The notes under the pieces were generated by a model. The model saw only the letters and a list, made by a program, of their open reading frames with translations. It had not been told where the DNA came from and searched no databases. Shown here in pieces: positions 1-64,000 of a DNA stretch of 64,000 nucleotides. Location: positions 7,184 through 71,183 of the forward strand of contig CAZOVM010000005.1 in assembly GCA_964583395.1 (NCBI GenBank), in the 5' to 3' direction. Origin of the DNA: an uncultured Pedobacter sp. Its GTDB lineage: Bacteria > Bacteroidota > Bacteroidia > Sphingobacteriales > Sphingobacteriaceae. A program made the position numbers and the translations under genes. Position 1 is the stretch's first letter; each line of letters starts with the position of its first letter.

Positions 1-214
1 TTCCTTTTGATGTTCGCATCGCATATACGAATGATAATCCGTCGTCGTTCCAAACAAATTTTTCTGGTGCAAAAAGCACCTTATTTTGAAAAGCGCCATT
101 AAATGCTTCGGCACGTTGGTAGTCTTCTAATTTTCCTTGTGCTAAAGTGAGCACTGCTTGAAATAGAAAAATAGCAATAACAATAAAACATTTAATATAT
201 TTTGGATTTATCAT
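1..214 (-). CDS. 5' part of a secreted protein running off the window edge, probably S9/DPP-IV-like peptidase
   Basis: Hand translation: MINPKYIKCFIVIAIFLFQAVLTLAQGKLEDYQRAEAFNGAFQNKVLFAPEKFVWNDDG..., open to position 1. Signal peptide; N-terminus resembles Bacteroidota S9 peptidases, but the catalytic domain is outside the window. Confidence 0.45.
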   Translation of the reverse strand, partial: MINPKYIKCFIVIAIFLFQAVLTLAQGKLEDYQRAEAFNGAFQNKVLFAPEKFVWNDDGLSFVYAMRTSKG

Positions 215-312
215 AAAATTTTAGTATATTGTTTAGTTAACTCAATGTCTAAATTACTATTTAATAGCACATTTTAAAAATATGTTGGCTCAGTAATTAC
301 TATCTTTAAGCC

Positions 313-1077
313 ATGAATAAGAATGTGATAATCAGTGTTAAAAATCTCGTTAAGGATTATGACAATTTTAAAGCCGTTAGAGACATTAGCTTTGATGTTT
401 ATGAAAATGAGATTTTCGGATTATTAGGCCCCAATGGAGCTGGTAAAACTACTACTTTAGAGATAATTGAAACATTAAGAGCCAAAACTGCGGGCGAGGT
501 TACGGTTTGTGGATTAAATGTTCAGACTCAACCAAATCAAATAAAACAGCTAATCGGCGTCCAGTTACAAGCCGCAGGGTATTATCCTAATCTAAATTTA
601 ACAGAATTGCTGGAATTATTTTCCGGGCTTTACAATGTGTCTGTAAAACCTTTAGAGATGCTTGAGAAAGTTAATTTACAGGATAAAGCAAAAGCTAAAT
701 ATAAAGAACTATCTGGCGGGCAAAAACAAAGATTTTCTATAGCTACTACGCTTATCAACAACCCCACAATCGTATTTTTAGATGAACCAACAACTGGTTT
801 AGACCCGCAAGCGCGAAGAAATTTATGGGATTTAATAAGAGAAATTAGAGATGCAGGAACTACCGTTGTACTGACAACGCATTATATGGACGAAGCAGAG
901 CAACTTTGCGACCGCGTAGCCTTTGTAGAACAAGGCAAAATAATTGCAATTGATACCCCTGATAAATTAATTGATGATTTAATTCAATCGGGATTTGAGC
1001 GTAAAAAAGAAGTAAAAGCAGCCAACTTAGAGGATGTATTTATATCCTTAACCGGACAGGAATGGAGAGAAGGATAA
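313..1077 (+). CDS. ABC transporter ATP-binding protein (NodI/DrrA-like)
   Basis: Walker A GPNGAGKTT, signature LSGGQ, Walker B VFLDEPT, H-loop TTH. Confidence 0.95.
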   Translation: MNKNVIISVKNLVKDYDNFKAVRDISFDVYENEIFGLLGPNGAGKTTTLEIIETLRAKTAGEVTVCGLNVQTQPNQIKQLIGVQLQAAGYYPNLNLTELLELFSGLYNVSVKPLEMLEKVNLQDKAKAKYKELSGGQKQRFSIATTLINNPTIVFLDEPTTGLDPQARRNLWDLIREIRDAGTTVVLTTHYMDEAEQLCDRVAFVEQGKIIAIDTPDKLIDDLIQSGFERKKEVKAANLEDVFISLTGQEWREG

Positions 1078-1090
1078 TATAAAATTAAGA

Positions 1091-2185
1091 ATGAACAAAA
1101 AATACAATCATACTCAAGCTACCCTTGCACTGGCAAGGGCAAGCTTTAGATCCATTTTAAGAAGTCCGTCGGCAGTGGTTTTTACACTGGCATTTCCGTT
1201 GGTTTTTATTTTAGTATTCGGATTTTTAAGCTCTGGAGGTGTTAAAATTGATTTGGCCCTTGCTCCGGGCTCAGATACTAATAACCCAATATTAACAGCT
1301 CTGGAAGATAATTCGGTTATTAAAATAATCAAAGACACAGACACCTCAAATATCAAAAATGCTTTGATTAAAGGAAATTATGATGCTTTAATAGATATTC
1401 AACCTAATAAAAAAGAGGAATTTCCTAAATACATTACCAATATAACTTATACAACAGCTAGCCCTGATAAAACCAATATTTTTAGAGCGCTTATACAGAG
1501 CTTGCAACTTCAACTTAATAGTGCAGAACAAGTTCCAACCGTAACAACGATACAAGAAACTACTTTACAAAGCAGACCTTATAGTACTATTGATTTTATA
1601 TTACCCGGTCAATTAGGTTTTTCTTTACTAAGCACCGGCGTTTTTGGAACTGCATTTGTTTTTTTTAGCTTACGCCAAAATTTAGTAATAAAAAGATTCT
1701 TTGCTACTCCGGTTAGAAGATCAAGTATTGTAATGGGAGAAGGTATAGCCAGAATAGGCTTTGCTTTATTAGGCGCGCTAATTATTATATTAATAGGAAA
1801 CCTATTCTTCGGATTTACGTTAATAAACGGATACGTCACGGTCATAAATATGCTCCTGCTCTCCTTTTTAGGGGTGTTGGTGTTTATGGGATTCGGGTTT
1901 GTGATTTCCGGAATTGCAAAAAGCGAAAGTACAATCCCTCCTATTTCAAATATTATTACCCTCCCTCAGTTTTTATTATCGGGCACCTTTTTTTCTATCA
2001 GTATATTTCCGCCATGGTTACAAGTAATTAGTAAAGCATTACCACTAACTTATTTAAATGATGCTATGCGAAAAGTAGCTTTTGAAGGTTTAAGTCTTTG
2101 GGATGTACGTATTCAAATTCTAATCTTAGTTGCCTGGGGTATCGGCATCTACGCACTTGCCGTGAAATTTTTTAAGTGGGAGTAA
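1091..2185 (+). CDS. ABC-2 type transporter permease
   Basis: N-terminal TM, large extracytoplasmic loop, C-terminal TM bundle with LSGTFF...LPLTY; 13 bp after the ATPase. Confidence 0.9.
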   Translation: MNKKYNHTQATLALARASFRSILRSPSAVVFTLAFPLVFILVFGFLSSGGVKIDLALAPGSDTNNPILTALEDNSVIKIIKDTDTSNIKNALIKGNYDALIDIQPNKKEEFPKYITNITYTTASPDKTNIFRALIQSLQLQLNSAEQVPTVTTIQETTLQSRPYSTIDFILPGQLGFSLLSTGVFGTAFVFFSLRQNLVIKRFFATPVRRSSIVMGEGIARIGFALLGALIIILIGNLFFGFTLINGYVTVINMLLLSFLGVLVFMGFGFVISGIAKSESTIPPISNIITLPQFLLSGTFFSISIFPPWLQVISKALPLTYLNDAMRKVAFEGLSLWDVRIQILILVAWGIGIYALAVKFFKWE

Positions 2186-2193
2186 TTTCTTTT

Positions 2194-4986
2194 TTAATTC
2201 CCAAATTTCCTAGGATAGTAGGAAATGGATAGCAAGAAATAGTTTTGCAAGCTGTTTTGATATCGGGTAACAAATCTATTTACACCAATAGTGTTCACAA
2301 TACTTTTATTTTGTCGTAAAAGATCTTGCGCCGAAAGTTTTAATTCAACATTCTGTTGCTTCATTAACCGTTGACTTAAATGCACGTTCCATATAGTAAA
2401 ATTACTAGCAGGCAAACTCGATGTTTTATTGGTGTACAAGTTTAGATCAGTGTTTAGCAAAACAGACTTTTTTATCCTATAACCTAAATTTACAACATGC
2501 TGTAAAGAGTTCCCAGAAAATATTGCTTCAAAAAATGGCTGTTTAGAACGGAATAGAAAAGCAGATTCTTTGAGTTCTACAGAAACCAAGTCATTCCATG
2601 AATAATTTATAACTGCACTTAAATTAGTTATTCGTTGTTCATTAGACACTAAATTACGATTAATAAAAGTAGGCAGTATTCTTTTGCTAAGACTTCCATT
2701 TAAAACCAACTGTAAATTGGATTTTTTAAACTTAAAAGCTTTTTTTAGTTGTCCTTCTACAAAAAGGTTCGCATAATCAGCAACGTTGACCGACCAAATT
2801 CTCTGTCTATTATCAGGCAAAATTTCCAAGCTGTCAGAAATTTTACTGTTCGAATAATCGTAACCCACTTTAAGAATATAACTCAATGTGTTTGCAGAAG
2901 CAAAATACTCTCTATCGTATTGTAATTGATATCTAAAAATTTTCTCACCGCTCAAAGCACTATTTCCAAATCTGAGTTGATAGACTTGTGTACTATCTAC
3001 CAAAGGCATAATTTCCTGAAGTGTTGGGTAGTTAAGTTCCGTGTTGAAACTCACTACCGTACTATAGCGCGTTTTACCAAATAAGTTGTTAGTAAACCTA
3101 ATATTTGCCTTTGGGGTAAAATAATCTACCTTCTTTTGCATATTTTGCTGTGTATTCTGAGAAGCCACATCAAAATCAATTTTAGTAAATAAAGGTTCTA
3201 CGGAGAAAGATAGTGCCCTCTCAAAACGATCCGTCAGCCGCTTTTCGTAGGATTTAGACAAATTCACACCATATTCCAATCTTTTCAATAATTCCTCACT
3301 TATATTACTTAAATAATCTAGTCGTCGATCTTTACCGTCGATCGTCTCCATTGCCAACTGCTCCTTACGATTTTTTTTATGTGTATAATTACTATTTAAG
3401 GATACATTAAATGGTAGAACGTAAATCCTCAATGCACCTAAAATATTAGGCACCTTTAGTTCTATTTGTTGGTGATTAGTTTGATCGACTAAATCTATAT
3501 TTCTATTAAATGCAATATTTTGACTCGGGTTTACAAACGACAAGAATTGAGTATTTGTATGTTCTCTTCCCTCTTTTCTATAGTTATTAAATTGATAACC
3601 AAGTTCAAAAGGTATAAACTTAGAACCTCCTTCCAAATTAGGGCTATATTGATAATTTACTGATAAGTTATGTCCTATTATTTGCATATCTGAGGTATGA
3701 TTCCCTTTATATGTACTTACCGTGCCAAAGCCCATTCTATCTACCATTGTAGAAAGTAAAGATTCGTAATTATCTCTATTTTCCAATCTACTACTTTGAA
3801 TGCTAAGGTTATTAATTCGGTCGTTGTAATTATAGCTCAATTGCATCAATCCCTCATCGCTAATTCCATCTCTGTTCACCAAATCAATTTCATTATTAGT
3901 CTGTTGTTCTGCCAGCGTAATTAATGAAACAGTTCGTCTACCTTCTTCAACATTTAGTCGTTTTCTAAAATATTCTGCCGACAAACGGTTCCTTAAGTTG
4001 GGATTTGGCTTGTCTAAAAAGTTATAGTTAACGGTGAGCCCAGTCGAAAATGCAATATTTTCATTTGGCAACGAAAAATTACTTTGATAATTTCCCTCAA
4101 CAGACGATGCTTTGTAGGTGCTTACTGCAATAAGATCTTTATTATTATTTGCAATTTTATTTATGTTATTATAGGTGCTTGTTAAAGAAACTTGCAACTT
4201 CCTAGTGAAATAATTAATGTTACCTAATAAATCATATCTATCATTGGTGCCAGTTCCAGCAGAAAATTTTCCGAAGTAACCATGATCCATATCAGCTTTT
4301 AACTTTACATTCATCTCAAGCAAACTATCTAGCATATTATGATTCCGAGATTCTTGCTTGTAAACTTGGACTTTTTGTATTGCATCTTTGGGCAAATTAC
4401 CGAGCGCCACTTTGAAATCAGTTCCAAAAAATGGTTGACCATTTACTACCAACGATTTAATTTCCTTACCGTTTACTGTAATTTGTCCATCACCCCAAAT
4501 GGTAACATTTGGAATTTTCCTCAGGAAATCATCTAATACAGCGTTGCTATCTAATTTGAATGCTTGAGGATTAAACTCTAGCGTATCACCATTCATGGTT
4601 ACCGGAGCGACTCGAATTTCAACAGTTTCTATTCCAGTTTCGCTAGGTATTAAATCAACGTTACCCAACTCAATAGGCTCGGCTACATACTTATTAAAAT
4701 TTATATTTCTTACGTTATAACCAATATTAGAAAATCTAACTTGAACAGGATACTTTATTTTAGGAATATTGAAAGTAAAATCACCATACGTGTTACTAAT
4801 TTGAAAACTCACTACATTACTGTCGGCATCAAAAACCGAAATAGTAGCTGCGTTTAGTGTGTTTTTATGTACTTTATCTACAACCTTTCCGCTGATCTTA
4901 AAAGGTTGATCTTGCTGTGCACTGGCTCTATTTGCAAGCACAGCACAAGAGATTAATATCGCTAAAGAAACAATACTTTTTATCAA
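2194..4986 (-). CDS. Outer-membrane beta-barrel protein with N-terminal carboxypeptidase-regulatory-like and plug-like domains (TonB-receptor-like)
   Basis: Signal peptide; GDTLEFNP...FLRKIPNV...VNG.PFFG.D plug-like segment; amphipathic strands; C-terminal SYYPRKFGN; TTG start. Confidence 0.8.
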   Translation of the reverse strand: MIKSIVSLAILISCAVLANRASAQQDQPFKISGKVVDKVHKNTLNAATISVFDADSNVVSFQISNTYGDFTFNIPKIKYPVQVRFSNIGYNVRNINFNKYVAEPIELGNVDLIPSETGIETVEIRVAPVTMNGDTLEFNPQAFKLDSNAVLDDFLRKIPNVTIWGDGQITVNGKEIKSLVVNGQPFFGTDFKVALGNLPKDAIQKVQVYKQESRNHNMLDSLLEMNVKLKADMDHGYFGKFSAGTGTNDRYDLLGNINYFTRKLQVSLTSTYNNINKIANNNKDLIAVSTYKASSVEGNYQSNFSLPNENIAFSTGLTVNYNFLDKPNPNLRNRLSAEYFRKRLNVEEGRRTVSLITLAEQQTNNEIDLVNRDGISDEGLMQLSYNYNDRINNLSIQSSRLENRDNYESLLSTMVDRMGFGTVSTYKGNHTSDMQIIGHNLSVNYQYSPNLEGGSKFIPFELGYQFNNYRKEGREHTNTQFLSFVNPSQNIAFNRNIDLVDQTNHQQIELKVPNILGALRIYVLPFNVSLNSNYTHKKNRKEQLAMETIDGKDRRLDYLSNISEELLKRLEYGVNLSKSYEKRLTDRFERALSFSVEPLFTKIDFDVASQNTQQNMQKKVDYFTPKANIRFTNNLFGKTRYSTVVSFNTELNYPTLQEIMPLVDSTQVYQLRFGNSALSGEKIFRYQLQYDREYFASANTLSYILKVGYDYSNSKISDSLEILPDNRQRIWSVNVADYANLFVEGQLKKAFKFKKSNLQLVLNGSLSKRILPTFINRNLVSNEQRITNLSAVINYSWNDLVSVELKESAFLFRSKQPFFEAIFSGNSLQHVVNLGYRIKKSVLLNTDLNLYTNKTSSLPASNFTIWNVHLSQRLMKQQNVELKLSAQDLLRQNKSIVNTIGVNRFVTRYQNSLQNYFLLSISYYPRKFGN

Positions 4987-6231
4987 TTATTTAAGTTTAG
5001 GCGTGATTTTTACAACAATTGGATTCGCATTAGCTCCTTTAGAAATACTCTTCGCTAGGTTTTCTGGATAAGTTTCCTTTCTTTCTTTATTGTCAGCATC
5101 AAACTTAGCCATTGATACAGGAGAAATTAAGGTATAAAAATATTTAGAGTCGTATGTCATGAAACCCTTACGCATAAAATAACCGCCGTAATGCGCATCA
5201 TTTGTTGGCAAAAAATAAGTGCTTTCATCAGGTATTATATGTTGTAAAGAAATAAGTTTTCCACTTGGTTTGTGCAAAGCCAAGTTCTTCTTTTCTGAAG
5301 AGCTGGTTGTCCAACTGGCTAGGGAAAAATAGAGATAATCGCCGGCCTCCACAACATTGTGTACGCCATAAATAGCTTGCTTATTTTCTATAAAATAGTC
5401 ATATTTTTTCCCCTTATACTTTGAGTCAAACATAAAGCTTGGCGGTAAACTGTGGCTACTGGGAAAGATAAATTGATATTTTAACTCAGAACCTTCGGCA
5501 TTTGTTTCATGTACATCATAAGAGTAGTAATCTAAGTACAATATACTATTCTTATCTCTGCTTGGGTAGAATCCACTCCCTTGTGTATATAACTCATCTG
5601 TCATTAAATGTTCTTCAGAGAAGATGTGATATTTTCTTATTTCCGTATCTTTAATTAAGGCATAGGCGTATATAGACTTATCCTTATCTGTATAATAATT
5701 ATGCAACTCCGTACCGTCTGAAAAAGTTAAAAGCGCTGTAGGTTTAAGCTCTTTTTCCGCTCTTAAAAAAACGCCGTCCAAATTATAGTATATAAATAAT
5801 TTATTTGATCTAATCAGGACATAATTTTCACCGTCTTTATTTATCAATGTAAAACTATTGTACACATTACCTTCTGGCACGGCGCTCGACAAACCCGCAT
5901 GATTCCCAACCTGTCTAGGTGTTAACTTGCTAACAAAACTTCCATCCGATTTAAAAAACAAGGTATTCTTAGTATCCATATCGTAAACCACTATTCTGTC
6001 GTCCGCAACTTCCATTCTAGAGATTGAACCAATCATACTTTGAGTATTTGCTTCCAAAGGGATATATTCTATCTTCTGGTAAATATCATTCGCGTTAACT
6101 GTTGTGGCTGTTGCTGGATCAATTCTTAACTTCATAAAATTTGTAGGGCTCGGGGCTGAGGTCGATTGCCCATACAATGAAAAGCTAAATTGAAATGAAA
6201 TCAATAGTGAGAAATAAAAAATTCTAGCCAT
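4987..6231 (-). CDS. Secreted 6-bladed beta-propeller-type protein
   Basis: Signal peptide; KIEYIPLE...SMIGSISRM...IVVYD...FFKSDGSFVSKL N-terminal pattern typical of Bacteroidota 6-bladed propellers; stop abuts the next start (TAA-TTG). Confidence 0.7.
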   Translation of the reverse strand: MARIFYFSLLISFQFSFSLYGQSTSAPSPTNFMKLRIDPATATTVNANDIYQKIEYIPLEANTQSMIGSISRMEVADDRIVVYDMDTKNTLFFKSDGSFVSKLTPRQVGNHAGLSSAVPEGNVYNSFTLINKDGENYVLIRSNKLFIYYNLDGVFLRAEKELKPTALLTFSDGTELHNYYTDKDKSIYAYALIKDTEIRKYHIFSEEHLMTDELYTQGSGFYPSRDKNSILYLDYYSYDVHETNAEGSELKYQFIFPSSHSLPPSFMFDSKYKGKKYDYFIENKQAIYGVHNVVEAGDYLYFSLASWTTSSSEKKNLALHKPSGKLISLQHIIPDESTYFLPTNDAHYGGYFMRKGFMTYDSKYFYTLISPVSMAKFDADNKERKETYPENLAKSISKGANANPIVVKITPKLK

Positions 6232-6393
6232 AAGCTATTACAAAGAATAATTTTAGTAAATAAAAATAGAATATATTTATTTGAAAACAAATATATTGAC
6301 TCAGAACAAATGCTTTTAAAGATTACTTCTACTAAATATTTTTTATACGTCAAAAAATATCCTTCATCCATTTATATAATTTGAAATTTATTA

Positions 6394-6401
6394 TATCTTT
6401 G
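6394..6401 (+). promoter_or_regulatory. Bacteroidota primary-sigma -7 element upstream of eno
   Basis: TATCTTTG matches TAnnTTTG, ~60 bp before the ATG. Confidence 0.6.
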
Positions 6402-6450
6402 AGTATCAGCTATCTTATTGTACAAATAACACTAAGGTATTTTATACTAA

Positions 6451-7758
<1,308 letters not shown>

Positions 7759-7792
7759 TAAGAATTGTTAAGAAGTTGAAAAACAAATAATC

Positions 7793-7826
7793 AAAAACTA
7801 CCGAAACCTTAATTTCGGTAGTTTTT
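7793..7826 (+). terminator. Intrinsic terminator after eno
   Basis: AAAAACTACCGAAA / TTTCGGTAGTTTTT perfect 14-bp inverted repeat, 6-nt loop. Confidence 0.85.
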
Positions 7827-7845
7827 CTTTTTATATTTGTTCATT

Positions 7846-8145
7846 ATGACCCGGCTTGTAACACTCTTTAAGAATAAGTATTTTATCGCAACCTTCGCGT
7901 TTATTGCATGGATGGTATTTTTTGATAAAAATGATGTTCTTTCACAACATGAATACAGGGTAGACGTAAAAAAATTCCAGGAAGAAAAAGACTTTTACAC
8001 TCAAGAAATAGAAGTAATTAAAAGGGACTTAAACGAGCTAAACACCAATTTAAATACTGCAGAAAAGTTTGCTCGGGAAAAATATTTTATGAAAAAAGAT
8101 AACGAAGATGTGTTTGTTATTATAAGAGAGAGCGGCAAAAAATAA
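7846..8145 (+). CDS. ftsB: Septum formation initiator (FtsB/DivIC family)
   Basis: Single TM, coiled coil, EKFAREKYFMKKDNEDVF. ATG at 7846 is preferred to the track's 7837 because a TATATTTG -7 element occupies 7832-7839. Confidence 0.85.
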   Translation: MTRLVTLFKNKYFIATFAFIAWMVFFDKNDVLSQHEYRVDVKKFQEEKDFYTQEIEVIKRDLNELNTNLNTAEKFAREKYFMKKDNEDVFVIIRESGKK

Positions 8146-8154
8146 TAAATAAGC

Positions 8155-10233
8155 TTATAGATCTCCAAAACGCTTTCTCAGAAACCACTCTACACTTAAC
8201 AAGCTTAGTATTATAAAAAAAACAAGCTTAAAATTAATCAGCTCCTCATATTTACGATCTTCAAAACTTAAAGTCTTTAATTGATCCCCAGATTTTAAGT
8301 CTTTAACAATTTCACCCATATTTTGTGGATTTACCACCTTACCGCCTGTTTGATCGGATATAGACTTTAACAAAGAATGGTTTGCTACAGTTTGCTGAAC
8401 TTCGGCAACAACCTCATTCACATAAAATTCACCCTTAGCCGTATGTGTCTTATTTCCATATTGCACAGAAGATTGATAAGTATATATACCTGGTTTAAAC
8501 ATTCCTACATCTAACTTATACGCATTTTCTGATCTGGAAAAATTATAATTATATGCTTCTCCTTTAGAATTCTTTATTACAATCTGTATATCTGGCGTAT
8601 TTATGGGATTGTAGTTATCGTTATAAAGATTTGCATTGATAATTACTGACTCTAACTCATCAAAACTACGCTTAGACGGAAATACCTTAAAGCTTCTCTT
8701 ATCGTCCTTAACTGATAAATATTGAATTGTATTAAGAATAAGATCGTTGGTTAAATACTCATCAGACTCTTCTTCGTCTTCAATAAACTTCCACCTCCAC
8801 AATCCTTCGCCCAAAAGAAACGCATTTCGCTGACTATTAATATCCGTAAAAAACCATAAGGGTTGTGTGGTCTCTAAACTACCAATTTTCTGATTTAACA
8901 ATGCAGAATATGTACCATTTATCGATAATCTTCCAAACGGCGAGATTAAAGGATCTAGTTTTTTTACCTGTTCTTTATAATTGGCCTGTAAATTAAAAGT
9001 AGAAAACTGCTCGTTTAATACAGGAAAAATCTGCTGCAACGACTTAATATTAGAATTCAGGCTCACCGAGTTTTGCGATAAATTAAATAACCCCAAATTA
9101 GTTGAAGCACCTAAAATTGACCAAAAGGGTAGTTTTTTATTTTGAATTTCTTCAATAAAAGGCTTAACAGGATACTGTGTAGACGGTAACTGATGAAGCA
9201 CCACAACTCCGTACTTTGAAAGATCAACAGCGATAAGCTCATCGGCCAGTGCCAACTTTACTTTATATTGTTTGTTGTTTTCAAGCGCTCTTTTTATAAC
9301 GGCTAAATCTGGATGAGGAGCTGCTGCAGCAATCAAAATATCTTGTTTACTGTCTATAACATCAATAAAAAAATTTTGACTATTGTTTGTGTTTGTAATT
9401 TCCTTATCAATAGGAACAATATGGGCTTTTAATCTTTTAATACCAGTAGATGTTGCTGATAATTTTATTTGAAAATCTTTAACAAATAAATTAGAGTTAA
9501 CGGCTACCGTTTGCTCGTATACAACTCTATCATTTTCCGTAATAATTAAATGAACACGCTCATTGTTTGCCTTTATTGCCTGAACCTGTACTTCTATAAA
9601 AAAATCATTCCCAACAAATGCAAACTCATTATAATTAATATTGGCAATTAATAAATCTTTGGGTGCAATTGTATCGCCCAAGGCAATAGCGTAAACAGGC
9701 GCGTTTAGTTTTAAAATATCAAACTGAGGATTCCCACCTCTATTGAACAATCCATCTGTGGCCCAAATAACGGCACCTACGTTTCTATTTTGAAATTCAT
9801 CGTTTATCTGACGAACCCATTTAGCAGCATTTGTAATAATATCAGTACCCGAAAATTCTAGTCTATTTTTTACGCTATCACCAAAACTGTATACCTTAAC
9901 CTCATATTCATTCGATAATTGGTCTCTTAAAGCTGACAAATCGCTGCTATATTGAGCATAACCAACTTCAGAAACTCTTTTAACCGATGTAGAATTGTCG
10001 TGAGCTATTACAATAATGGGCTTCTCTAGCGTATAACTAATTGTTTTTATTAACGGAGCACCAATTAAATAAGCAATTAAAAAAACACTTACAGCTCTAA
10101 ATGTAAATAAGCCTTTTTTCTGAATATTCGTGAAAACAGTGTTCTTGTTATACAATAACCAAGCATATCCCAGTCCGATTATAAGACATAAAATAAAGGT
10201 AGCTAAAGCAGTAAGTGTAAAATAACTTTGCAT
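8155..10233 (-). CDS. Membrane-anchored VWA-domain protein
   Basis: Two N-terminal TMs, MIDAS-like DNSTS and TDG, Ig-like and alpha/beta middle regions, C-terminal TM ending WFLRKR. Confidence 0.7.
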   Translation of the reverse strand: MQSYFTLTALATFILCLIIGLGYAWLLYNKNTVFTNIQKKGLFTFRAVSVFLIAYLIGAPLIKTISYTLEKPIIVIAHDNSTSVKRVSEVGYAQYSSDLSALRDQLSNEYEVKVYSFGDSVKNRLEFSGTDIITNAAKWVRQINDEFQNRNVGAVIWATDGLFNRGGNPQFDILKLNAPVYAIALGDTIAPKDLLIANINYNEFAFVGNDFFIEVQVQAIKANNERVHLIITENDRVVYEQTVAVNSNLFVKDFQIKLSATSTGIKRLKAHIVPIDKEITNTNNSQNFFIDVIDSKQDILIAAAAPHPDLAVIKRALENNKQYKVKLALADELIAVDLSKYGVVVLHQLPSTQYPVKPFIEEIQNKKLPFWSILGASTNLGLFNLSQNSVSLNSNIKSLQQIFPVLNEQFSTFNLQANYKEQVKKLDPLISPFGRLSINGTYSALLNQKIGSLETTQPLWFFTDINSQRNAFLLGEGLWRWKFIEDEEESDEYLTNDLILNTIQYLSVKDDKRSFKVFPSKRSFDELESVIINANLYNDNYNPINTPDIQIVIKNSKGEAYNYNFSRSENAYKLDVGMFKPGIYTYQSSVQYGNKTHTAKGEFYVNEVVAEVQQTVANHSLLKSISDQTGGKVVNPQNMGEIVKDLKSGDQLKTLSFEDRKYEELINFKLVFFIILSLLSVEWFLRKRFGDL

Positions 10234-10333
10234 ATTTCTACTCTAAAGATGCATTTTCAAAACTAAAAAATGAACATCTCTGAATATATTTATTGAACGA
10301 TCAATTGTTAGATTCCTGATTCTTGCATCTATC

Positions 10334-10398
10334 CATTACCAATTTGAAACTGCGATGTTTTGTTTTCCGGCAGAAATTTTGATAGGTTAGATAGCGAG
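10334..10398 (-). repeat. Dispersed ~65-bp module X, copy 1 (homologous to 24176-24240)
   Basis: The reverse complement of 10334-10386 matches 24188-24240 at 40/53 positions without gaps (hand alignment). Confidence 0.8.
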
Positions 10399-10413
10399 AA
10401 GTAGAGGCGTCAT

Positions 10414-10526
10414 CGTCATTGCGAGACACGAAGCAATCTTAAAAATGCATTTGTTAATTATTACTTTTAGATTGCTTTGTCGTTGCTCCGCGCAATGACG
10501 GTTTATTGGTTATAACTATACTCAAT
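10414..10526 (-). repeat. CGTC-type REP-like palindromic doublet plus flank, copy 1
   Basis: CGTCATTGCG..GCAATCT / AGATTGC..CGCAATGACG arms; the reverse complement matches 24330-24442 at 100/113 positions (hand alignment). Confidence 0.9.
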
Positions 10527-10646
10527 ATTCCTACTCAAAACTCAAATATTCAGATTCTTTATCCAACAAAATTGAAAATTTTCCACCATATCTTTAGAAT
10601 AAGGCAAAACAGTACATTAAAACAAGATTTTTTACCTAAAAGTAGT

Positions 10647-11390
10647 CTATAACATTCCTCCGTCTACCGGCAAAACTTGTCCGTTTACATACGAGCTCAT
10701 ATCTGAAGCTAAGAACACACAAACATCTGCAACCTCATCTGCTTCTCCTGCACGTTTCAATGGAATATTTGCAGCCCATCCTTCAACCACTTTTGGATCT
10801 AAAACATCCGTCATTTCTGTGCGGATAAATCCCGGAGCAACTACATTTGTTCTAATATTTCTAGACCCTAATTCTTTAGCAATAGATTTAGAAAAACCGA
10901 TTATACCTGCTTTTGAAGCAGCATAATTTGCCTGACCACCATTTCCTTGCACGCCTACTACCGAGCTCATGTTAATGAAAGAACCTTTTCTGTTTTTCAT
11001 CATAATTTTTGACGCTGCCTTAGTAACGTTAAAAATTGATTTTAAATTAACTTCAAGTACTTCATCCCAATTCTCTTCGCTCATGCGCATTAACAAGCCG
11101 TCTTTAGTAATTCCAGCATTGTTAACAACAATGTCTATTGTACCAAAATCTTCGATAATATTATTGATAAGTTGCTCTGCTTCGTCAAATTTTGAGGCAT
11201 CAGAACGGTATCCTTTTACTTTAGTACCAGCAGTTTGTAACTCTGTTTCTAATGCTAAACCTTTTTCAACTGATGAAAGGTAGGTAAATGCAACATTCGC
11301 ACCATGTGCAACAAATTTTTCTGCTATTTTACGGCCGATCCCTTTAGATGCCCCTGTTATTAATGCTGTTTTTCCTTCTAGTAGTTTCAT
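10647..11390 (-). CDS. fabG: 3-oxoacyl-ACP reductase
   Basis: TGASKGIG, NNAGITKD, YAASK, VDGG. Confidence 0.95.
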   Translation of the reverse strand: MKLLEGKTALITGASKGIGRKIAEKFVAHGANVAFTYLSSVEKGLALETELQTAGTKVKGYRSDASKFDEAEQLINNIIEDFGTIDIVVNNAGITKDGLLMRMSEENWDEVLEVNLKSIFNVTKAASKIMMKNRKGSFINMSSVVGVQGNGGQANYAASKAGIIGFSKSIAKELGSRNIRTNVVAPGFIRTEMTDVLDPKVVEGWAANIPLKRAGEADEVADVCVFLASDMSSYVNGQVLPVDGGML

Positions 11391-11468
11391 GTTTATTTGA
11401 ATTTCAACGAAAATACAGATATCTATTCAATTTTGAAAGCTATCCATAATTTCAGTTAACTATAATAT

Positions 11469-12515
11469 TTATGCCGGTTCTTGCTGACTTAAGCAATGCC
11501 AACTTCCCAGCCCCCAGATTACATCTACAGAATTAATTCCGATTACTTTACGATCCGGAAAACACTTTTGCAAGATTTCCAAAGCTTTATTGTCGTTAAC
11601 ATCTCCAAACACTGGAACAATGACCGCTGCATTGGCAATATAAAAATTAGCATACGATGCCGGTAGTCTGGTATCATCATAAATTACCGGTGATGGCATA
11701 GGTAACTCCACAATATTTAACGGTCTACCGTCTAACAAGCGCATCTTTTTTAAACTTTCTAAATTTTCTTGTAACAGGGCATAATTCTCATCATCAATAT
11801 TACTTTCTACAACAGTTACTACTGTGTCTTCGTTTACAAAACGTGTAATATCATCTATATGACCATCGGTATCATCGCCAACTATCCCGTCTCCTAACCA
11901 TAGAATTTGAGAAGCTCCGTAATACTCTTTTAAATACGTTTCAATTTCCTGCTTTGAAAGATGTGGATTTCTATTCTCATTTAACAAGCATGCCGTAGTG
12001 GTGAGAATGGTTCCATTACCATTGAACTCTACAGAGCCTCCTTCCATTACGATTCCCGGATGAAATACCGGAATATTAAAATGCGTACCAATTTTGGTTG
12101 GAATTACATCATCTAAATCGTACGGTGGATATTTATCTCCCCATGCGTTATAGCCCCAATCCACAATTACCTTTCGTATATCTGCACTTTCATTAATTAG
12201 AAAAGCTGGACCATGATCGCGACACCAAGCGTCATTAGATTCGTTAAAATAGAACTCTATGTTGGTTAAAATTGCATCCGTTTTTTCAATATGAGACAAA
12301 GCCAGTGATTTCATTGCCTCATCTTTTACATTTATGCGTACTTTTTCACCTTGCGAAACAGCCGCTATAAATAAGCTATAAGGCTCATATACAGTGTGTA
12401 ACTTGCCAGGCCACGATGCTTCCTTATGCGGCCAACTTAACCAAGTTGCTTCATGCTTTGCCCATTCGGCAGGAAAAGAGTAACCTAATTTATTTGGAGT
12501 AGATATGTTGTTCAT
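11469..12515 (-). CDS. aguA: Agmatine deiminase
   Basis: PAEW, WCRDHGP, EGG, DTDGHID, SYANFY, GSWHCLSQQ. Confidence 0.92.
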   Translation of the reverse strand: MNNISTPNKLGYSFPAEWAKHEATWLSWPHKEASWPGKLHTVYEPYSLFIAAVSQGEKVRINVKDEAMKSLALSHIEKTDAILTNIEFYFNESNDAWCRDHGPAFLINESADIRKVIVDWGYNAWGDKYPPYDLDDVIPTKIGTHFNIPVFHPGIVMEGGSVEFNGNGTILTTTACLLNENRNPHLSKQEIETYLKEYYGASQILWLGDGIVGDDTDGHIDDITRFVNEDTVVTVVESNIDDENYALLQENLESLKKMRLLDGRPLNIVELPMPSPVIYDDTRLPASYANFYIANAAVIVPVFGDVNDNKALEILQKCFPDRKVIGINSVDVIWGLGSWHCLSQQEPA

Positions 12516-12569
12516 TATTTTTTGTTATTAAGCGCTGAGCGAAAAGACTAAAAGCTTTAAGCATTCCGC

Positions 12570-13445
12570 TTAGTCCTCGTCTATAAACCTCTTAGTAATG
12601 GGTTGATAGGAGTCAATTCTTCTATCGCGTAAAAACGGCCAATGCTTACGTATATAATCGCTTTGATTTAAATCTAACTCTACAACTTTTGTTTCTTCCT
12701 GATCGTGTGAAGCTAAATAAAGTAATTTGCCTTGAGCATTGGTAGCAAAGCTTCCACCCCAAAACTTCATAGCTCCGTTTTGTTCAAACCCCACTCTATT
12801 CACACTTACTACCGGAACCCCGTTAGCAACAGAGTGCGAGCGTTGAATTGTCTGCCAAGCATTATATTGATCTTGATTGGTTTCTTCATCTTGGGTAGTA
12901 TCCCATCCTATTGCGGTTGGATAAAACATAATATCTGCACCCATTAGCGCAGTAATACGAGATGCCTCCGGATACCATTGATCCCAACAAATTAAGATAC
13001 CTATTTTAGCAAATTTGGTTTGAAAAACCTTATAACCTAAATCGCCGGGCGTAAAATAAAACTTCTCATAGTAAGCCGGATCATCAGGAATATGCATTTT
13101 TCTATATTTCCCTAAATAAGAACCATCGGCATCTAAAACTGCTGTTGTATTGTGATACAATCCTTGCGCTCTTTTTTCGAAAAGTGAAGCAATAATAACC
13201 ACACCTAATTCTTTTGCAACAGCCGATAAAGCATCTGTTGAAGGACCAGGAATAGACTCGGCCAAATCAAAATTTGAATAATCTTCTACATCACAAAAAT
13301 ATAAAGATGTAAAAAGCTCCTGCAGGCATACAATTTGTGCTCCATCTGCGGCAGCATCTCTAACTTTTACAATGGCTTTATCTAAATTTTCCTGCTTATT
13401 AGCAGAACAAGTCATTTGTACTAATCCAACTTTAACTTTGCTCAT
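12570..13445 (-). CDS. aguB: N-carbamoylputrescine amidase (carbon-nitrogen hydrolase)
   Basis: CLQELF, YRKMHIP, ICWDQWYPE catalytic E-K-C triad; adjacent to aguA. Confidence 0.85.
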   Translation of the reverse strand: MSKVKVGLVQMTCSANKQENLDKAIVKVRDAAADGAQIVCLQELFTSLYFCDVEDYSNFDLAESIPGPSTDALSAVAKELGVVIIASLFEKRAQGLYHNTTAVLDADGSYLGKYRKMHIPDDPAYYEKFYFTPGDLGYKVFQTKFAKIGILICWDQWYPEASRITALMGADIMFYPTAIGWDTTQDEETNQDQYNAWQTIQRSHSVANGVPVVSVNRVGFEQNGAMKFWGGSFATNAQGKLLYLASHDQEETKVVELDLNQSDYIRKHWPFLRDRRIDSYQPITKRFIDED

Positions 13446-13610
13446 AATTTTTGATTCTTATTTCAACTTATTCACTCTTCATTAAGAATAAACAGTCAAA
13501 TTTAAATTAAGTTACAAAGTTATGGAAAAACGGGCTATCAACATAGTTTATACCCTAAAGACTTATATCCTTATTTAAAAAATACTATTTTATTAAAAAG
13601 CATCTTCTTT

Positions 13611-13820
13611 TTATGTGAACTCCAATAGATATTGAGCTTTTAACTCTGTTAAACATTTTGCGCACAAGCACCCGTCAAAAAGTTCGCTTATATATTGCGT
13701 TTCAGAAATATTTAATTGCACAGCACTACATTGACATTTTGTATAGGCATTTGCCTTACAAACTATTAGTTCTTTGCAACGTTCGCAATTTATTTCTTCA
13801 TGTTTTGAGCGGTCATTCAT
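13611..13820 (-). CDS. Cysteine-rich CWC family small protein
   Basis: CERC...C...CQC...CLCAKC pattern; ATG at 13820 is a more likely start than 13853. Confidence 0.75.
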   Translation of the reverse strand: MNDRSKHEEINCERCKELIVCKANAYTKCQCSAVQLNISETQYISELFDGCLCAKCLTELKAQYLLEFT

Positions 13821-13883
13821 TAACAACAAATATACCTGCTCTCTGCAGTACAAACGAAAAATTATCCTAAAAAAGAATAACCT

Positions 13884-14624
13884 CTATTTATAAATAAAGT
13901 TTAGTCCACCGCCACTTGCATCTCGTCTGGTAGTAGGATAACCAGATTTATTATATTCATAATTGTATTTAATTATAAATCCAGCATTGTCTACTTCTTT
14001 AAGATTATTCTCATAAAACTCTCCACTGTTCATGTAAAACAAGATTCTACTCATAGTAGAATAAGGATTTTTCTTATCATCGAACGTATATTTAGTTGTA
14101 CTATTTTGAAAAGTATAGTTATTAAATACTGTTGCAGTGGCAGGATTTTTCGAAGCTCCATCATAATGATAGGTATAAGAAGCATCATCATTCATGCTGC
14201 TAGACACTCTATTACTTGCATCGTAGGTGAAATAATAGGTAGTAATTCTACTTTTAAAATCTTTTTTCGATTCTGTAATGTTTCCATTGGCATCGTAAAC
14301 AAACTCCCATGTTATTGGCTCATTACCTTCCAACTTATTTATTCCTTCTATTTTATTTATTTTCTGGGCGGCGTTACGCTCTACTTTGGTATATTCTACC
14401 ATGGGTGTTTCGTCTGTTCTAAATGTTTTTATAGAAGAAATATTTGTATTTGAGGCATCAAACTGTACTTCTACTATAGTTGTAGCTACTTTCGTGCTTC
14501 CGTTTACATACTGCACTTTTGTTAAAATCTGTCCGTCAGAATTTTCTAAATCTTTCTCTATATCTTCTTTACCACAGGCACTCACAACTAATGAGATGAT
14601 CAAACCAAAAACTATCTTTTTCAT
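13884..14624 (-). CDS. Lipoprotein with YD-like/aromatic beta repeats (DUF4595-like)
   Basis: MKKIVFGLIISLVVSAC lipobox; FVYDANGN, FTYDASNR, YEYNKSGYP repeats; FDDKKNPY. Confidence 0.6.
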   Translation of the reverse strand: MKKIVFGLIISLVVSACGKEDIEKDLENSDGQILTKVQYVNGSTKVATTIVEVQFDASNTNISSIKTFRTDETPMVEYTKVERNAAQKINKIEGINKLEGNEPITWEFVYDANGNITESKKDFKSRITTYYFTYDASNRVSSSMNDDASYTYHYDGASKNPATATVFNNYTFQNSTTKYTFDDKKNPYSTMSRILFYMNSGEFYENNLKEVDNAGFIIKYNYEYNKSGYPTTRRDASGGGLNFIYK

Positions 14625-14687
14625 ACGCTTAAAATTTGTTGTTAAATTAAAAGTTGAAAAAGCCTTCATCAATACGAAAAACTGCGT

Positions 14688-14721
14688 AAAAAAAATCCCG
14701 ACTACAATGCAGCCGGGATTT
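14688..14721 (-). terminator. Intrinsic terminator after nrdA
   Basis: Minus strand AAATCCCGGCTGC-ATT-GTAGTCGGGATTT followed by a T run. Confidence 0.75.
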
Positions 14722-14751
14722 AGGATATTCTCAGTTAGTTTGTTCTCTTAA

Positions 14752-17130
14752 TTATCCAGAGCAACTAATACAACCTTCTTCCATTGAACACATTGGTCCT
14801 GCTGGAATTTCGTCTTGTACTTGTTCTACATGTTCCGGTATAACAGCTTCAATTGCTTTTCCAGCTTGATTTTCTACTGTAAATTTCACTGCTTGAGAAG
14901 CAGCTTGTGTACGCAGGTAGTACATTCCTGTTTTCAAGCCTTTTTTCCAAGCGTAGAAGTGCATTGAAGTCAGTTTTGAAGTGTTTGGAGCATTAATGAA
15001 TAAATTCAATGATTGAGATTGACAGATATAAGCACCTCTATCGGCCGCCATATCAATAATGTTTCTCATTTTAATTTCCCAAACTGTTTTATACAATTCT
15101 TTGATGTAATCAGGAATTTCATCTATGTTCTGAATAGATCCGTTAGCAAGGATAATTCTATCTTTCATACTGTTATTCCACAGCCCTAATGCTACTAAAT
15201 CTTTCAATAAGTGTTTGTTTACAACAATAAACTCTCCACTTAAAACACGTCTTGTATAAATGTTAGATGTATATGGCTCAAAACATTCGTTATTTCCTAA
15301 AATCTGAGAAGTTGAAGCTGTAGGCATTGGCGCAACCAATAGAGAGTTATATACACCATGTTTTACTACTTGTTTACGTAATCCTTCCCAATCCCATCTG
15401 TTACTATCTGGTTTAACATCCCAAAGATCAAACTGGAATTTACCTTTTGAAAGTGGTGAACCTTTGAATGTTTCGTATGATCCATGCTGCATTGCAAGAT
15501 CTTTAGAAGCTGTCATTGAAGCGAAATAGATGGTTTCAAATATTTCTTTGTTCAATTGTTTAGCAGCATCACTTTCAAATGGCATTCTTAATAAGATAAA
15601 TGCATCTGCTAATCCTTGAACCCCCAACCCTACCGGTCTGTGACGCATATTAGAATTGCGTGCTTCTTCTACCGGATAGTAGTTATAATCAATAATTTTA
15701 TTAAGGTTTAATGTAGCCTGATAAGTAACATCATATAGTTTTTGGTGATCAAATTCACCATTAATAACAAATCTAGGCAATGCTAAAGAAGCTAAGTTAC
15801 ATACTGCAACTTCATCTTTAGAGGTATACTCGATAATCTCGGTACATAAGTTTGAACTTTTAATTGTACCTAAATTTTGCTGATTAGATTTACTGTTAGC
15901 AGCGTCTTTATACAATAAATACGGTGTACCTGTCTCTATTTGAGCATCTAGTATAGCAAACCAAAGTTCTTGAGCTTTGATGGTTTTTCTGGCTTTACCT
16001 TCTTTTTCATAACGCTCATATAACGCATCGAACTCAGCGCCAAAGCAATCTGCTAAACCAGGTGCTTCGTGTGGACAGAATAAACTCCAATCACCATTTT
16101 CTTCTACTCTGCGCATGAATAAATCGCATACCCAAAGAGCATAGAATAAATCTCTAGCACGCATTTCTTCCTTACCATGATTTTTTCTTAAATCTAGGAA
16201 ACTAAAGATATCTGCATGCCAAGGTTCTAAATAAATGGCGAAAGCACCTTTTCTTTTACCTCCACCTTGATCAACGTATCTGGCTGTATCATTAAAGACT
16301 TTCAACATTGGAATAATACCATTACTTGTACCATTGGTACCGCCTATATAAGAACCTGTAGCTCTGATATTATGGATACTCAATCCGATACCTCCGGCAC
16401 TTTGAGATATTTTTGCCGTTTGTTTTAATGTATCATAAATACCTTCTATACTATCTTCTTGCATGGTTAATAAAAAGCAAGACGACATTTGAGGTTTAGG
16501 CGTAGCTGCATTAAATAAGGTTGGTGTAGCATGTGTAAACCAGCGCTCACTCATTAAGTTGTAGGTTTTAATTACACTTTCTATATCCGATTTATGAATA
16601 CCTACCGAAACACGCATAAATAAATGTTGAGGACGCTCAACAATTTTTCCATCTAACTTTAGCAGATACGATTTTTCTAAAGTTTTAAATCCGAAATAAT
16701 CAAATCCAAAATCGCGGTCATAAATAATGGTGCTATCCAAGATATCTGCATTCTCTTTAATTACTTCGTATACATCAGTAGCCAATAGAGGAGCTTCTTT
16801 TTCCGTTTTTGGATCTACATAATTATAAAGCATTTCCATTGTTTTTGAAAACGATTTAATTGTATTCTTATGTAGGTTTGAAACTGCAATACGGGAAGCC
16901 AACAACGCGTAGTCTGGATGTTTGGTTGTAAGAGATGCAGCTGTTTCTGCCGCTAAATTATCCAATTCTGAGGTAGTTACGCCATCATACAACCCTTCAA
17001 TAACTTTTTTAGCTACATCAATAGGATCTACCAGTTCGGCGTTAAAACCATAACACAACTTTTCTATTCTGGCTGTGATTTTGTCAAATTGTACCGCTTC
17101 TTTGCGGCCATCTCTTTTAAGTACAAACAT
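14752..17130 (-). CDS. nrdA: Class Ia ribonucleotide reductase, alpha subunit
   Basis: N-terminal ATP cone (VLKRDGRKE), MSSCFL, SNLCTEI, VCNLASL, MYYLR, C-terminal CISC. Confidence 0.98.
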
Positions 17131-17205
17131 ATAATTCTGGTATTTAGAGTAACCTAAGGTCTTCTATAGGTTACTTAGTTTTAGTTAAAATAATTCAAAT
17201 AATTT

Positions 17206-18183
17206 CTAGAAATCTTCGTCTAAAGAGAAAGCTTGCGCTTTATCTTCTGTTGATGTTAAAACACCACTCTTTTGATAATCACCAACCCTTTTCTCAAAGA
17301 AATTGGTTTTACCTTGAAGTGATATCATCTCCATAAAATCAAATGGGTTAGTTGCGTTGTAAACTTTAGTGTAACCTAGTTCTTGTAACCAACGATCAGC
17401 TACAAACTCAATATATTGGCTCATTAATTTAGCATTCATTCCAATTAATGCTACTGGCAATGCATCGGTAATAAATTCTTTTTCAATTTCTACCGCATCT
17501 TTAATAATGCCATGTACTACATCTTGTGACAGTTTGTTTTTAAGCATGCCATACAACAAGCAAGCAAACTCGCAATGCGAACCCTCGTCTCTAGAAATTA
17601 GTTCATTACTAAAAGTAAGCCCTGGCATTAAACCACGTTTCTTAAGCCAAAAAATAGAGCAGAAACTACCGCTGAAAAAGATCCCTTCTACTGCAGCAAA
17701 AGCAACTAATCTTTCTGCAAAACTTCCGTTCTCTATCCATCGTAAAGCCCACTCTGCTTTCTTCTTAACGCAAGGAACCGTTTCTATTGCATTAAAAAGT
17801 CTGTTTTTCTCTTCAGGATCATTAACATAAGTATCTATTAATAATGCATAGGTTTCTGAATGGATATTCTCCATCATAATTTGAAAACCATAATAACATC
17901 TAGCTTCAGGAAGTTGAACCTCGCTCATGAAATTCACTGCTAAATTCTCATTCACAATTCCATCACTCGCGGCAAAAAACGCTAGAATATGAGAAATGAA
18001 GTGACGCTCTCCGCTATTTAAATTTTCCCAATGTTTTAAATCATCAGATAAATCTATTTCTTCGGCTGTCCAAAAACTAGCTTCTGCTTTCTTATACATC
18101 TCCCAAATTTCAGGATACTTAATAGGCAATAATACAAAGCGGTCTTTGTTCTCTTTAAGCAATAATTCTTCTTCTTCTTTCAT
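17206..18183 (-). CDS. nrdB: Class Ia ribonucleotide reductase, beta subunit
   Basis: [16 protein letters not shown] (radical Tyr), [20 protein letters not shown]. Confidence 0.98.
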
Positions 18184-18346
18184 CGTATCTAATTTTAAGG
18201 TTTCCTAAAAGCCGTTTCTTTAAAAAATTATAGCCGTCGAGCGCACAAGCCCAAACTATCTTGCTGTAAGTCAGAGCATAAGGTGTTTAATTACTAAACG
18301 GTTATAAAAATTGAGAGAGTGGTTTTTTTAAAGAACTTTCTTAAAA

Positions 18347-18354
18347 CAAATATA
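18347..18354 (-). promoter_or_regulatory. -7 promoter element for nrdB, implying a ~155-nt 5' leader
   Basis: Minus strand TATATTTG = TAnnTTTG. Confidence 0.55.
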
Positions 18355-18674
18355 AAAATGAATGCCGTCGAAGCCTATTAAAGTTGTTAACACAATTTAT
18401 TATATCGTTAAAAACATATACTATTTACAGCCATTTTCGACTAAAAAAAAAGGTAATTATTTCGAATTAAGGGGTTACGAAAAAAAACAAGGTGTTAATA
18501 AGTTTTATTTTTCTCTTTAAACAGATTGAAATCATCGTGCATATTCACCTAATAAGTTAGGTAATAACCACCAACAAAAAACAACATAAAAATCAATAAA
18601 TCAATTTGTTATACATATTAATCTCGCATAGATTAACTAAGATGAAAATGGCATTATCTATTTTGAAAACCTTG

Positions 18675-19064
18675 TTAGTTATCAATCTCTAATGTATAGA
18701 AAATCTCAACTTTTGCAACCCCTTTTTTATACAGTCCAATCTCTTTAGCTGCACGTTCGCTTAAATCGATACCAAATTTCTTACTATGTGGACCACGATC
18801 GTTTACTTCTACAGTAACTGACTTTCCATTACTTAAATTAGTAACTGTTACATCCGTTCCGAAAGGTAGTGTAAGATGGGCTGCAGTTAATTTTTCTCCT
18901 CTATATCTTACACCACTAGCCGTTTTTCTACCTTCAAATTTTTTGTGGTAATAAGTGGCATAAATTGTTTTGGTACAAGAATCTATTTCTTTCTTTAAAT
19001 CGCCTTGCGCAAATAAACAAGCAGAAGAAAATAAAAAAACAACAGTAAGAATAGATTTAATCAT
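18675..19064 (-). CDS. rlpA: RlpA-like (double-psi beta-barrel) lytic transglycosylase
   Basis: ATYY...GRKTASG...LTAAH.TLPFGT.V.VTNL.NGKSV.V.VNDRGP...IDLS. Confidence 0.88.
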   Translation of the reverse strand: MIKSILTVVFLFSSACLFAQGDLKKEIDSCTKTIYATYYHKKFEGRKTASGVRYRGEKLTAAHLTLPFGTDVTVTNLSNGKSVTVEVNDRGPHSKKFGIDLSERAAKEIGLYKKGVAKVEIFYTLEIDN

Positions 19065-19201
19065 ACGTAATTAACGCTGGTTCAATATTAAATATAATAA
19101 AAAAATTTGAAATACCCAAAAATTCAGACAAAAAAATAACGCTGCTTAAAACTAATGCGGCGTTATCTACTATCTAAAATCAGATGATTAATCTGGAAGT
19201 T

Positions 19202-19681
19202 TTATTTTTTATCGGCCACAAAATTCATAGAAATAGAATTTACGCAATGTCTTGTATTTTTCGCCGTAAATCCCTCTCCCTCAAAAACATGCCCTAAATG
19301 TCCGTTGCATTTAGCACAAACTATTTCCGTTCTACGACCATCCACATCTGGCAACCTTAAAACAGCACCTTCAATTTCATCATCGAAACTTGGCCATCCA
19401 CAATACGATTCAAATTTAGTTTCCGAGCGATAAAGCGGTGCATTGCAACGCTTACAGATGTAGGTGCCTTTTTCTTTATTATTTAATAACTTCCCTGTAT
19501 TAGGCATTTCAGTTCCTTTATGAACAATAACCGCCTCTTCCTCTTTAGTTAATTTATTCCATTCCATTTTTTGACTCGTTTTTGTATTCGTCGATTTATT
19601 TTTTTCCTGCGCACATGAATTAAGGCTTGCAAATAAACAAACCAATCCTATAAGAATCCCAATTTTAAAAGCATTATACAT
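19202..19681 (-). CDS. msrB: Peptide-methionine (R)-S-oxide reductase, lipoprotein
   Basis: GTE, CKRC, KFESYCGWPSF, RTEIVC..C..HLGHVF, RHCVNS. Start at 19681 gives the lipobox LNSC; the track start at 19777 overlaps the sucD terminator region. Confidence 0.93.
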   Translation of the reverse strand: MYNAFKIGILIGLVCLFASLNSCAQEKNKSTNTKTSQKMEWNKLTKEEEAVIVHKGTEMPNTGKLLNNKEKGTYICKRCNAPLYRSETKFESYCGWPSFDDEIEGAVLRLPDVDGRRTEIVCAKCNGHLGHVFEGEGFTAKNTRHCVNSISMNFVADKK

Positions 19682-19777
19682 ATTGTAATATTTAAACGAA
19701 ATACGTGATTTTAACAGCTTAATATTCAAATTTAAGGAAACTATATGGCAATAATGTCTATTTAATTGTAAAAGCAT

Positions 19778-19813
19778 AAAAAAAAAGCCTCTTCCAAATA
19801 TTTGGAAGAGGCT
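19778..19813 (-). terminator. Intrinsic terminator after sucD
   Basis: AGCCTCTTCCAAA / TTTGGAAGAGGCT inverted repeat with a T run on the minus strand. Confidence 0.85.
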
Positions 19814-19834
19814 ATATATTTTGATTTAAAGAAA

Positions 19835-20707
19835 TTATTTTCCTAAAACTTTAACCATGGCAGCTCCAATTTCTGCCGGACTTTCAACCACTGTAATTCC
19901 GCATTCAGCCATAATTTTCATTTTGGCTGCAGCCGTATCATCGGCTCCACCTACAATAGCACCTGCATGTCCCATTCTACGTCCCGGAGGCGCTGTTTGA
20001 CCCGCAATAAACCCTACTACAGGTTTGGTTCCATGCTCTTTAATCCAAAGTGCAGCTTCAGCTTCCATTCCACCACCAATTTCACCAATCATGATAATAC
20101 CTTCAGTTTCATCATCATTCATCAATAATTCAACCGCTTCTTTCGTTGTAGTTCCAATAATTGGATCTCCACCAATACCTATTGCAGTAGTAATACCCAT
20201 TCCAGCTTTCACAACTTGATCTACCGCTTCATAAGTAAGTGTTCCTGATTTAGAAACTACACCAATTTTACCTTTTTTGAAGATAAAACCTGGCATAATA
20301 CCAATTTTAGCTTCGTCTGCAGTAATAATTCCCGGACAGTTTGGTCCTATTAATCTACAATCTTTATCAGATAAATATGATTTTACTTGAATCATATCTT
20401 TTGTTGGAATTCCCTCAGTTATACAAACAATTACCTTAATTCCAGCTTCAGCAGCTTCCATAATTGCATCTGCAGCAAACGGAGGAGGTACAAAAATAAT
20501 AGAAACATTAGCTCCGGCCTTATCAACAGCATCTTTAACTGTATTAAAAACTGGTTTATCTAAATGCGTCTGACCACCTTTTCCGGGCGTTACACCACCA
20601 ACTACATTTGTTCCATATGCAATCATTTGTTCAGCATGGTAAGTACCCTCATTTCCGGTAAAACCCTGAACGATAACCTTCGAATCTTTATTTACTAAAA
20701 CACTCAT
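19835..20707 (-). CDS. sucD: Succinyl-CoA synthetase alpha subunit
   Basis: [35 protein letters not shown] (phospho-His). Confidence 0.98.
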
Positions 20708-20885
20708 GTATGTTCTTTATTTTATGCAAATCTAATTATTTCAGCCTACTTTACAAGGTAAATTCCGAATTTATAAGTGAAATTTCACACATTAAATTAC
20801 CGAAACCCCGTTTAATGTCTGTTTTACTTATCCGTAAAAAAAATAATACGTTTCTATAACTCTATTATTTCAGAAAACTCACCTA

Positions 20886-22667
20886 CTAATTCGCAATTCC
20901 TACACTCGAAAACTGCAAATCGTATAACGTTTTATAATACCCGTTTAAGCGCAACAATTCCTTGTGTGTACCCATCTCCATAATCTCGCCTTTCTCAAGC
21001 ACAATAATTTTATCGGCCTTTTGTATGGTCGACAATCTATGCGCAATTACAACAGACGTGCGACCTTCCATTAATCTTTCTATAGCAGACTGTATCATCA
21101 TCTCGCTCTCGGTATCTACAGATGAAGTTGCCTCATCCAATACCAATATAGCGGGGTCATAAACCAACGCTCTGATAAAAGAAATGAGTTGTGCCTGGCC
21201 AGCCGACAAAGTAGCTCCACGCTCCATTACATTGTAATTATAACCACCAGGAAGCTTCTCAATAAAGCTGTGTGCCCCAACTTTCTTAGCCGCATCTACC
21301 ACCCGTTCTAAAGAAATATCCGGATTATTTAAGGTAATGTTGTTATAAATAGTATCAGAAAATAAGAATACATCCTGAAGTACCGTAGCTATATTATTTC
21401 TCAAATAAGAAAGCTCGTATTGTTCTATTGGAACTCCATCTACCTTAATCTCTCCGCGCTGTATATCATAAAATCTATTTAAAATATTTATGATGGTCGA
21501 TTTACCGGCTCCGGTAGCCCCTACAAATGCAACAGTTTGCCCGGACTTTACATCAAAACTAATATCCTTTAAAACATAATTAGAAGAATCTTCACCCTGG
21601 CTATATGTAAACCACACTTTGTTAAAAGATATACTTCCCGTTAATTTTTCAGGTTGCAAAACTCCTTTATTCTCCGTTTTATCATCCGTATCTAATACCT
21701 TAAAAACTCTCTCCGCACCTACCATTCCCATTTGCAGGGTATTAAACTTATCTGCCAGCTCCCGTATTGGGCGAAACAGCATATTTAAATACAAAATAAA
21801 TTCTGTTATTGTTCCCGGCGTAACATCCATCGGCTTTGCCAATACACTTTTTGCCCCATACCAAACCAACAAACCCAACGACGCAGCCGAAATAATTTCA
21901 ACTACCGGAAAGAATATAGAATAATACCAATTAGAACGTATGTTCGCATCGCGATAACGCCCGTTAATTGCTTTAAATTTCCTGTATTCCTGGCGTTCTC
22001 TTGCAAAATATTGAATGATTGCAATTCCGGTAATATGTTCCTGTAAATAAGTGTTTAAATTAGAAACTTCTGTTCTAACCGACTGAAATGCTCCTTTAAT
22101 AGCTCTTTGAAAAATAGACGTTGCGATTAACAATAAAGGAATTGGCACCAATACAACAGCGGTTAATTCCCAATCCTTATAAATCATCCAAGTTAAAATA
22201 ACTGCAACCTGCAATAAATCGCCCAGAATAGCAACCAATCCTTCAGCAAAAATATCAGAGATGGTCTCCATATCAGAAACGGTCCTAGTTATTAACTGCC
22301 CGATCGGCGTTTTATCAAAATATCTTAAACGTAACTTAGTAATATGTTTAAAAACATTTATGCGTAAATCGCGGATAGCCGATTGACCCAACATATTGGT
22401 AGTTAATAATTGAGCGTACTGCGTAACCGTCTGTACCACCAACAACACAACCATTATAATAGTCATGGTTACTAAGCCATTGTAATTGCTCTTAAAAATA
22501 TATTCATCTAACGTATGCCCTATTAACCAAGGTCTGATAGGCGCTATTATAGCTGATAAAATAGTTAAGATGAACGACCAAACAAATAGCTTCTTATAAG
22601 GCCTTATATATTGCAAGACCCGTCTCAATAAACCATAATTAAAAGCCTGTCCCGCTACTTTACTCAT
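20886..22667 (-). CDS. ABC exporter, fused TMD-NBD (MsbA/MdlB-like)
   Basis: Six-TM N-terminus, GATGAGKST, LSAGQ, LDEATS, IAHRLST. Confidence 0.92.
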   Translation of the reverse strand: MSKVAGQAFNYGLLRRVLQYIRPYKKLFVWSFILTILSAIIAPIRPWLIGHTLDEYIFKSNYNGLVTMTIIMVVLLVVQTVTQYAQLLTTNMLGQSAIRDLRINVFKHITKLRLRYFDKTPIGQLITRTVSDMETISDIFAEGLVAILGDLLQVAVILTWMIYKDWELTAVVLVPIPLLLIATSIFQRAIKGAFQSVRTEVSNLNTYLQEHITGIAIIQYFARERQEYRKFKAINGRYRDANIRSNWYYSIFFPVVEIISAASLGLLVWYGAKSVLAKPMDVTPGTITEFILYLNMLFRPIRELADKFNTLQMGMVGAERVFKVLDTDDKTENKGVLQPEKLTGSISFNKVWFTYSQGEDSSNYVLKDISFDVKSGQTVAFVGATGAGKSTIINILNRFYDIQRGEIKVDGVPIEQYELSYLRNNIATVLQDVFLFSDTIYNNITLNNPDISLERVVDAAKKVGAHSFIEKLPGGYNYNVMERGATLSAGQAQLISFIRALVYDPAILVLDEATSSVDTESEMMIQSAIERLMEGRTSVVIAHRLSTIQKADKIIVLEKGEIMEMGTHKELLRLNGYYKTLYDLQFSSVGIAN

Positions 22668-23439
22668 TTATATATGGATATTTTACTTCAGTTAAATATA
22701 ATCCACATGCAGGAACTGATTGTCCGGCCATCGATCTATTTTTACTATTAATTATTTCGTGCATCATTTCTGTAGAAAAATCACCCTTCCCAATCTGAAC
22801 CAAGGTACCTACAATTGCCCGAACCATATTTCGCAAAAATCGGTCTGCACTGATATGAAAAATTAAAATATCGTCCTGCTGTTCAAAAACTGCTTTGGTG
22901 ATTGTACAATTATTGGTGAAGGTTTGGGTATTAGATTTACTAAAGCATGAAAAATCAGTATAATTCAGCAAATAACCCGCAGCTTTATTCATTAATTCAA
23001 CATTCAACTGATCTTTTACCAACCACGATCTATTTAATAAAAATGGATTTTTAGCAAAATGAATATAATAAGCATACGATCGTTGCGTGGCATCAAACCG
23101 GGCATGGGCAGATGGTTCTACCTTAAAAACACTATGAATAGCTATTTCATAAGGAAGAAGCGCATTTATATTTCCTATCGATTTAAGTACTTTTTCTGCT
23201 TCTAGACCTTGAACATCAAAGTGCGCATAAAATTTCTTAGCATGTACACCCGCATCCGTTCTACCACAACCAACAGTTTCTATGGGTTGGCGAAATACAG
23301 TTGTTAATGCACGATCTATATGTTCTTGTATAGAAATAGCATTGGGCTGTGTTTGCCATCCATGGAAAGTTGTTCCATCGTAAGAAAGCTCTAAAAAGTA
23401 TCTCTGAATTTTCAAGGTATGCAAAAATACTTTTTTCAA
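22660..23439 (-). CDS. truA: tRNA pseudouridine(38-40) synthase
   Basis: YDGTTFHGWQ, GCGRTDAGVHA, FLRNMVR, GLYL; the true start may be the TTG near 23415. Confidence 0.97.
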   Translation of the reverse strand: MKKVFLHTLKIQRYFLELSYDGTTFHGWQTQPNAISIQEHIDRALTTVFRQPIETVGCGRTDAGVHAKKFYAHFDVQGLEAEKVLKSIGNINALLPYEIAIHSVFKVEPSAHARFDATQRSYAYYIHFAKNPFLLNRSWLVKDQLNVELMNKAAGYLLNYTDFSCFSKSNTQTFTNNCTITKAVFEQQDDILIFHISADRFLRNMVRAIVGTLVQIGKGDFSTEMMHEIINSKNRSMAGQSVPACGLYLTEVKYPYINE

Positions 23440-23498
23440 TCTATTAAGTACAGCAGAATACTGTTTTTAATATCTTTGTTATCTAATATTTTTCGATT

Positions 23499-23957
23499 AT
23501 GATTCAAAGAATACAAACTATATGGTTATTTCTGGCCGGATTAACGGTTTTAAGCTTATTATTTTTTCCAATGGTTTCTTCAATAGATGGAAATACTTCT
23601 TATAAAGTAACAGCCAGTGGGCTATTTAGCAATGTAGATGGAGTAAGTCAAAAATTAGAAACTTTTTTGCCGTTAATAGCAGGTACAGTTATAGTAGCCA
23701 TATTTTGTTTTGCTAATATATTTAATTTCAGAAAGCGCTTTTTACAAAAGAGAGGCATATTTATTGCAATCGTGCTGATGTTAGGCTTATCATTTGCTTG
23801 TAGCAGATATGCCAACCAAATTCCAGGCGGATTAGATAACGCCGAATTTGGCCCTGGCGTTTTTATGCCTATGCTGGCGATGATGTTTGCCGGGCTGGCT
23901 ATTCGTGGGATTAATAAAGACGAAAAATTGATTCAATCTGCAGAAAGGTTGAGATAG
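23499..23957 (+). CDS. DUF4293 family membrane protein
   Basis: MIQRIQTIWL N-terminus, four TMs, C-terminal RGINKDEKLIQSAERLR; -7 element TATCTTTG at 23471-23478. Confidence 0.85.
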   Translation: MIQRIQTIWLFLAGLTVLSLLFFPMVSSIDGNTSYKVTASGLFSNVDGVSQKLETFLPLIAGTVIVAIFCFANIFNFRKRFLQKRGIFIAIVLMLGLSFACSRYANQIPGGLDNAEFGPGVFMPMLAMMFAGLAIRGINKDEKLIQSAERLR

Positions 23958-24066
23958 AGCAGAAAGCGAAGAGGGGAAAGGGGAAAGCTTAAAGGAGAAA
24001 GCTGAAAGCGAAGAGCGGAAAGCTAAAAGCTAAAAGCGGGAAAAGGGAAAAGGGAAACGAAAAATT
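23958..24066 (+). repeat. Heptanucleotide-periodic purine-rich tandem array
   Basis: 12 in-phase AG(C/G)nnAA-type units (agcagaa agcgaag aggggaa aggggaa agcttaa aggagaa agctgaa agcgaag agcggaa agctaaa agctaaa agcggga), then aaaggga x2. Confidence 0.9.
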
Positions 24067-24071
24067 ATCGT

Positions 24072-24149
24072 ACACAACATTATACCATAAGATTCTTTCG
24101 CCACAGGATAAACTTCCGCTACACTAGACCTCGAGGATAACAATAATTC
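24072..24149 (+). repeat. REP-like right-arm module, copy 1 (direct repeat of ~24577-24649; partial copy 24509-24549)
   Basis: accataagatt(c)tttc..ccacaggataaacttcc(g/a)ctacactagac shared between copies. Confidence 0.85.
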
Positions 24150-24175
24150 CTAAACGATAACTACTAAGTAAACAC

Positions 24176-24240
24176 CTTGTTATCCGGCCTATCAAGATTT
24201 CTGTTAAAAAGCAAAGTGCAGCGGTTTCAAATTAGTAATG
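24176..24240 (+). repeat. Dispersed module X, copy 2
   Basis: cctatcaagatttctg...gtttcaaattagtaatg, homologous to the reverse complement of 10334-10398. Confidence 0.8.
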
Positions 24241-24329
24241 CAGTCGAGAGTCTGAAGTCGGGAAGACCAATAGTCATTGCACAGATGAAAATCGCCTGTG
24301 TTATTTTACCCATCCAGTGCTGATTTGAA

Positions 24330-24442
24330 ATTGAGTATTATCATAACCGATAAACCGTCATTGCGCGGAGGAACGACAAAGCAATCTAAAAGCAGCAATT
24401 AATAAATGTACTCTTAAGATTGCTTCGTGCCTCGCAATGACG
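24330..24442 (+). repeat. CGTC-type REP-like palindromic doublet plus flank, copy 2
   Basis: ccgtcattgcg..gcaatct..agattgcttcg..cgcaatgacg; 100/113 identical to copy 1. Confidence 0.9.
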
Positions 24443-24576
24443 AGAACTCTTAAGCGCCATTCCGTGGCGCTGAGCAGAGGCAAGCCTTGCGCAGCAAAAG
24501 CGTTGAACGAAGATCCTTCGGTAGCTACGCTAGACCTAAAGGATGACAGGGTAAAGGCAAAAGGTGGAATATTAAC

Positions 24577-24649
24577 GCATACAATGTTACACCATAAGAT
24601 TTTCCCCCACAGGATAAACTTCCACTACACTAGACTTCCAGAATGACTG
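24577..24649 (+). repeat. REP-like right-arm module, copy 2
   Basis: accataagattttcccccacaggataaacttccactacactagacttccagaatgac. Confidence 0.85.
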
Positions 24650-24831
24650 TCTTTAAAACGTGCTAACGATCAATTTTTAAGCGAATCATTATTAAAACAC
24701 GCATCAAAAATTAACAGTCCGCTCGCTAAAACGCTATCTTTTGCCTAAAAAAATCATAAACCACTCATTTATAACAATCTATAACAGAAATTATTTTACC
24801 TGACTATCAACGAAATACAAAATATAATCCG

Positions 24832-24839
24832 TACCTTTG
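24832..24839 (+). promoter_or_regulatory. -7 promoter element for the DEAD-box helicase gene
   Basis: TACCTTTG, 22 bp before the ATG. Confidence 0.65.
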
Positions 24840-24861
24840 CGCCTCAATTTAAAATTATTAC

Positions 24862-26763
24862 ATGAACCCATTTAAGTTATTGGGGATAAGTGATGACGTT
24901 GTTAATGCCGTAAAGGAACTAGGGTTTGAATCACCCACTCCTATCCAGGAACAGTCTATTCCTGTCTTATTAGAAGGCTTTAACGATTTCGTTGGTTTGG
25001 CCCAAACAGGAACAGGGAAAACAGCCGCATTTGGCTTACCACTGTTAGAATTATTAGATTTCAGAAGCAATAAGCCACAGGCATTGATTTTATGCCCAAC
25101 GCGCGAGCTTTGTATGCAAATCGCAAGCGACATCCGAAATTTCTCTAAAAACATTCCCGGCGCAAGCGTCGTAGCAGTGTACGGAGGAGCAAACATCATG
25201 CAGCAATTGCGTGAAATCAGATCTGGTGTTCAGATCGTAGTTGCTACTCCCGGAAGAATGCTGGACATTATTGGTCGCAAAGCGATCGATTTCTCAAATG
25301 TTAAATATGTTGTTCTAGATGAAGCCGACGAAATGCTCAATATGGGCTTTCAAGAAGACATCAATGACATTTTGTCGACCACACCAGACGACAAAAAAAC
25401 CTGGTTGTTCTCTGCAACAATGCCTCCGGAGGTACGTCGCATAGCTAAAAATTACATGGATTCTCCTATTGAATTAACAATGGGAACCAAGAATACAGGT
25501 AATGTAAACATTGAACACGAATACTACACTGTTAAAGCGCGCGATAAATATGCTGCTTTAAAACGTATCGTAGATTTTAATCCAGAAATTTTTGCAGTTG
25601 TTTTCTGTAAAACTAAAATGGACACTCAAGATGTTGCCGATCACTTGATCAGAGATGGTTACAACGCAGATGCTTTGCATGGCGATTTATCACAACAACA
25701 ACGTGATAAGGTTATGAAAAGATTTAGAGAGCGCAGTATGCAATTATTAATTGCTACAGATGTTGCTGCTAGAGGTATCGACGTAAATAATGTTACGCAC
25801 GTAATTAACTACTCTTTGCCAGACGAAATAGAAAGTTATACCCATAGAAGTGGTCGTACAGGTCGTGCGGGTAAAACCGGAATTTCAATCTGTATTGTAA
25901 ACACAAAAGAAATCGGTAAAATTCGTCAGATAGAAAAAATCATTGGTAAAAAATTCACCAAAGCTGAACTACCTACTGGTTTCGATGTTTGCGAAAAACA
26001 ATTGTTCTCTTTAATTCACAAAGTACACAATGTTGAAGTAAATGATAATCAAATCGAACAATATATCCCTAGAATTATGGATGAGTTCAAAGATCTTTCA
26101 AAAGAAGATGTGATTAAGAGATTTGCTTCTCTGGAGTTCAATAGATTCTTAGAATATTATAAAAACGCACCTGATTTAAATGCATCTGCTGATGAGCGTG
26201 GCGAACGTGGTGACAGCTTAAACAGACCAGGTTTTAGAGCAGACTACACCAGAATGTTTATCAATTTAGGCTCTGTTGATGACTTTACAAGAGGAGATTT
26301 ATTATCTTTTGTATGCAACAATGGCAAAATTAGCGGAAAAAACATTGGTAAAATAGACCTTAAAGGTGTTTATTCATTCTTCGACGTTGAAAATGAAGTT
26401 GTAGAAACTTTATTTAACAATTTTAAAGAAATTGAATTTAATGGCCGTAATGTTCGCATCGAAAAAAGCGGAGAAGGCGAAAGCAATAGACGCGAAGGTG
26501 GTCGCAGAGATGGTGGTCGTCGTGATGGTGGCCGCAGAGAAGGCGGTTACGGAAGCGGAAGGAGTGGTGGCGAACGCAGAAGCGGTGGCGGCGGTTATGG
26601 AAGAAGAGAAGGTGGAAACTTTAGCAATAGCAGAAGAGAAGGTGGAGAACGCAGAAGAGAAGGTGGAAATTCGGGCGGTGGTTTTAAAGACTTTTCTGGC
26701 AGATCTAGAGGAGAACGTTCTACCCCAAGAAGAGAAGGTGGAGAAAGAAGAAGAAGAGATTAA
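24862..26763 (+). CDS. deaD: DEAD-box RNA helicase with DbpA RNA-binding domain and RGG tail
   Basis: Q motif, AQTGTGKT, PTREL, TPGR, DEAD, SAT, ARGID, HRSGRTGRAG, FINLG..D (DbpA), R/G-rich C-terminus. Confidence 0.95.
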   Translation: MNPFKLLGISDDVVNAVKELGFESPTPIQEQSIPVLLEGFNDFVGLAQTGTGKTAAFGLPLLELLDFRSNKPQALILCPTRELCMQIASDIRNFSKNIPGASVVAVYGGANIMQQLREIRSGVQIVVATPGRMLDIIGRKAIDFSNVKYVVLDEADEMLNMGFQEDINDILSTTPDDKKTWLFSATMPPEVRRIAKNYMDSPIELTMGTKNTGNVNIEHEYYTVKARDKYAALKRIVDFNPEIFAVVFCKTKMDTQDVADHLIRDGYNADALHGDLSQQQRDKVMKRFRERSMQLLIATDVAARGIDVNNVTHVINYSLPDEIESYTHRSGRTGRAGKTGISICIVNTKEIGKIRQIEKIIGKKFTKAELPTGFDVCEKQLFSLIHKVHNVEVNDNQIEQYIPRIMDEFKDLSKEDVIKRFASLEFNRFLEYYKNAPDLNASADERGERGDSLNRPGFRADYTRMFINLGSVDDFTRGDLLSFVCNNGKISGKNIGKIDLKGVYSFFDVENEVVETLFNNFKEIEFNGRNVRIEKSGEGESNRREGGRRDGGRRDGGRREGGYGSGRSGGERRSGGGGYGRREGGNFSNSRREGGERRREGGNSGGGFKDFSGRSRGERSTPRREGGERRRRD

Positions 26764-26781
26764 TCTCTGATACTATTATAT

Positions 26782-26818
26782 AAAAAGCCCTAAAGTAAGT
26801 TCTTCAGGGCTTTTTTTT
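26782..26818. terminator. Bidirectional intrinsic terminator
   Basis: AAAAAGCCCT..AGGGCTTTTTTTT between convergent genes. Confidence 0.8.
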
Positions 26819-26899
26819 GAAACAAATTTAATCACCAAATTGGCCTATCTTATATTTGCGAAACTTTTAAACAGACTCGCATTTATCTTTACAAAAGAA

Positions 26900-27631
26900 C
26901 TAAGACGTTAGCCTTTCTAAAACAGCAGGAATCTTATCCGACGAAATATTAATGTTGTGTTCTCCAATTTTTAAATATCCTCCATCTGCCCTAACATATT
27001 CTGTAATATGATTCATGTTAACAATGAAAGATTTATGGCACCTATAGAAGTTCTTATCCAATGACAATAAGTCTTGATAATACTTCAGGTTTTTACTTGT
27101 CAAGAGCGTATCTCCCCCATGTAAAAAAACATGCGTATATGCCCCTTCTGCCTTTAAATACAGAATATTTTCTACAGAAACAAACAACACTGAGTTAGAT
27201 GTACTTAAAGCTATTTTCTTAAAAGAAGAAGACATATTTTCCTTAAGAACGCTATAATTCTTATTCTTTATTTGCTTTTCAAATAAAGATACAGCTTGAA
27301 TTAATTCGTCAGCATCAAAGGGCTTAAGCAAATAATCTACGGCCGACATTTTAAATGCCTGAATAGCATATTGATGATAAGCAGTAGTAAATATTATCGA
27401 GAAATCAATATCATGTTCATCAAAAAAGTCAAGCAATTCTAACCCACTGTGCCCCGGCATTTCAATATCTAAAAAAACAATATCTGGCTTGTACTTCCGA
27501 ATAGCCTTTACTCCATTGGGCAGATCGGAACACAGCGCTAAAACTTTTATGGCTGGGCAATATTGCTCTATCATCCCCTCCAAAAGTGTTTTTGCCATTT
27601 CTTCGTCGTCTATAATAATTGCTTTATACAT
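26900..27631 (-). CDS. LytTR-family response regulator
   Basis: IIIDDE, FLDIEMP, FTTAY, YLLKP receiver; C-terminal FYRCHKSFIVN LytTR domain. Confidence 0.95.
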   Translation of the reverse strand: MYKAIIIDDEEMAKTLLEGMIEQYCPAIKVLALCSDLPNGVKAIRKYKPDIVFLDIEMPGHSGLELLDFFDEHDIDFSIIFTTAYHQYAIQAFKMSAVDYLLKPFDADELIQAVSLFEKQIKNKNYSVLKENMSSSFKKIALSTSNSVLFVSVENILYLKAEGAYTHVFLHGGDTLLTSKNLKYYQDLLSLDKNFYRCHKSFIVNMNHITEYVRADGGYLKIGEHNINISSDKIPAVLERLTS

Positions 27632-27637
27632 CTTTAT

Positions 27638-30526
27638 CTATTTAGTAGGAATGGCTAAAAGAACGGTTGTTCCACATGGGCTTCCTGTATCATCAAATTG
27701 ATCTATAATCTTCACAAAAATCTTTTCTTTTCTACCTTTATTCAATATTTCCAGTCGTTTTTCGTTTGCTGCAGTGGAAAAAGGCTTATGTTTATTATTT
27801 TTAATCGTATTCAACTCTATTGAACGTTTACGACCTATACCATTGTCTTCTATAGACACCAAAAGCAGTTCACCTTTTTTTTCAAAGAAAATAGAAACCT
27901 TTTTATCTCCCTTTTTATGTAATAAACCATGCTTAATCGAATTTTCTATATAAGGTTGTAGTAACATCGGAGGAAACTCCAACATATCGGGATCCAAATC
28001 ATTCTTAAGAACAATTTCATAAGTAAAACTATCTGAAAACCTCATTTTTTCTAAATCCAGATAAAGTTTTATTGCATCCATTTCCTCATGAAGAGTTACA
28101 TTTTCTTTTTCTGACATCTCCAAAACTATCCTTGTCAGTTTTGAAAACTTTGAAAGATAATTACTGGCTTTAGCTTTGTCATTCGTAAAAATATAAGCTT
28201 GAATAGTATTCAATGCGTTATAAAAAAAATGGGGATTCATTTGAGATTTTATAGAAGACAAGATTGATTTTCCCAAACTTTTTTCTAGCGCCACTTTTTC
28301 GTTTAACAATGTGATCTGTTTTTGCATTAATCTTGATCTCCATCTAAAATATAAAGACACCAAAGACACCAGAATTAATGAAAAAATAAGATAAAACCAT
28401 CCTCTTTTCCAGAAAGGCAACACAATTTCAAAATTTATTTTTTTATCGCTAACCTCTTCTCCGATCTTAAATTCTATTAAATATTTACCTGAAGCCAGCG
28501 ACGGAAATTGCAATGTTCGTGTTTCATTGTTAATCAAAACCCACGCTCCTTTATTCATACGGTAATATATGGCTATATTTTTCTTAATAAACTCCAAAAC
28601 CGAAAAATCAATTCGGATATTATTACTTTCATAATCTAAACGATGAAAATTTGACCAAGAAATTGGGCTATTATTCACCCACAACTGGTTAACATGAAAC
28701 AACACATTTTTCTTAGTCCGGTTAATACTTAAAGGCAATAATAACACGCCCTCATCTGTTAAAACAGTTAGGCTTCCTTCTTCATACCAAAAATCTCGAA
28801 TAGAATTGTTCTTGATTAAAATATCAACTTTTTCGGGACCTTTATCATTCATTAAATAAATATGGTTATCGCATAACAGCAAAATATCATTCCCAAATTT
28901 TTTCAGTATTTGAACTCTTTCCTTAGGAAGGTTCCATTTTTTGCTCAAACTAACTAATGTTTTATCACCATCAAATTGAAATAGATTTCCTTTTGTATCC
29001 AGAAAAAAAATTCTATTTTCCGAGCATATTATTTTATCAGCATAAATAGGTTCTTTATTATATTTGAGTTCTTCTTCTCCATTTGGAGTTATAGCAAATA
29101 CCCCAATACTGGTAGCAAAAAAAATTTTTTGCTCTTTTTGAAAAAAACCTACAGATTTAGCACGGAACCCGCTTTTAAGACGAGCTACTTCCGGAATGTC
29201 TTTATCTTGGTTCTTATAAAATAAATTATCCCAAATAGAATAAGAAGCTTTATTTGCATTAGGATTAATTAATAAACCAAAAAAACCACTTGCTGCAAAA
29301 GCATAATATTTATCATCTAAACGAATTACCTCTTTTAGAGCTACATTGTGATTTTTTTTATAAGATAGATTGCCCGATATAATAGTAAAACCATTGTTAG
29401 AAAATATAAGATTTCTATCTATACTATCCTGATAGATATAATAAGTCTGTAAATTCTGTGGAATGGCATATCGTATTTTTTTATTTTCAAATTGATGATC
29501 CGTAAATAATAACTCTCCAGCTTGAGTTCCAAATAGATAATTTTCCCTGGTTTTAATAAAAGTGCGAATATAAAACGGATGAATATTATAAATCTTATCT
29601 TTCAATTCTGGCACTATATGAATTCCATTATTAACTGACGCAAACCAATAATTTTTTTGATAATCTTTTATAACCTTTGAGCTACTGCTTAACGGAAACA
29701 TAGCTTTTGTATCCATTTGTTTTCCTTGCTCATTATATCTGTATAAGCCATCAGGACTATGCAACCAAATAACTCCATCAAGAACATCACTACCCTGTAT
29801 ATGAGATAGCTGAGGAATAGGAATACTTTCAAGATACTCTAACTGCTCATTAAAAAAATAAAGTGTTTTACTTTCATTATGCTTTGACACAACATAGAGT
29901 TTTTCCTTATAAGGAAAAATATATTTAACATGAAATTGCTTATTCTCAAAAAAAGCTGTTGAAGTCACATTCAGATTGTGGTCTATCTTATAAATAATAT
30001 CATCTGATATGAGGTAAAAATTTTTATTTAAAACGGTTGAATGTTCTGCCTCTATAATTGATAACGGAATTGTTTTTAATAAAGACAATGACTCCATACT
30101 AAAAACATCGATTCCTTTTTTCTGAACAACAAAGAGGTATTGTTTGGTTATTCCATAAGAAATAAAACCAACTGGCTCATTTTGAGCAAGTTGGTGCAAA
30201 CTGTCTTTTTCTACATAATAGATAAAACCATCAAAATTCTGATACCAGATCCGACCATATTCATCCTCCTGTATATTACTTCCAGCAACAGAAGTTTGTT
30301 TAGCAGATTTATAAGATATGTATTGAAATCCGTCGTATTTAAAAAGCCCTTCATCTGTTGCAAGCCATATAAAACCATTTTCATCTTGATGAAGATTATA
30401 AACAGCATTAGAAGGCAGCCCGTTTAAGCTGTTCAGTGTTATTGAATAGGGCTGTTGTGCTTGTGTAATAACGCTAAACAACAATAAAAAAATGAAGAAA
30501 ACATATTTAAAAAAGATATGAACCAA
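27638..30526 (-). CDS. LytS/YehU-type sensor histidine kinase with periplasmic beta-propeller and Y_Y_Y domain
   Basis: Signal peptide, GLPSNAVY..QDENGFIWLATDEGL propeller, YRM..Y..EF, TM, SQMNPHFFYNALN H-box, QPYIENSIKHG, EDNGIG. Confidence 0.93.
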   Translation of the reverse strand: MVHIFFKYVFFIFLLLFSVITQAQQPYSITLNSLNGLPSNAVYNLHQDENGFIWLATDEGLFKYDGFQYISYKSAKQTSVAGSNIQEDEYGRIWYQNFDGFIYYVEKDSLHQLAQNEPVGFISYGITKQYLFVVQKKGIDVFSMESLSLLKTIPLSIIEAEHSTVLNKNFYLISDDIIYKIDHNLNVTSTAFFENKQFHVKYIFPYKEKLYVVSKHNESKTLYFFNEQLEYLESIPIPQLSHIQGSDVLDGVIWLHSPDGLYRYNEQGKQMDTKAMFPLSSSSKVIKDYQKNYWFASVNNGIHIVPELKDKIYNIHPFYIRTFIKTRENYLFGTQAGELLFTDHQFENKKIRYAIPQNLQTYYIYQDSIDRNLIFSNNGFTIISGNLSYKKNHNVALKEVIRLDDKYYAFAASGFFGLLINPNANKASYSIWDNLFYKNQDKDIPEVARLKSGFRAKSVGFFQKEQKIFFATSIGVFAITPNGEEELKYNKEPIYADKIICSENRIFFLDTKGNLFQFDGDKTLVSLSKKWNLPKERVQILKKFGNDILLLCDNHIYLMNDKGPEKVDILIKNNSIRDFWYEEGSLTVLTDEGVLLLPLSINRTKKNVLFHVNQLWVNNSPISWSNFHRLDYESNNIRIDFSVLEFIKKNIAIYYRMNKGAWVLINNETRTLQFPSLASGKYLIEFKIGEEVSDKKINFEIVLPFWKRGWFYLIFSLILVSLVSLYFRWRSRLMQKQITLLNEKVALEKSLGKSILSSIKSQMNPHFFYNALNTIQAYIFTNDKAKASNYLSKFSKLTRIVLEMSEKENVTLHEEMDAIKLYLDLEKMRFSDSFTYEIVLKNDLDPDMLEFPPMLLQPYIENSIKHGLLHKKGDKKVSIFFEKKGELLLVSIEDNGIGRKRSIELNTIKNNKHKPFSTAANEKRLEILNKGRKEKIFVKIIDQFDDTGSPCGTTVLLAIPTK

Positions 30527-30825
30527 AAGCGCTTACTATTAAATCATTGAATGCCCAAAAGTACATTTTATGATTTTAATTTTTAGAGCTAATATATGAA
30601 CGCTCATTATCATAATACGAAATAGTGTTTTCGGTTTAGGAGAATAAAACTTCCCTCTTTGTACAGATTCACTTCTTATCAACCGAAATAGCAGATTCAT
30701 GTGCTAAAAACACAGTTTGGTAAACTTACTCATTACAATTATTGCAGAGAATTCATCTTTGCAAAATTATTCACTATCAAATTAAAAAAACACTATTCAA
30801 TAAGTTCTTTAAAAAACAATTATTT

Positions 30826-32760
30826 ATGAAATTTAATCATTACAAAGTGGGGATCTTTAGTTTAATAACCTTTATTATTTTACTATCCTGTTCTAAAACG
30901 GACGACCCTACGCCTGAACCAACAAAAAAAATAACTTCAATTAGCATAGATGCAAGCAACTTTGAATTATCCTTAGGAGAAAGCACTACGCTATCAGTTA
31001 AGCACACACCCAGTGATATTGCTGCTCCTGTTTATAAATGGAGTTCTTCTGATGAGACTGTAGCAACCGTAACAGACGGCAAAATAAATGCATTAAAAAT
31101 TGGTGAGGCAACAATTACAGCAGAAGTCGCATCTACACAACTTAAATCACAAATAATTGTTAAAGTGATACCTGTTAGTGCAAATTCATTGGTGTTAACT
31201 TCTGATAAAAACACAATAGATATAGGAGAAAAAACAGTAATTGCTTATGAAATTTTACCACTAAATACAACCGATAAAAATAATTTAGTTATTGAGTGGA
31301 CTACAGATAAACCCGCTATTGCAACAGTAACAAATGGAGAAGTAACAGGTATTGCTGTAGGGACAGCCGAGATTACTGCTAAAATTAAAAATACAGACGT
31401 AACAGGAAAATTTAATATTACAGTTAAAGCTATTAGCGTATCTTCAATCAGCCTTGATCAACAATCAGGCTCTCTAAATATTGGATCTGAGAAAACCATC
31501 CGAGCTACAATTTTACCAGCAAATGCTACCAACAAAAACATTAATTGGTCGTCCAGCGACTCAAATGTTGCTACGGTATCTGCCGCAGGTATAATACAAG
31601 CTAAAAACACGGGCACTGCCAACATCACAGCTACCACCGAAGATGGCAATAAAACAGCTACATTTAAAGTAACTGTAACTCCAATATCTGTAACGAGTGT
31701 ATCATTACCTCAGTCGCAAGGAACGTTAGAAATAAATCAGACAGCTCAATTAACTCCTACGGTACTTCCGGCCAATGCTTCTAATAAAAATGTTAAATGG
31801 ACTTCGTCTGACGCAACAGTAGTGTCCGTTTCTTCAGCAGGCGTATTAAAAGCATTAAAATCTGGTTCAGCAACTATTACAGTTGAAACCACCGATGGAA
31901 ATAAAACTGCAACATACAAGGTAACAGTTCCGGAAATAGTTGCTCAATCAGTCACTTTAACATCCAGTAGTAATACCTTAGAAATCGGCAAGACTCTTCA
32001 GCTTACATATAACATTCTTCCTGCCAACACTAATAACAAAACATTAACATGGGCATCATCTAACTCAAATATTGCTACAATTAGTTCAACAGGATTAATT
32101 ACAGGTAAAGCAGCTGGAAACGTTACGATTACTGTTACGTCTAGTAATGGGAAAAAAGGAACATATACCGTGCAAATTACGCCTGTACAAATCTCAAAAA
32201 TTACTTTGTCAAAAACCAGTGTAGTTTTACCAACTTCCGTGAATTATGATTTAACGGTATCTCTTACTCCGTCAAATGCTGACGTTAACAATCTTGAGTG
32301 GTCTTCTAGCGACAATAATGTTGCTACTGTTGATATACATGGCAGAGTAAGAACAGTAGGAGTTGGAAAAGCAGTGATTTCTGTAAAGGCTGACAAAAAC
32401 AGTACAATTGTAGCGCAATGTGCTGTGGAAGTTAAGAGTTTAGCTTCTTTAGTAGAATTAAAACAGACACAATCTACGATTCATTTAATCTCTGTAAACA
32501 TAACCGATTTAACATCTAAAGTTGATGTTATTAACAATAGTGATTCGGAAATTCAGTTTTTAAAATTTGAAGTTAAAGACGCTAACGGAACACTTAAAGG
32601 ACTCTACGAAAGCACAAGAAATATTGGAGCAGGTAGCAAACTTGAATTAGATCACCGTTTATCCAACTGGAACAGTACAACTCACATGTATGTAACAGTA
32701 AAAGCAGGTAGTGTACAAGAGATTTTAAAAGTAGAATTAAAAAATCTTGGACGAAACTAA
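30826..32760 (+). CDS. Lipoprotein with six tandem Big_2 (Ig-like) domains and a distinct C-terminal domain
   Basis: ATG 30826 gives MKFNHYKVGIFSLITFIILLSC (lipobox); six repeats of P.N......W.SS...VATV..G...A...G.A.IT. Confidence 0.88.
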   Translation: MKFNHYKVGIFSLITFIILLSCSKTDDPTPEPTKKITSISIDASNFELSLGESTTLSVKHTPSDIAAPVYKWSSSDETVATVTDGKINALKIGEATITAEVASTQLKSQIIVKVIPVSANSLVLTSDKNTIDIGEKTVIAYEILPLNTTDKNNLVIEWTTDKPAIATVTNGEVTGIAVGTAEITAKIKNTDVTGKFNITVKAISVSSISLDQQSGSLNIGSEKTIRATILPANATNKNINWSSSDSNVATVSAAGIIQAKNTGTANITATTEDGNKTATFKVTVTPISVTSVSLPQSQGTLEINQTAQLTPTVLPANASNKNVKWTSSDATVVSVSSAGVLKALKSGSATITVETTDGNKTATYKVTVPEIVAQSVTLTSSSNTLEIGKTLQLTYNILPANTNNKTLTWASSNSNIATISSTGLITGKAAGNVTITVTSSNGKKGTYTVQITPVQISKITLSKTSVVLPTSVNYDLTVSLTPSNADVNNLEWSSSDNNVATVDIHGRVRTVGVGKAVISVKADKNSTIVAQCAVEVKSLASLVELKQTQSTIHLISVNITDLTSKVDVINNSDSEIQFLKFEVKDANGTLKGLYESTRNIGAGSKLELDHRLSNWNSTTHMYVTVKAGSVQEILKVELKNLGRN

Positions 32761-32814
32761 AACTCATTAAGAATAGAAAACATCCTAAAATATTAAACTT
32801 ATCTATTCAAGTAG

Positions 32815-32847
32815 AAAGGCCATTTTGATATTCAAAATGGCCTTTTT
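32815..32847. terminator. Bidirectional intrinsic terminator
   Basis: AAAGGCCATTTTGA / TCAAAATGGCCTTT inverted repeat. Confidence 0.85.
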
Positions 32848-32867
32848 ATATAATATTATTTTCAATC

Positions 32868-33206
32868 TTATGAACTTGGTTTATCTCTTATTTGCGAAGC
32901 TTTTAAATAAACTTTAGCTCCTTTTTTATTGATATAATATTTGTTATTCTTTCCATCAATATAAACATTTGAACCATCAGGAGCCATTTTACCTTTATAG
33001 GTTTGATCTGCTACTTTAGAAGCTCCTTTTACAGCAACCTCTGCGGTTTTATCTCCAGCAGCTTTTGCTCCCTTTTCAACAGCTTTAGTTGTCTTCTGAA
33101 TTACTTTACCAGCTTCCGTTTTCTTTTTTTCTTGAGCTTTCGCCAATATCGGCATTACGGCAAACATAGCAACCGCAGCAAATGCCATTATAAATTTCTT
33201 TTTCAT
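32868..33206 (-). CDS. Small secreted basic protein with a C-terminal PBCV basic-adaptor-like motif
   Basis: Signal peptide, K/A-rich helix, VYIDGKNNKYYINKKGAKVYL. Confidence 0.6.
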   Translation of the reverse strand: MKKKFIMAFAAVAMFAVMPILAKAQEKKKTEAGKVIQKTTKAVEKGAKAAGDKTAEVAVKGASKVADQTYKGKMAPDGSNVYIDGKNNKYYINKKGAKVYLKASQIRDKPSS

Positions 33207-33264
33207 AGCGCATTTATTTTTATAAAAAACAAGAAAAATAGACTTTTGTTTTACGGCTTTACTT

Positions 33265-34260
33265 CTAGCTTAAGAATTTAGTAAGCGAAGCCATTTCTAT
33301 TGCAGGCGATTTACGTTCGTATAAAATATCGTGTACAGCCTTACAAATTGGCATGGAAACCATGTATTTCTTATTAATTTCATGCATACATTTAACAGCG
33401 TAATAACCTTCTGCAACCATATTCATTTCTAGTTGAGCAGATTTAACTGTATACCCCTTCCCAATCATATTTCCGAAAGTTCTATTTCTACTAAACTGAG
33501 AATAAGCCGTAACTAACAAGTCTCCCAAATAGGCCGACTCTTTTATATCCCGTTCAATAGGATGTACCACGTCTACAAAGGCTTTAATTTCTCTGATAGC
33601 ATTCGAAATTAAAACTGCCTGAAAATTATCTCCATAACCTACTCCATGACAAATTCCGCTTGCAACAGCATAAATATTCTTCAATACCGCAGCGTATTCG
33701 GTACCAAAAATATCGTCAGAAACATTCGTCTTTATAAAACGGGTGTTTAATAACCCCGCAAAGGTTGTTGCTGCATTATTATCTGGCGATGCAATTGTTA
33801 AATAAGAGAGCTTCTCTAACGCTACTTCCTCAGCATGGCATGGCCCGCTAATTACTAAAATATCGTTTAAATCAACATCGTAAAATCGATTTAAAAACTC
33901 TCCAATTATTAAATTTTCGTCCGGAACGATCCCCTTAATTGCTGAAACAATCTTCTTCCCTTTTAACCCATCAGGTTTAATATCTTTTAATGCATCCTTT
34001 AAAAAGGCTGCCGGAACATTCAGTATAACGAAATCAGCATCAGCTATTACTTCATTAATATTAGTTGAAATATTTGCTGCCGGTAATGTTATCTGAACAG
34101 AACTTAAATAAGTAGGATTATTACCAAATAGCTGAATATGTTCAATTGCTGAAGCATTACGCATCCACCAATTAATTTTCTTTTCCGTGGTATTATCGGA
34201 GAGCATTTTTATTATTGCGGTAGCCCAACTCCCGCCCCCAATCATAGCAACTGTTGACAT
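33265..34260 (-). CDS. gpsA: NAD(P)H-dependent glycerol-3-phosphate dehydrogenase
   Basis: GGGSWATA, SAIKG, SGPCHAEEV, LKNIYA, GDLLVTAYSQFSRN, VAEG. Confidence 0.95.
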   Translation of the reverse strand: MSTVAMIGGGSWATAIIKMLSDNTTEKKINWWMRNASAIEHIQLFGNNPTYLSSVQITLPAANISTNINEVIADADFVILNVPAAFLKDALKDIKPDGLKGKKIVSAIKGIVPDENLIIGEFLNRFYDVDLNDILVISGPCHAEEVALEKLSYLTIASPDNNAATTFAGLLNTRFIKTNVSDDIFGTEYAAVLKNIYAVASGICHGVGYGDNFQAVLISNAIREIKAFVDVVHPIERDIKESAYLGDLLVTAYSQFSRNRTFGNMIGKGYTVKSAQLEMNMVAEGYYAVKCMHEINKKYMVSMPICKAVHDILYERKSPAIEMASLTKFLS

Positions 34261-34288
34261 TTATTTACTTAAAAATTTAAACATACGC

Positions 34289-34323
34289 AAAAAGCCCCAT
34301 ACGTACACAACATATGGGGCTTT
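34289..34323 (-). terminator. Hairpin/terminator between the adaptor gene and gpsA
   Basis: AAAGCCCCAT / ATGGGGCTTT inverted repeat with a T run on the minus strand. Confidence 0.7.
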
Positions 34324-34340
34324 GATTTAAGTTTTATCGT

Positions 34341-35675
34341 TTATTTCTTTGTAGATGAGTCTGATTTATCTTTAGAACTATTTTCTACTTTTAAACCATC
34401 TTTAAGTTTATTTTGAAACGCAGAATAAGGGCCTGTCACTAATTCTTCACCTTCTTTAATACCCGTTTTAACAATAATATACTGATCATTTTGAATACCT
34501 GTAGTTACCTCTACTTTCTTAATCGTACCGTTGTTAAATAAATATACAAATTGCTTAGTCTGCTTGTCGGTTAACCTTGCTTTTTGTTTATCAGCGTTTT
34601 GCTGATCTGTATTTCCATTATTGTTATCCGACTTGGTATTGTCTTTTTTCGAATCAATAAATACAGCTTGAATAGGCACAGACAAACCTTTTTCAGAGCT
34701 ACTTTGAATATCTACTGTTGCCGAAAGTCCTGGACGGAATTGAGAAACACCACCTTCAGAATCTACAATTAATCTCACTTTAACCGTAAAATTGGTTACT
34801 TGATCAACAGATGTTGCTGCTGCTCCTACCGCTGTAGACGAACTAGCAATTTCAGTTACAATACCTTCAAATTTTTCATCAGCAAAAGCATCTACTTCAA
34901 TAGTAGCTTTATCTCCAACCTTAACACGATTGATATCATTTTCGTTAACATCAACATTTACTTCCATATTGGTTAAGTTAGAGATACGCATAATTTCGGT
35001 ACCTGCCATTTGAGCAGTTCCAAGAATTCTATCACCCAACTCTATAGACAATTTAGAAACCACACCATCTACAGGCGCAAAAATAGTAGCTTTCGCTAAA
35101 TTTGCTCCGGCTTCTTGTACGTTTGCTCCTGATTGCTCTAAATTAAATTTTGCGGCAATCACATTTTGACGAGCGCTCTCCAAACCTGTTTTAGCCGTTA
35201 AATAAGCAACTTTTGCGGCATCAAACTCGGAAGCAGAAATTACTTTTTTATCGTGTAACTCTGTATTTCTTTTGAAAGTAATCTCAGCGTTTGCCATATT
35301 ACCTTTTGCTTGTTCTAATTGTTGTTCAGAAGCAGCAACACTTGCCTTTTGAGCACTATATGATGCTGTAGCTCTATCGTAACCAGATTTTAAAACATCT
35401 GGACGTACGCGACAAAGTAACTGACCTTTTTTAACAACGTCTCCTTCTTTTACCAACAACTCTACAACTTCTCCTGATACCTCAGAACTTAATTTAACTT
35501 CTGTTGCAGGTTGTATTTTTCCACTTGCTGTTACAGTTTCAATAACTTCTCTAGTAGATGCTTTCTCAACAGTAACTTGTTGAATATCTTCACCACCAAT
35601 TAGTCCAGCTGCTTTAGCAACCACAAGTAAGACAACCAGTACGCCTACTGCGATTAATATGTGCTTAAGTTTCAT
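34341..35675 (-). CDS. Efflux periplasmic adaptor (MacA/HlyD-like)
   Basis: N-terminal TM, ASGKIQP..V.LSSEVSG.V..L.VKEGD.VKKGQ, coiled coil, APVDGVV, RPGLSA. Confidence 0.9.
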   Translation of the reverse strand: MKLKHILIAVGVLVVLLVVAKAAGLIGGEDIQQVTVEKASTREVIETVTASGKIQPATEVKLSSEVSGEVVELLVKEGDVVKKGQLLCRVRPDVLKSGYDRATASYSAQKASVAASEQQLEQAKGNMANAEITFKRNTELHDKKVISASEFDAAKVAYLTAKTGLESARQNVIAAKFNLEQSGANVQEAGANLAKATIFAPVDGVVSKLSIELGDRILGTAQMAGTEIMRISNLTNMEVNVDVNENDINRVKVGDKATIEVDAFADEKFEGIVTEIASSSTAVGAAATSVDQVTNFTVKVRLIVDSEGGVSQFRPGLSATVDIQSSSEKGLSVPIQAVFIDSKKDNTKSDNNNGNTDQQNADKQKARLTDKQTKQFVYLFNNGTIKKVEVTTGIQNDQYIIVKTGIKEGEELVTGPYSAFQNKLKDGLKVENSSKDKSDSSTKK

Positions 35676-35704
35676 AGTATTTATTTATGCGGGTTTATTT
35701 TTTA

Positions 35705-37093
35705 TTAAAAAGTTATTTGTTTGCCTAAGTAATAATCAATCACTTTAGCTCTAAATATTAAATCGTATTTGGCCTGAATCATGTCTGTTTCAGCTTTATT
35801 CATATTGGTTCTAGCAGTACTATAATCTAAAGAGTTCACCAAACCAACATTATAACGTTCTTCAATTACAAAGAATGCATCTTTTGACGCCAAAAATGTA
35901 TTGGTGTTACTTGTAAATCTACTTTCTGCAGCTTTCAAATCGGCCGTTGCCTGGTAAATGACTTTCTGTAAATTATTTTTATTCAATTGCTCACTTACCT
36001 GAGCATTCTCGTATCTGATTTTTGCTTGTCTTACATTTGAACGAGCATTAAAACCATTGAATATTGGAATTCTAATACTCATTCCTATTCCTTGTCCGAA
36101 ACGATCGCCAAACTGCTTTTCAAATGATGATTGTCTTATGGGCAACCCAGTAACAGGATTAACCGCATCATAACCAAATTGGTATGAATAAGAAGAAGAC
36201 ATACTAGCACCTAAACCTATGCTTGGATAAAAGTTAGCTTTTGCTATCTCTATTCCTTTTTTTGCGGCTTGCGTTCTTAAACTAAATAAGCCAACATCTG
36301 GGAAAGTAGCTAATGCGCTTTGAAAAACTTCATTCGGATTTACTTTTGAGCTAATGCCGGCAACATCGTTATACAAAGGTGCCTGAACTAAAAACGGCTC
36401 AGTAGGCTGACGTTCCATTAACTGACCCAGCGTTAAATAAGAAATCTCTAGCGCATTCGCTGCATTAGTAACATTTAATTCTGCTGTAGCTACCTGCGAT
36501 TTAGCCTGCGACAAATCTGCTAAAGTTTTATCTCCAACACTAATTAACTCCTCTTCTCTTTTTAAAGTTTGATTAGCAACTGTTAACTGTTCTTGTGAAG
36601 CTCTTAACAAATCAGTGTTAAATAACACCTGTAAATAAGCGGTCACAACCTGTATAATTAAATCATTTTTAACCTTGTTAACATTCGTCTGATCTGCTTC
36701 TAAAAGTATTTTATTCTGCTTAATTGTATTTAGTTTAGAAAATCCATTAAACACATCAACATTACTTGAAACACTTGCATTAAAGAAAAATGAAGTTTGA
36801 TTTACTACCTCGAAAGTATTCTGATCCAAACCACGTCCGAAGTTTAATGAAGGATTCGTATTCGCGTTCAATGTAGGAATCAAACTATTTTTAGATTGCA
36901 ACAATTGTTCACTGGTTAAATTGGTGGTTAACTGCGCTTGTCTAACTTGTAAGTTGTTCTTTAACGTACTGTCTACAGCTTGCTGTATAGTAATTACCTG
37001 CTGAGCATTTGCCGTAGCTGCATTTAAAGTAAAAACGCCTAGAATAAGTACAAAAAACTTATGCATGTTTATGAAGGCGGAATTTTTTTTCAT
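35705..37093 (-). CDS. TolC family outer-membrane efflux protein
   Basis: Signal peptide; two OEP repeats; ERYNVGLVNSLDY; AKYDLIF. Confidence 0.92.
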   Translation of the reverse strand: MKKNSAFINMHKFFVLILGVFTLNAATANAQQVITIQQAVDSTLKNNLQVRQAQLTTNLTSEQLLQSKNSLIPTLNANTNPSLNFGRGLDQNTFEVVNQTSFFFNASVSSNVDVFNGFSKLNTIKQNKILLEADQTNVNKVKNDLIIQVVTAYLQVLFNTDLLRASQEQLTVANQTLKREEELISVGDKTLADLSQAKSQVATAELNVTNAANALEISYLTLGQLMERQPTEPFLVQAPLYNDVAGISSKVNPNEVFQSALATFPDVGLFSLRTQAAKKGIEIAKANFYPSIGLGASMSSSYSYQFGYDAVNPVTGLPIRQSSFEKQFGDRFGQGIGMSIRIPIFNGFNARSNVRQAKIRYENAQVSEQLNKNNLQKVIYQATADLKAAESRFTSNTNTFLASKDAFFVIEERYNVGLVNSLDYSTARTNMNKAETDMIQAKYDLIFRAKVIDYYLGKQITF

Positions 37094-37168
37094 ATATTAA
37101 ATTTTACAATTATACAATAAACTCATCAATTTTAGTGGCCATCTCCCCATATTTACCTACTTTTACGT

Positions 37169-37789
37169 ATGTATCTGGTTAAACCACCCCTATTCCTAAA
37201 ACTATTCTATCCATCTTTAATATGGAACGAATCCAGAAACGAAAAGATCATTTATTTAACCTTTGACGACGGACCTATACCGGATGTTACAGAATTTGTA
37301 TTAAAAACTTTAGAAACCTATAAAGTTAAAGCAACCTTTTTCTGTATCGGCGATAATGTTATTAAACACCCGGAAATATTTGAAACCATCAAAAAAAATG
37401 GACATTCCATTGGAAACCATACTTTTAACCATTTAAAAGGATGGGATACTCCTTCCGATATTTATCTCGATAACACTATAAAATGTGAACAAATCACTCA
37501 ATCAAATTTATTTAGACCTCCTTACGGCAGAATAAAACAAAGTCAGATAAAAAAGATTAGGGAAACATTTGGAAAACACTATAAAATTGTAATGTGGGAC
37601 GTGCTAAGTGGCGATTACGACCCCGGTACTTCTCCCGAAGAATGTTTGAAAAATGTTTTAAAGCACACCCAAAATGGGTCTATTGTTGTTTTTCACGATA
37701 GTTTAAAGGCCTCAAAAAATATGCAATATACTTTACCTCTGTTTTTGCAACATTTTCAGGATTTAGGGTTCAGTTTTCAAACACTTTAG
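37169..37789 (+). CDS. Polysaccharide deacetylase (CE4/NodB)
   Basis: LTFDDGP, GNHTFNH, FRPPYG, MWDV, VFHD. Confidence 0.93.
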   Translation: MYLVKPPLFLKLFYPSLIWNESRNEKIIYLTFDDGPIPDVTEFVLKTLETYKVKATFFCIGDNVIKHPEIFETIKKNGHSIGNHTFNHLKGWDTPSDIYLDNTIKCEQITQSNLFRPPYGRIKQSQIKKIRETFGKHYKIVMWDVLSGDYDPGTSPEECLKNVLKHTQNGSIVVFHDSLKASKNMQYTLPLFLQHFQDLGFSFQTL

Positions 37790-37899
37790 TTAGGTTTACC
37801 GCTATTATATTTAATTTTATGAAAATTAGGTGATAGCTATGGCTATTTTTTTTCGTAAATTCGCATTTAAGAATTAATCACCAATAAAGATCTCTCTCG

Positions 37900-40173
37900 A
37901 TGGCTTTTGATATAGAAATGATCAAAGAAGTTTATTCAAACTTCAGTACAAAGGTAGAAGCGGCTAGGAATATAGTTGGCCGTCCGCTTACTCTATCTGA
38001 AAAAATACTTTATGCACACTTGTGGGATGGGAATCCGACAACCGCTTTTAATCGTGGTACAGACTATGTAGACTTTGCCCCAGACCGTGTTGCCATGCAA
38101 GATGCAACAGCTCAAATGGCATTATTACAATTTATGCAGGCAGGCAGACCAAAAGTTGCCGTTCCTTCTACCGTTCATTGCGACCACTTAATTACAGCTA
38201 AAGATGGGGCAAATCAAGATTTACCACATGCAAAAACGGAAAGTGCTGAAGTTTTTGACTTCCTAGCTTCTGTTTCAAATAAATATGGTATCGGTTTTTG
38301 GAAACCAGGTGCCGGAATTATCCATCAAGTAGTATTGGAAAATTACGCATTCCCAGGCGGAATGATGATTGGTACCGATAGTCACACCGTAAATGCGGGT
38401 GGTTTAGGTATGGTTGCTATTGGTGTAGGTGGTGCAGATGCCTGCGATGTGATGGCCGGGTTACCTTGGGAACTTAAATTCCCAAAATTAATTGGCGTAA
38501 AATTAACAGGTAAATTAAATGGCTGGACTTCAGCAAAAGATGTCATACTAAAAGTGGCTGGTATTTTAACCGTAAAAGGTGGTACTGGTGCCATTGTTGA
38601 ATATTTTGGTGAAGGCGCAACCAATATGAGTTGTACTGGTAAAGGTACTATTTGTAATATGGGTGCCGAGATTGGTGCTACTACTTCAACTTTCGGCTAT
38701 GACGAAAGCATGGAAAGGTATTTACGCGCTACCAACAGAAACGAAGTTGCTGATTTAGCAAATAATATAAAAGAACATTTAACAGGAGACCCAGAAGTTT
38801 ACAGCAATCCTGAAACATATTTTGATCAGGTAATCGAGATTAATTTAGATGAGCTAGAGCCTTATTTAAATGGTCCATTTACACCAGATTTGGCAACGCC
38901 TATTTCGCAAATGAAAGAAGTTGCTGCCGCAAACGGATGGCCAACCAAAATTGAAGTAGGATTAATCGGCTCATGTACAAATAGCTCATACGAGGATATT
39001 TCTAGAGCCGTTAGCATTGCTAAACAAGTAAAAAGCAAAGGTCTGGTTACCCAAGCAGAATATTGCATTAACCCAGGTTCTGAACAAATAAGATATACCA
39101 TTGAAAGAGATGGATACCTAAATGTTTTAGAAGACATAGGTGCTACTTTATTTACTAATGCTTGCGGACCGTGTATTGGTATGTGGGATCGCGTTGGTGC
39201 TGAAAAACAAGAAAAAAACACCATAGTTCACTCTTTCAACAGAAATTTTGCGAAACGTGCTGATGGCAACCCCAATACATTTGCATTTGTTGGTTCGCCA
39301 GAATTGGTTACAGCTTTGGCCATTGCGGGCGATTTAAACTTTAATCCTTTAACCGATTCATTGGTTAATGACAAAGGTGAATCAGTGATGTTAGACGCTC
39401 CATCTGGAGATGAATTACCTATAAATGGATTTGCTGTAGAAGACGCAGGCTATCAGCAACCAGCAGAAGACGGATCAAAAGTTGAAGTAATTGTTTCTCC
39501 AACTTCTCATAGACTTCAATTACTGGATCCATTTAAACCTTGGGAAGGAACTGACTTAAAAGGCTTAAAATTATTAATTAAAGCTAAAGGAAAATGTACT
39601 ACTGACCATATCTCTATGGCTGGCCCATGGTTGAAATTCAGAGGTCACTTAGACAACATTTCTAACAATATGCTCATCGGTGCAGTAAATTATTTTAACG
39701 ATAAAACTGACACTGTTAAAAATCAATTAACTGGCGAATATGGTCCAGTTCCGGCTACGCAACGCGATTATAAAGCAGATGGAATTGGCTCTATCGTGGT
39801 AGGTGATGAGAATTATGGCGAAGGTTCTTCAAGAGAACACGCTGCCATGGAACCTCGTCATTTAGGTGTTCGTGCTGTATTGGTGAAATCATTTGCACGA
39901 ATCCATGAAACAAACCTTAAAAAACAAGGAATGTTAGGTTTAACTTTCGAAGATAAAGAAGATTACAATAAAATTTTAGAGGATGATGTTATAGACATCA
40001 TTGGATTAACAGAGTTTACCCCTAATGTTCCTTTAACTTTGATTTTAAATCATAAAGATGGTTCTATAGAGCAGTTCAAAGTAAATCACAGCTACAATGC
40101 ACAACAAATTGAATGGTTTAAAGCTGGAGGCGCTTTAAATATCATTAGAAAAGAAGCTGCAGAAAAAGGCTAG
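37900..40173 (+). CDS. acnA: Aconitate hydratase (mitochondrial-type)
   Basis: [53 protein letters not shown]. Confidence 0.97.
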
Positions 40174-40199
40174 AAAAACACGTACAGCTAAAACAATAT

Positions 40200-40235
40200 A
40201 ATCCCATTTCAGAATTCTGAAATGGGATTTTTTTT
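40200..40235. terminator. Intrinsic terminator after aconitase
   Basis: AATCCCATTTCAG / CTGAAATGGGATT followed by a T run. Confidence 0.85.
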
Positions 40236-41343
40236 AAGGCATCAAAGCCACTTTCATTCCTTTATTATCTACTTTATACCAGTTTCCATCTAAATATAGC
40301 GCGGCTTGATGGATACCAGCATGATGGTTTACATCGACCCCCAAAACTTTACCATTGTAGTAAAAACCAATATTTGTATCTCTAATGGTATGACCAACTA
40401 CTATACGTTTTACGTCATACAGTCTCAAAGTTTTATCTACCTCTTCTTCTTTTATTTTAGGCTCTGTAAAATAGCCCCGATACCAAAACAAAGAAGTCTT
40501 TGAACCATAAAATGCCGCTATACCTGGATTTCTTTCTCCTAATTGATCTAAATACATGGCCTTATCGTAAAATGGGCGGCAACTATCATTTATTTGTTGT
40601 AATGGCATACCAACATCGTTTACGGCCGAAGAAATGCCAGCATGTGCACATAGATTATCTCCTATTTTTTCAATCACATTCTTATTACGTAGCCATCTAC
40701 CTAGTTCTGTATTTGTGCTAAACAAATCGCCGTATTCATGCCCCATCGCTTTTGATATTTCCATATAACGAGCATCTACATACCGCAAATCGCCACTCAA
40801 ATTCATGATGTCATGATTACCCAAAATAGTATGTACGTAACCACCATGTTTAACGGCTTCAGTTTCTAACTTATAAAGTAACCAAAGAACTTCAGTAACC
40901 TGCTTACCCCTATCAAATAAATCGCCACATATAACTAACTTCCCCGCCCCGTACGTCCAATTATAAGATTCATCAATTACATTTTGGGCTATTAACAAAG
41001 ACTTAAACCCTTGAAATGTCCCTTCTACATCAGAAAGAAATAACATCTTTGATGCGCCCTTAGAAATTGCAGGCTCATTCAATAAACGCTCTTTAAGTTT
41101 AAACGAGAAACTAGAGCTAGATGATACATTCACAGTAACTTCAAAATCTTTCCTGTTATTTATTTCCGTATTTATCAAGTTCCCGTTTTTTATTTGCTTC
41201 ACAATTACTTTATCATTCTCATAAAAAATGTGAGGAGCTTCAGATAACTCAGATGTTTGACCCATTATAGATTGATTGATGAAAATAAAACCAACCGATA
41301 ACATTAAAAATTTGATTTTGTATATTTTCTTCATGATGCTCAA
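40234..41343 (-). CDS. Secreted calcineurin-like metallophosphoesterase (Shewanella-like phosphatase type)
   Basis: SDVEG, GDLFDRG, LGNHD, HAGIS, FWYRGY, VGHT. Confidence 0.85.
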   Translation of the reverse strand: MSIMKKIYKIKFLMLSVGFIFINQSIMGQTSELSEAPHIFYENDKVIVKQIKNGNLINTEINNRKDFEVTVNVSSSSSFSFKLKERLLNEPAISKGASKMLFLSDVEGTFQGFKSLLIAQNVIDESYNWTYGAGKLVICGDLFDRGKQVTEVLWLLYKLETEAVKHGGYVHTILGNHDIMNLSGDLRYVDARYMEISKAMGHEYGDLFSTNTELGRWLRNKNVIEKIGDNLCAHAGISSAVNDVGMPLQQINDSCRPFYDKAMYLDQLGERNPGIAAFYGSKTSLFWYRGYFTEPKIKEEEVDKTLRLYDVKRIVVGHTIRDTNIGFYYNGKVLGVDVNHHAGIHQAALYLDGNWYKVDNKGMKVALMP

Positions 41344-41348
41344 TTTAA

Positions 41349-43160
41349 CTACAATCCAATCTCTCTTAACAACACCGCAGCATTAAAAACATTGCACGGG
41401 CCATCTTTGAGTAGATAATCGAACCGCATTTCGTCGGCCGATATATAAATGTCAAAATGATGGTTTTTAATTTTCCCAGTGCTGTTTGCTTCCATTTCCG
41501 ACAATTGTAAATCGTGCGTAGCAAATAAGGTAGGCACTTTTAAATCGACCATTCGTTGAATAAAAGCTTTCGATCCTTCATACTTATCTCCACTGTTGGT
41601 ACCTCTCAACATCTCGTCTATAAGCACTATGCTAGGTTGCAGACCACTTATTTCTTGCAAGATTAATTTCAATCTGTTTAACTCGGCTTTAAAAGTAGAA
41701 GTATTTGTATTTAACGCATCTTTAATACGCATGTAGGTAAGTATTTTTACTACACTTAATTGCATATTTTTTGCCGCCACGGGAGCCCCGGCATAAGCTA
41801 AAACCATGTTTAAGCCTACCGATCTTAAAAAAGTACTCTTTCCCGCCATATTAGAACCGGTAATGATATCTACACAAGGCATTTCCATGTTGTAATTATT
41901 TTTCACAACAATGTTCTCATCTATCAAGGGGTGCGCCATATCTTCCATAGCCAACTTAAATTCATCTCCAACCATTGGGAAAGTCCAGCCAGGGTAGTTG
42001 TAACTTAAAGTACCTAAAGAAATAATGGTTTCAAATTTCGGGATACGCAACAATCCTTCAACAATGCTTGTGGAGTATTTACTGTACCAAACATCCAATT
42101 TAATAGCGCATTTTAAATCCCATAAAAAGAACGTATTTAATATCACATTCATGATCATATTCATTCTAGCATCGAACTGCCCTATAATAGCGGCTAATTC
42201 TTTGATCTGGCCACTCACCTCTGTATTCTGAACCCCACCTTCAAAAAATTTATGCAGATATGCACTCTTCCACTTCTGTTGTTCGGTCCAAGAAATTGCT
42301 TCACTAAAATCTTCTAGGTTACCTGCAAATCCGCTAAATCCTACATGAATGGTTTGTACCTTCTTTGAAAAAGAATAGACTATTATCAAATTAATTAAGC
42401 CTAATAAAAGCAATAAATATCCAATAGATCCATCTAAAAAGACCGATAAGCCTAGCAACCCTAACATTAAAAATGGGACAAGTTTTACATAAAACCGCAA
42501 TGTACTATTTCGGGTAAAAGTCACCTCTTTAGGCAGTTTATCTTTCACTTTGGCAATAATCATTTCTAATGATCCAGCTTTTTGAGATTTTAGTAATGCT
42601 CTGAATTTGAAAGAATCTTTAGTAACACTTTTGAGTTCCTTTACCGCCACCTGCCTATCTAAAATAGTTTTTTTATCTGCGGGTTTTCTTAGCCAACTTG
42701 CTAATAAATCCATTCCACTATTGGTAGATACTCTATTTATTTTGCTATACAGGGAACTTACTCCAAACACATCCAAATCAGACGTATAAGAATGATTTTC
42801 GTCCGTATAATTAACTCCATTACTATAACCGTTAACACCTGTCGAAATAGCTGCAATCTCGTTTTCTACTACCCATAGCATATTCTTTTGAAAGAGTAGG
42901 TTTCGCTCTAGCCGGCTTTGCTTTTTAACGATAAAAGCAAATGCTATAATGGGTATTACTAGACCAAATCCGAATAAATATTGTAAAAACGTAATTTCAA
43001 CACTTACGAAAGCAACAAAAAATGCTATCTCTATTAAAAACACAGACACACGCAAATACGATTGCATACTTACTTGTTTCTTCAGTATTCCTACCTTTTC
43101 TTGGTTATCTTTTTGTAAGGAAGCATAATCTTCCAATAATTCTTGTCTGTTTTTAAACAT
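41349..43160 (-). CDS. Membrane-associated MutS-related ATPase (domain V; no mismatch-binding domain)
   Basis: TGSNMAGKSTFLR, IDEMLRGTNS, FATHD; hydrophobic segments near the N-terminus and middle. Confidence 0.88.
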   Translation of the reverse strand: MFKNRQELLEDYASLQKDNQEKVGILKKQVSMQSYLRVSVFLIEIAFFVAFVSVEITFLQYLFGFGLVIPIIAFAFIVKKQSRLERNLLFQKNMLWVVENEIAAISTGVNGYSNGVNYTDENHSYTSDLDVFGVSSLYSKINRVSTNSGMDLLASWLRKPADKKTILDRQVAVKELKSVTKDSFKFRALLKSQKAGSLEMIIAKVKDKLPKEVTFTRNSTLRFYVKLVPFLMLGLLGLSVFLDGSIGYLLLLLGLINLIIVYSFSKKVQTIHVGFSGFAGNLEDFSEAISWTEQQKWKSAYLHKFFEGGVQNTEVSGQIKELAAIIGQFDARMNMIMNVILNTFFLWDLKCAIKLDVWYSKYSTSIVEGLLRIPKFETIISLGTLSYNYPGWTFPMVGDEFKLAMEDMAHPLIDENIVVKNNYNMEMPCVDIITGSNMAGKSTFLRSVGLNMVLAYAGAPVAAKNMQLSVVKILTYMRIKDALNTNTSTFKAELNRLKLILQEISGLQPSIVLIDEMLRGTNSGDKYEGSKAFIQRMVDLKVPTLFATHDLQLSEMEANSTGKIKNHHFDIYISADEMRFDYLLKDGPCNVFNAAVLLREIGL

Positions 43161-43203
43161 TATATTTGGTAAATCTTAAATATAAAAAAAGAATCCTATT
43201 AAT

Positions 43204-43677
43204 ATGAAAATCACGCTAATTGCAGTGGGAAAAACAGAAGATAAATATCTAATCGAAGGGATAGATAAATATTTAAATAGATTAAAACACTATATTTCAT
43301 TTAATTTGGTCATCATTCCTGATATAAAAAATGTGAAAAACATGAGTCAGGAGCAACAAAAAAGCAAAGAAGCTCAATTAATCCTTAAAAATGTAAGCGC
43401 ATCTGATATGCTTATATTATTAGATGAGGGTGGAAAAAACTACACTTCTGTTGGTTTTTCAGAACAATTGAACAAGTATATGATTGGAAGTATACAACAC
43501 GTGGTATTTGTGATTGGAGGTCCTTATGGGTTTGACCCAACCGTGTACAACCGCTCGAATAGTAAATTATCACTCTCCAACATGACATTTTCTCATCAGA
43601 TGGTTAGACTATTTTTTGTTGAACAGCTTTACAGGGCTTTCACTATTCAACGAGGAGAGCCCTACCATCACGCATAA
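43204..43677 (+). CDS. rlmH: 23S rRNA m3Psi1915 methyltransferase
   Basis: LDEGGK..TS, FVIGGPYG, LSLSNMTFSHQMVRL...EQLYRA...GEPYHH. Confidence 0.97.
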   Translation: MKITLIAVGKTEDKYLIEGIDKYLNRLKHYISFNLVIIPDIKNVKNMSQEQQKSKEAQLILKNVSASDMLILLDEGGKNYTSVGFSEQLNKYMIGSIQHVVFVIGGPYGFDPTVYNRSNSKLSLSNMTFSHQMVRLFFVEQLYRAFTIQRGEPYHHA

Positions 43678-43726
43678 TTTATGGAATTTATGGTATTATT
43701 GCATCCTATAGAATAAAGGAGGGATT

Positions 43727-43846
43727 ATGTTATTAGATAAATTTAAAAACAAGTACCATTTTAAAAGTGGGGGCGGCAATAACCATTGGATTGCCTGGGT
43801 AGTAGGCTTAATTGGCGGAATACTTGTTTTGTATTTTCTTGAATAA
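43727..43846 (+). CDS. Unannotated 39-aa single-TM small protein
   Basis: MLLDKFKNKYHFKSGGGNNHWIAWVVGLIGGILVLYFLE*; AAGGAGG upstream; terminator directly after the stop. Confidence 0.6.
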   Translation: MLLDKFKNKYHFKSGGGNNHWIAWVVGLIGGILVLYFLE

Positions 43847-43848
43847 AT

Positions 43849-43875
43849 AAAAAAGCGATTCTTTCGAATCGCTTT
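43849..43875. terminator. Intrinsic terminator between convergent genes
   Basis: AAAGCGATTC-TTTC-GAATCGCTTT. Confidence 0.75.
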
Positions 43876-43895
43876 CAATATCTAAAAGGTTATCA

Positions 43896-44435
43896 TTAAA
43901 CACCTTTTTTACTAGTCATATTTGCTTTTTTAGCAGGTGCAGACGCTTTAGCCGTTGCTTTAGCTTTTACGGGCTTAGCTGTTGCCTTTGGTTTTTTCTC
44001 TGCTACTTTTTCTTCTATTTTAGTTCCTTCTTCACTTGCTTCTGCTGGTTCTTCTTCTGTAAATAGAGGCAATTCTTTGATGATTAAATACCAAGAAATA
44101 ATTTTCTTCATATCCGAACCATATACTTTTTCTTCGTCGTGCTCTGGGGCAATTTCTCTGAAAAAATTACGTAAAGTAGTTCCATCTGCTTTAGCATCAG
44201 GAATAGCATTTTTAGATTTTTTAATGTTTTCAAAAACATCTTTCAATCTAATTTCTGCCTGTTCTCCGTAAACAGTTATATCTTCTAAAGATGCTAATTT
44301 AGTATTCGTCATATTAGCAACTATTTTCAGCTTTTGAGCATCAAGACTCTCCAAAATATAACCTACTTTATTTTGTCCAATTAATTTATACAATCCTGGT
44401 CTGCCAGAAACAGCAACTATGCCTCTTAAATTCAT
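43896..44435 (-). CDS. DUF5606-domain protein with K/A-rich tail
   Basis: IVAVSGRPGLYKL, SLEDITVY, PEHDEEKVY.SDMKKIISWY. Confidence 0.8.
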   Translation of the reverse strand: MNLRGIVAVSGRPGLYKLIGQNKVGYILESLDAQKLKIVANMTNTKLASLEDITVYGEQAEIRLKDVFENIKKSKNAIPDAKADGTTLRNFFREIAPEHDEEKVYGSDMKKIISWYLIIKELPLFTEEEPAEASEEGTKIEEKVAEKKPKATAKPVKAKATAKASAPAKKANMTSKKGV

Positions 44436-44466
44436 ATTTATAGGGTTTTTAACTATCCTTTAAGGA

Positions 44467-44928
44467 CTAGTCTTCAATTAACTTAATGGTAATGATTCTA
44501 TCACCTGCTTTAATTTCGTCAACAAGGTCAATATTTTCTATGACTTTTCCGAAACAAGTATGATTTCTATCTAAATGAGCTGTATTTTCTCTGCTATGAC
44601 AAATAAAAAACTGTGATCCTCCTGTATTTCTACCGGCATGCGCCATAGATAAAACGCCTCTATCGTGAAATTGGTTATTACCATCTAATTCACAGTCTAT
44701 TTTATAACCCGGGCCACCCGTACCAGCTAAATGCGCTGTTTCTGGGCTTTTAGAATTCGGGCAACCTCCTTGAATTACAAAATTAGGGATCACTCTATGA
44801 AATGTAACACCATCGTAAAAACCCTCTGAAGCTAATTTTTTAAAATTTTCAACGGTTTTAGGTGCGTCATTATCATAAAACTCTACTTTAAAATCACCTT
44901 TTTCTGTTTGTATAATCGCTTTACTCAT
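44467..44928 (-). CDS. Cyclophilin-type peptidyl-prolyl isomerase
   Basis: FYDGVTFHRVIPNFVIQGG, SMAHAGRNTGGSQFFI, HTCFGKV; ATG 44928 preferred. Confidence 0.95.
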   Translation of the reverse strand: MSKAIIQTEKGDFKVEFYDNDAPKTVENFKKLASEGFYDGVTFHRVIPNFVIQGGCPNSKSPETAHLAGTGGPGYKIDCELDGNNQFHDRGVLSMAHAGRNTGGSQFFICHSRENTAHLDRNHTCFGKVIENIDLVDEIKAGDRIITIKLIED

Positions 44929-45015
44929 ATTCATTTTATTTGAACTTCGAAAATACAAATTTAAGAGGAATTTTAAATATATTTAAAGCAGTATCTGCGA
45001 TATTACCTCTTTATT

Positions 45016-46275
45016 ATGTTTAAAAAATACTTCTTACTCTTCTTTTTAACAATCAGCTATTTCGGTGCAAAAGCTTCTTCTATGTTAATTTATATGGATG
45101 AGGCGCAGAAAAATCATCTCAAAGCATACGGTATGGCATACTGGAGTATTTCTAAGCAGATTGAGGTAAACTGGCTTTTAAATTATAGAGGAGGTAGCTT
45201 TTTAGTTCAGTATAGCCAGGATGTAGAAAAAGAATGTAAAATAAGAGGGGTTAGTTACGAGATTTTAGCCGATGCCAAGGTTACTACTTTACTAAATGAA
45301 ATGAGTGATCCGGAAGCAAATATGGAAATTATTAAATTAGAAAAAGCCCCCAAAGTAGCCGTTTACAGTCCAAAGAGTAAATTACCATGGGACGATGCAG
45401 TTACTTTAGTGCTTACTTATGCAGAAATTCCATACGATATAATTTATGATGACGAAATTTTAAGAGATAAACTTTCCGGATACGACTGGCTCCACTTGCA
45501 TCATGAAGACTTTACTGGACAATATGGCCGTTTTTACAATTCTTTTAGATTTACAAATTGGTACATAGAAGATGTAAAAACACAAGAGGCCGCGGCCAAA
45601 AGAAATGGATTTAAAAAAGTTTCTGAAATGAAATTAGCCGTTGCAAAGCAAATAAAAGCATTTTGCGCAGGTGGCGGATTTTTATTTGCCATGTGTTCTG
45701 GCACTGACAGTTTTGACATTGCCCTTGCTGCAGAAGGTGTAGATATAATAGAGCGTATGTTTGACGGAGATGCAGCCGATCCCGATGCACAATCTAAATT
45801 AGATTTTAGTAAGTCTATCGCTTTTACTGATTTCACGATTGATAAAAATCCTTTACGTTACGAATTTTCAGATATAGATGTTACTGAAGATCGCAGACTA
45901 GCTCAGCCTGAAGATTATTTTACCCTATTTGAATTTTCGGCAAAATGGGATATTGTACCCACCATGCTCACTCAAAACCATGAAAGAGTTATAAAAGGTT
46001 TTATGGGTCAAACAACTGCATTTAGAAAAAAATTGGTAAAACCCGAGATAACTGTTTTAGGCGAACATAAAGGAGCCGCAGAAGTTAGATATCTACATGG
46101 AAGCGTAGGCAAGGGACAATTTACTTTTTATGGGGGGCACGATCCTGAAGACTATCAACATCAGGTAAATGATCCTCCTACCGATTTAAGTTTACATCCC
46201 AACTCTCCCGGATATCGGCTTATATTGAATAATGTTTTATTTCCTGCCGCAAAAAAGAAACCACAAAAGACCTAA
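45016..46275 (+). CDS. Conserved secreted Bacteroidota protein with a class-I glutamine-amidotransferase-like region
   Basis: Signal peptide; WLHLHHEDFTGQYG; GGFLFAMCSG nucleophile-elbow-like motif; GGHDPEDYQH. Confidence 0.6.
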   Translation: MFKKYFLLFFLTISYFGAKASSMLIYMDEAQKNHLKAYGMAYWSISKQIEVNWLLNYRGGSFLVQYSQDVEKECKIRGVSYEILADAKVTTLLNEMSDPEANMEIIKLEKAPKVAVYSPKSKLPWDDAVTLVLTYAEIPYDIIYDDEILRDKLSGYDWLHLHHEDFTGQYGRFYNSFRFTNWYIEDVKTQEAAAKRNGFKKVSEMKLAVAKQIKAFCAGGGFLFAMCSGTDSFDIALAAEGVDIIERMFDGDAADPDAQSKLDFSKSIAFTDFTIDKNPLRYEFSDIDVTEDRRLAQPEDYFTLFEFSAKWDIVPTMLTQNHERVIKGFMGQTTAFRKKLVKPEITVLGEHKGAAEVRYLHGSVGKGQFTFYGGHDPEDYQHQVNDPPTDLSLHPNSPGYRLILNNVLFPAAKKKPQKT

Positions 46276-46418
46276 ATTATTGAAAAGTGGCTTTATATAC
46301 ACTTTTAACAACAATGGTATAATTTCAACCATAGTATTTCTCTCAAAACACTATTTAACAGGAGGTTAATATATATTCAAAATTAATTTAACAATTATTT
46401 TTGAACTATTTTTATTAA

Positions 46419-46435
46419 CTGGCATGGCTTTTGGA
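46419..46435 (+). promoter_or_regulatory. Putative sigma-54 (-24/-12) promoter
   Basis: CTGGCATGGCTTTTGGA versus consensus YTGGCACGRNNNTTGCW, with correct GG-N10-G spacing, ~70 bp before the porin ATG. Confidence 0.5.
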
Positions 46436-46503
46436 TAAAGACCAGTAATTAATCCGATAATTACGGGAATTATAAAACAGAAAACTATAAAATATTAAAT
46501 ACT

Positions 46504-47196
46504 ATGAAAAAGTTAATTTTAAGTTCAGCAATGTTCATGTTCGCAATTGGTGCTTTTGCTCAGGAAATGGGTGGAAGTGTAGCTAGAATAGGTGTTAAAG
46601 CTGGTGTAAACTTATCTAGAATAAATTATTCAGGACCAAATGCGTCTACTATTAATGACTATGTTAAAGATAATGTAGGATATAATTTTACCGTATTTGG
46701 TGATTTTGGGGTAGGCAGAAACTTCTTTATTCAACCTGGTATTTCCCTTCAAAATAAAGGAACAAAACTAGAAGGAACACTTCCAAATCCGAGTGGCGGC
46801 ACTGTTACTGGCACAAACAAAGTGGATGTTATGGCTATAGAAGTACCTGTTAATGCAGTATTAAGAATCCCTGCTGGTGATGCTGGTGCGGTTCATATTA
46901 GCGCAGGACCTTACATTGGCTTTAATATTGATGGTAAATCAACCACAAATGTAACTTCTGGCGGAACAGTTGGTAAGACTGAGTCAGATCTTAAATTCGG
47001 AAGTTCAACCACAGATGATTTATCTTCTGTTGAATATGGTGCTAATTTTGGTCTAGGTTTCAGAATGAACAATGGCTTTTTATTAGGAGCTAATTATGGC
47101 TTAGGGATGGGTAACTTAATTCCTAAAGACAACAGATCTAATGACAACAAGGCAACTAACAGAATTTTAGGATTCTCAGTTGGCTATTCATTTTAA
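46504..47196 (+). CDS. Outer-membrane beta-barrel (PorT/OMP_b-brl_2-like) protein
   Basis: Signal peptide, GVKAGVNLS, FIQPG, IEVPVN, GPYIG, C-terminal FSVGYSF. Confidence 0.88.
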   Translation: MKKLILSSAMFMFAIGAFAQEMGGSVARIGVKAGVNLSRINYSGPNASTINDYVKDNVGYNFTVFGDFGVGRNFFIQPGISLQNKGTKLEGTLPNPSGGTVTGTNKVDVMAIEVPVNAVLRIPAGDAGAVHISAGPYIGFNIDGKSTTNVTSGGTVGKTESDLKFGSSTTDDLSSVEYGANFGLGFRMNNGFLLGANYGLGMGNLIPKDNRSNDNKATNRILGFSVGYSF

Positions 47197-47220
47197 TACT
47201 ACCATCTACTTATGAAAAGA

Positions 47221-47250
47221 AAAAAGGCAAGCTATTCAGCTTGCCTTTTT
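47221..47250. terminator. Bidirectional intrinsic terminator
   Basis: AAAAAGGCAAGCT-ATTC-AGCTTGCCTTTTT. Confidence 0.88.
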
Positions 47251-47252
47251 CT

Positions 47253-49262
47253 TTAATCGTAAAAATTCCAAAGTACACCAAACTTAAGTAAGCGATCGCC
47301 CATTGGATAATAATTAGTAGTATAATATCCCAGATTAAATAGACCCTGATCTATATAATCATATTTAACGAATACATTTGCTCTTCTCAACGCTGCTTTA
47401 ATCCATGCTCCGGCAATGGGTTTACTGCCCAATCTTATTGATGTTTCGTTATAAAATTGACTCACATCAGGAGCGTAAGACTGCGCTAAATAACCAGAAT
47501 TATAGCGTACATCTAATCCTATTTGAGTCTTCAAAAATTTAAAAAATGTTTGATTAAAAGAGATACTATTATATAAATACAACTCAGGAGATCTGATCAC
47601 ATCTTCATTATCAATTTTCTGATAAACACCATAATGTTCCGTAGAAAATTTACCGAAATTAAACTTCTTCCCTGCAGAAAACTTTAATAAACTTATATCT
47701 CCGGCAGCCTGCATAGGAACTATCTGTCCATTTAAATCACTGCCGTAAAACATATATTTACCCAACAAATAGTAATCTGCATTTAAATCTAGTCCCAGTT
47801 TCTCATTTTCATAACCTGCACCAAAATTTAAATTTTTTGATTTCTCAAAATCTCGTCGCCATTGTCTATGATTACCATAATAACTGGTGAACAAATAATC
47901 TGCCGATTTATTTTGTAAATAACCATGCACTTTGAGAACACCTAGCTGCTCACTTATAAAAACATTACTTCTTGCTTCATACAGAAAATCTCCAAAATTT
48001 CGTCCTTGAATAATTTGCTCCAGTTTTAAATTTAAATCGAACTTCGTACTAAATTTATATCCGGCATTACCTGTTAAAGAAATATTCTGAAAGGATGCTT
48101 CTTTTAAAAACAAATTACTACCGTTTCTAAATTCTGTAGCTTGACGATACTGATATAAGTCATATTTTACTCCTGCATTTATCTTCAATTCATTTTTAAA
48201 GAAAGTGCCAGATTTGGGTCTTAAATAAAAACCATAAGAGAATTCATTGCTTAAGTGATTAACGGTAGTGGTGTCTTTAGTAAAACCTACTGCTAAGGGG
48301 TCAAAACCTACATCAGTCATCCCGACAGGCAGAACAGTATGATCATCGCGTTCATCTTTATTAAAAGAATAAGAATGCCGCGTATAAATAACATTAAAGT
48401 TTAATGTATTTGTGGGCAACACATTATTGATATCGCCCGTATTAGAACTGTCTATACGTCCAATAAAATACGTATTTCTCAAGGATAGAGAATTTTTACG
48501 CCACAATTGTTTTGCGTTATTAAGATTAACCACCTCCGCTTTGCGATCTATGTCAATACTATTTCCATCAAAAATAGTATCGTTTTTTAATGATCCGTTT
48601 TCACCTGCTTTGAGTGTATTAAATACTGCGCTTGCAAAAAGATTATATCTCTTATTAGGTCCTTGATACCAAGAAAAAAGAGAAGCTCCCAAATCGTCTC
48701 CTCTATGGCGATTATAGGTTCCGTTTGCTCCAATTCTATTATAATTAAACCCTATATTCCAATTCCTATTTACATTTTGACTATAAGTAGCTTTAAATAT
48801 TTGTTCTGATTCACCTCCACTTACATAGTACAAACTGCTAAACGGTGTTCTTGCTCGATAAAACAATAAATCGGTGTGATTTAAAGAATAAAATTCCAGA
48901 CTATTATAACCTGTATTAAAACCAATACTCTTGTCATTCTCAAACAATAGAGTTCGAGCTGCTAGCCCTAGATTTCCTAAACCTGTTGTTGGACGACGAG
49001 GCTGAAATAAAACACTATAATTATGAAAATTTGACAATGACGTATCAATTTGTAATGTTTGAATACTATCCTTGCTCAATCCAATGGTGGTGTATCTGAT
49101 ATATCTAGCCGTAAAAACAACCGAATCTTGTTTATTAGCTTCGAGTTTACGTAATGAATCGAGCGCTTTGTTATCGCCAATATTAGTTTTTAAATCCTGT
49201 GCACTAACAGAAAAGCTTATAGATAAAATAAGAAAAAGTATATATAAAACTTTGTTATACAT
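47253..49262 (-). CDS. Putative porin (Porin_10-like Bacteroidota OM barrel)
   Basis: Signal peptide, LGNLGLA, RTPFSSLYY, YSQNVN, C-terminal FGVLWNFYD. Confidence 0.75.
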   Translation of the reverse strand: MYNKVLYILFLILSISFSVSAQDLKTNIGDNKALDSLRKLEANKQDSVVFTARYIRYTTIGLSKDSIQTLQIDTSLSNFHNYSVLFQPRRPTTGLGNLGLAARTLLFENDKSIGFNTGYNSLEFYSLNHTDLLFYRARTPFSSLYYVSGGESEQIFKATYSQNVNRNWNIGFNYNRIGANGTYNRHRGDDLGASLFSWYQGPNKRYNLFASAVFNTLKAGENGSLKNDTIFDGNSIDIDRKAEVVNLNNAKQLWRKNSLSLRNTYFIGRIDSSNTGDINNVLPTNTLNFNVIYTRHSYSFNKDERDDHTVLPVGMTDVGFDPLAVGFTKDTTTVNHLSNEFSYGFYLRPKSGTFFKNELKINAGVKYDLYQYRQATEFRNGSNLFLKEASFQNISLTGNAGYKFSTKFDLNLKLEQIIQGRNFGDFLYEARSNVFISEQLGVLKVHGYLQNKSADYLFTSYYGNHRQWRRDFEKSKNLNFGAGYENEKLGLDLNADYYLLGKYMFYGSDLNGQIVPMQAAGDISLLKFSAGKKFNFGKFSTEHYGVYQKIDNEDVIRSPELYLYNSISFNQTFFKFLKTQIGLDVRYNSGYLAQSYAPDVSQFYNETSIRLGSKPIAGAWIKAALRRANVFVKYDYIDQGLFNLGYYTTNYYPMGDRLLKFGVLWNFYD

Positions 49263-50077
49263 TAGATTTTTTCTATTAATGCCCGTAGAATTTTTGTCAT
49301 AGCAGGTTCTGCTTTGTTTGCTGTCTCTATAATATCATCTATATTAAAAGGTTGAGGAACTTCCGGAAAACCTTCGTCAGTTAATACTGATATAGCGAAT
49401 ACCGGAATAGACAAATAATTTGCGACAATAACTTCCGGCACTGTACTCATTCCTACAGCATCACCGCCTATTACTCTTAAAAATTTATATTCTGCTCTTG
49501 TTTCCAAACTAGGTCCTGTAACTGCTACATATACGCCCTGATGGCAAATTATACCCTCTTGCTTTGCTATTTCAAGACCTAAATTTGTTAATTTCTGATT
49601 ATAAGGCGCACTCATATCTGGGAACCTAGGACCTAAATTCTCATTGTTAATTCCCCTTAAAGGATTATCATGCTGAAGATTTATATGATCATTAATAATC
49701 ATTAATTCTCCTTTTTTAAATTCTGGGTTTAGAGATCCTGCTGCATTTGAAATCAATAAATGACCAATCCCCAATGCTTTCATAACTTTCACTGGGAAAG
49801 TAATTTGTTGCATAGAATATCCTTCATAAAAATGTAGCCTACCCTGCATTGCAACAATGTTTTTTCCTCCAAGCTTTCCAAAGATTAATTTTCCAGAATG
49901 AAATTCTAAAGTAGAAATGGGAAAATTAGGAATATTTGAATACATGAGGCTATGTGAAATTTCTATTTCATTGACTAGCCCTCCTAATCCCGAACCTAAA
50001 ACAATTCCTATTTCGGGATTAAATCCGGAAATTTTCTTTTGAATATATTCTACGGTTTCATTAAGTATTTGTGACAT
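49262..50077 (-). CDS. punA: Purine-nucleoside phosphorylase (trimeric type)
   Basis: IVLGSGLG, MQGRLHFYEG, SNAAG, GPSLET.AE, AVGMSTVPE, SVLTD; ATG 50077 preferred. Confidence 0.93.
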   Translation of the reverse strand: MSQILNETVEYIQKKISGFNPEIGIVLGSGLGGLVNEIEISHSLMYSNIPNFPISTLEFHSGKLIFGKLGGKNIVAMQGRLHFYEGYSMQQITFPVKVMKALGIGHLLISNAAGSLNPEFKKGELMIINDHINLQHDNPLRGINNENLGPRFPDMSAPYNQKLTNLGLEIAKQEGIICHQGVYVAVTGPSLETRAEYKFLRVIGGDAVGMSTVPEVIVANYLSIPVFAISVLTDEGFPEVPQPFNIDDIIETANKAEPAMTKILRALIEKI

Positions 50078-51092
50078 ATTGTAATATTCTATTATTAAAT
50101 AAATTTTGATCACCAGAAAAATCTATTGAAACTGGCAAATAATATAAGGGTAAAGTTACCAGTATTTCACTGAAATTGGTGGCATTTATCCGTTGTAAAT
50201 CCTTTTCGGTAGTAATCAATATAACATTTGAATCGTTCAGTTTATTGTAATAGGCAACAATTTCTTTAAAATCCTTCTCCTGAAATTGATAATGATCTGG
50301 AAAATCAAAATGTTTTACAATTGTGACGATACTTTTTAAATACTGTATTAAAGGAGTTGGCTTTGCGATACCCGTTAATACAATAACTTTTAAATTCTTA
50401 TTTAGGTTTTCAAGTATTTCACTCGCATCAAATTTAGTAAGCTTTCCGTACGATAACCTTGAAATAAACACTTCCTTTTCAGGAAATTTCTTTTTCAAAA
50501 GAAGCTTCTTACTCTCCATCAACTCAACGGGCGTTTTTGTAACAAGTATCAAATCCGCTCTTTTATATCCAGACCAAATTTCCCTCATATTACCTGTTGG
50601 GAAAGGAAATTGTGGCGTCTGTAGACTTTGATAATCAAACAATAGAATTTTAAGCCCCGGATTAACGGCCCTGTGTTGAAAGGCGTCATCTAAAAGAATA
50701 AGATCATGGGTAGCTTGCAAATTCTGAATACCTACTACTCTATCTTCACAAACAGCTACTGTAACGTTTTTAAATTTGGTGAAATATTGCATAGGTTCAT
50801 CACCTATAGTTTCTGCCGTGCTGTATTGATTAGCAAGAATAAATCCACTTGTTTTACGACCGTATCCTCTACTTAAAATTGCCAATCGTTTGTCTGGGAA
50901 TAACTGCACTAAATATTCTGTTACAGGAGTTTTACCTGTTCCGCCTACCATTAAATTACCCACAGAAATAATAGGTATAGAAAATGAATGAGACTTCAAT
51001 ATATTAAAATCGTATAACTTATTTCTACACCATGTAATAGCTGCATAAATAAGTGTTATTGGAAATAATAAATAACGAAGAAAATGAATCAT
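50061..51092 (-). CDS. lpxK: Tetraacyldisaccharide 4'-kinase
   Basis: SVGNLMVGGTGKTP, LSRGYG, GDEP, LDDAFQH, FPDHY, TTEKD. Confidence 0.96.
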   Translation of the reverse strand: MIHFLRYLLFPITLIYAAITWCRNKLYDFNILKSHSFSIPIISVGNLMVGGTGKTPVTEYLVQLFPDKRLAILSRGYGRKTSGFILANQYSTAETIGDEPMQYFTKFKNVTVAVCEDRVVGIQNLQATHDLILLDDAFQHRAVNPGLKILLFDYQSLQTPQFPFPTGNMREIWSGYKRADLILVTKTPVELMESKKLLLKKKFPEKEVFISRLSYGKLTKFDASEILENLNKNLKVIVLTGIAKPTPLIQYLKSIVTIVKHFDFPDHYQFQEKDFKEIVAYYNKLNDSNVILITTEKDLQRINATNFSEILVTLPLYYLPVSIDFSGDQNLFNNRILQYVTNT

Positions 51093-51222
51093 TCATTCAA
51101 AAGTAAATAATATCCGGCAGTAAATAGAAAATAGTCGGCATCCCTTTGAAAAAAGTAAAAACCCTCGAGCAAAGTAGAAACCCGAGATCTAAGACTTTAA
51201 TGAATTGTCATCTGAGGATTTT

Positions 51223-51303
51223 GCGTGACGGATGGAAAGGGTCTGTTCGCCGAAGGCAACCGAAGCCCTGAACAGCCGGACCTGAGGTACGAAGGGCACG
51301 CCC
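51223..51303 (-). repeat. GC-rich structured element (dispersed repeat or ncRNA candidate)
   Basis: 52/81 G+C by hand count; GCGTG/CACGC closing stem, CTGTTC/GAACAG inner stem, three TTCG loops on the minus strand. Confidence 0.6.
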
Positions 51304-51535
51304 AAAAAGGGAAAAGCTAAGAGCAAGAGTTATGAACGTTAAAATACCAAATCGGCGAAAACTATTAACTAAATATACATCGGAATTCTGGAAGTCCATT
51401 TTAAAAGGAAAATAACTAAGCGGAAGTTGGAAAACCATTAAGCATTAAACTCGCTCCCAGTCTAACCTTTGTTAAACAAACCTACATCCTATCATATAAA
51501 TGACATAAAAAATGCACTTATAAAGCACATTATCT

Positions 51536-51543
51536 TATCTTTG
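51536..51543 (+). promoter_or_regulatory. -7 promoter element for pruA
   Basis: TATCTTTG, 19 bp before the ATG. Confidence 0.6.
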
Positions 51544-51562
51544 TGCTTTAAAATTTTCAACT

Positions 51563-53194
51563 ATGTTAAAAGGTTTTTTCAATGTACCAACACCGGTTAA
51601 TGAACCGATAAATAGCTATGCTCCTGGAACTAAAGAGCGTGAATTATTACAAGCTGCACTTAGAGAGGCTAGATCTCAAGAATTAGACATTCCTATGTAT
51701 ATTGGGGGTAAGGAAATCCGCACTGCAAACAAGGCTACATTAACGCCACCTCATGACCACAAACACATTTTAGGCACTTATAGCAAGGGTGAGAAAAAAC
51801 ATGTTGAAGATGCAATTAAAGCCGCTTTAGAAGCTAAATCTGACTGGGAAAACTTAGCCTGGGAACACAGAGCCGCAATTTTTTTAAAAGCAGCTGATTT
51901 ATTAGCTGGTCCATATAGATATAAAATAAATGCCGCAACAATGCTGGGACAAAGCAAAAATGCTTACCAAGCAGAAATTGATGCAGCATGTGAATTTATA
52001 GACTTCCTTCGTTTTAACGTAGCATATATGGCAGAAATTTATCAGCAACAACCTCCTGTTTCTCCAAGAGGAAGTTGGAATAGAGTGGAACAGCGTCCAT
52101 TGGAAGGATTTGTATTCGCTCTTACACCATTTAATTTTACTGCTATTGCTGGAAATCTACCTTCTTCGGCTGCAATGATGGGCAATGTGGTTGTTTGGAA
52201 ACCTTCGAACACTCAAATTTATGCTGCAAATGTAATTATGCAAGTATTTAAAGAGGCTGGATTACCAGACGGAGTAATTAACTTAGTTTATGCTTCAGGA
52301 CCTGACGCAGGAGATGTAATTTTCTCTCATCCTGATTTTGCTGGTATTCACTTTACAGGTTCAACGGGAGTTTTCCAGGACATTTGGAAAACTATTGGAA
52401 ATAACATCCATAAATTCAAAACCTACCCGCGCATTGTAGGAGAAACTGGCGGAAAAGATTTCATTCTGGTTCATGGTTCTGCTAATGCTCAGGTATCTTC
52501 TACCGCTATATTAAGAGGCGCATTCGAATATCAAGGACAAAAATGTTCTGCTGCTTCTAGAGTTTATATTGCGAAAAGCATATGGCCTGCTATTAAAGAG
52601 CAGCTAACAACAGATTTAGCTACTTTAAAAATGGGGCCTACCGAAGATTTCTCTAACTTTATAAATGCAGTAATTGACGAAAAATCATTTGATAATATTG
52701 CAAAATATATTGATCAGGCTAAAAAAGATGCAGGTGTTGAAATCGTTGCTGGTGGTAATTATGACAAGTCTAAAGGATATTTCATTGAACCAACTGTTAT
52801 CGTTGCAAACGATCCAAAATACATTACGATGTGTGAAGAATTATTTGGACCGGTATTAACAGTGTTCATTTATGATGACAATAAATTTGACGAAGTATTA
52901 GACATTATAGACTCTACTTCTATTTATGCCTTAACCGGAGCTGTGATATCGCAGGATCGATATACAATTGAAAAAGCGACTCAGCGTTTAAGAAATGCAG
53001 CAGGGAATTTCTACATCAACGATAAATGTACAGGTGCAGTTGTAGGTCAACAGCCTTTTGGCGGAGCCAGAGGTTCTGGTACAAATGACAAAGCAGGTTC
53101 TATGATTAATTTACTACGTTGGGTATCTCCACGTACAATTAAAGAAACATTTGATCCACCTAAAGATTATCGCTATCCTTTTTTAGCAGAATAA
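51563..53194 (+). CDS. pruA: 1-pyrroline-5-carboxylate (L-glutamate gamma-semialdehyde) dehydrogenase
   Basis: NEPINSYAPG, TPFNF, FTGS, GETGGKD, FEYQGQKCSAASR, EELFGP, QQPFGG.R.SGTNDK. Confidence 0.96.
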   Translation: MLKGFFNVPTPVNEPINSYAPGTKERELLQAALREARSQELDIPMYIGGKEIRTANKATLTPPHDHKHILGTYSKGEKKHVEDAIKAALEAKSDWENLAWEHRAAIFLKAADLLAGPYRYKINAATMLGQSKNAYQAEIDAACEFIDFLRFNVAYMAEIYQQQPPVSPRGSWNRVEQRPLEGFVFALTPFNFTAIAGNLPSSAAMMGNVVVWKPSNTQIYAANVIMQVFKEAGLPDGVINLVYASGPDAGDVIFSHPDFAGIHFTGSTGVFQDIWKTIGNNIHKFKTYPRIVGETGGKDFILVHGSANAQVSSTAILRGAFEYQGQKCSAASRVYIAKSIWPAIKEQLTTDLATLKMGPTEDFSNFINAVIDEKSFDNIAKYIDQAKKDAGVEIVAGGNYDKSKGYFIEPTVIVANDPKYITMCEELFGPVLTVFIYDDNKFDEVLDIIDSTSIYALTGAVISQDRYTIEKATQRLRNAAGNFYINDKCTGAVVGQQPFGGARGSGTNDKAGSMINLLRWVSPRTIKETFDPPKDYRYPFLAE

Positions 53195-53214
53195 TATTAA
53201 AAAAGCAAACCAAG

Positions 53215-53249
53215 AAAAAAGCCCTCAAAGTATTTTGAGGGCTTTTTTT
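53215..53249. terminator. Bidirectional intrinsic terminator
   Basis: AAAAAAGCCCTCAAA-GTAT-TTTGAGGGCTTTTTT. Confidence 0.88.
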
Positions 53250-53344
53250 ATTGGTTATTAACAACCATTTTATTTTTGTTGAAGAAAGTTCAAAACTGAG
53301 CTCAAACTTTCTAACTCAAACGGGGTTTAAATGATTTTAAAATA

Positions 53345-53980
53345 CTATAGCCAGCTTACAACACCAGTTTCGACGTTGTAATTTGCACCTACTATTTTTA
53401 TTTTCCCATCTTTTTCCATTTGATTTAAAGTAGTACTTTGGCTACGTATATCTTCTATAGTTTGTTTTACATTTTGCAAATTCAATCTTTCCAATAAATC
53501 ACTATTTTTAGATGAACGCTCTTCTCCTTCAATAAGAATTTCATCAATAATTGGATTAAAATGATCTACTAGGTGGATAAGATTTTCCATCCCGGTTTCT
53601 CGAATTGCACTAGAATCTAGTCCTCCTTTTAAAGCACCGCATTTTGAGTGTCCTAAAACAACAACCAATTTAGATCCTGCAACATTACAGCCAAACTCCA
53701 TAGAACCCAAGATGTCTTGGTTTACAAAATTTCCAGCAATTCTCACGCTAAAAATATCTCCTAACCCTTGATCAAAAATCAACTCAGCAGATGTACGGCT
53801 ATCTATGCAACTTAATATTACAGCAAATGGCCACTGTCCTGCTCTTGTATCATTTACTTGGGCTAATAAATCTCTATTGGCTTTTAAATTCTGCACAAAT
53901 CTTTCATTACCTTCTTTTAAGATTTCAAATGCTCTTTCAGGAGTAATTGTAGTTTGTGTTTCTAACGTATGTGCCTTCAT
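53345..53980 (-). CDS. Beta-class carbonic anhydrase
   Basis: CIDSR, DQGLGDIF..RIAGN, GHSKCGA zinc ligands; ATG 53980 preferred. Confidence 0.95.
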   Translation of the reverse strand: MKAHTLETQTTITPERAFEILKEGNERFVQNLKANRDLLAQVNDTRAGQWPFAVILSCIDSRTSAELIFDQGLGDIFSVRIAGNFVNQDILGSMEFGCNVAGSKLVVVLGHSKCGALKGGLDSSAIRETGMENLIHLVDHFNPIIDEILIEGEERSSKNSDLLERLNLQNVKQTIEDIRSQSTTLNQMEKDGKIKIVGANYNVETGVVSWL

Positions 53981-53984
53981 ATTC

Positions 53985-55586
53985 TTAATTTTTAATTTGG
54001 TCTTCAATTTTTGTATTTAATTTTGGCACATTATACTGTTTGTCAATGTGCTCTAAAGTTACAATAATTCCTTTAGTAATAGCATTATGTTTGTAATTGA
54101 AAATAGCTTCTAATACATCAGGGTCAATGTATTTAGATGAAGAGCCATCTATCACAACATTCGTTTCTTTAGGTATTTTATTAAAAATAACCTGAATAGC
54201 TGCTTTATTTAAAAATGTAACTTCTTCTGCAAGCTTTATTCTTAATTGTTTATTTTCTTTTTCTTCTATTACTCTGTAGAAGAATGGATTTCTCATACTT
54301 ATTCTTAATAAATAGAAAATAGAAATAAGAACGCCGATTGCAACTCCTTTTAATAAATCCGTTAATAAAATAGCTACAATTGTTACCACAAAAGGTACAA
54401 ATTGATCCCAGCCTTTGTGGTACATATGTTTAAACAAAGCAATGCGGGCAAGTTTATAACCTGTCACTAATAAAATGGCCGCTAAACATGCTAGAGGTAT
54501 CATATTAATAAGTGTTGGAATAAACAAAAGAGAAAGCAATAACCACGCACCATGGAATATTGATGACATTTTCGTTTTACCACCCGCATTTACATTTGCC
54601 GAACTTCTAACGATTACAGATGTCATAGGCAATCCACCTAATAATCCGCTCGTCATATTACCAAAACCTTGGGCTACAAGCTCTCTATTTGTAGGACTCA
54701 CCCTTTTTATTGGGTCTATTTTATCAACAGCTTCAATACTTAATAAAGTTTCTAAACTTGCTACAATTGCTATTGTTCCTGCAACCACCCATACATCGCT
54801 GTTACCTATAGCAGAGAAATCGGGGAATTGAAGTAATCCTGTTAATTCACTCCAGCCTCCTATAACAGGAATATTAACCATGTGACTTGCACCTAATTCA
54901 TAAGCCGTTCCCTTAAACGCTAAAGCAATAACCACCCCACACACAACCACCATTAAAGGAGCAGGAATTAGCTTAAACATTTTAATTTTCGGCCATAATA
55001 TAAGTAAGGCGATTGAAACAACACTTACAATAACTGCAGCCAATCCAACATTGCTAAAGGCATTTATAAACCCTCCAATAACACTACCACTGTCGGTAGA
55101 CATAATTTCGTCTGTAAAATGAGCAGAGTCTACGCCCAAAGCATGTGGCAATTGCTTTAATATTAACATTAAACCAATAGCAGCCAACATCCCTTCAATT
55201 ACGCTCGACGGAAAATAATTACCAATAGTTCCGGCTTTTACCATCCCCAGTATTAACTGAAAAACACCTGCTAGAACTACGGCTAATAAGAAAATTTGAT
55301 AGCTACCTAATTGAGCAATAGAGCCTAAAACGATAACCGTTAATCCTGCTGCCGGACCTGTCACACTTAATTGCGATCCACTAATAGACGCTACAACAGT
55401 TCCCCCTACTATACCGGCAATAAGACCCGCAAACAATGGAGCACCAGAGGCCAATGCAATACCTAAACATAAAGGTAAAGCAACTAAAAACACAACCAAA
55501 CTGGCTGGCAAATCTTTCTTTAAATTCTTCTTAAGAATATATCTTTTCGCATCGAGCCTAGAGCGGTTCGAATTTCTATTTATCAT
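53985..55586 (-). CDS. SulP/SLC26 anion (likely bicarbonate) transporter with short STAS-like C-terminus
   Basis: VALPLCLGIALASG, GPAAG, ETLLS, ELVAQG.GN, SVIVRSSAN; 4 bp upstream of the beta-CA. Confidence 0.93.
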   Translation of the reverse strand: MINRNSNRSRLDAKRYILKKNLKKDLPASLVVFLVALPLCLGIALASGAPLFAGLIAGIVGGTVVASISGSQLSVTGPAAGLTVIVLGSIAQLGSYQIFLLAVVLAGVFQLILGMVKAGTIGNYFPSSVIEGMLAAIGLMLILKQLPHALGVDSAHFTDEIMSTDSGSVIGGFINAFSNVGLAAVIVSVVSIALLILWPKIKMFKLIPAPLMVVVCGVVIALAFKGTAYELGASHMVNIPVIGGWSELTGLLQFPDFSAIGNSDVWVVAGTIAIVASLETLLSIEAVDKIDPIKRVSPTNRELVAQGFGNMTSGLLGGLPMTSVIVRSSANVNAGGKTKMSSIFHGAWLLLSLLFIPTLINMIPLACLAAILLVTGYKLARIALFKHMYHKGWDQFVPFVVTIVAILLTDLLKGVAIGVLISIFYLLRISMRNPFFYRVIEEKENKQLRIKLAEEVTFLNKAAIQVIFNKIPKETNVVIDGSSSKYIDPDVLEAIFNYKHNAITKGIIVTLEHIDKQYNVPKLNTKIEDQIKN

Positions 55587-55725
55587 AAAATTTTATATAA
55601 ATTATCCTGTACAACCACCTAAAATGGAGGTCGCAAAAAACAATGCATTCGTAAATATTTATTTACTTAGTTAGTGTGGTCTACACACTGTTGAAAGGTC
55701 ACCAAAATTTTTTGGTGATATAATT

Positions 55726-56061
55726 TTACGAGAAATTAGGAGGAGGGGTTGGAACTGATGGATGATAAGGATCCAAATATCTCTTAGAATGTTCTATAAA
55801 ACTATTGTTTAAAGCATACCCTTTAACAATAGGACTAAATGTATAAGTAGAACTGCAGAATAACTTAGTCTCAACAAGCTTAACGCCTGATTTACCAGAA
55901 TCTTTCTCGCCGTGTTCAACTTCTAATTGCATAATAACGCTATTCATCATAACGCTATCAAATTTCAAAGAAAATGCGGGTGCAATAGAAATTATCATTT
56001 TTGCTGTAAAAATGCCTACAAACAGAAAAACTATAAAATTTCTTATTTTCTTTGACTTCAT
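55726..56061 (-). CDS. 111-aa membrane-anchored upstream ORF ending in HPSVPTPPPNFS (candidate leader/arrest peptide)
   Basis: N-terminal hydrophobic segment, Pro-rich C-terminus; -7 element TACTTTTG at 56077-56084 (minus strand) directly upstream. Confidence 0.75.
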   Translation of the reverse strand: MKSKKIRNFIVFLFVGIFTAKMIISIAPAFSLKFDSVMMNSVIMQLEVEHGEKDSGKSGVKLVETKLFCSSTYTFSPIVKGYALNNSFIEHSKRYLDPYHPSVPTPPPNFS

Positions 56062-56215
56062 ATATTTTATTAACTACAAAAGTACTTCCTAAATACAGAA
56101 AAACGAACCTTTGTTTTTAATTTTTTTGTCATTTATTTAATACGTTACCTAAAATAGCCATAGCTAAAATAAAAAATGAGCTTATTAATTATATTAAATA
56201 GCTTAAATTTATGCC

Positions 56216-57466
56216 ATGAATAACGTACTGAACAAATCAGGCATTTTTTTCTTGTTTTTATTTTTGCCGACAATTATGTTGGCCCAAAATAACAACTTAC
56301 CATCTTCTAAAGAAGAACATGAACTAACAATTACTGGTTATCTTCAAACTCAATATCAACGTGCTCAATCTCCAGGAGTAGTTACATTCTCCGGAGGTGA
56401 TTTTGGAAAAGATTCTAGAGAACGATTTATGATTAGAAGAGGAAGACTTAAAATAGACAGAGTAGATAAATTCACAAATGTTGTTTTTCAATTAGATGGA
56501 ACTCAAAACGGTGTTCAGTTAATGGATGCGTTTATTCAGGTTCATGATCCGAACAGAAAAGAGTTCACTTTAACTGCGGGCTTATTTAACAGACCATTTG
56601 GTTATTCTATCGTTTATTCTTCAGGATATAGAGATTATCCGGAGCGTGCTCGCGTATTTCAAACGCTTATGCCTAGGGAAAGAGATCTTGGAGCCATGTT
56701 AGGTTATAACCCGTTGGGTAAACTAAACTTTTTAACCGCCGAATTTGCTGTAATTAATGGCAGTGGAATAAGTGCAAGAGATTACGACTCAAAAAAAGAT
56801 ATAGTGGGTAGCTTAAGCTTTAAATTTGATAGCCTAGCTTTCAATAAATTGGGCATCGGATTTGGAGGCTCTTTCTATCAAGGTCACGTAAGAAATAATA
56901 CACAAACAATATACAGGAGTGCAAAAGGTGGATACCGTGCAGATATTGATCCAAATAACGAAGGGGCTTTTGGTGCACGTAATTACTATGGCGTAAATCT
57001 ACAACTAGAATATAAAACATCTATTGGCTTGGCTTCTTTTAAAACAGAGTATGTAGCAGGCACTCAACCGGGTGTAGAAGGCACATCCAGTATTAAAGGT
57101 CCTACCTCTTCCATGAGCTTTACAACCCAACCTTTAACATCCTTATATGTAAGACCCTTTAATGGATACTACTTTTGGGTTGGACAAGAATTATGGAAAA
57201 CCAGATTAACAGCCATTTTAGCCTATGATGTTTACGATGCTAATACGGATGTTAAAGGTTTAGAAATTGGAAGAGCAGGGAGTAACACCAACTCAGGAGA
57301 TATAAAATATGCCACTTTGGGATATGGCCTAACTTATGATTTGAGCAAACAAATTAAATTAACTTTGTATAACGAACACATTAAGAACGAAAATACCTTA
57401 GTACCCGAATATACAAATGATATAAAGGACAATGTATTTACCACGCGCTTACAATATAGATGGTAG
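56216..57466 (+). CDS. Anion-selective porin (OprO/OprP-like)
   Basis: Signal peptide, [26 protein letters not shown]...D.DSKKD, C-terminal RLQYRW. Confidence 0.75.
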
Positions 57467-57482
57467 ATTAAACAAAATAAGA

Positions 57483-59024
57483 ATGCAAGACAAAATAGCA
57501 AAACTACACGATAAGATCAAACAGGCGGAGTTAGGCGGCGGAGCTTCAAGAATAGAAAGTCAACATAAAAAAGGAAAACTCACAGCTAGAGAACGGATCC
57601 ATTTTCTATTAGATGAAAACAGTTTCGAAGAAATCGGAATGTTTGTAACACACAGAAGTACTGATTTTGGAATGGAATCAGAAAAATATCTTGGTGACGG
57701 AGTTGTTACTGGATATGGAACCATTAATGGTCGTTTAACCTATGTGTTTTCTCAAGATTTCACTGTTTTTGGAGGCTCTTTATCAGAAACACATGCCGAA
57801 AAGATTTGCAAAATAATGGATATGGCTCTTAAAAACGGCGCACCATTAATTGGTTTAAACGATAGTGGCGGAGCGAGAATTCAGGAAGGAGTTGTATCGC
57901 TGGGGGGATATGCAGATATCTTTTATCGAAATGTTCAAGCTTCGGGTGTAATACCACAACTATCTGCAATTATGGGTCCATGTGCTGGTGGCGCAGTTTA
58001 TTCTCCCGCTATTACTGACTTTATATTAATGGTTGAAAAATCATCTTATATGTTTGTTACCGGACCAAATGTAGTTAAAACGGTTACACATGAGGAGGTC
58101 TCTTCTGAAGAATTAGGTGGTGCTCAAACGCATGCTACAAAATCTGGAGTAACACATTTTGCTTGTTCGAATGAAATCGATGCAATTAATCATCTTAAAG
58201 CTTTACTAAGCTACATGCCTCAAAATTGCGAAGAAAATGCCCCTAACATTTCTTACGATTCAGGAGATGAAACCAGAGCTGAGCTCGATACTATTTTACC
58301 ACAAAACACCACTCAACCTTACGATATACGAGAAGTAATTGAACACGTAATAGATAAAGACTCTTTTCTTGAAGTTCATGCAGGTTATGCAGAAAATATT
58401 GTTGTAGGATTCTCGAGGCTTGCCGGTCGAAGCATAGGTATAGTTGCTAATCAACCTGCCTATTTAGCCGGTGTTTTAGACAATCACGCATCCGTTAAAG
58501 CAGCAAGATTTGTTCGTTTTTGCGATGCTTTTAACATTCCATTGTTAGTTTTTGAAGATGTTCCGGGGTTTTTACCGGGAACCGACCAAGAATGGAATGG
58601 TATTATAAGCAACGGCGCTAAACTATTATATGCCTTTAGTGAAGCAACGGTACCTCGTATCACTGTAATTACCAGAAAAGCTTATGGTGGTGCATACGAT
58701 GTTATGAATAGTAAACACATTGGTGCCGACATGAATTATGCCTGGCCTTCGGCAGAAATCGCTGTAATGGGCGCAAAGGGAGCTGCAGAAATCATCTTCA
58801 AAAAGGAAATCAAAGAAGCAGAAAATCCTCAAGAAAAATGGTTAGAAAAAGAAAAATTGTACTCAGATATTTTTGCTAACCCTTACCGCGCCGCAGAAAG
58901 AGGCTTTGTAGATGAAGTAATTCAGCCAGCTCAAACCCGAGAAAAGTTAATAAAAGCATTTAAAATGCTTGAAAACAAAGTGGTAAATAATCCACGTAAA
59001 AAACACGGAAATATCCCATTATAA
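57483..59024 (+). CDS. pccB: Acyl-CoA (propionyl/methylmalonyl-CoA) carboxylase, carboxyltransferase beta subunit
   Basis: [57 protein letters not shown]; ATG 57483 preferred. Confidence 0.93.
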
Positions 59025-59038
59025 TTAAATCACCTAAT

Positions 59039-59070
59039 AAAGCCCTGAAAAATTTTCAGGGCTTTATTTT
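59039..59070 (+). terminator. Intrinsic terminator after pccB
   Basis: AAAGCCCTGAAA / TTTCAGGGCTTT then TATTTT. Confidence 0.8.
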
Positions 59071-59098
59071 AATAGATATTTTTTGATTCTATACCGTC

Positions 59099-60289
59099 AT
59101 GTCGGCCATTATTCAACCTCCCTCTCCTACACCTTCTATATCCCGATCAAATATCATTTTCATGGCTATTTGTACGGGATTAATAGTTGCTAATATTTAT
59201 TATTGCCAACCGCTCATCATATTAATTGCTAAAGAATTTACAATTTCTGAAAGTTATGCCGGGCATTTAAACTACATCACTCAGGCTGGATACGCTACCG
59301 GTCTATTTTTACTTGTTCCGCTGGGCGATAAATTTGAGCGAAAAAATCAGATTTTAATAACAACGGCAATCTCCATTATTGCTTTAATAATGGCAGCCAT
59401 CTCTAAAAGTTTCCTTCTATTACAAATAGCTGGCTTTTTTATTGGTGCCACCTCAATTGTCCCTCAATTAATTTTGCCGTTAGCTGCTAATTTAAGTAGC
59501 GACAAAGATAGAGGGTATAACATCGGCATTATTATGAGTGGTCTCTTAATCGGTATACTAGCCTCTAGAGCAGTGAGTGGATCTATTGGTTTTCTATTGG
59601 GCTGGCGCTCCGTTTTTTGGATAGCTGGAGCTATATGTGCTATTTTATGTGTTATAATGGCCAAGCAATTCCCTAAAAGTTACCCTAGCTTTAAGGGGAA
59701 CTTTATGGGGTTATATTCAACCATGTTGGGTTATTTAAAATCACAACCCATATTAAGAGAAGCTAGCTTAATTAATTTTTTCGGTTTTGCTTTAATTAGT
59801 GCCTTTTGGACAGTTATGGTGCTCTACTTAGCCAACCCACCTTATAACTTCGAAACGCTTAGAATAGGCTTATTCGGGATTGCTGGTGCAGCTGGTGCAT
59901 TAGCGGCTCCCTTGGTTGGTAAGCTTAGCAGCAATAAAAACCCAAGAGTTAATTTAAAAACAGGCTTCATACTGCAAATTATAAGCGTTTTACTATTCAT
60001 TTTATCTGGCAACTTAATAGTATTTATAATTGGTATCATATTAATTGATATTGGTCAGCAAGCCATACATGTAACCAACCAAACAAGAATCTATTTATTA
60101 ATTCCGGCTGCAAGAAACCGTTTAAATACCGTGTTTATGTCCGTAAGTTTTATAGGTGCAAGCTGCGGTTCGGCATTAGGCATATATTTATGGGAGTTAG
60201 GCGGATGGTTTGCATTTTGTATTGGCAGCTTTGCACTGATTTTAATTAATTTTATTCTATACTATGTCTATAAAAGAAAATCAGCCTGA
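59099..60289 (+). CDS. MFS transporter
   Basis: About 12 TMs, VANIYYCQPL, TQAGYA.GL..LVPLGD..ERK. Confidence 0.92.
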   Translation: MSAIIQPPSPTPSISRSNIIFMAICTGLIVANIYYCQPLIILIAKEFTISESYAGHLNYITQAGYATGLFLLVPLGDKFERKNQILITTAISIIALIMAAISKSFLLLQIAGFFIGATSIVPQLILPLAANLSSDKDRGYNIGIIMSGLLIGILASRAVSGSIGFLLGWRSVFWIAGAICAILCVIMAKQFPKSYPSFKGNFMGLYSTMLGYLKSQPILREASLINFFGFALISAFWTVMVLYLANPPYNFETLRIGLFGIAGAAGALAAPLVGKLSSNKNPRVNLKTGFILQIISVLLFILSGNLIVFIIGIILIDIGQQAIHVTNQTRIYLLIPAARNRLNTVFMSVSFIGASCGSALGIYLWELGGWFAFCIGSFALILINFILYYVYKRKSA

Positions 60290-60695
60290 TATACAAATAG
60301 AACAAATTCCTTATTACTTAACCTGGAAAATAAGACAGGAAGTATTATATCCAGAAGAACCTATCTCGTCTGTTCAGCTGCCGGAAGACAAAGAGGGTTT
60401 ACATTTTGGGCTTTATGAAGGTCGTACATTGATTTCTGTAATATCTCTATTTGAAAAAGAACATTCTCTTCAATTTCGAAAATTTGCTACATTAAATGAA
60501 TATCAGGGCAAAGGGCTAGGAACACAACTGTTTAAGTATATTCTGGAGTACAGTAAATCTTTAAATATAAGTGAAATTTGGTGTAATGCCAGAGTAGAAG
60601 CAGCATCTTTTTATTCCAAATTTGGATTAAAAGAAAACGGCCCTCACTGGGAAGTGAAAGGCCGCTTATATAAAGCTATGAAAATTATTTTATAA
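60264..60695 (+). CDS. GNAT family acetyltransferase (YitI/ElaA-like)
   Basis: RQEVLYP, QFRKFAT..EYQGKGLG, WCNAR, FYSKFG. Confidence 0.9.
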   Translation: MSIKENQPDIQIEQIPYYLTWKIRQEVLYPEEPISSVQLPEDKEGLHFGLYEGRTLISVISLFEKEHSLQFRKFATLNEYQGKGLGTQLFKYILEYSKSLNISEIWCNARVEAASFYSKFGLKENGPHWEVKGRLYKAMKIIL

Positions 60696-60704
60696 TCAAA
60701 AATC

Positions 60705-61109
60705 TTATTGTTTTAATTTAACACCATTGGTTACATCCATAATAGGTGTTAATCCTTCACTCGGAACATATATAATCTGCGGCAAGCTTCCTTTATCAGC
60801 AATTTTCTCTAAAGTTCTAATAAAAAGGTATTGATTATAAGTAGTAGATAAAGTTCCATTTTCTACACGCATCGCTTCTGCCATCCCTCTAGCTCTTTCA
60901 ATTTCTGCCGATGCATTTAATTTTTCAGCTTCCAATCGCGCTTTCGCTTCTTCAACTAAAATTTTTCTATTTTGTTCCGCTTTCGCCATTTCTGCTTTAC
61001 CCACCATTTCTTGCTGCCATACATTATATACAGGTAAGCCATACATTAATGCTACAATTACTAAAACTACAAATAGGAAACCAGGAATTGCTAATTTAGA
61101 TACATTCAT
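60705..61109 (-). CDS. Small single-TM coiled-coil protein resembling the C-terminal half of SPFH/Band-7 proteins
   Basis: TM, PVYNVWQQ..GKAE.AKAEQNRKI..EEAKA, QIIYVPSEG.TPI. Confidence 0.6.
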   Translation of the reverse strand: MNVSKLAIPGFLFVVLVIVALMYGLPVYNVWQQEMVGKAEMAKAEQNRKILVEEAKARLEAEKLNASAEIERARGMAEAMRVENGTLSTTYNQYLFIRTLEKIADKGSLPQIIYVPSEGLTPIMDVTNGVKLKQ

Positions 61110-61273
61110 TTTACTATAATTTAAATTTGAAAAATTAATTCATGCTACTTCTAGCAAACGTTAACGGGTAAATATAATAACATAAATTAATTTCTGTGAA
61201 CAATCATAAATATTCCATTTTTTTGACACAGCTCAAATTGGTCTATCTTCGAAAATAATTTATATTTGTTTAT

Positions 61274-62386
61274 ATGGCAAAGAAAGAAAACAAAGAAAAA
61301 CATACAAAAATTGTTAATAAGAAATCATTAGATTTTTTTGAAGCATATATCAACAATGCGGCTCCTACCGGCTTTGAGTGGGAAGGTCAAAGATTGTGGT
61401 TAGATTATTTAAAACCTTATATAGACGATTACTTTGTAGACGATTATGGAACAGCATACGGAGTTATTAATCCTGATGAAGCGTTTAAAGTAGTTATAGA
61501 AGCACATGCTGATGAAATATCTTGGTATGTAAACTACATTACACCAGATGGCTTAATTTATGTTTTACGCAACGGCGGATCTGATCATCAGATAGCCCCG
61601 TCTAAACGTGTTAATATTCATACCAAAAAGGGCATTGTAAAAGCAGTATTTGGGTGGCCAGCTATTCATACCAGATTAGGTGGAGAAAAAGAAGAAAATC
61701 CTTCGACTAAAAACATTTTCTTAGATTGTGGTTGTACAAGTAAAGAAGAGGTAGAAAAGCTTGGCATTCATGTAGGTTGCGTAATCACCTATGAAGACGA
61801 GTTTTTGGTATTAAACGACAGGTATTATGTTGGCAGGGCTTTAGATAATCGTGTAGGCGGATTTATGATTGCAGAAGTAGCGCGGTTATTAAAAGAAAAC
61901 AAGAAAAAACTGCCTTTTGGCCTATATATCGTTAATTCTGTTCAAGAAGAAATTGGATTAAGAGGCGCTGAAATGATTGCTCATAGAATTAAACCACGTG
62001 TGGCAATCATTACCGATGTTACCCACGATACGACCACTCCTATGATTAATAAATTAGTGCATGGAGATGTATCTTGTGGCAAGGGTCCTGTCTTGTCTTA
62101 TGCTCCGGCAGTACAAACCAATTTAAATAAGTTATTGGAAAAAACGGCCGAAGATCATAAAATCCCATTCCAGCGTCAGGCCTCTTCGAGATCTACCGGT
62201 ACAGATACGGATGCTTTTGCTTATTCTAATGAAGGTGTACCTTCTGCTTTAATTTCATTACCGTTGCGTTACATGCACACTACGGTTGAAATGGTTCATA
62301 AAGAAGATGTAGATAATGTGATCCGCTTAATTTACGAAAGCCTCCTGAAAATTGAGAATGGCCACGATTTTAGAGAGAAATTGTAG
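61274..62386 (+). CDS. M42 family aminopeptidase (FrvX-like)
   Basis: EAHADEI, ALDNR, QEEIGLRGA, TGTD, RYMHT. Confidence 0.93.
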   Translation: MAKKENKEKHTKIVNKKSLDFFEAYINNAAPTGFEWEGQRLWLDYLKPYIDDYFVDDYGTAYGVINPDEAFKVVIEAHADEISWYVNYITPDGLIYVLRNGGSDHQIAPSKRVNIHTKKGIVKAVFGWPAIHTRLGGEKEENPSTKNIFLDCGCTSKEEVEKLGIHVGCVITYEDEFLVLNDRYYVGRALDNRVGGFMIAEVARLLKENKKKLPFGLYIVNSVQEEIGLRGAEMIAHRIKPRVAIITDVTHDTTTPMINKLVHGDVSCGKGPVLSYAPAVQTNLNKLLEKTAEDHKIPFQRQASSRSTGTDTDAFAYSNEGVPSALISLPLRYMHTTVEMVHKEDVDNVIRLIYESLLKIENGHDFREKL

Positions 62387-62395
62387 TTAAAAATT

Positions 62396-62440
62396 AAACA
62401 GCGAAAAGCCAAAATTAGTCTTTAAGGCTTTTCGCTGTTT
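62396..62440. terminator. Long hairpin between convergent genes
   Basis: AAACAGCGAAAAGCC / GGCTTTTCGCTGTTT perfect 15-bp inverted repeat. Confidence 0.75.
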
Positions 62441-62443
62441 CTC

Positions 62444-62568
62444 TTCAATTTTCGTTCTTAGTCTTCTTTCGAACTTTCGACTTTCTTCTTCCGCTCTTTG
62501 CTTTTTAGCTCATCGCTTTCCCCTTTTCAGCTTTCAGCTTTCGGCTTTTAGCTTTTAGCTTTTAGCTT
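62444..62568 (-). repeat. Heptanucleotide-periodic tandem array after the GH109 stop codon
   Basis: Minus strand: agctaaa x3, agccgaa, agctgaa x2, then aggggaa agcgatg agctaaa ... agcggaa ... agtcgaa. Confidence 0.9.
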
Positions 62569-63924
62569 CTAATACTGATCATCTAAAGCAAAAATTGGCT
62601 TTCTGGTCATCCATTTACCTTTTGTAAAATCTGGAATAGCCTGAACCTGCCCTCCTTGCGCAATACTTTGCTCAGAAAGTGGCGTAATAGCATACCATGT
62701 AGCTAAATCATAAACATCCATTGGAAATGGCGCTTTACGCTTCAAAGATTCAATGAAAGCATGAATTACAAACCAATCCATCCCACCGTGTCCGGCTCCA
62801 GCAGTATCTGATGCATATTTTTTCCATAGCGGATGATCGTATTGCTTCATATACTCTGTATCTTTTTCATACTTATGACCGGGACTTTTTCCTTCAATAT
62901 GAATGGAGTCAAAATCATCCATCCACAACCCATTGGTTCCTTGAACTCTAAAGTTTAGAGAATAAGGTCTAGGAGAGTTAACATCGTGCTGAAGCACAAT
63001 GGTTTCTCCATTAACAGTAGTAATAGAAGTAGTAACAATATCTCCTAATTTAAAATTAACCTTTGCATTCGGATGATTTGGTCCTCCTTTCGGATGGTTT
63101 ACAATATATCTATTTAATCCCCTAGCTTTTGTAGCAACAGAAGTTAAAGCCAGTAACCTATTTCCTCGGTTTATATTAATCATATTTGCAACAGGACCTA
63201 AGCCATGCGTCGGGTATAAATCGCCATTTCTATAAACAGAGTGATTGGTACGCCATTTTGCCTCCGAAAATCCTTTCTCTCCAAATTCCACTCCACTGTC
63301 ATAAGGTGTTATTCCATCGTTAAATTTAACGCCTCTTAAATCATGCTGATAGCCCCCTTGCAAATGCAAAATCTCACCGAATAAATTATCACGAACCATA
63401 TTTAATACAGCCATCACATCTCGTCTGTAGCAAACATTCTCCATGGCAAAAATCTGGATACCGGTTTCTTCACTTGCATTTACTAAATCCCAACATTCCT
63501 GAATATCAGTAGCACCACAAACCTCCATCCCTATGTGTATTCCAGCACGCATAGCATCTACACCCTGAATTGCATGCCATTCCCAAGGAGTTGCAATAAT
63601 AACTGCATCTATATCCTTTCGTTTTAATAGGTTTTTATAATCGTAATCTCCATTGCTGTAAATTACCGGCTCTCGCTTTCCAGCTTTTGCACACATTTTT
63701 AAAGATACAGGCACGGCCGATTTAGTATCTGGATCTGCAATTGCTACCACTTCAACATCTGCTCTTCGCAAAAGCAAATCCAAATGATTTTGCCCCCTTA
63801 ATCCACTTCCAATAATACCTACTCTGATTTTTGAAACTACCTGAGAATATCCAAGTATTGGATCCATAACGGCAGCCGCAGCACTTGCTGTTGCCGCAGA
63901 TTTAATAAAGGTTCTTCTTTCCAT
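62569..63924 (-). CDS. Gfo/Idh/MocA oxidoreductase, GH109 alpha-N-acetylgalactosaminidase-like, Tat-exported
   Basis: MERRTFIK twin-Arg signal, GIIGSGLRG, IATPWEWH, MENVCY, YPTHGLGP, GHGGMD, PDFTKG. Confidence 0.9.
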   Translation of the reverse strand: MERRTFIKSAATASAAAAVMDPILGYSQVVSKIRVGIIGSGLRGQNHLDLLLRRADVEVVAIADPDTKSAVPVSLKMCAKAGKREPVIYSNGDYDYKNLLKRKDIDAVIIATPWEWHAIQGVDAMRAGIHIGMEVCGATDIQECWDLVNASEETGIQIFAMENVCYRRDVMAVLNMVRDNLFGEILHLQGGYQHDLRGVKFNDGITPYDSGVEFGEKGFSEAKWRTNHSVYRNGDLYPTHGLGPVANMININRGNRLLALTSVATKARGLNRYIVNHPKGGPNHPNAKVNFKLGDIVTTSITTVNGETIVLQHDVNSPRPYSLNFRVQGTNGLWMDDFDSIHIEGKSPGHKYEKDTEYMKQYDHPLWKKYASDTAGAGHGGMDWFVIHAFIESLKRKAPFPMDVYDLATWYAITPLSEQSIAQGGQVQAIPDFTKGKWMTRKPIFALDDQY

Positions 63925-64000
63925 AATGGAAGGTATATATTTTTTTTTGAAAGTTATCTACATTCTTGAAACTCTTCTAATTTACCACCAACTAGCACAA

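Follow-up and report, generated by a model that had tools for sequence, protein, structure and literature searches.

The tract of seven-nucleotide units that begins directly behind a DUF4293 gene (array 1, Table 1) probably belongs to a family of degenerate heptanucleotide tandem repeats that is dispersed and lineage-specific, kin to the STRR, GGGAATC and TAACTGA repeats, and shaped by local slippage or unequal exchange and by block copying. The arrays change locally, one to several units at a time, by slippage during replication or by unequal exchange, and point mutations follow; array-led blocks have been copied between loci along with adjacent REP-like repeat modules. As the purine-strand 5' end sits against the nearest gene boundary, transcription of arrays behind stop codons would produce a 3'-UTR spacer, unstructured and rich in A and G, before the point where the transcript is terminated. 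A sequence-specific function need not be assumed for the arrays.

The window, i.e. the whole 64-kb stretch of DNA that was analysed, represents positions 7184-71183 of contig C5 in an assembly of 2.87 Mb, 31 contigs and 34.8% GC; the genome is 96% complete. Gene content such as DUF4293 and PF05635 points to an assignment to Bacteroidota.

Table 1. Features at the two array loci, with positions counted from the first letter of the window.
Feature	Position	Strand	Description
DUF4293 gene (152 aa, PF14126)	23499..23957	+	ORF; stop TAG 23955-23957
Heptamer array 1	23958..24066	+	12 units AG(C/G)NN(A/G)A, then 2 x AAAGGGA and decayed tail
Repeat module A	24062..24170	+	blastn, 13 matches; copies behind ~11 other arrays
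Repeat module B	24168..24350	+	6-9 genomic copies; 92% identical to C11 55575-55756
Repeat module C	24345..24465	+	long hairpin (CGTCATTGCG...GCAATC / GATTGC...CGCAATGACG), 24-33 genomic copies
Repeat module D	24460..24560	+	~16 blast matches; half-site GCTACGCTAGACCT..AGGATGAC
Mini-array	24549..24570	+	3 heptamer units AGGGTAA AGGCAAA AGGTGGA
Module E, second copy of module A	24568..24647	+	direct repeat of 24061-24141, 79-85% identity
Single-copy spacer remainder	24650..24861	+	promoter-like site 24800-28 before DEAD-box helicase gene
Terminator-type hairpin behind array 2	62396..62440	-	15-bp stem, then UUUAAUUUU
Heptamer array 2	62444..62568	-	AGCTAAA x3, AGCCGAA, AGCTGAA x2, then decaying units
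451-aa gene	62569..63924	-	TAG stop (complement of 62569-62571) adjoins array 2

Array 1 has a length of 109 bases, and its first base directly follows the TAG of the DUF4293 gene. Between 23958 and 24041 the units succeed one another in phase (AGCAGAA, AGCGAAG, AGGGGAA, AGGGGAA, AGCTTAA, AGGAGAA, AGCTGAA, AGCGAAG, AGCGGAA, AGCTAAA, AGCTAAA, AGCGGGA); past 24041 there are two copies of AAAGGGA and then AACGAAAAATT, up to 24066. The first-pass annotation had described this tract as twelve in-phase heptamers of the form AG(C/G)nnAA followed by the AAAGGGA pair, which is confirmed, with 9 out of 12 units fitting the form exactly and 3 out of 12 missing it by one base. The purine-rich strand of the array is the sense strand of the upstream gene. 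The C-terminus of the DUF4293 protein (...AERLR*) lies at the same position as in 20 relatives, i.e. the position of the stop is conserved. TRF assigned period 7 to the array with 11.7 copies and 69% matches, and gave higher scores to the periods 14 and 21. If a four-unit IUPAC pattern with at most one mismatch was used to search the 64-kb window, 13 matches were obtained, all of them inside arrays 1 and 2, compared to 0.01 expected from shuffles. Together with the genome-wide period-7 excess reported below, this rules out chance or low complexity as the source of the arrays.

Several known types of element were considered for the arrays and rejected. Array 1 is not palindromic in the fold analysis and has no significant structure as RNA (z = -1.4 against shuffles), and array 2 has none beyond shuffles either (z = -0.3), so that a structured RNA is ruled out. 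A search of Rfam with the arrays gave no match at the gathering threshold or at E ≤ 1, which rules out a known RNA family. The units of array 1 are contiguous and without spacers, which together with the missing Rfam match speaks against a CRISPR array.

A recurrence of the units of array 1 at 62444-62568, again directly after a TAG, had been noted before and is confirmed by the units which both arrays have in common. Array 2 follows a putative GH109 gene of 451 aa, and it occupies the whole gap from the stop of this gene to a terminator-type hairpin (-23.9 kcal/mol, z = -6.3 against shuffles). The 5' arm of the hairpin (AACAGCG AAAAGCC) carries on the unit pattern of the array. A derivation of the unit, an A-run plus G/C, from the arms of terminators would suit array 2; it does not suit the G-rich families in other phyla. 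At 14 GH109-homolog loci in relatives neither an array nor a cassette, i.e. a four-helix-bundle gene between heptamer arms, was found; recognisable terminator-like hairpins start there within approximately 20 nt of the stop.

Array 1 is not isolated but opens a mosaic of repeats. By blastn against the genome everything from 23958 to ~24650 is repeated elsewhere, with up to 55 matches for the array, and only the remainder of the spacer is single-copy. The mosaic at the DUF4293 stop comprises ~690 nt in the order array-A-B-C-D-array'-A'. Module C folds with -33.1 kcal/mol (z = -3.3), the half-site in module D recurs in a tandem hairpin repeat of 114 nt at another genomic site, and in the full copy on contig C11 the counterpart of the mini-array is a longer, second array. 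The spacer between the DUF4293 gene and the helicase gene has 904 nt here compared to 100-170 nt in relatives with an adjacent helicase gene, and its single-copy remainder is equivalent to the entire spacer of these relatives. None of 20 congeneric DUF4293 loci has an array or a cassette after the stop. While one must keep in mind that the relatives are distant, with protein identities of at most 55-59%, arrays 1 and 2 would appear to be recent, lineage-specific additions because the orthologous loci of the relatives are without arrays. The only other contig with the exact DUF4293 protein is identical and ends inside the mosaic; a metagenome scan for the locus gave no match.

Mosaics of this kind have precedents. 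In the BIME/REP mosaics of enterobacteria and the BOX elements of pneumococci several short repeat families lie in spacers at gene 3' ends, with a variable number of modules. The locus described here is likewise a modular mosaic at a gene 3' end. It is unlike BIME/REP and BOX in that its leading module is a non-palindromic tandem heptamer array, and no RAYT/Y1 transposase was found: the 96% complete genome has no Y1_Tnp (PF01797) match. A RAYT-driven REP system is excluded by this result and by the non-palindromic array 1; module C is a hairpin but belongs to another family.

Alternatively, a mobile composite of the order array-A-B-C-D, similar to a MITE or BIME, could be inserted as a unit behind stop codons by a putative enzyme, with the array at its front as the target-proximal or recognition end. 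The same module order recurs behind arrays on C11, C15, C3, C2, C10 and C23; the copy on C11 is full, with B-D apparently more than 90% identical, and the others are partial, as are those at the ends of the C4 and C5 contigs. A pair of loci on C6 has the 3' part of the array and ~170 nt downstream in common, behind two unrelated genes, with differing stop-proximal units. The ~690 nt of repeats lie exactly at a stop where relatives have none, and the modules bear half-sites of the hairpin repeat that surrounds a GIY-YIG nuclease gene. Against an insertion as one unit, the locus has neither terminal inverted repeats nor a recognisable target-site duplication, the junctions between array and modules are not constant, the genome has no Y1 or RAYT transposase that we could find, and many arrays are solitary, e.g. 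array 2 which is accompanied by a terminator only. On C15, moreover, the copies resemble a plain tandem duplication of 595 nt that contains the array plus modules. We regard a mobile composite as rather unlikely.

To describe the family beyond the window we counted self-similar windows in the whole genome. At period 7 there are 38 of them compared to 9-12 at the periods 4-12, and 9 of each count represent 100-N scaffold gaps, which match at any period. A unit-chain search then yielded 73 arrays of at least seven units, 63 of them intergenic and 10 inside ORF calls, amounting to ~4.9 kb in total. The suspected dispersed element family is thereby borne out, with ~63 intergenic members of at least seven units. 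The unit profile reads A (95%), G/A, C/G, N, N, A/G, A (92%), corresponding to the consensus A-G-[C/G]-N-N-[A/G]-A and to a core AAAG[C/G]. The information content is 1.5-1.7 bits at positions 1 and 7 (A in 92-95%) and only 0.07-0.18 bits at positions 4-5, which are free. On the purine strand the arrays consist of 48% A, 30% G, 11% C and 11% T, and 187 distinct units occur; the pyrimidine strand (T 48%, C 30%, G 11%) is weakly structured. Four out of the nine scaffold gaps adjoin arrays, and so do several contig ends. As gaps and contig ends fall in arrays, the copy number of the arrays is underestimated, and the arrays limit the short-read assembly of this genome.

The first-pass annotation had also noted the near-identical ends of arrays 1 and 2. 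As a family trait this is not tenable: the shared end AACGAAAA(A)TT is present in only 5 out of 63 array tails and the 3' flanks are heterogeneous, so that a conserved 3' terminus AACGAAAATT can be dismissed as a feature of the family.

A five-unit pattern has 58 matches in this genome, the reversed control has 1. In 60 relatives the same pattern has 0-30 matches, most of them having 0. The highest counts (up to 30) represent perfect single-unit repeats which also match the reversed control, whereas the relatives G003 and G006 have 12 and 17 matches without comparable control matches. The dominant heptamer vocabularies of the relatives differ; in G012 there are 54 AAGT-type matches compared to 2 in this genome. 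The shared core, AAAG[C/G] here and AAGT in G012, is unaccounted for by independent slippage at 60 loci alone. Dispersal or a common constraint is required in addition.

How the arrays change can be read from the arrangement of their units. It had been argued that the units differ from one another and that slippage of one unit would not produce such a tract. This exclusion of slippage is not supported: identical units are adjacent in 91 out of 598 cases, compared to 52±4 if the units were shuffled within their arrays and 11±3 if they were shuffled genome-wide. Each array therefore has its own set of units, and duplicates arise locally. If the arrays are divided into fifths, the period-7 identity is 0.61, 0.70, 0.73, 0.67 and 0.59, i.e. 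homogeneity is highest in the centre, with decay towards either edge. Such central homogeneity with decay on two sides is the signature of slippage or unequal exchange and not of polar addition. The copies at the end of C4 and the start of C5 have both flanks in common but contain 16 and 14 differing internal units.

Other drivers were considered. Loss of mismatch repair is ruled out since mutS and mutL are intact. Polar growth, telomerase-like or written by a reverse transcriptase (telomere-like or linked to DGR/Avd), is rejected as well, because the arrays have no 5'-to-3' gradient of unit homogeneity and the 96% complete genome has no reverse transcriptase match (RVT_1, PF00078). The unit-adding process that had been postulated is thus not supported, as the clustering of units, the central homogenisation and the paralogous copies fit slippage or unequal exchange.

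The arrays occupy preferred positions relative to genes. [quoted passage not shown] Random position and orientation in the same spacers leads to 3.1±1.3 arrays at stops with a maximum of 8 in 2000 trials, so the proposed preference for gene 3' ends is substantiated. Only ~3-4 arrays adjoin a stop in pyrimidine orientation. In several of the stop-adjacent cases the ORF terminates within the first array units. The stop codons in front of stop-adjacent arrays are TAA in 11, TAG in 7 and TGA in 6 cases; all three are used, which rules out a TAG-specific targeting, and the preference for TAG suspected from arrays 1 and 2 disappears on the genome scale. The flush start at the stop codon and the orientation bias of 23 compared to ~3-4 arrays are not explained by slippage plus neutral tolerance.

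This bias is not restricted to stops. If the purine 5' end faces a gene start the distance is mostly 11-113 nt, whereby distances to start codons are approximate as genes were called as longest ORFs of at least 80 aa. Altogether the 5' side is nearer to a gene than the 3' side in 43 out of 56 arrays (p = 7e-5), with medians of 34 and 196 nt. The same polarity was observed in 15 out of 21 arrays of the relative G012 with its AAGT vocabulary and in 26 out of 36 intergenic AAG-type arrays from unrelated phyla, where 12 out of 24 are at a stop. Relative to the local GC skew the arrays have no replication-strand bias (26 out of 62). The polarity rule is geometric: the purine 5' end points towards the nearest gene, whichever strand this gene is on. 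Arms of hairpin elements or a process at the DNA level would agree with this better than an RNA function of the sense strand alone. A rule based on Rho cannot hold generally, since cyanobacteria show the same polarity and are not known to have Rho. The idea that arrays are spacers always placed ahead of a terminator was abandoned, since hairpins of -15 kcal/mol or stronger are no more common behind arrays (15%) than in random spacers (16%); array 2 does end in one.

The strength of the orientation rule, which applies at both gene ends and also in other phyla, raises the question of a selected cis-element. The array could act as a directional insulator or terminator pad, whereby RNA polymerase on its way to the gene would transcribe the pyrimidine-rich strand (C>G), which is prone to Rho or R-loops, and the transcript of the gene itself would bear the inert purine strand, or as a multivalent platform for a single-strand-binding protein such as a four-helix-bundle pentamer or a Csp-type protein. 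The base composition and weak structure of the pyrimidine strand would suit the former, and the conserved core positions of the unit beside the free positions 4-5 argue for selection, too. Compared with controls, repeats of this kind coincide more frequently with starts or ends of transcripts (Rehm et al. 2015, PMC4692102), and CspB binds one heptamer per protein, as cited in PMC4679880. However, none of the orthologous loci examined has the array, so the genes can dispense with it, and the number and order of units differ among paralogous copies. The hairpin frequencies and the polarity shared with cyanobacteria, both given above, also count against this function, and we hold a selected cis-element to be unlikely.

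A further aspect is the relation of the arrays to four-helix-bundle genes (4HB, PF05635). The suggestion in the first-pass annotation that 7-mer tracts flank such genes in Bacteroidota proved correct, both for cassettes in relatives and for one gene of this genome. Two PF05635 genes are present here, both on contig C8, compared to 0-13 (mostly 4-13) in congeners. The first one, 4HB-1 (C8:36461-36820, minus strand), is located between an argC-like and an argD-like gene and is bracketed by AAGC-type heptamer tracts, of which the left one begins at the upstream TAG and the right one ends 7 nt before the next ATG. Both arms are complementary, with a duplex energy of -36.0 compared to -15.4±3.6 kcal/mol in 500 shuffles, none of which did as well. 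Judged by eye, inverted heptamer arms which start from the upstream stop are present, in other vocabularies, in the majority of 20 cassettes of relatives. The argC-argD junction carries a cassette also in G006, G008 and G012. The arms of argC-argD cassettes match the genome-wide vocabulary in G000, G006 and G008; a general match of arrays and cassette arms fails in G012, where the arms are AAGG-type and the arrays AAGT-type. There are also a few two-armed empty hairpins of the same vocabulary, e.g. at C16 37799 (-31 kcal/mol). The array family has vocabulary and polarity in common with the 4HB-1 cassette arms.

From this resemblance array 1 might be regarded as a relic or half of a heptamer-armed PF05635 cassette which lost its gene and second arm and whose remaining arm expanded later. 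The complementary arms of 4HB-1 are written in the same AAGC vocabulary, with the left one starting from the upstream TAG, the cassettes of relatives show the geometry of a purine arm at the stop, and a few two-armed empty hairpins exist. As this genome has 2 PF05635 genes compared to mostly 4-13 in congeners, losses may have occurred. Yet no inverted partner was found in the 1.5 kb around any of the 63 arrays; complementarity at its best was the same downstream and upstream (median score 18 and 18), and a duplex scan of the downstream spacer for a complementary partner of array 1 was no better than shuffled controls. No remnant of a 4HB gene was found in the DUF4293-helicase spacer by tblastn with both PF05635 proteins (best E = 20). 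A look for an ORF of this type inside the array at orthologous loci had been suggested; neither the 20 DUF4293 nor the 14 GH109-homolog loci of the distant relatives contain one or a cassette. Conversely, at all 10 junctions where relatives have a cassette this genome has a short, clean spacer with no array, and ~60 arrays are far above the cassette number of any relative. The suggestion of an empty or relic site at array 1 therefore found no support from a partner arm, an ORF remnant or a cassette at the relatives' loci, and we consider a relic quite unlikely. We rather infer that array 1 is a one-armed member of the family without cargo and was not left behind by the loss of a cassette here.

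Arrays and 4HB protein might nevertheless form one system, a reading to which we assign a low probability. The 4HB-1 cassette would be autonomous, an Avd-like pentamer would recognise AAAG[C/G] cores spaced by 7 nt on single-stranded nucleic acid, and the ~60 one-armed arrays would be non-autonomous targets or products. If true, such a system would account for a vocabulary specific to the genome, for a core that is conserved while positions 4-5 are free and for a polarity that is fixed at gene boundaries, and it would connect the "23S IVS protein" family with heptamer repeats in several phyla.

The cyanobacterial STRR elements first made dispersed heptamer repeats known, and neither their dispersal nor their function is understood. 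According to the summaries in PMC4679880 and PMC4692102, the STRR elements and the long simple sequence repeats of Mrazek et al. 2007 resemble the present family in favouring heptanucleotides, in their intergenic location and in their lineage-specific abundance. Polymerase slippage is the driver proposed for STRR-type and long simple sequence repeats in the summary of PMC4679880. Compared by description, the STRR repeats differ from the present ones in phylum and vocabulary.

A close parallel in placement is provided by the G-rich heptamers GGGAATC of Xanthomonas and GGGGA(C/T)T of Nostoc (Rehm et al. 2015, PMC4692102). Where these repeats follow a stop they are on the sense strand and at most 50 bp away, and where they precede an ORF they are on the antisense strand; the mean distances are 28 and 160 nt. 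Their unit number is variable; here paralogous copies differ in it. Like the arrays reported here they are dispersed intergenic tandem heptamers (at ~90-190 loci per genome) with the same polarity and without leading or lagging strand bias, and their function is unknown. Unlike these one-consensus families the present one is degenerate, with its many units grouped around the AAAG[C/G] core, and it is A-rich, with too few G-runs for regular quadruplexes. Four units are preferred in Xanthomonas and Nostoc while 7-19 or more are found here, and the arrays of this genome are embedded in mosaics with other repeat families.

The TAACTGA repeats of Beggiatoaceae, cyanobacteria and five Bacteroidetes (MacGregor 2015, PMC4679880) also form intergenic heptamer arrays. 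In Bacteroidetes they occur as long arrays alongside other heptamers, and the corresponding spacers of relatives are shorter and repeat-free. Unlike the present family they are located mostly a few nt upstream of start codons, in forward orientation and in near-perfect copies. The Coxiella IVS has two to three GACAGAT heptamers, in numbers varying between strains, before the S23p ORF (PMC4990558). With heptamer-armed S23p/PF05635 cassettes the arrays have in common the period of 7, the purine-type arm starting from an upstream stop and the AAGC vocabulary of 4HB-1. Unlike these cassettes and the Coxiella IVS, array 1 is without complementary arm, ORF or hairpin, and the relatives examined have no cassette at this position.

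With this genome the known heptamer repeats gain a family from Bacteroidota whose vocabulary is unusually degenerate and whose polarity follows the published rule. The same repeat vocabulary is found in loaded, in empty and in one-armed form side by side. The genome thus represents a compact test bed for asking whether the polarity is geometric at the level of DNA or arises at the level of transcription, whether four-helix-bundle proteins are partners of the arrays, and whether arrays serve as ectopic-recombination handles that spread other intergenic repeats.

The PF05635 four-helix-bundle gene resident on contig C8 (4HB-1) lies exactly at the junction of an argC-like and an argD-like gene, where AAGC-type heptamer arms enclose it as a hairpin of -36 kcal/mol. 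A cassette, i.e. such a gene between inverted heptamer arms, is present at this junction also in three relatives (G006, G008 and G012), and 4HB-1 shares 47-50% identity with the corresponding proteins of G006 and G008. The core of the arm units is AAGC in the Pedobacter genome, AAGT in G006 and AAGG in G012. As these vocabularies differ between genomes at the same cassette, both arms changed together.

Heptamer hairpins occur without cargo as well. Back-to-back AGCT heptamer runs on C16, C10, C20 and C8 fold with up to -31 kcal/mol, and the family therefore has loaded, empty and one-armed (a single array without partner) states within one genome. At the border between the aguB-like and the agmatine-deiminase-like gene, array-like units (AGCGGAA TGCTTAA AGC / GCTTTTAGTCTTTTCGCT) form a short, imperfect palindrome; in G006 and G008, a four-helix-bundle cassette occupies precisely this position. 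The palindrome may represent an excision scar; its fold is not significant (z = -0.75).

Coordinates of the features discussed (C, contig)
Feature	Location	Strand	Sequence or remark
AGCT heptamer runs of purine and pyrimidine type, back to back	C16:37799-37909; C10:97049-97136; C20:14065-14149; C8:44949-44997		
4HB-1 in heptamer-armed hairpin	C8:36360-37010	minus	outside the window
CN-hydrolase (aguB-like)/agmatine-deiminase-like junction	window 12500-12580	minus	54 nt
Long hairpin repeat (module C)	window 24345-24465		CGTCATTGCG..GGAACGA.AAGCAATC - loop - GATTGCTTCG..CGCAATGACG
114-nt tandem repeat, every unit a long hairpin	C1:271000-272470		GTCATCCTTGAGCG...GAAGGATC / GATCCTTCGG...CTCAAGGATGAC
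DEAD-box helicase gene, downstream of the mosaic	window 24862-26763		
100-N scaffold gaps (n = 9)	e.g. C5:95063-95162; C7:72298-72397; C1:274883-274982; C8:46246-46345		

Two further hairpin repeats are linked to the mosaic of repeat modules behind the array that follows the DUF4293 gene. Module C, with 24-33 genomic copies and arrays often adjacent, is an undescribed REP-like family, for which no RAYT gene was found in the genome. Modules A, D and E contain half-sites of the C1 tandem repeat, which flanks a small gene (C1:271759-272079) whose product, judged from its translation, is putatively of GIY-YIG type. The helicase encoded downstream possesses a long arginine/glycine-rich C-terminal tail with RREGG/RRDGG repeats, in which TRF reports a 15-nt period (window 26497-26540).

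The heptamer arrays and hairpin repeats interrupt the assembly. Heptamer arrays, namely (AGCTAAA)n, (AGACTGA)n and AGTC-type, adjoin four of the nine scaffold gaps and hairpin repeats adjoin two of the nine; arrays also terminate contigs (ends of C4/C5, C10, C16 and C23). The true length of some arrays exceeds the assembled one.

Comparison loci were taken from a pattern scan of genome contigs (L042-L121) and from G012 (L182-L200). Heptamer arrays rich in purines occur there with many different vocabularies, in cyanobacteria, Acidobacteriota, Saprospiraceae, gammaproteobacteria and others. Like the arrays of the Pedobacter genome, those of other phyla (26/36) and of G012 (15/21) tend to begin directly at a stop codon or close to one, the purine strand being the sense strand.

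Follow-up and report, generated by a model that had tools for sequence, protein, structure and literature searches.

We analysed a 64,000-nt stretch of DNA from an uncultured Pedobacter sp. (contig CAZOVM010000005.1; hereafter the window), in which a small open reading frame (ORF) precedes the genes for an anion transporter and a carbonic anhydrase on the minus strand. The locus begins with a Bacteroidota -7 promoter motif (TACTTTTG, 56077..56084, minus strand), the start of which lies 23 nt before the ATG of the small ORF. This ORF encodes a protein of 111 amino acids (55726..56061, minus strand; TAA stop at 55728..55726) and is separated by a spacer of 139 nt (55587..55725, minus strand) from sulP, which encodes a SulP-family anion transporter of 533 amino acids (53985..55586, minus strand; Pfam Sulfate_transp, 2.8e-60). 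The last gene of the operon encodes a beta-class carbonic anhydrase (CA; 53345..54007, minus strand; Pro_CA, 4.1e-37; NCBIfam NF011765, 227.9 bits, above the cut-off), whose true start is probably M10, since the alignments with homologs start at residue 10. BicA-like SulP-CA pairs and fusions likewise combine a Sulfate_transp protein with a CA, but the best NCBIfam models for the transporter of the window (DauA, sulP and BicA) each score below their own cut-off. An acyl-CoA carboxyltransferase, a bicarbonate-consuming enzyme, is encoded nearby in the window (57432-59024), and in two related loci (L093 and L098) such a gene is directly divergent from the small ORF.

The small ORF is the founder of a family that is absent from current annotation. 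The protein of the window had no match in Pfam at E <= 0.1 and none in NCBIfam, the 83 aligned members hit no Pfam family consistently (DUF2946: 0/83 at E <= 1), and a profile search of PDB sequences with the family returned nothing, so that homology to a known family was rejected. In a set clustered at 90% identity the small ORF has 177 relatives, and in one reduced to representatives at 50% identity it has 82; almost all of them are 105-116 amino acids long. The family occurs in every Pedobacter sampled and is sparse beyond this genus (10/401 genomes across the phylum). The order small ORF, SulP, CA was found in 79 of 80 genome loci, all from Pedobacter or other Sphingobacteriaceae; at the single exception, L026, the small ORF is followed by the CA gene and sulP is missing. 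Eight distant members (27-39% identity, one of them from another class) were checked as well. In all eight, the next gene downstream encodes a Sulfate_transp protein, and Pro_CA comes after it wherever the contig extends. The alignment of homologs proposed in the original prediction thus ties the family to sulP-CA operons, and by its conservation among these relatives the predicted 111-aa ORF is a real, conserved and unannotated gene. The likely regulated gene is sulP. Two weak paralogs are located elsewhere (L088 and L091, the latter adjoining HlyD- and ABC-like genes). A leader ORF in front of SulP-CA operons is not described in the literature we searched.

Next, we examined the promoter arrangement. 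As the original prediction had stated, a -7 promoter stands before the small ORF and the spacer lacks a TAnnTTTG match: scanning of both strands of 55587-55725 gave none. A single match is uninformative, considering that the window contains 95 such matches where 97 are expected, and the related loci are therefore the better guide. Of 90 such loci, 88 have the -7 motif at a distance of 12-49 nt ahead of the small ORF, and 0/90 have one within the spacer. This pattern argues for the co-transcription that had been proposed, and we infer that the small ORF, sulP and the CA gene are likely to share one transcript. A different arrangement would be that the small ORF has its own transcript while sulP and the CA gene are expressed from an unrecognised promoter in the spacer, with any complementarity between the two being incidental A/U-rich pairing. 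The spacers of the related loci are indeed long for an operon (62-249 nt, median 86), and TAnnTTTG is just one promoter type. The distribution of the motif, 88/90 upstream of the small ORF and not once in a spacer, speaks against such an independence of the genes, as do the pairing data given below, and we regard it as very improbable.

At the protein level, conservation is concentrated in three parts. The first is an N-terminal transmembrane (TM) helix (approximately residues 8-32; 55966..56040, minus strand), predicted by AlphaFold2 (AF2) as a helix over residues 2-30 with pLDDT values up to 93. Its conserved motif comprises F14, F18, K21-M22, I24-S25 and P28, with K21 and P28 invariant in 83 sequences. 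No conserved small-x-small cleavage site follows this hydrophobic helix across the alignment, and the basic N-terminus (MKSKKIR) together with an acidic segment after the TM helix suggests a topology with the N-terminus inside and the C-terminus outside. The second part is the amphipathic segment VIMQLEVEH (residues 42-50; 55912..55938, minus strand; AF2 helix 36-50), which has the family form VIMQLExE, with E47 invariant and Q45 and E49 nearly so. The third part is the C-terminal motif PSVPTPPPN (residues 101-109; 55735..55761, minus strand), a candidate pause or arrest motif that ends two codons before the stop and has the family form PxVPTPPPN. Altogether, the invariant residues of the family are K21, P28, E47 and T105-P108. 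Residues 51-95 in between form a linker with a column identity of only 10-40%, in which K61 and K66 are scattered conserved positions; nevertheless, E47 and PPP are 54-63 residues apart, most often 59-60. Based on the 83-sequence alignment, AF2 modelled everything beyond the two helices as coil (mean pLDDT 68, pTM 0.27). The original prediction had anticipated a variable middle, as observed, and conservation of the TM segment and the proline-rich C-terminus alone; both are conserved, but so is the VIMQLExE helix, which had not been foreseen. It had also pointed to histidine-containing patches and, with them, to zinc sensing. The patches can be listed in the ORF of the window, yet they are not conserved, with H100 alone being semi-conserved (H or Y), and the family is without any conserved Cys or His motif. 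Zinc sensing via histidines was consequently rejected.

Within the C-terminal motif, VPTPPPN is invariant in 89 loci, whereas all four synonymous codons are used at each of its Val, Pro and Thr positions, which indicates that selection acts here on the peptide and not on the RNA. TPPP remains invariant down to about 25% overall identity. PPP occupies residues 106-108 of 111 and lies three residues from the stop in 81/89 loci, while the two residues after PPPN vary (FS, FC, RC, HC, LS, LV, LA, FI and others). In a crude gene set of 2425 genes from this genome, only 35 encode any PPP, and the small ORF alone has it within the last eight residues. PPN and PPP are strong ribosome stallers, as the papers on CutF also describe, and PPP stalls are normally relieved by EF-P. 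The genome encodes this factor (efp match of 225.9 bits, above the cut-off), and the invariant TPPPN together with efp has the features of an EF-P-dependent polyproline stall site.

We then considered the RNA fold of the region. In the window, the sequence from the PPP codons to position +15 of sulP folds with -43.5 kcal/mol (z = -5.75), and none of 200 shuffled sequences folded as well. The minimum-energy fold contains all four spacer hairpins that had been named beforehand (55597..55718, minus strand; 55711-18/55699-06, 55684-89/55673-78, 55661-66/55651-56 and 55626-48/55597-19, the fourth being the long one). These hairpins are lineage-specific, and the spacers of relatives have other ones. 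The whole spacer is enclosed by a closing helix of 16 bp, mostly A-U, between CTAATTTCTCGTAAAATT and AATTTTATGATAAATAG. Its 5' arm (55722..55739, minus strand) consists of the N-F-S codons, the TAA stop and 4 nt, and its 3' arm (55576..55592, minus strand) contains the sulP start codon (55586..55584). With -9.7 kcal/mol, the duplex of the ORF end and the sulP start falls at the 3.2th percentile of 498 same-strand gene pairs of the genome. A different alternative pairing had been proposed earlier, and its complementarity does exist, with one mismatch, between CCTCCTAA (55736-55743) and TTAGGTGG (55615-55622), but it is not conserved. As a switch, CCTCCTAAT/TTAGGTGG was therefore rejected; as far as the comparison of sequences tells, the conserved interaction is that of 55722-55739 with 55576-55592. 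If the footprint of a stalled ribosome is taken as roughly +15 nt, a ribosome whose P site contains P108 would have the 5' arm within its footprint or immediately in front of it.

What is new here is a complementarity between the start region of sulP and the end of the small ORF, comprising its last codons, the stop codon and a few bases beyond it, and that this complementarity co-evolves across the family. The duplex between ORF end and start site has a mean energy of -8.87 kcal/mol for cognate pairs compared to -7.11 kcal/mol for non-cognate pairs (z = -7.7, 0/5000 permutations; the loci are related, so that P values overstate their independence). Five sham controls, comprising two upstream windows of the ORF, the spacer interior, the small ORF's own start and the interior of sulP, gave z values of 0.2, 0.9, 1.2, 2.0 and -0.1. 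As a genome null, we used the 498 same-strand gene pairs with spacers of 60-250 nt, which have a mean of -4.65 kcal/mol (sd 2.39). Below the 5th percentile of this null we found 36/89 family loci, where about 4.5 are expected, and below its 1st percentile 13/89. The pairing of the ORF end with the region of the sulP start, as the RNA part of the earlier idea, was thereby borne out. It is also at odds with the independence of the two genes discussed above, under which neither a cognate-specific signal with null shams nor such an excess over the genome null would be expected.

Individual lineages illustrate how the helix is maintained. Perfect helices of 15 bp are present in L030/L032, L048 and L066, and a comparison of L030 with L066 reveals two compensatory double substitutions in the non-coding part (ACATTA/TAATGT versus ACAATC/GATTGT); compensatory changes at non-coding positions are again hard to reconcile with incidental pairing. 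In L019, the N-L-V codons pair with the M-Q-D codons, and in L090 (from another class), L089, L095 and L086 a helix between the ORF end and the sequence before the ATG also closes the spacer. RNAalifold reported 0 consensus pairs, both for 53 short spacers and for an 11-locus clade aligned with MAFFT, because the spacers are too divergent and rich in indels; anchored duplex tests and the counting of a hand-specified helix were used in its place. For the 11-locus clade, 80% of the cells of this helix are paired compared to 41-55% in slid registers, 1/500 shuffles reached as high a value, and four pairs have both sides changed. When a single fixed register was imposed on all loci, cognate pairs showed no gain (0.547 versus 0.549 for permuted pairs), and the complementarity in this register is accounted for by the conserved TAA/TTA and TTTT/AAAA, a point that suits independent genes. 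The covariation claim accordingly rests on lineage-specific helices and not on a universal register.

To relate the helix to initiation, the cost of opening the region from -18 to +12 of sulP was calculated with the footprint of a PPP-stalled ribosome kept single-stranded. The mean reduction of this cost is 2.6 kcal/mol, with a maximum of 10, compared to -0.05 kcal/mol for a sham footprint 40 nt upstream. The gain of the window itself is 1.0 kcal/mol only. An mRNA structure that sequesters the downstream start and overlaps the stalled footprint is hence found in the family, although weakly in the clade with short spacers (75-85 nt), where the gain from start-site masking is about zero and the partner of the ORF-end arm is located 27-37 nt before the ATG, so that the pairing encloses a GC-rich hairpin followed by a T-run. 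Only four loci are informative on whether the arm follows the PPP codons or the stop codon. The arm is next to PPP in L097, L022 and L067, with the stop further downstream in L097 and L022 (in the latter because of a 1-nt indel), while in L098 the arm is at the stop, 25-48 nt from PPP. With three of the four on the side of PPP, this is no more than suggestive of an arm that tracks PPP rather than the stop.

The short-spacer clade draws attention to a further mechanism, transcriptional attenuation, in which a ribosome slow to leave the last codons of the small ORF would block a terminator hairpin just downstream and let RNA polymerase read into sulP; when there is no pause, transcription would stop behind the small ORF. 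Hairpins of -7 kcal/mol or stronger that end <=3 nt from a T-rich octamer are present in 24/89 spacers, mostly in the 75-85-nt clade, and start 6-10 nt after the stop. It is in this clade that the masking effect is absent. However, a strict terminator rule was passed by 9/89 spacers only and the spacer of the window has no terminator-like site on the minus (coding) strand, so that a terminator in every spacer was rejected. The footprint of a PPP-stalled ribosome ends at the stop and would miss most of these hairpins, and attenuation leaves the co-evolving complementarity with the sulP start codon unexplained. We consider it improbable as an explanation for the family, but the short-spacer clade may use attenuation instead of or besides start-site masking.

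Taking these observations together, we favour, at a probability of roughly 0.55, the interpretation that the small gene is a cis-acting leader similar to CutF and SecM, in which a paused ribosome would unmask the start of sulP; stalling at the motif is a prediction. A single transcript would be made from the -7 promoter ahead of the small ORF, and on it the sulP start region, which has no Shine-Dalgarno (SD) sequence, would be held in a helix with the last codons of the small ORF, its stop codon and a few further bases. The TM helix and the VIMQLExE segment would bring the nascent chain into the membrane in an N-in, C-out orientation, and the spacer of about 60 residues, fixed in length and free in sequence, would set the geometry. 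A ribosome reaching VPTPPPN would dwell there, with about ten conserved residues upstream of the motif placed in the exit tunnel and with its footprint and helicase front extending to the stop codon. With P108 in the P site, a footprint of about +15 nt would end at the stop and cover most of the 5' arm. The dwelling ribosome would thereby melt the closing helix and permit a second ribosome to initiate on sulP. How long it stays at PPPN could be set by the insertion of the chain into the membrane or by an extracytoplasmic signal, as in CutF, MifM and SecM. The TM helix, the helix behind it and the ruler-like linker would fit a chain that is engaged with the membrane during the pause, a geometry that has been reported for CutF (PMC9973294, 10.1101/2025.02.05.636593). 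Previous work has described that initiation in Bacteroidetes is tuned by mRNA structure and not by SD pairing (PMC6847099), and for this reason the closing helix should be an effective gate. Several observations count against a leader of this kind: EF-P is encoded in the genome, the helix of the window is mostly A-U with an opening gain of just 1.0 kcal/mol, the arm of L098 is at the stop, the short-spacer clade gains nearly nothing, and the fixed register shows no cognate gain.

The main rival is a small protein that acts as a stable membrane partner of SulP, be it a subunit, an assembly factor or a tether, with PxVPTPPPN as the docking site and a helix that merely couples translation, and hence no regulated arrest. 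The residue-specific conservation in the TM segment (F14, F18, K21 and P28) and in VIMQLExE agrees with this, as do the strict synteny with SulP across deep divergence and the presence of EF-P. In addition, the helix would be opened by every ribosome that reads the small ORF through to its end, and the RNA data consequently fit plain translational coupling equally well. A stable partner is harder to match with about 60 residues that are variable and predicted to be coil, with no globular domain. Moreover, the pair of residues behind PPPN is free to vary and follows the RNA pairing instead of a peptide motif; a PPP near the C-terminus is unique among the 2425 genes of the crude gene set; and the motif has about the length of one exit tunnel, with a constant distance to the helix arm. 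We therefore judge a SulP partner to be unlikely, although clearly ahead of attenuation, and prefer the cis-acting leader. Of note, the conservation of the TM helix and of VIMQLExE exceeds the needs of a generic insertion signal and could likewise be explained by a protein that has its own function.

Among known systems, CutF and CruR (DUF2946) come closest, with MifM, SecM, VemP and ApdA next. CutF of Rhodobacter capsulatus and CruR of Bordetella pertussis are likewise small exported or membrane-targeted proteins of <150 amino acids encoded immediately upstream of the regulated gene (10.1101/2025.02.05.636593, PMC9973294, PMC9426467). They share one mRNA with that gene, as appears likely here, have a C-terminal PPP a few residues from the stop, and are followed by an mRNA structure that hides the downstream start and is opened by the ribosome on PPP, for which the closing helix is the predicted counterpart. 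A sensor motif, which is a candidate one here, stands at a set distance from PPP in both cases, about 45 residues in CutF and about 60 residues, counted from E47, in the family described here. CutF is thus a precedent with the same layout (10.1101/2025.02.05.636593, PMC9973294). The filter used in PMC9973294 selects proteins of <150 amino acids with PP <=15 residues from the C-terminus whose gene is followed within <=1000 nt by another one on the same strand; with 111 amino acids, PPP at 106-108 and sulP 139 nt downstream on the same strand, the small ORF falls within it. Despite these similarities, the family stands outside DUF2946, as both sequence membership (0/83 members match) and the metal motif fail: there is no sequence relationship and no conserved Cys/His metal site. 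In place of the Sec signal peptide of CutF and CruR, the small ORF has a putatively uncleaved TM anchor with conserved residues, and the 5' arm of its helix lies within the coding end of the leader. Because SD sequences are not used in the host phylum, it is the start codon itself that the helix covers, whereas CutF/CruR-type structures cover the SD, and the target is an anion transporter with a carbonic anhydrase in place of metal homeostasis genes.

MifM-yidC2 of Bacillus subtilis, SecM-secA, VemP-secDF2 and ApdA/ApdP also combine an N-terminal TM or signal segment with a C-terminal arrest region (PMC7897499, PMC10987492). In these systems, arrest unfolds a helix masking the initiation site of the next gene, of which we propose a counterpart here, and MifM, with 95 amino acids, is similar in size to the 111-aa small ORF. 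However, they sense and regulate the protein-localisation machinery, while the target here is SulP-CA; VPTPPPN has no relation to their arrest motifs, for example RAPP or RAG/P; and their TM or signal sequences lack the residue-level conservation seen in the small-ORF family. Since the downstream gene is SulP in 79/80 loci, and not secA, secDF or yidC, the small ORF is not a monitoring substrate of Sec or YidC.

One possible extension of the leader model, which we put forward tentatively and as clearly less probable than the leader itself, is a nascent-chain sensor in which, with the ribosome on VPTPPPN and the N-terminal part already inserted, K21 and P28 in the TM helix and QxExE just outside of it would read a signal at or beyond the membrane (bicarbonate/CO2, pH or membrane potential) and set the exposure of the sulP start codon. 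It would be the first such sensor in the SD-less Bacteroidota and the first known to gate the uptake of inorganic carbon or anions, unrelated to CutF but of the same design. If a membrane anchor, a ruler, polyproline and a masked start site are combined in a second family unrelated to CutF, this layout would have evolved more than once, and it would extend beyond metal homeostasis and protein export. In a phylum whose ribosomes ignore SD sequences, translation control must act on the accessibility of the start codon. The locus further offers a handle on the regulation of SulP-carbonic anhydrase modules in heterotrophic soil bacteria, with an invariant nine-residue motif and a compact helix that are both accessible to point mutation. 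Our guesses at the signal are inorganic carbon, pH or membrane potential. The genomic context points to inorganic carbon supply, based on the SulP and beta-CA genes in the operon and on the acyl-CoA carboxyltransferase found nearby in the window and directly divergent in two related loci. The SulP-carbonic anhydrase module probably supplies bicarbonate to carboxylases.

Across the Pedobacter loci, two highly divergent types of carbonic anhydrase (CA) are encoded downstream of sulP, as measured by identity to the window CA (53345-54007, minus strand). The CA is 88-92% identical to this protein in about ten loci and only 24-33% in the remaining ones, while SulP identity stays at 66-79% in all of them, whichever CA type follows (loci listed for this observation: L003, L004, L006, L011, L047, L049, L050, L061, L078 and L080). 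This split suggests a swap or exchange of the CA gene, with the sulP in front of it remaining stable. At L026 (4001-5088), the small ORF is directly followed by a CA gene and no sulP was detected, which makes it the sole genome locus with this arrangement. As listed, with a TTG start, the window CA ORF shares 23 nt (53985-54007) with the end of sulP. Homolog alignments cover this ORF only from residue 10 onwards, which makes the ATG at M10 the probable true start.

At L022 (1987-2081), the small ORF is five codons longer (PPPNQLLILFA) owing to a 1-nt indel after PPPN; the ancestral stop-region arm GCTAATTTT is retained, and its pairing with AAAAATTAGT persists. In the clade with short spacers of 75-85 nt (L014, L010, L034, L043, L013 and others), a GC-rich hairpin followed by T6-8 occupies spacer positions +6 to +45 after the stop, about 38 nt upstream of the sulP ATG, with conserved position and variable sequence. 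It is flanked by an outer stem (UAAUUUUU/AAAAAUUA), which contains the stop codon. This hairpin may act as an attenuator.

Genome G179 carries a second copy, a weak paralog of the small ORF at L091 (1492-1842, minus strand) with the C-terminal end KTVPTPPPNYFC. Here, an efflux-adaptor-like gene and ABC-TM/HlyD-like genes flank the ORF, sulP is not adjacent, and the ORF-end/start-site pairing is absent (E = -3.4). The PTPPPN module may serve other transporters too.

Divergently from the small ORF, the window has a 416-aa ORF (56216-57466, plus strand) without a Pfam match, which by its C-terminal end ...RLQYRW resembles an outer-membrane barrel; most loci conserve this ORF at the same divergent position. 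Next to it, with a 35-nt overlap, comes an acyl-CoA carboxyltransferase gene (57432-59024, plus strand), which is itself the divergent neighbour in the distant loci L093 and L098.
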